A model generated the notes under the pieces. The model searched no databases and was not told the DNA's origin. It saw only the letters and a program-made list of their open reading frames with translations. The translations under genes were made by a program, and so were the position numbers. Source: an archaeon (GTDB lineage: Archaea; Iainarchaeota; Iainarchaeia; Iainarchaeales; CSSED10-239). From it: a DNA stretch of 9,882 nucleotides. Location: contig DAOOON010000021.1 in the NCBI GenBank assembly GCA_035387745.1, positions 1,480 through 11,361 of the forward strand. The letters run 5' to 3'. Numbering within the stretch: position 1 is the stretch's first letter; each line of letters opens with the position of its first letter. Below, piece after piece: positions 1 through 9,882 of the stretch.

Positions 1-63
1 CACTGGACAGCTACCCCCGAAAAGAACGTCCCCTTTCTTATCAAGATATTATTGGTAATCAAG

Positions 64-372
64 ATGAGCGATATAAATCAAATAGCAGTTTTTGAAGAAA
101 AGAATATAAGGAGAATATGGCACCAAGAGGATTGGTGGTACTCTGTGATTGATGTAGTTGGAGCATTGACTGAAAGCTCTGAGCCAAAGCGATATTGGTC
201 AGATATTAAAATCAAGCTGAAAGACGAGTCTGGAATTGAACCGTACGATTATATCGTACCGTTGTAATTAATTGCTGAAGACGGGAAATTAAGAGAAACG
301 GATTGTGCTAATCTTGAAGGTATCTTTAGAATAATACAATCAATTCCTTCAAAGAAAGCAGAGCCCTTCTAA
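64..372 (+). pseudogene. Bro-N / DinD-like (antirepressor N-terminal domain) gene remnant, broken by an in-frame TAA and truncated at the 3' end
   Basis: One frame from ATG 64 reads MSDINQIAVFEEKNIRRIWHQEDWWYSVIDVVGALTESSEPKRYWSDIKIKLKDESGIEPYDYIVPL, then TAA (265-267), then LIAEDGKLRETDCANLEGIFRIIQSIPSKKAEPF, then TAA (370-372). The two halves together follow the conserved order I recall for Bro-N/DinD-like proteins: (V/I)RxxW..W(Y/F)S..D....LT....YW..LK.KL, then DGK.R.TD.A..E...RIIQSIPS.KAEPFK.WLA. The stop sits where homologs usually have Lys (AAA to TAA). The ORF ends inside the AEPF-K-x-W-L block, so the C-terminal half of the family is missing. The ORF track starts this ORF at TTG 52. 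ATG 64 is preceded by GGTAAT, which is SD-like. Confidence 0.6.
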
Positions 373-428
373 ACAAATGGGTTTTTAAATTGTTTTATTA
401 ATTAATTATTTAATTAAATAGTGATATT

Positions 429-674
429 ATGGGAACAATAACTATATCTTTGGATAAAAAATCAGAAAATAAATTAAGAGATTGTGCAACAATAATGTAT
501 GGTACAAGAAAAGATGCACTAAGTAAAACAATAGTTACTGCAATAGATAAATTAGAAGAAGACAATGTAAAAAAAAGAGACATTTTAACAGAATGTTTAG
601 ATAACCCTATAAAAGTAAAAGGCAAAATGCCTAAAACAAGAGCTGAGCTTTATGACAGAAAGATTTTTGATTGA
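429..674 (+). CDS. vapB: Ribbon-helix-helix type antitoxin (VapB-like) of a VapBC module
   Basis: 81 aa. The N-terminal ITISLD strand followed by two short helices (ENKLRDCA, LSKTIVTAIDKL) fits an RHH/CopG-like DNA-binding fold. The C-terminal tail ...PKTRAELYDRKIFD resembles VapB toxin-binding tails. It overlaps the downstream PIN gene by 23 nt, which is classic toxin-antitoxin coupling. A GTGAT SD-like motif lies at 421-425. Confidence 0.6.
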   Translation: MGTITISLDKKSENKLRDCATIMYGTRKDALSKTIVTAIDKLEEDNVKKRDILTECLDNPIKVKGKMPKTRAELYDRKIFD

Positions 675-1068
675 TACAAATATTTTAGTCTATGCATTTA
701 CTGATTTAGATATTAAAAAAAAAGAGAAAGCGCGAGAAACAATTACTTTCGCCCAAAGCTCTGGTCAAGGATACATTAGCAAACAAAATATAATCGAATT
801 AATTAATACCACTCACAAATTAAAAATAAGAGAGCCAAATAGTCAATTGTGTAAAGTAATATCTGGATTAGAATTTTTAAGAATAATAGATTATTCTACA
901 GGATCTATAAAAAAAGCACTAGATTTAGAAACAAAAGCCAATTTAGATTTTTTTGATTCTTTAATAGTTCAAACTATGCTAGAAAATGATATATATACTA
1001 TTTACACTGAAAATGAAAAACATTTTAATAGAATAGAAAACTTAAAAGTAATTAATCCATTTAAGTAA
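652..1068 (+). CDS. vapC: PIN-domain ribonuclease toxin (VapC family)
   Basis: 138 aa. It has the PIN signature layout. FLIDTNILVYA carries the first catalytic Asp, FFDSLIVQT carries the mid-protein Asp, and YTENEKHF is the C-terminal acidic site. Size and position directly behind a small RHH gene are typical of vapBC. Confidence 0.8.
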   Translation: MTERFLIDTNILVYAFTDLDIKKKEKARETITFAQSSGQGYISKQNIIELINTTHKLKIREPNSQLCKVISGLEFLRIIDYSTGSIKKALDLETKANLDFFDSLIVQTMLENDIYTIYTENEKHFNRIENLKVINPFK

Positions 1069-1070
1069 CC

Positions 1071-3377
1071 CTATTCTTCTTTTTCTTTATTTTCATTTAT
1101 TCTTTTTACAATCTTTGGAGCAAAGTCTTCTTTTAACCATTTCTTCCATTCTATAAGAACAGCATTAAAATCAATCTTGCCATGCTCTTCTATCCATTCT
1201 TCTTTAATCAGAAGTAGCTTATTATGCACAGCAATTGTGTATTCTGCTTCAAGTAGTTCCATACATTTAAGTTCTCTTGCAAGTTCTACCTGGTATTCTT
1301 TTTCATTAGCTAAAAGTTTAATATTGTCCCAGATCTCTTCAATAGACATTCCTGATAACGTTGAAATCTTTGTGAAAAGATCAGAGTCCTTAAGTGCGTC
1401 TTCGTTTAATATTAGTGCGTCTTTTCCTGCATCATAAGTCATTAGATCAATTAGTCCGCCTTCGGCATCAGGGTCAGTATTCCAGTGTTTTTTAACTTCT
1501 GTAATCTGCACAACTCTTCTATAACTTTTTAATGAACCTTTAAATCTAATTGGTTTTGTCACAATAACAAGATCTGTTGCCTTAAATGAAGTTGTTGGAA
1601 CACCAAGGTCATTAACAACTCTATCCCAAACAGCATATGCAGAGTCTGCGTGTATTGTTCCCATAACAACATTACCTGCAGCACCAATTCTCATAGCTTC
1701 ATATAAGACTTTAGCTTCTACACTTCTAACTTCTCCAACAATAATTGCAGAGTCTCCAAGTCTTAAAGCAGTTCTTAAAGCATCCTCTGGCTTAACTTCT
1801 GCAGATTCTTCGTCTGAACCAATTGCTGATTTTGTTTTTAGTCTTTGTGCATTAAATCCAATTTCTTTAAAGTACATTATTGGCAATTCAAGTGTGTCTT
1901 CCTGAACAATTATTCTTTTGTTCTGTAATATCTCCTGAATTAACGCAGTCATTAACGAAGTTTTACCAGAACCACGAGAGCCAGCAACTAAGATTGTTGA
2001 GCTGTTATCAATAAAGAACGATAACATTCCTGCTGCTAAAGGACTTAAAGACTTAACATTTATCAGTTGTGGTAAAGTCCATGGCGTGTCTTTATGTAAT
2101 CTAAATGCAAAAGCGATGCCGTCTGTTGCTAGGGGCCTGCCAATTGCTGCAACTCTAGTATTAAGATCAGGAAGATCAAAGTCTAAGATTGGGTGAGCAT
2201 CATCAAAAGGCCTTCCAGACATTGCTCTCATTTTTCCAACTAAGCTTTCTGCTTCTTTGTCAGTATAAAGTATATTTGTTTGGCATTGTCCATATTTGCT
2301 ATGCACAATATAGATTGGTCTACCCCCAATTGGTGAATCAATATAAACATCTGTTATGTTTCTATCAGACAATACCATTTCTAATATGCCATAACCAATA
2401 GTATATCTCGTTACGATTTCAGAAAGTGCAGTGATATCGTCAGGCGCCAAAGCAATTCCATATTTTCTAGCAACATCAGCAATCGTGCTTTGATATATTC
2501 TTTGAAAGTATTTTCTAGTGCCTGTTCCAGAAGTTAAAGTTACTTTCCCTGGCTGATAGTTAGCAACCGTGTCTTTAGTCTTTGACAAAACAAAATAATG
2601 GTCTGGCGAGAGAGTATACTCTGGCGGATTGATATTATAAATAAATTCAATCTTTTCAGGGTGTTTAAATATTTGAACGGTTGTAGTTAATACTTGATAC
2701 TCATCAATCAATTCAAATTTCTCTGCATCGCTTCTTAGAAGTTGAGATCCAATAAATGCAGGCTTAATCTGTGCTTCAAAAACGGTTTTATAAACATCAG
2801 TTAGATCGTTATAGTCTTTTACTTTTGTTAGTATTGGTTTTAAAATTTTAATAAATTCTGTTTTATCATATTGTTCTTTTAAAGATAACAAATGTTTAAG
2901 ATTAGCCTTAAAGCATTTTTCACAATCTCTTCCTGCTTGTTCTTCTGCTCTGGCTTTTGTGTTTTCTAATTCTTTAACAAGAGAGATATATGACGCAATC
3001 GGGTCATATGTTAAAAGATCTCTAGCAAACCTAATGATATTATTATGTCTTTGCGGATAACAGTCATCACAATCCAAGTCGTCTACTTTAAGATGAGAGG
3101 ACACCCAGACTGCTCTATTCTCAAAATCCAGTAATAGGTCTACCATGTCTTTAAGAAAAGAAGTTTGTTTTTGAGTATATACTCTTTCATAGACTTCTGC
3201 TAAGATTACTTCATCAGCGTCTACAGTTTCTAATATTTTCATGACGTGATATCTACATCTAGGGTCATCAGAAATAGAGGTATTATACACACAATGTCTA
3301 CAGTCAAAGATAAGCTTTTTCTTTCCCCCCTCATTATCTACTATGTAGTCTCCAACCGTGTAGTTACCAATCTTCAT
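1071..3377 (-). CDS. Type II/IV secretion / type IV pilus-archaellum assembly ATPase (FlaI/ArlI-VirB11-GspE superfamily) with a long Cys-rich N-terminal extension
   Basis: 768 aa. Motifs in canonical order are Walker A VAGSRGSGKTSL (GSRGSGKTS = nt 1956-1982), Asp-box/Walker B region KRIIVQEDTLEL, SAIIVGEVRSVEA, and His-box VMGTIHADSA. The upstream TDVYIDSP...PIYIVHSKYG block is typical of the domain preceding the ATPase core in this superfamily. Residues 1-200 add the Cys pairs C26xxC29, C41xxH44, C103xxC106 and C152xxC155. Confidence 0.9.
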   Translation of the reverse strand: MKIGNYTVGDYIVDNEGGKKKLIFDCRHCVYNTSISDDPRCRYHVMKILETVDADEVILAEVYERVYTQKQTSFLKDMVDLLLDFENRAVWVSSHLKVDDLDCDDCYPQRHNNIIRFARDLLTYDPIASYISLVKELENTKARAEEQAGRDCEKCFKANLKHLLSLKEQYDKTEFIKILKPILTKVKDYNDLTDVYKTVFEAQIKPAFIGSQLLRSDAEKFELIDEYQVLTTTVQIFKHPEKIEFIYNINPPEYTLSPDHYFVLSKTKDTVANYQPGKVTLTSGTGTRKYFQRIYQSTIADVARKYGIALAPDDITALSEIVTRYTIGYGILEMVLSDRNITDVYIDSPIGGRPIYIVHSKYGQCQTNILYTDKEAESLVGKMRAMSGRPFDDAHPILDFDLPDLNTRVAAIGRPLATDGIAFAFRLHKDTPWTLPQLINVKSLSPLAAGMLSFFIDNSSTILVAGSRGSGKTSLMTALIQEILQNKRIIVQEDTLELPIMYFKEIGFNAQRLKTKSAIGSDEESAEVKPEDALRTALRLGDSAIIVGEVRSVEAKVLYEAMRIGAAGNVVMGTIHADSAYAVWDRVVNDLGVPTTSFKATDLVIVTKPIRFKGSLKSYRRVVQITEVKKHWNTDPDAEGGLIDLMTYDAGKDALILNEDALKDSDLFTKISTLSGMSIEEIWDNIKLLANEKEYQVELARELKCMELLEAEYTIAVHNKLLLIKEEWIEEHGKIDFNAVLIEWKKWLKEDFAPKIVKRINENKEKEE

Positions 3378-3446
3378 TTTTTATTCTTGTTTTAAATATA
3401 TTCTAGTAAATATATATCATACTTTATGTTTATATATGTTATTAAT

Positions 3447-3914
3447 TTATCTTACTTTTATATTTTTACTATCATATAGAACTACAAAGTTAGATATTTT
3501 AACCTGGCTTTTTATTTTCCAAACTTTTGAGTTTAAATTTCTACCAGATATTTTAGGTGAATCAAAACTTGGCAAATCAATTTTAAATTCAAATTCTTTG
3601 TTGTCGCCCACATTAAAGGTTATGTTCTTTTCTAAAGTTATGTCTTTTCTAAATGATGTTAGGTCCCCTTTCTTTCTTTCAAGAACAATGCTCACATCTA
3701 TACTTTCTGCAACGAATTGTTTTTTGGCATTTACAATTAATTTCCCTGAAATAGTTTCTCCATAATTATACTCTGTTTTATATAGTTTAATTTTAGATTT
3801 GCCTTTACCAAAACCACTTCTTGCAAAGTAAATAAAAATAAAAATAAAAACAAATGCAGAAATCACTATAATTAACGCATTCATATTTTTTATAGCCATC
3901 ATTAACATATCCAT
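3447..3914 (-). CDS. Small membrane-anchored protein with one N-terminal TM helix and a beta-rich (arrestin-N/Spo0M-like?) ectodomain
   Basis: The ORF track starts at GTG 3929. On the minus strand that GTG is part of GTGGGGATTAGAGATATG. GGGGAT (3922-3927) is therefore an SD-like site 7 nt ahead of ATG 3912-3914, and it matches the GGGGATTA upstream of mcm. From that ATG the protein is MDMLMMAIKNMNALIIVISAFVFIFIFIYFARSG..., with one clear TM helix. It continues with an alternating beta-strand-like region beginning YKTEYNYGETISGKLIVNAKK. Its K/E/N/I-rich composition matches the other genes. The antisense + ORF at 3436-3765 is shorter and Ser/Leu/Phe-rich. Confidence 0.55.
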   Translation of the reverse strand: MDMLMMAIKNMNALIIVISAFVFIFIFIYFARSGFGKGKSKIKLYKTEYNYGETISGKLIVNAKKQFVAESIDVSIVLERKKGDLTSFRKDITLEKNITFNVGDNKEFEFKIDLPSFDSPKISGRNLNSKVWKIKSQVKISNFVVLYDSKNIKVR

Positions 3915-3921
3915 ATCTCTA

Positions 3922-3927
3922 ATCCCC
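3922..3927 (-). promoter_or_regulatory. Shine-Dalgarno-like site (GGGGAT) for the small membrane protein
   Basis: The minus strand reads GGGGAT, then 7 nt, then ATG (3912-3914). The same GGGGATTA string precedes the mcm start. Confidence 0.4.
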
Positions 3928-4044
3928 ACATTTTAATTAGAAAGATTAATAACAAAATGTTTTAAAAATAATTGTTTTTCTTTTTTCGCACTGGACAAGT
4001 GGTCTAGGTAACTTTTTAATATATTGGTTTCCTAAATATATATT

Positions 4045-4050
4045 AGGTGA
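4045..4050 (+). promoter_or_regulatory. Shine-Dalgarno site (AGGTGA) for the RPA gene
   Basis: AGGTGA matches the GGAGGTGA core complementary to the 3' end of archaeal 16S rRNA. It lies 5 nt upstream of ATG 4056. A/T-rich TATA-like strings (TTTTTAATATAT at about 4011-4022) lie further upstream in the divergent intergenic region. Confidence 0.5.
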
Positions 4051-4055
4051 AAAGT

Positions 4056-5375
4056 ATGCAACTTACAAGTGAACAAATCTATTCTATTATTAAAACCCAA
4101 AGTGGATTAAGCGACGAGGAGCTTAACCAAAAGCTTGAAGAGATAAAAGAGAAATACCAAGGCCTTTTAAGTGATGTTGGCGCAAACATTCTTCTCTCTA
4201 AGCAACTAGGAGTTAATCTAGACTTAAAGCAAAAGACTAGCGCTGTAACTAAAATTTCGGAGATTAATCCAAGCATAGATTCTGTTACTCTTTATGCAAG
4301 AATAAAATCCATTCCTCCAGTCAAGACCTATAAATCAAAAGACGGGGGCCACGGAAAGATTCAAGCAGTTTATTTAGAAGATGAAACTGGAATAATTAAA
4401 TTAAATCTTTGGCAAGACAAAGCAGAGATTATTAAAGAGCAAGGCTTTGAAAAGAACGATTTAGTTTTGATAAAGGATGCAGCAATTAACCAATACAACG
4501 AAAAAGTAGAATTGTCTCTAAGACAAGGCGGCCAAGTAATTAAAGACCCCGAAGGCGTAGATATTAAAAATATTAAAGAAAATGTTATTAAGATTTCAGG
4601 AATTGATGCTGCGCCTGAAGGCACAGTTGACACCTATGCAAGAATTATAGCAATTTATCCAATAAAGACTTTTAAAAAAGAAGAAAAGGAAAGATTTGTT
4701 ATTAATTTTGAGATAAGTGACGGTCTTAAGTCAATAAGGTGTATTGCTTTTGATGCTTGGGCACAAGAGATTTCAAATAATTTTAAAAAAGGCGATCTTG
4801 TAAGGTTATGTGATGTAAAAATCAAAGATGGGTTATATGATTTAGAGTTATATGTTAATTGGAATTCAACATTAACAAAAGATCCAAAAACAAAAATTAA
4901 GATTCCACCATTAAGCGAGCTTGTTTCAAATGATGTTAAAGAGGAAAAGATTAATGCTCTTCAAAACAACAGTAGCTACAAGATTATTGGAACAATCATC
5001 TCTGTTAACAAAGGAAATTTAAGGTCATTTAAATGCCCAGACTGTAAAGAAAAGGTCTTTATAATCAATAACGAGTTTATTTGCGAGGCTTGTAATAAAC
5101 CAGTAGAGCCAGACATGAATATCTTTTCTTCAGTGACGCTAGATGATTCTACAGGCGTAATAAAAGTAAGTCTTTTCAATCAGCTTTTAGAATCAGTTTA
5201 TGATATTAAAAAAGAAGACTTAAAAAAAGACTTAAGCCAGGAAGAAAAAGACGCAATATTCTCTAAAGCCGAAAGTAAGATTCTTGGAAAGAAAGCAATA
5301 GTTACAGGAAAAGCAAAGCAGAACGGTTTTTCCAATCAACTAGAGTTTATGGCAAGCACTTTTGAAATAGAATAA
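4056..5375 (+). CDS. rpa: Replication protein A (single-stranded DNA-binding protein) with three OB folds and a Cys4 zinc ribbon in the last one
   Basis: The N-terminal helical module (LSDEELNQKLEEIKEKYQGLLSDVGANILLSKQLGV) resembles the N-terminus of euryarchaeal RPA1-type proteins. Three repeats show the OB pattern (hydrophobic)-YARI-x-(S/A)I-(P)-x-K-T-(Y/F)-K ... G-x-I-K/R ... W ... GD/NDLV. The repeat anchors are TLYARIKSIPPVKTYK, DTYARIIAIYPIKTFK and YKIIGTIISVNKG. The zinc ribbon CPDC-x12-CEAC (nt 5034-5093) sits inside the third OB fold, as in RPA70 DBD-C and archaeal RPA. The track start GTG 4047 lies inside the SD, so ATG 4056 is preferred. Confidence 0.85.
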   Translation: MQLTSEQIYSIIKTQSGLSDEELNQKLEEIKEKYQGLLSDVGANILLSKQLGVNLDLKQKTSAVTKISEINPSIDSVTLYARIKSIPPVKTYKSKDGGHGKIQAVYLEDETGIIKLNLWQDKAEIIKEQGFEKNDLVLIKDAAINQYNEKVELSLRQGGQVIKDPEGVDIKNIKENVIKISGIDAAPEGTVDTYARIIAIYPIKTFKKEEKERFVINFEISDGLKSIRCIAFDAWAQEISNNFKKGDLVRLCDVKIKDGLYDLELYVNWNSTLTKDPKTKIKIPPLSELVSNDVKEEKINALQNNSSYKIIGTIISVNKGNLRSFKCPDCKEKVFIINNEFICEACNKPVEPDMNIFSSVTLDDSTGVIKVSLFNQLLESVYDIKKEDLKKDLSQEEKDAIFSKAESKILGKKAIVTGKAKQNGFSNQLEFMASTFEIE

Positions 5376-5378
5376 AAC

Positions 5379-6329
5379 ATGAAAACAGAATTTAAATACA
5401 TTCCGCCGTTCTTACCACAAGAGATTTTACAAAAAATAAAGATTGTTGAAAAAAATAACATAAGAACAATTACTTTTCATAATAAAGAACAACTAGAGTT
5501 TGCAAAGAAATCAAAAGATTTCTTAGAGGATTTCTTGGATTTCTACGGGTCTTCTAGAATCGATAAATCCAGAATAAAGTTTGGAGGAAAAGAGTTTAGG
5601 CCAAATGTTTTTTTTGATACAGTACTATTAGAATATTTAAGCAATTGCGCATACACTGAAAAAAAAGAAATTATCAATTCATTAGTTAAGCTTTCTGGCA
5701 AGTATTCAGAAATAGAGCTAGCAAACAAGTTTTCTTTGTTTTTAATAAATCTAAAAAAACTAAGTAAATCTTATGCAAAAGACGGCTTACATAAATCCAT
5801 AATGCCTACATTAAGATCTTTATATAATAATACAATACCAAGAGAACCACACGTAATAAAGTTTAATAAGAAATGTAAAGAAACCTATTCTGGGTTTATT
5901 AGAGCAATAAGGTCTGGCACTATAACTACAGACAAGGTAGTTGTTGATGGTAAAGAAAGAAGAATGTTTTTTAAGTCTCTTGTAGGTTCAACAGAAACAG
6001 ATGTTTTTACTAAACGCGAAAATAAATCCCTAAAGTCAAAAGAAATAGACCTAAATGAAGGCCATCTAGAATTGGCTTTAGATCCTATGACTTTTGATAT
6101 TTATGCAATAAGAACAAAAGACAGAATTCATTTTGGAACGCCAGCAGAAAAACTATTGGGTAATTGGATGCCAAAAGATAAAGAGCAGTTTATGAAAGAG
6201 CTAGTAAAAACAGAACTTGAAAAACATTTAAACAAAGTTTATGCAAAACGAAAAAATGGCAAAGTGATTGTTCCAGGAATACAAAGAATGAAGGAAACAC
6301 ACAGAAGAATGTCTTCTAAAGCCAGATAG
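5379..6329 (+). CDS. Hypothetical basic protein (316 aa), family not recognised, apparently co-transcribed with rpa
   Basis: A long uninterrupted ORF starts 3 nt after the rpa stop codon (TAA aac ATG). Codon and amino-acid usage match the neighbours. It has no Walker, DHH, Zn/Fe-S Cys or primase motifs that I can see. The C-terminal ~35 residues are strongly basic (KHLNKVYAKRKNGKVIVPGIQRMKETHRRMSSKAR). There are no TM segments. Confidence 0.6.
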   Translation: MKTEFKYIPPFLPQEILQKIKIVEKNNIRTITFHNKEQLEFAKKSKDFLEDFLDFYGSSRIDKSRIKFGGKEFRPNVFFDTVLLEYLSNCAYTEKKEIINSLVKLSGKYSEIELANKFSLFLINLKKLSKSYAKDGLHKSIMPTLRSLYNNTIPREPHVIKFNKKCKETYSGFIRAIRSGTITTDKVVVDGKERRMFFKSLVGSTETDVFTKRENKSLKSKEIDLNEGHLELALDPMTFDIYAIRTKDRIHFGTPAEKLLGNWMPKDKEQFMKELVKTELEKHLNKVYAKRKNGKVIVPGIQRMKETHRRMSSKAR

Positions 6330-6330
6330 T

Positions 6331-6376
6331 TTGGTTTTTTCCCCTTCACTTCCTGTATTGTTTTTGTTAGTTTTTA
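6331..6376 (+). terminator. Pyrimidine/oligo-T rich tract, candidate archaeal intrinsic terminator after the rpa-orf316 unit
   Basis: A T6 run lies at 6335-6340, just after the TAG stop at 6327-6329. T5 runs follow at 6361-6365 and 6371-6375. Archaeal RNA polymerase terminates at oligo-T tracts. This is the only sizeable + strand intergenic gap (122 nt) in the cluster. Confidence 0.35.
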
Positions 6377-6439
6377 TGAATAACTATAGGCTTTTCCTAA
6401 GTAGACAAGCATATAACGCATTTGACATAATATAATATA

Positions 6440-6445
6440 GGGGAT
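6440..6445 (+). promoter_or_regulatory. Shine-Dalgarno-like site (GGGGAT) for mcm
   Basis: TAGGGGATTAATATATG places GGGGAT 6 nt upstream of ATG 6452. A/T-rich TATA-like strings (CATATAAC at about 6410-6417, ATAATATAATATA at about 6428-6440) lie upstream. The TSS cannot be placed from sequence alone. Confidence 0.4.
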
Positions 6446-6451
6446 TAATAT

Positions 6452-8578
6452 ATGACAGAGTTTGATTTTGATGAAGTCGATGAGGGCCTAAGTGGTCAAA
6501 CGAATTTAGCTTTAGATGAATATATCTCTGTGTTTACTGATTTTCTAGAAGCAGTCTATAAAAAAGAAATAGAAATTCTAGCTTCAAATTATCCAGATAA
6601 AAAAAGCCTAGATATTGATTATAAAAAACTAGAAGCCTATGATCTTAATATTGCAGAAAGATTAATAGAAAACCCTAATTTAATTATTGAAGCAGCAACT
6701 GCAGCTCTAAGAAGAATTGATGTTGGTATCTTAGAGCAAACAGACCAAAAGTTTGAGCCACATATAAGATTTTTTAATCTCCCAGAGGAATATCGTGTTG
6801 ATATTAGAGACATTGGTTCAAAGCATCTTACAAGTTTGATATCAGCAGAAGGAATGATTAGGCAAATTACAGAAAGACTACAAAAGATGACAGATGCTCA
6901 TTTTATTTGTAGGAAGTGTCAAAATTCTTATACTATTAAACAAACAACTCAAACTCTAACAAAGCCAATCATGTGCGACTGTAAGTCTAGAGAGTTTGAT
7001 TTAGATCTTGAACAAAGTAAATTTATTGATTATCAAAAGCTTGAGATTCAAGAGCCTATAGAAAATCTAAAAGGTAGCGAACAAGCAAACCACGTTGAGG
7101 TTTTTATTTCTGACGATCTTGTTAATTCTTGTTCTGCTGGTGACAAGATAATTGTAACTGGTATAGTTAAACTAAAGCCACAGAAAGACACAAATATGTT
7201 TAACAAGTACATGATAGCAAACCATGTAGAAAAAGTTGATCAAGAATTTGAAGAGCTTGATATAACTCCTGATGAAATTGAAGAAATTAAACAGCTTTCT
7301 AAAAAAGAAGACATCTACGAGTTATTAGCGCAATCAATTGCTCCAAAGATTTATGGTCACGACATTGTTAAGCAAGCAATTACTCTTCAGATGTTTGGTG
7401 GTGTAAAAAAGAAAGTTCAAAAACAGGATTTTAGAGGAAACATTCACATTCTTCTAGTCGGTGATCCATCTACCGGTAAGTCTGAACTTTTAAGAAACGC
7501 AGCAACCATCGCTCCAAAGTCTATTTTTGTTTCTGGAAAAAGTGCATCAGGTGCCGGATTAACAGTCTCTGCAGTTAAAGATGATTTTGGCGAAGGCGGC
7601 TGGACTCTAAAGGCTGGTGCAGTAGTTCTAGCTTCTGGCGGTATAGCAATGATTGATGAATTTGATAAGATGGAAACAGAAGATAGAAGCACTCTTCACG
7701 AAGCCATGGCTCAAGCTACAGTTTCTGTTTCTAAAGCAGGACTTTATGCAAAGTTTAGAGCAGACACTTCTATTCTAGCAGCAGCAAACCCAAAGTTTAA
7801 TAGATTTGATAAGTTTAAGAATCCAATAGAGCAAATTGATCTGCCATTTTCTCTTCTTTCTAGATTTGATTTATATTTTATAATTAGAGACGTTTTAAAC
7901 AGAACTCTTGACCTAGAGCTTGGAAGACACATAATCGATGTTCAAGAGGCTGCTCAAAAGCTTTCAGCACCAGAGGGAGAACTAACAAAAGAAGAAATGG
8001 AAAAGATACAAGATACTGTTCTTCCAAAGATAGATTCAAATATTTTTAAGAAATATGTAGCATATGCTCGTCAGCAGATTAGACCAAAATTAAGTAAAGA
8101 AGCTTCTGAAAAGATTCTAAATTATTATATTGACTTAAGAGATCTTGGCAGAAAATCCGAAAGCTTTGGTGCAACCCCAAGACAGCTTGAAGGTTTAATA
8201 AGATTATCAGAGGCAAGCGCAAAGGTGCGATTAAAACACACAATAGAGCTTGAAGATGCACAAAGAGCAATAAATATCTTCAGAATTTCTCTTGAGCAAA
8301 CTGCAATCGATATGGAAACTGGTAAGATTGATATTGATATTATAACAACCGGCACCTCAACAAGCGAAAGGCAATTTATAAAAAGGGTTCTAAACATAAT
8401 TAAAGATATGACTCTTGATGGAAAAGCAGTAACTATTGCAGAAATATCAGAAACTATGGAAAAACAAAATATAGGAAGAGATAAATTAATGGATGCAATA
8501 TCAAAATTAAAGAAATCAGGAGAGCTTTATGAACCGAAAGTTGGTTTGATAAAGCCAGTAGAGCAACAACCAATGTGA
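6452..8578 (+). CDS. mcm: Minichromosome maintenance (MCM) replicative helicase, full length
   Basis: 708 aa. The N-terminal domain has a zinc motif CRKC-x18-CDC (nt 6908-6982). Other motifs are Walker A LLVGDPSTGKSELL (GDPSTGKS = nt 7460-7483), GGWTLKAGAVVLASGGIAMIDEFDKM (Walker B), sensor-1 ILAAANP, and arginine finger LLSRFDL (R at 7862-7864). The sensor-2 region is ATPRQLEGLIRLSEASAKVRL. The C-terminal winged-helix-like tail is ISETMEKQNIGRDKLMDAISKLKKSGELYEP. No intein-like insertion is present. Confidence 0.97.
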   Translation: MTEFDFDEVDEGLSGQTNLALDEYISVFTDFLEAVYKKEIEILASNYPDKKSLDIDYKKLEAYDLNIAERLIENPNLIIEAATAALRRIDVGILEQTDQKFEPHIRFFNLPEEYRVDIRDIGSKHLTSLISAEGMIRQITERLQKMTDAHFICRKCQNSYTIKQTTQTLTKPIMCDCKSREFDLDLEQSKFIDYQKLEIQEPIENLKGSEQANHVEVFISDDLVNSCSAGDKIIVTGIVKLKPQKDTNMFNKYMIANHVEKVDQEFEELDITPDEIEEIKQLSKKEDIYELLAQSIAPKIYGHDIVKQAITLQMFGGVKKKVQKQDFRGNIHILLVGDPSTGKSELLRNAATIAPKSIFVSGKSASGAGLTVSAVKDDFGEGGWTLKAGAVVLASGGIAMIDEFDKMETEDRSTLHEAMAQATVSVSKAGLYAKFRADTSILAAANPKFNRFDKFKNPIEQIDLPFSLLSRFDLYFIIRDVLNRTLDLELGRHIIDVQEAAQKLSAPEGELTKEEMEKIQDTVLPKIDSNIFKKYVAYARQQIRPKLSKEASEKILNYYIDLRDLGRKSESFGATPRQLEGLIRLSEASAKVRLKHTIELEDAQRAINIFRISLEQTAIDMETGKIDIDIITTGTSTSERQFIKRVLNIIKDMTLDGKAVTIAEISETMEKQNIGRDKLMDAISKLKKSGELYEPKVGLIKPVEQQPM

Positions 8579-8585
8579 TTAAAAA

Positions 8586-9434
8586 ATGTATAGTGCTTTA
8601 AAGGATAGAAAGTTTCTTCTTTCGTTTTTGTTTTTGTTTTTATTAGTTCAAATAATTGCAATAATTGTAACAATCAATTATCTGCCGCAGAATCTACAAT
8701 TAACTCTTGTTAATAAAGACCCAAATAGTGTTTGGAATGCTTTATTTATTGTTGGCTATATCATTTTCTTTACCGCGATAATCATAGTTTTAAGAAAAAT
8801 TTTTAAAAAACAAAATTATCTTGTAGTAATAGAGGCGCTAGCATTGTTTGGTGGTGTTTCTTTAATTTTTTCTATATTTTTACATACAATTCTAGCATAT
8901 ATTGCAACAATTTGTTTATTATTAATAAAATATTCTTTTACAAAAGAAACCATTTACACAAAATGGTATAACAATATTCTTTTAGCTATGGCAATAGCTG
9001 GCGCTGGCGCAATCATTGGTATAAGCCTTGGCATTATTCCAGTTATTGTTTTGTTAATACTTCTTGCAGTCTATGATATTATCTCTGTGTTTTTTACAAA
9101 GCACATGATTACTCTTGCAGACATGATTATTAAGAAAAAGATATCCTTATTATTTATTCTTCCAACAAAGAAAAGAGAATATAAGCTTGGCGGTGGAGAT
9201 CTTGTTATTCCGGCACTAGTCTCTTCTAGTCTTTTTGCCTTATTAATAAAGAAGTATTCAATATTACAAATATTAATTCCCATTTCTGCAATTTGGATTT
9301 CTTCAATTGCTGGATTGTTTTTAACCTTCTATATTTTAGACCGGTATAAAACAAAAGTAAAAGCTCTTCCGGCCCTTCCAATACAGGTTGCGCTAATGCT
9401 GGTTGTAATAATCATTACATTAATTAGTTCTTAG
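8586..9434 (+). CDS. Presenilin / signal-peptide-peptidase family GxGD intramembrane aspartyl protease (archaeal PSH-like, peptidase A22)
   Basis: 282 aa, polytopic, with about 8-9 hydrophobic segments. All three family hallmarks appear in the correct order. The YD motif in a TM helix is LLAVYDIISVFF (Asp codon 9075-9077). The GxGD motif is KLGGGDLVIPA (Asp codon 9198-9200). The PAL motif is KALPALPIQ (9369-9377) near the C-terminus. It starts 7 nt after the mcm stop codon, with a TGTGAT SD-like string overlapping that stop. Confidence 0.8.
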   Translation: MYSALKDRKFLLSFLFLFLLVQIIAIIVTINYLPQNLQLTLVNKDPNSVWNALFIVGYIIFFTAIIIVLRKIFKKQNYLVVIEALALFGGVSLIFSIFLHTILAYIATICLLLIKYSFTKETIYTKWYNNILLAMAIAGAGAIIGISLGIIPVIVLLILLAVYDIISVFFTKHMITLADMIIKKKISLLFILPTKKREYKLGGGDLVIPALVSSSLFALLIKKYSILQILIPISAIWISSIAGLFLTFYILDRYKTKVKALPALPIQVALMLVVIIITLISS

Positions 9435-9821
9435 AAACTCACAAGTAGTGCTTACCTCTACAAATCTTTTGTTTATTCTTGAATGATAGGATTCGCACTG
9501 ATTTTCTTTAAGATTATCCACATAATCGTTTCTTGGAGTATTAACAGAATCACAAACCCACCCTGGAGCAATAGATTCAGAAAGGCAAGGGCCAGTAGAA
9601 GACAATTCGGTTCTTATAAGTTTTTCATTACAAAGAGCAATACAATCATCAATTGCTTGTGTCTTATATTTGTCTGTTTTATTTAAGCTAGAAACAAAAC
9701 TAAGTATTGCAAATCCAATAATAAGGCAAATAACAATTACATAAACATAGACCGTAATTTTTCCTGGCTTAAACAAATCCAAACTTAGATGCTTTTCTAA
9801 TTTTTTTCTCTTTTTAGCCAT
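9420..9821 (-). CDS. Small membrane-anchored or secreted Cys-rich protein, unknown family
   Basis: 133 aa. It has a basic N-terminus (MAKKRKKLEKH), one TM/signal-anchor helix (ITVYVYVIVICLIIGFAILSFV) and an ~85-aa ectodomain with 6 Cys (CIALC...C...C...C...C). A GTGAT SD-like motif lies 9 nt upstream of the ATG on the minus strand. The antisense + ORF at 9483-9686 is shorter and has odd composition. Confidence 0.5.
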   Translation of the reverse strand: MAKKRKKLEKHLSLDLFKPGKITVYVYVIVICLIIGFAILSFVSSLNKTDKYKTQAIDDCIALCNEKLIRTELSSTGPCLSESIAPGWVCDSVNTPRNDYVDNLKENQCESYHSRINKRFVEVSTTCEFLRTN

Positions 9822-9882
9822 TTTATTAAATCACATATAATTATAATAACTAAATACTTAAAAAGTTATTTATTATTAAATA

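Follow-up and report, generated by a model that had tools for sequence, protein, structure and literature searches.

Archaeal replication is regarded as well inventoried and eukaryote-like. In Halobacteria and Methanosarcinales, a non-RPA gene located directly beside rpa encodes RAP (Rpap, COG3390); the two genes are co-transcribed and the product interacts with RPA in Haloferax (PMC3914693). In the RPA41/RPA14/RPA32 operon of Thermococcales and Methanococcales, the large RPA subunit is assembled with further subunits encoded by the adjacent genes (PMC3914693). Here we describe a locus of similar layout from a 9,882 nt window, the whole stretch of archaeal DNA that was analyzed (contig DAOOON010000021.1), in which a gene designated X lies directly downstream of rpa and is followed by mcm. 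Like RAP, X is adjacent to rpa and co-oriented with it, with gaps of 1–9 nt in all orthologous loci, and is probably co-transcribed with it; both would follow the same logic, in which a lineage-specific accessory is produced along with RPA. Unlike RAP, X showed no sequence or profile similarity to such proteins and no OB fold in Pfam and NCBIfam scans and in Foldseek against PDB, is larger (316 aa), evolves much faster than its RPA and comes from a family in which the remaining members are not linked to rpa. It also differs from RPA14 and RPA32, to which it shows no similarity, in having neither an OB nor a winged-helix domain. An origin of X as an RPA duplicate was rejected by profile comparison with the neighbouring RPA (hhalign, A2 against A5, probability 0.1%). 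The original prediction saw in X neither the size nor any recognized motif of the RPA32/RPA14 or COG3390 partners, and no feature tested links X to them.

Organization of the rpa-X-mcm Locus

The rpa gene (4056..5375; this and all features below are on the forward strand) encodes a 439 aa protein containing tRNA_anti-codon OB folds and Rep_fac-A_C (Pfam) and identified as replication factor A by NCBIfam. Its start codon is most likely ATG 4056, which is preceded by an SD motif (AGGTGA, 4045–4050) and gives the same protein length as in the relatives, rather than GTG 4047 picked in the list of open reading frames. The rpa stop codon TAA (5373–5375) is separated by three nucleotides, AAC, from the ATG of X, which occupies positions 5379..6329 and encodes 316 aa (pI 9.8). 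No GGTG/GGAG-like motif was found 5′ of X at this locus or in the nine relatives checked; SD-like motifs are present at rpa, at mcm (AGGGGA) and at many other genes. Since the rpa-X junction (5373..5381) has no SD, it is a probable site of termination-reinitiation.

The start of X 3 nt past the RPA stop, with no SD of its own, had been taken to suggest translational coupling. The arrangement itself was confirmed by the sequence. As to coupling, the 3 nt gap alone says little, because same-strand gaps of 4–15 nt are usual in these compact genomes, while the conserved absence of SD strengthens the case. Since X has no ribosome-binding site and starts 1–9 nt past the rpa stop, ribosomes that complete RPA would probably go on to translate it. 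X is thus probably co-expressed with RPA as the second gene of a bicistronic unit, with rpa as its probable first gene.

Downstream of X there is a T-rich tract (6330..6378) with T5-6 runs at 6335–6340, 6361–6365 and 6371–6375, a probable archaeal oligo-T terminator of the rpa-X unit. The mcm gene (6452..8578) encodes a replicative helicase of 708 aa with MCM_N, MCM_OB, MCM P-loop, MCM_lid and MCM_WH_arc domains (NF040949), so that the predicted order, an oligo-T tract and then mcm, is indeed found. Directly 5′ of mcm, at 6427..6451, lie an A/T-rich TATA-like tract, ATAATATAATATA, that may act as a promoter, and the SD-like motif mentioned above. The X-mcm spacer is 122 nt long and 97–100% conserved between loci L001 and L007. 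The T-runs, this spacer and the presence of an A/T-rich tract and an SD-like motif belonging to mcm itself suggest that X and mcm are transcribed separately. Rfam and repeat scans of the window revealed nothing relevant.

Structure of Protein X and Search for Its Relatives

X is a real protein-coding gene and not a chance reading frame: the probability of meeting no stop over 316 codons is ~4e-12 at the local base composition, and dN/dS among the homologues is 0.18–0.49. The gene is therefore under purifying selection, which is much weaker than that on the neighbour genes. The protein is strongly basic (pI 9.78, compared with 5.8 for RPA and 5.3 for MCM), and its last 35 residues carry a net charge of +11. 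No TM segment (top Kyte-Doolittle 19-residue score 0.52), Walker A motif or PIP box was found, and there are only two cysteines, C90 and C166; the protein therefore has the properties first read from the sequence, that is, a basic C-terminal tail and no TM segment, NTPase motif or Cys cluster.

Two AlphaFold2 (AF2) models were obtained, the first with a pLDDT of 77 and the second, from a 34-sequence alignment, with a pLDDT of 91.4 and a pTM of 0.89. Residues 1–35 (5379..5483) are predicted to form a three-stranded beta module, the most variable part of the protein (entropy 1.62; dN 0.21–0.42 between alleles), which is missing from many distant family members. It is followed by a predicted helical domain (residues 36–150, 5484..5828; pLDDT 90–98) with the clade-conserved motif EKKEI...ELANKFSLFLINLKKLSKS. 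The family-defining core, delimited from alignments A2 and A4 and the AF2 model, comprises residues 155–258 (5841..6152) and has the motif CxxTYxGFxRA(L/I)...KVxIDGKxxRxFxK...G...LxIDPxT..xY. The order of its elements is predicted as beta-alpha-beta-beta, followed by a variable loop and beta-beta. Residues C166 (codon 5874–5876), G172, F173, K199 and L232 of the core are invariant; G191, G203, G228, D235, P236 and Y242 are nearly so; the conserved basic residues R175, K186, R195 and K199 map to the core helix and hairpin. The C-terminal part (residues 266–316, 6174..6326) is predicted to consist of a long helix, a beta hairpin and a basic helix/tail, YAKRK..GK..PGIQRMKETHRRMSSKAR, and its YAK...PGIxRMK helix motif is detectable in distant family members. 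The clade-conserved residues also include ELANKFSLFLINLKKLSK.

Searches of Pfam, NCBIfam, PHROGs and PADLOC gave no match for X, and scans with 34 family members and with consensus sequences likewise placed the family nowhere; the consensus sequences remained without a signal in Pfam and NCBIfam up to E ≤ 10. PDB sequences searched by phmmer and hmmsearch with X, A1, A2 and the core-only alignment A4 contained no match at E < 0.01, the noise being represented by PCNA3 (E ~0.3), a phage neck protein (E 0.012) and a botulinum toxin (E 0.17). Foldseek found no match to the pLDDT-91 model in PDB (best E 0.19, TM < 0.2) and none to the pLDDT-77 model in PDB and BFVD (best BFVD E 0.054). A motif scan of IMG/VR returned five chance matches and no family members, tblastn against GenBank phages and PLSDB plasmids returned no family match, and a literature search for the family accessions or an rpa-mcm-linked DPANN protein found nothing specific. 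PADLOC gave no match for five of six paralogues; the remaining one, P0011, weakly matched Csm2 (E 0.002, 16 bits) and DpdH (E 0.011).

The checks proposed in the original prediction, profile searches of Pfam and PDB and an AlphaFold model compared by Foldseek, therefore placed X in no unrelated housekeeping family and, with a confident model, brought up no OB, winged-helix or GINS structure among the matches; X stayed unrecognizable even with a 34-sequence profile. On the evidence of these profiles and the model, we consider X to represent the rpa-linked orthologue group of a previously undescribed family with a confidently predicted structure that matches no solved one. Inspection of the alignments ruled out PD-(D/E)xK, GIY-YIG, HUH and the ligase KxDG motif by residue order or conservation. 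Bud32 usually comes after Kae1, and because one X paralogue occupies this site, Bud32 and RIO kinases were considered; they were rejected by the lack of kinase motifs and of kinase structural matches. Homing-endonuclease-like mobility was rejected as well, as X is never missing from its locus and the position of every subfamily is fixed.

Distribution and Genomic Context of the X Family

An HMM scan of 1.84 billion protein representatives revealed about 30 clusters at E ≤ 1e-3, and a degenerate DNA pattern made by hand recovered 11 true family loci. HMM scores at 27 loci were 155–250 bits. The members are 164–366 aa long, have a pI of 9.3–10.1 (34/34) and are named 'hypothetical protein' at NCBI. 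Their hosts are exclusively AT-rich, small-genome archaea of DPANN type, labelled 'Candidatus Diapherotrites archaeon' or 'archaeon' at NCBI. All share a common plan composed of a helical domain, an alpha/beta core (invariant Cys, GF, K and L; near-invariant DP...Y) and a basic C-terminal helix; X itself has the C-GF-K-L(x2)DP core, the basic pI and the C-terminal helix that define the family (alignments A1, A2 and A4).

The rpa-X-mcm order was retained in all 13 orthologous loci examined, down to ~37–43% identity of X. Named loci are L001–L007, L023, L028, L044, L046 and L047; the L047 contig stops ~120 nt inside the gene 3′ of X, and the L023 orthologue contains one in-frame stop. The proposed comparison with related genomes thus found a conserved order, and the outcome that would have spoken against a link, homologs never adjoining rpa or mcm, was not observed.

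Other subfamilies are located elsewhere, each in a context that is stable in its own clade. A paralogue in the same genome, X′, follows Kae1 (Kae1-PTH2) amid tRNA and translation genes, with Hjc and a Toprim protein nearby. Further subfamilies lie after Rio1-KH(Dim2), directly downstream of a Xer-type tyrosine recombinase, facing a Drg-like GTPase, near SMC/SerRS (SMC being two genes off), or alone. Judged by the paralogue contexts, the wider family is not replication-linked, and the Kae1, Rio1-KH(Dim2) and Drg-like contexts would fit RNA equally well.

A replication role of X is plausible from gene context alone. Our leading, though tentative, reading is that X may be a lineage-restricted nucleic-acid-binding accessory of a new family that is co-expressed with RPA and acts with it on single-stranded DNA; it would then correspond to the euryarchaeal RPA-associated proteins in function but not in descent. 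Nucleic-acid binding is suggested by the basic character of all members and the four conserved basic core residues, and a role on DNA by the Xer-type recombinase, SMC, Hjc and Toprim genes near other subfamilies. Pfam, NCBIfam and Foldseek detected in X no module known to bind DNA, such as an OB fold or a winged helix. Speaking against an RPA partner, the link depends on gene order within a single clade, one orthologue contains the in-frame stop, and alleles of X that are ~70% identical lie beside RPAs that are 99% identical, whereas a partner in fixed stoichiometry should follow RPA more closely in its divergence. Because the paralogues are not replication-linked and X evolves fast, the label 'replication factor' is drawn from context in one clade. 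Of the earlier proposal of a candidate replication factor, the unrecognizable sequence and the conserved gene order have stood; the contexts of the wider family and the dN of X, 2–10 times that of RPA and MCM, weaken it.

It is possible, if somewhat doubtful, that the family consists of general nucleic-acid binders (RNA or DNA chaperones, chromatin- or RNP-associated proteins) whose paralogues happen to occupy the 3′ ends of various housekeeping operons. The rpa/mcm site would then have arisen by accident in the history of a compact genome and would reveal little about function. This explanation is favoured by the common occurrence of replication and translation genes side by side in archaeal housekeeping operons, by the differing but clade-stable contexts, by the presence of at least two paralogues in one genome, by the basicity of every member and by the weak constraint outside a small core. 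Against it, typical nucleoid proteins are smaller and less specific than this conserved fold of 240–360 aa (pLDDT 91), which has an invariant Cys/Lys core, and the SD-less coupling to rpa is conserved through the whole rpa clade.

If X is co-expressed with RPA as a part of replication, it would be a lineage-specific addition to the archaeal replication inventory and an entry point to how genome-reduced DPANN archaea run and protect their replisome.

Divergence and Replacement of X Alleles

X is the most divergent gene of its neighbourhood, with 43% identity as against 88% for RPA and 92% for MCM (ranges 43–74%, 84–92% and 92–95%, respectively). Between L001 and L007/L005, X is ~70% identical while RPA is 99% identical and MCM virtually so. 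In near-identical strains dS reaches 0.63 in X and only 0.03–0.09 in the flanks, and the replaced tract has sharp ends at the rpa stop and ~70 nt ahead of the X stop. A 21 kb comparison of such strains (96–100% identity) revealed only three differences: X, a mobile AAA_14/DUF4143 gene and one segment within a PKD-domain surface protein of 1056 aa. The tree of X also disagrees with that of its flanks. Thus, whole alleles of X are swapped between lineages via recombination in the conserved flanks, the evidence comprising one clear event and one incongruence. Paralogue X′ is equally fast (47% identity versus 86–93% for its neighbours). No 40-codon window along X had dN/dS > 1, and positive selection was rejected as the source of the divergence. 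Such fast evolution and allele swapping are unusual for a core replisome subunit.

The pattern resembles that of variable surface-protein loci of DPANN and other small-genome symbionts, in which recombination also creates an island of divergence within near-identical flanks; the PKD-domain protein of the same 21 kb region behaves like such a locus. X differs from their products in that it lacks both a signal peptide and a TM segment, looks like a basic cytoplasmic protein and is encoded between core replication genes. That a gene should diverge and recombine like a surface antigen between two highly conserved genes is an unusual population-genetic pattern, which can be tested in existing metagenomes.

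These data bear on the idea, which we regard as unlikely, that X is conflict-related: it would act in defence or counter-defence, be hijacked by viruses at the fork or take part in the symbiont-host interaction, its diversity being kept by diversifying or frequency-dependent selection. The company of the PKD segment and the AAA_14/DUF4143 gene, the dS peak with sharp ends and the tree incongruence, the equally fast X′, the lineage restriction of the family and the strain-specific accessory genes in the slot upstream of rpa are all in its favour. However, PADLOC offers nothing beyond the isolated weak Csm2 match of P0011, no homologue was found in IMG/VR, GenBank phages or plasmids, no window of X exceeds a dN/dS of 1, and only the one clear replacement and the one incongruence given above are documented; X is, moreover, always present at a fixed site beside core genes and not in a defence island.

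In a more speculative and less probable proposal, X would be the founder of a structurally novel, DPANN-restricted family of fork/ssDNA specificity factors, as a non-homologous RPA partner or possibly a helicase-recruitment adaptor, with its paralogues as equivalent adaptors. Targeting of X by viruses, plasmids or the host-symbiont interface would actively preserve its allelic diversity. If so, X would provide the first case of an archaeal replication operon with a hypervariable component, and the paralogues would serve as adaptors for KEOPS/tRNA, Rio1-Dim2/pre-rRNA and Xer/dif.

Comparison with MCM-Associated and Clamp Proteins

GINS proteins consist of an Sld5-type helical A domain (PF05916) and a small B domain and are ~150–200 aa long. 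In Sulfolobus, gins23 is said to lie upstream of mcm, a precedent for an MCM-directed X. The GINS family is notoriously poorly conserved (PMC12680538). Archaeal GINS (GINS51/GINS23) resemble X in having a gene beside mcm, helical and beta-rich domains and poor conservation, and X is immediately 5′ of mcm in all orthologous loci. Nevertheless, X is very unlikely to serve MCM in the manner of Cdt1/WhiP or GINS, whether as a helicase loader or as a CMG-type accessory, and a loader role is less likely than that of an RPA accessory. PF05916 was found in 0/34 family members at E ≤ 0.1 and in none of the consensus sequences at E ≤ 10; winged-helix Pfam matches were likewise absent from all 34. GINS, CMG and Cdt1 chains were absent from the Foldseek matches of the model (no GINS chain among the 50 PDB matches listed), and neither Pfam scans nor Foldseek revealed tandem winged-helix domains of Cdt1/WhiP type. 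X has no Walker A motif or AAA Pfam match that would indicate an AAA+ loader (Orc1/Cdc6, RFC-like), is about twice the size of archaeal GINS and is predicted to be tied to the rpa unit and not to mcm, from which the T-runs and the spacer with mcm's own signals separate it. Its paralogues are not near mcm. The earlier analogy with GINS, Cdt1 or WhiP has therefore gained nothing, as no tested feature links X to them.

PCNA clamps contain two clamp domains (PF00705, PF02747) in ~245 aa. Residues 167–214 of X recurrently matched residues 133–179 of Sulfolobus PCNA3, a local and non-significant resemblance (E 0.25–0.36) over one beta-alpha-beta-beta unit, and the core order beta-alpha-beta(4)-alpha, read by eye off the model, may recall a TBP-like or half-clamp unit. 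Least probable of all, however, is that X is a highly divergent member of a known family (PCNA-like clamp, COG3390, RPA32/14 or TBP-like) which the tools failed to recognize, since the pLDDT-91 model matched no PCNA, TBP or OB structure in a PDB holding many of each, X differs from PCNA in length and domain plan and has no Pfam match to its clamp domains, and both the hhalign comparison with RPA and the family consensus searches were negative.

About half of DPANN genes are 'hypothetical', and a confident 316-residue fold without a PDB match makes X a good target for structural genomics. It should also be mentioned that the slot directly upstream of rpa carries different accessory genes in different strains.

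The X gene and its junction with rpa

The 316-aa protein X is encoded at 5379–6329 on the forward strand of the window by an ORF with an ATG start; the chance of a 316-codon ORF is about 4e-12 at the window's base composition, and X is a real gene. It is located between rpa (4047/4056–5375, forward strand), recognized by Pfam OB folds and Rep_fac-A_C and by NCBIfam replication factor A models, and mcm (6452–8578, forward strand), which encodes MCM with the full set of its Pfam domains. As originally predicted, X starts 3 nt after the rpa stop codon and lacks a Shine-Dalgarno (SD) motif of its own: the TAA (5373–5375, forward strand) is followed by AAC and then by the X ATG, and no GGTG/GGAG-type motif was found upstream of X or of its orthologues in nine relatives, while SD-like motifs are present before many genes of the region, among them rpa (AGGTGA) and mcm (AGGGGA). 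The SD-less junction is thus conserved, though gaps of 4–15 nt are frequent in these compact genomes, which qualifies the 3-nt distance. It suggests a bicistronic rpa–X transcript translated by termination-reinitiation. The oligo-T tract noted before mcm proved to be three runs of T5–6 on the forward strand (6335–6340, 6361–6365 and 6371–6375), all inside the 122-nt X–mcm spacer.

ORF calling places the rpa start at GTG 4047. An AGGTGA motif at 4045–4050 precedes ATG 4056, and the 439-aa protein read from this ATG matches the called relatives; judging from the sequence, ATG 4056 and not GTG 4047 is probably the true start.

X and its homologues form a new protein family

X is strongly basic (pI 9.78 versus 5.8 for RPA and 5.3 for MCM), and its last 35 residues carry a net charge of +11. 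The earlier description of a protein with a basic tail and without transmembrane segments, NTPase motifs or a Cys cluster holds: no hydrophobic segment (maximum KD 0.52), Walker A motif or PIP box was found in X, and it contains two Cys residues.

A word-indexed search of 5.8 billion proteins revealed nine homologues with 43–99% identity; the profile built from them was then run with HMMER through the full set of 1.84 billion representatives, giving 30 clusters at E ≤ 1e-3. The family members are lysine-rich proteins of 164–366 aa with pI 9.3–10.1, most of them with exactly one cysteine. In the 34-sequence and core-only family alignments, C166, G172, F173, K199 and L232 (X numbering) are invariant, and G191, G203, G228, D235, P236 and Y242 nearly so. 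The family motif is RIKxG...CxxTYxGFxRA(L/I)...KVxIDGKxxRVFxK...G...LxIDPxT..xY, and the C-terminal helix contains YAK...PGIxRMK. At NCBI the members are labeled "hypothetical protein" and their MAGs "archaeon" or "Candidatus Diapherotrites archaeon"; the GC content of the loci is 24–36%. Searches of IMG/VR, GenBank phages and plasmids gave no member.

Several members appear as 361-aa versions (relative L005 at 1560–2645, protein P0007, several Logan cluster members), in which a TGA stop is read as Trp into the X–mcm spacer, giving the tail ...SKPRWFYVSPSLPV.... Under table 11, reading the L005 ORF from the preceding stop codon gives an end at 2537, in agreement with the 326-aa form that is annotated by NCBI and present in L007. 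The longer versions therefore look like a gene-calling artefact of an alternative genetic code.

The original prediction considered X unrecognizable, and profile and structure searches bear this out. No significant match to Pfam, NCBIfam, PHROGs or PADLOC was obtained with X, the 34 members individually or the profile consensus sequences. Searches of PDB sequences with X and three profiles gave only noise, including a recurrent non-significant local match to Sulfolobus PCNA3 (E 0.25–0.36). An initial AlphaFold2 prediction based on 10 close homologues was of middling quality (pLDDT 77, pTM 0.56), and Foldseek matched it to nothing in PDB or BFVD. With the 34-sequence alignment the prediction became confident (pLDDT 91.4, pTM 0.89; five models 89–91), and this model matched none of 350,542 PDB chains (best E 0.19, TM <0.2). 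It comprises a three-stranded N-terminal sheet (residues 2–33), a helical domain (36–149), an alpha/beta core (~155–258; beta-alpha-beta-beta, variable loop, beta-beta), a long helix (266–288) followed by a hairpin, and a basic C-terminal helix (300–313).

As an arrangement, the co-expression of a lineage-specific gene with rpa is not without precedent; by every test applied, the family of X and its confidently predicted fold, unmatched in PDB, are new. DPANN genomes encode many hypothetical proteins, which tempers the interest of X; what distinguishes it is this fold, its place inside a core replication cluster and an antigen-like divergence pattern.

Rapid divergence and allele replacement

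X evolves much faster than its neighbors. Relative to the window, the amino acid identities of RPA, X and MCM, respectively, are 89, 70 and 94% in relative L001, 88, 43 and 92% in L002, 84, 57 and 92% in L004, 89, 65 and 94% in L005, and 75, 44 and 79% in L044. X also diverges more than the neighboring membrane protease and an uncharacterized 133-aa ORF; its dN is 2–10 times that of the neighbors, and its dN/dS is 0.18–0.49 versus 0.04–0.12. A Kae1-linked paralogue diverges just as rapidly (identity 47%, versus 86–93% for CysRS, Kae1 and PTH2).

The most informative comparison, of L001 with L007/L005, revealed that both flanks and the X–mcm spacer are 97–100% identical in DNA, versus 67–85% within X; the divergent tract extends from the rpa stop to ~70 nt before the X stop, in the conserved tail. 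In the flanks (rpa, mcm) dS is 0.03–0.09, whereas X has dN 0.19 and dS 0.63. Since neither relaxed nor positive selection can raise dS, the X alleles have been replaced by recombination. The X tree is incongruent with the flanks: L002 X is closest to L044 X (54%), whereas for L002 RPA and MCM the nearest counterparts are those of the window and L046, and the most distant those of L044. No 40-codon window of X had dN/dS >1 in a sliding scan; the evidence therefore points to weak purifying selection and allele exchange, not positive selection.

In the 21 kb shared by L001 and L007, otherwise 96–100% identical, only two other differences were found. One, the only other divergence island, is a 1.2-kb segment (80–86% identity) of a 1056-aa PKD/Big-domain surface protein (L001 950–2150); the other is a 448-aa AAA_14/DUF4143 ATPase gene (L001 3905–5250) absent from the otherwise collinear L007. 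In relative L023, an activated-sludge contig, the X orthologue (7475–8431, minus strand) has an in-frame stop in a variable loop (GVA*NPH versus GVAENPH in family member P0010), which splits it into ORFs of 207 and 110 aa; it may be a pseudogene, a population or strain variant, or a sequencing error.

Gene context and possible function of X

The rpa–X–mcm order was found in all 13 orthologous loci examined (in one, L047, the contig stops just inside the gene 3' of X), even between X alleles 37–46% identical to each other, and a presenilin-type peptidase gene usually comes next. X may bind nucleic acid, to judge from its charge and from basic residues conserved in the core helix and hairpin, and may act together with RPA. 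The reading that we rank first, tentatively, is an RPA-associated accessory, analogous but not homologous to the euryarchaeal RAPs (PMC3914693).

In a neighbor-joining tree the subfamilies match their contexts. Other members lie directly after Kae1 (upstream of a 111-aa ORF and PTH2, in a neighborhood that also contains Hjc and a Toprim protein), after Rio1-KH(Dim2/Pno1) or after a Xer-type tyrosine recombinase, or stand alone, convergent with a Drg-like GTPase or near SMC and SerRS. Kae1-linked HNW05707.1 and rpa-linked HNW05900.1, which adjoins MCM HNW05899.1, share one assembly and are therefore paralogues within one genome. Given these differing contexts, gene order backs the proposed RPA or replication role for the rpa-linked subfamily only; the whole family is better described as basic proteins appended to various nucleic-acid-related housekeeping operons. 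That X belongs to a general nucleic-acid-binding family, its rpa linkage being incidental, ranks a close second and is rather unlikely. A conflict-related factor comes third and seems improbable. The helicase loader or GINS-like factor also proposed originally is disfavored as very improbable, given the apparent transcription-unit boundary between X and mcm and the negative profile and structure tests.

Beside the paralogue, Kae1 ends in ...GATTGGTGA (L008 9983–10003; L040 ~5868–5907), so that its Trp and stop codons form an SD-like GGTGA 4–10 nt before the paralogue ATG; rpa-linked X has no such motif.

Other features of the region

Between a T2SSE-type ATPase gene and rpa lies a variable insertion site that adjoins the putative rpa–X operon and whose accessory genes differ among relatives. 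In the window (3378–4046) it contains a Spo0M-like 160-aa membrane protein (3447–3929, minus strand), in L001 (7880–8406) a VapB/PemK toxin-antitoxin pair, and in L002 (1124–2200) and L047 (2571–3569) a DUF1016/YhcG nuclease-like gene. At 429–1068 of the window, a 138-aa PIN-domain protein (652–1068) and an 81-aa ORF that runs into its start and has no Pfam match form a VapBC-type toxin-antitoxin pair. The conserved 133-aa ORF (9420–9821, minus strand) has no family match and encodes several Cys and a single hydrophobic segment at the N terminus. It runs convergently to the presenilin-type peptidase gene, with a 15-nt overlap at the 3' end of the latter. Compared with its counterparts in L001, L004 and L046, it is 75–81% identical where MCM is 92–95%.
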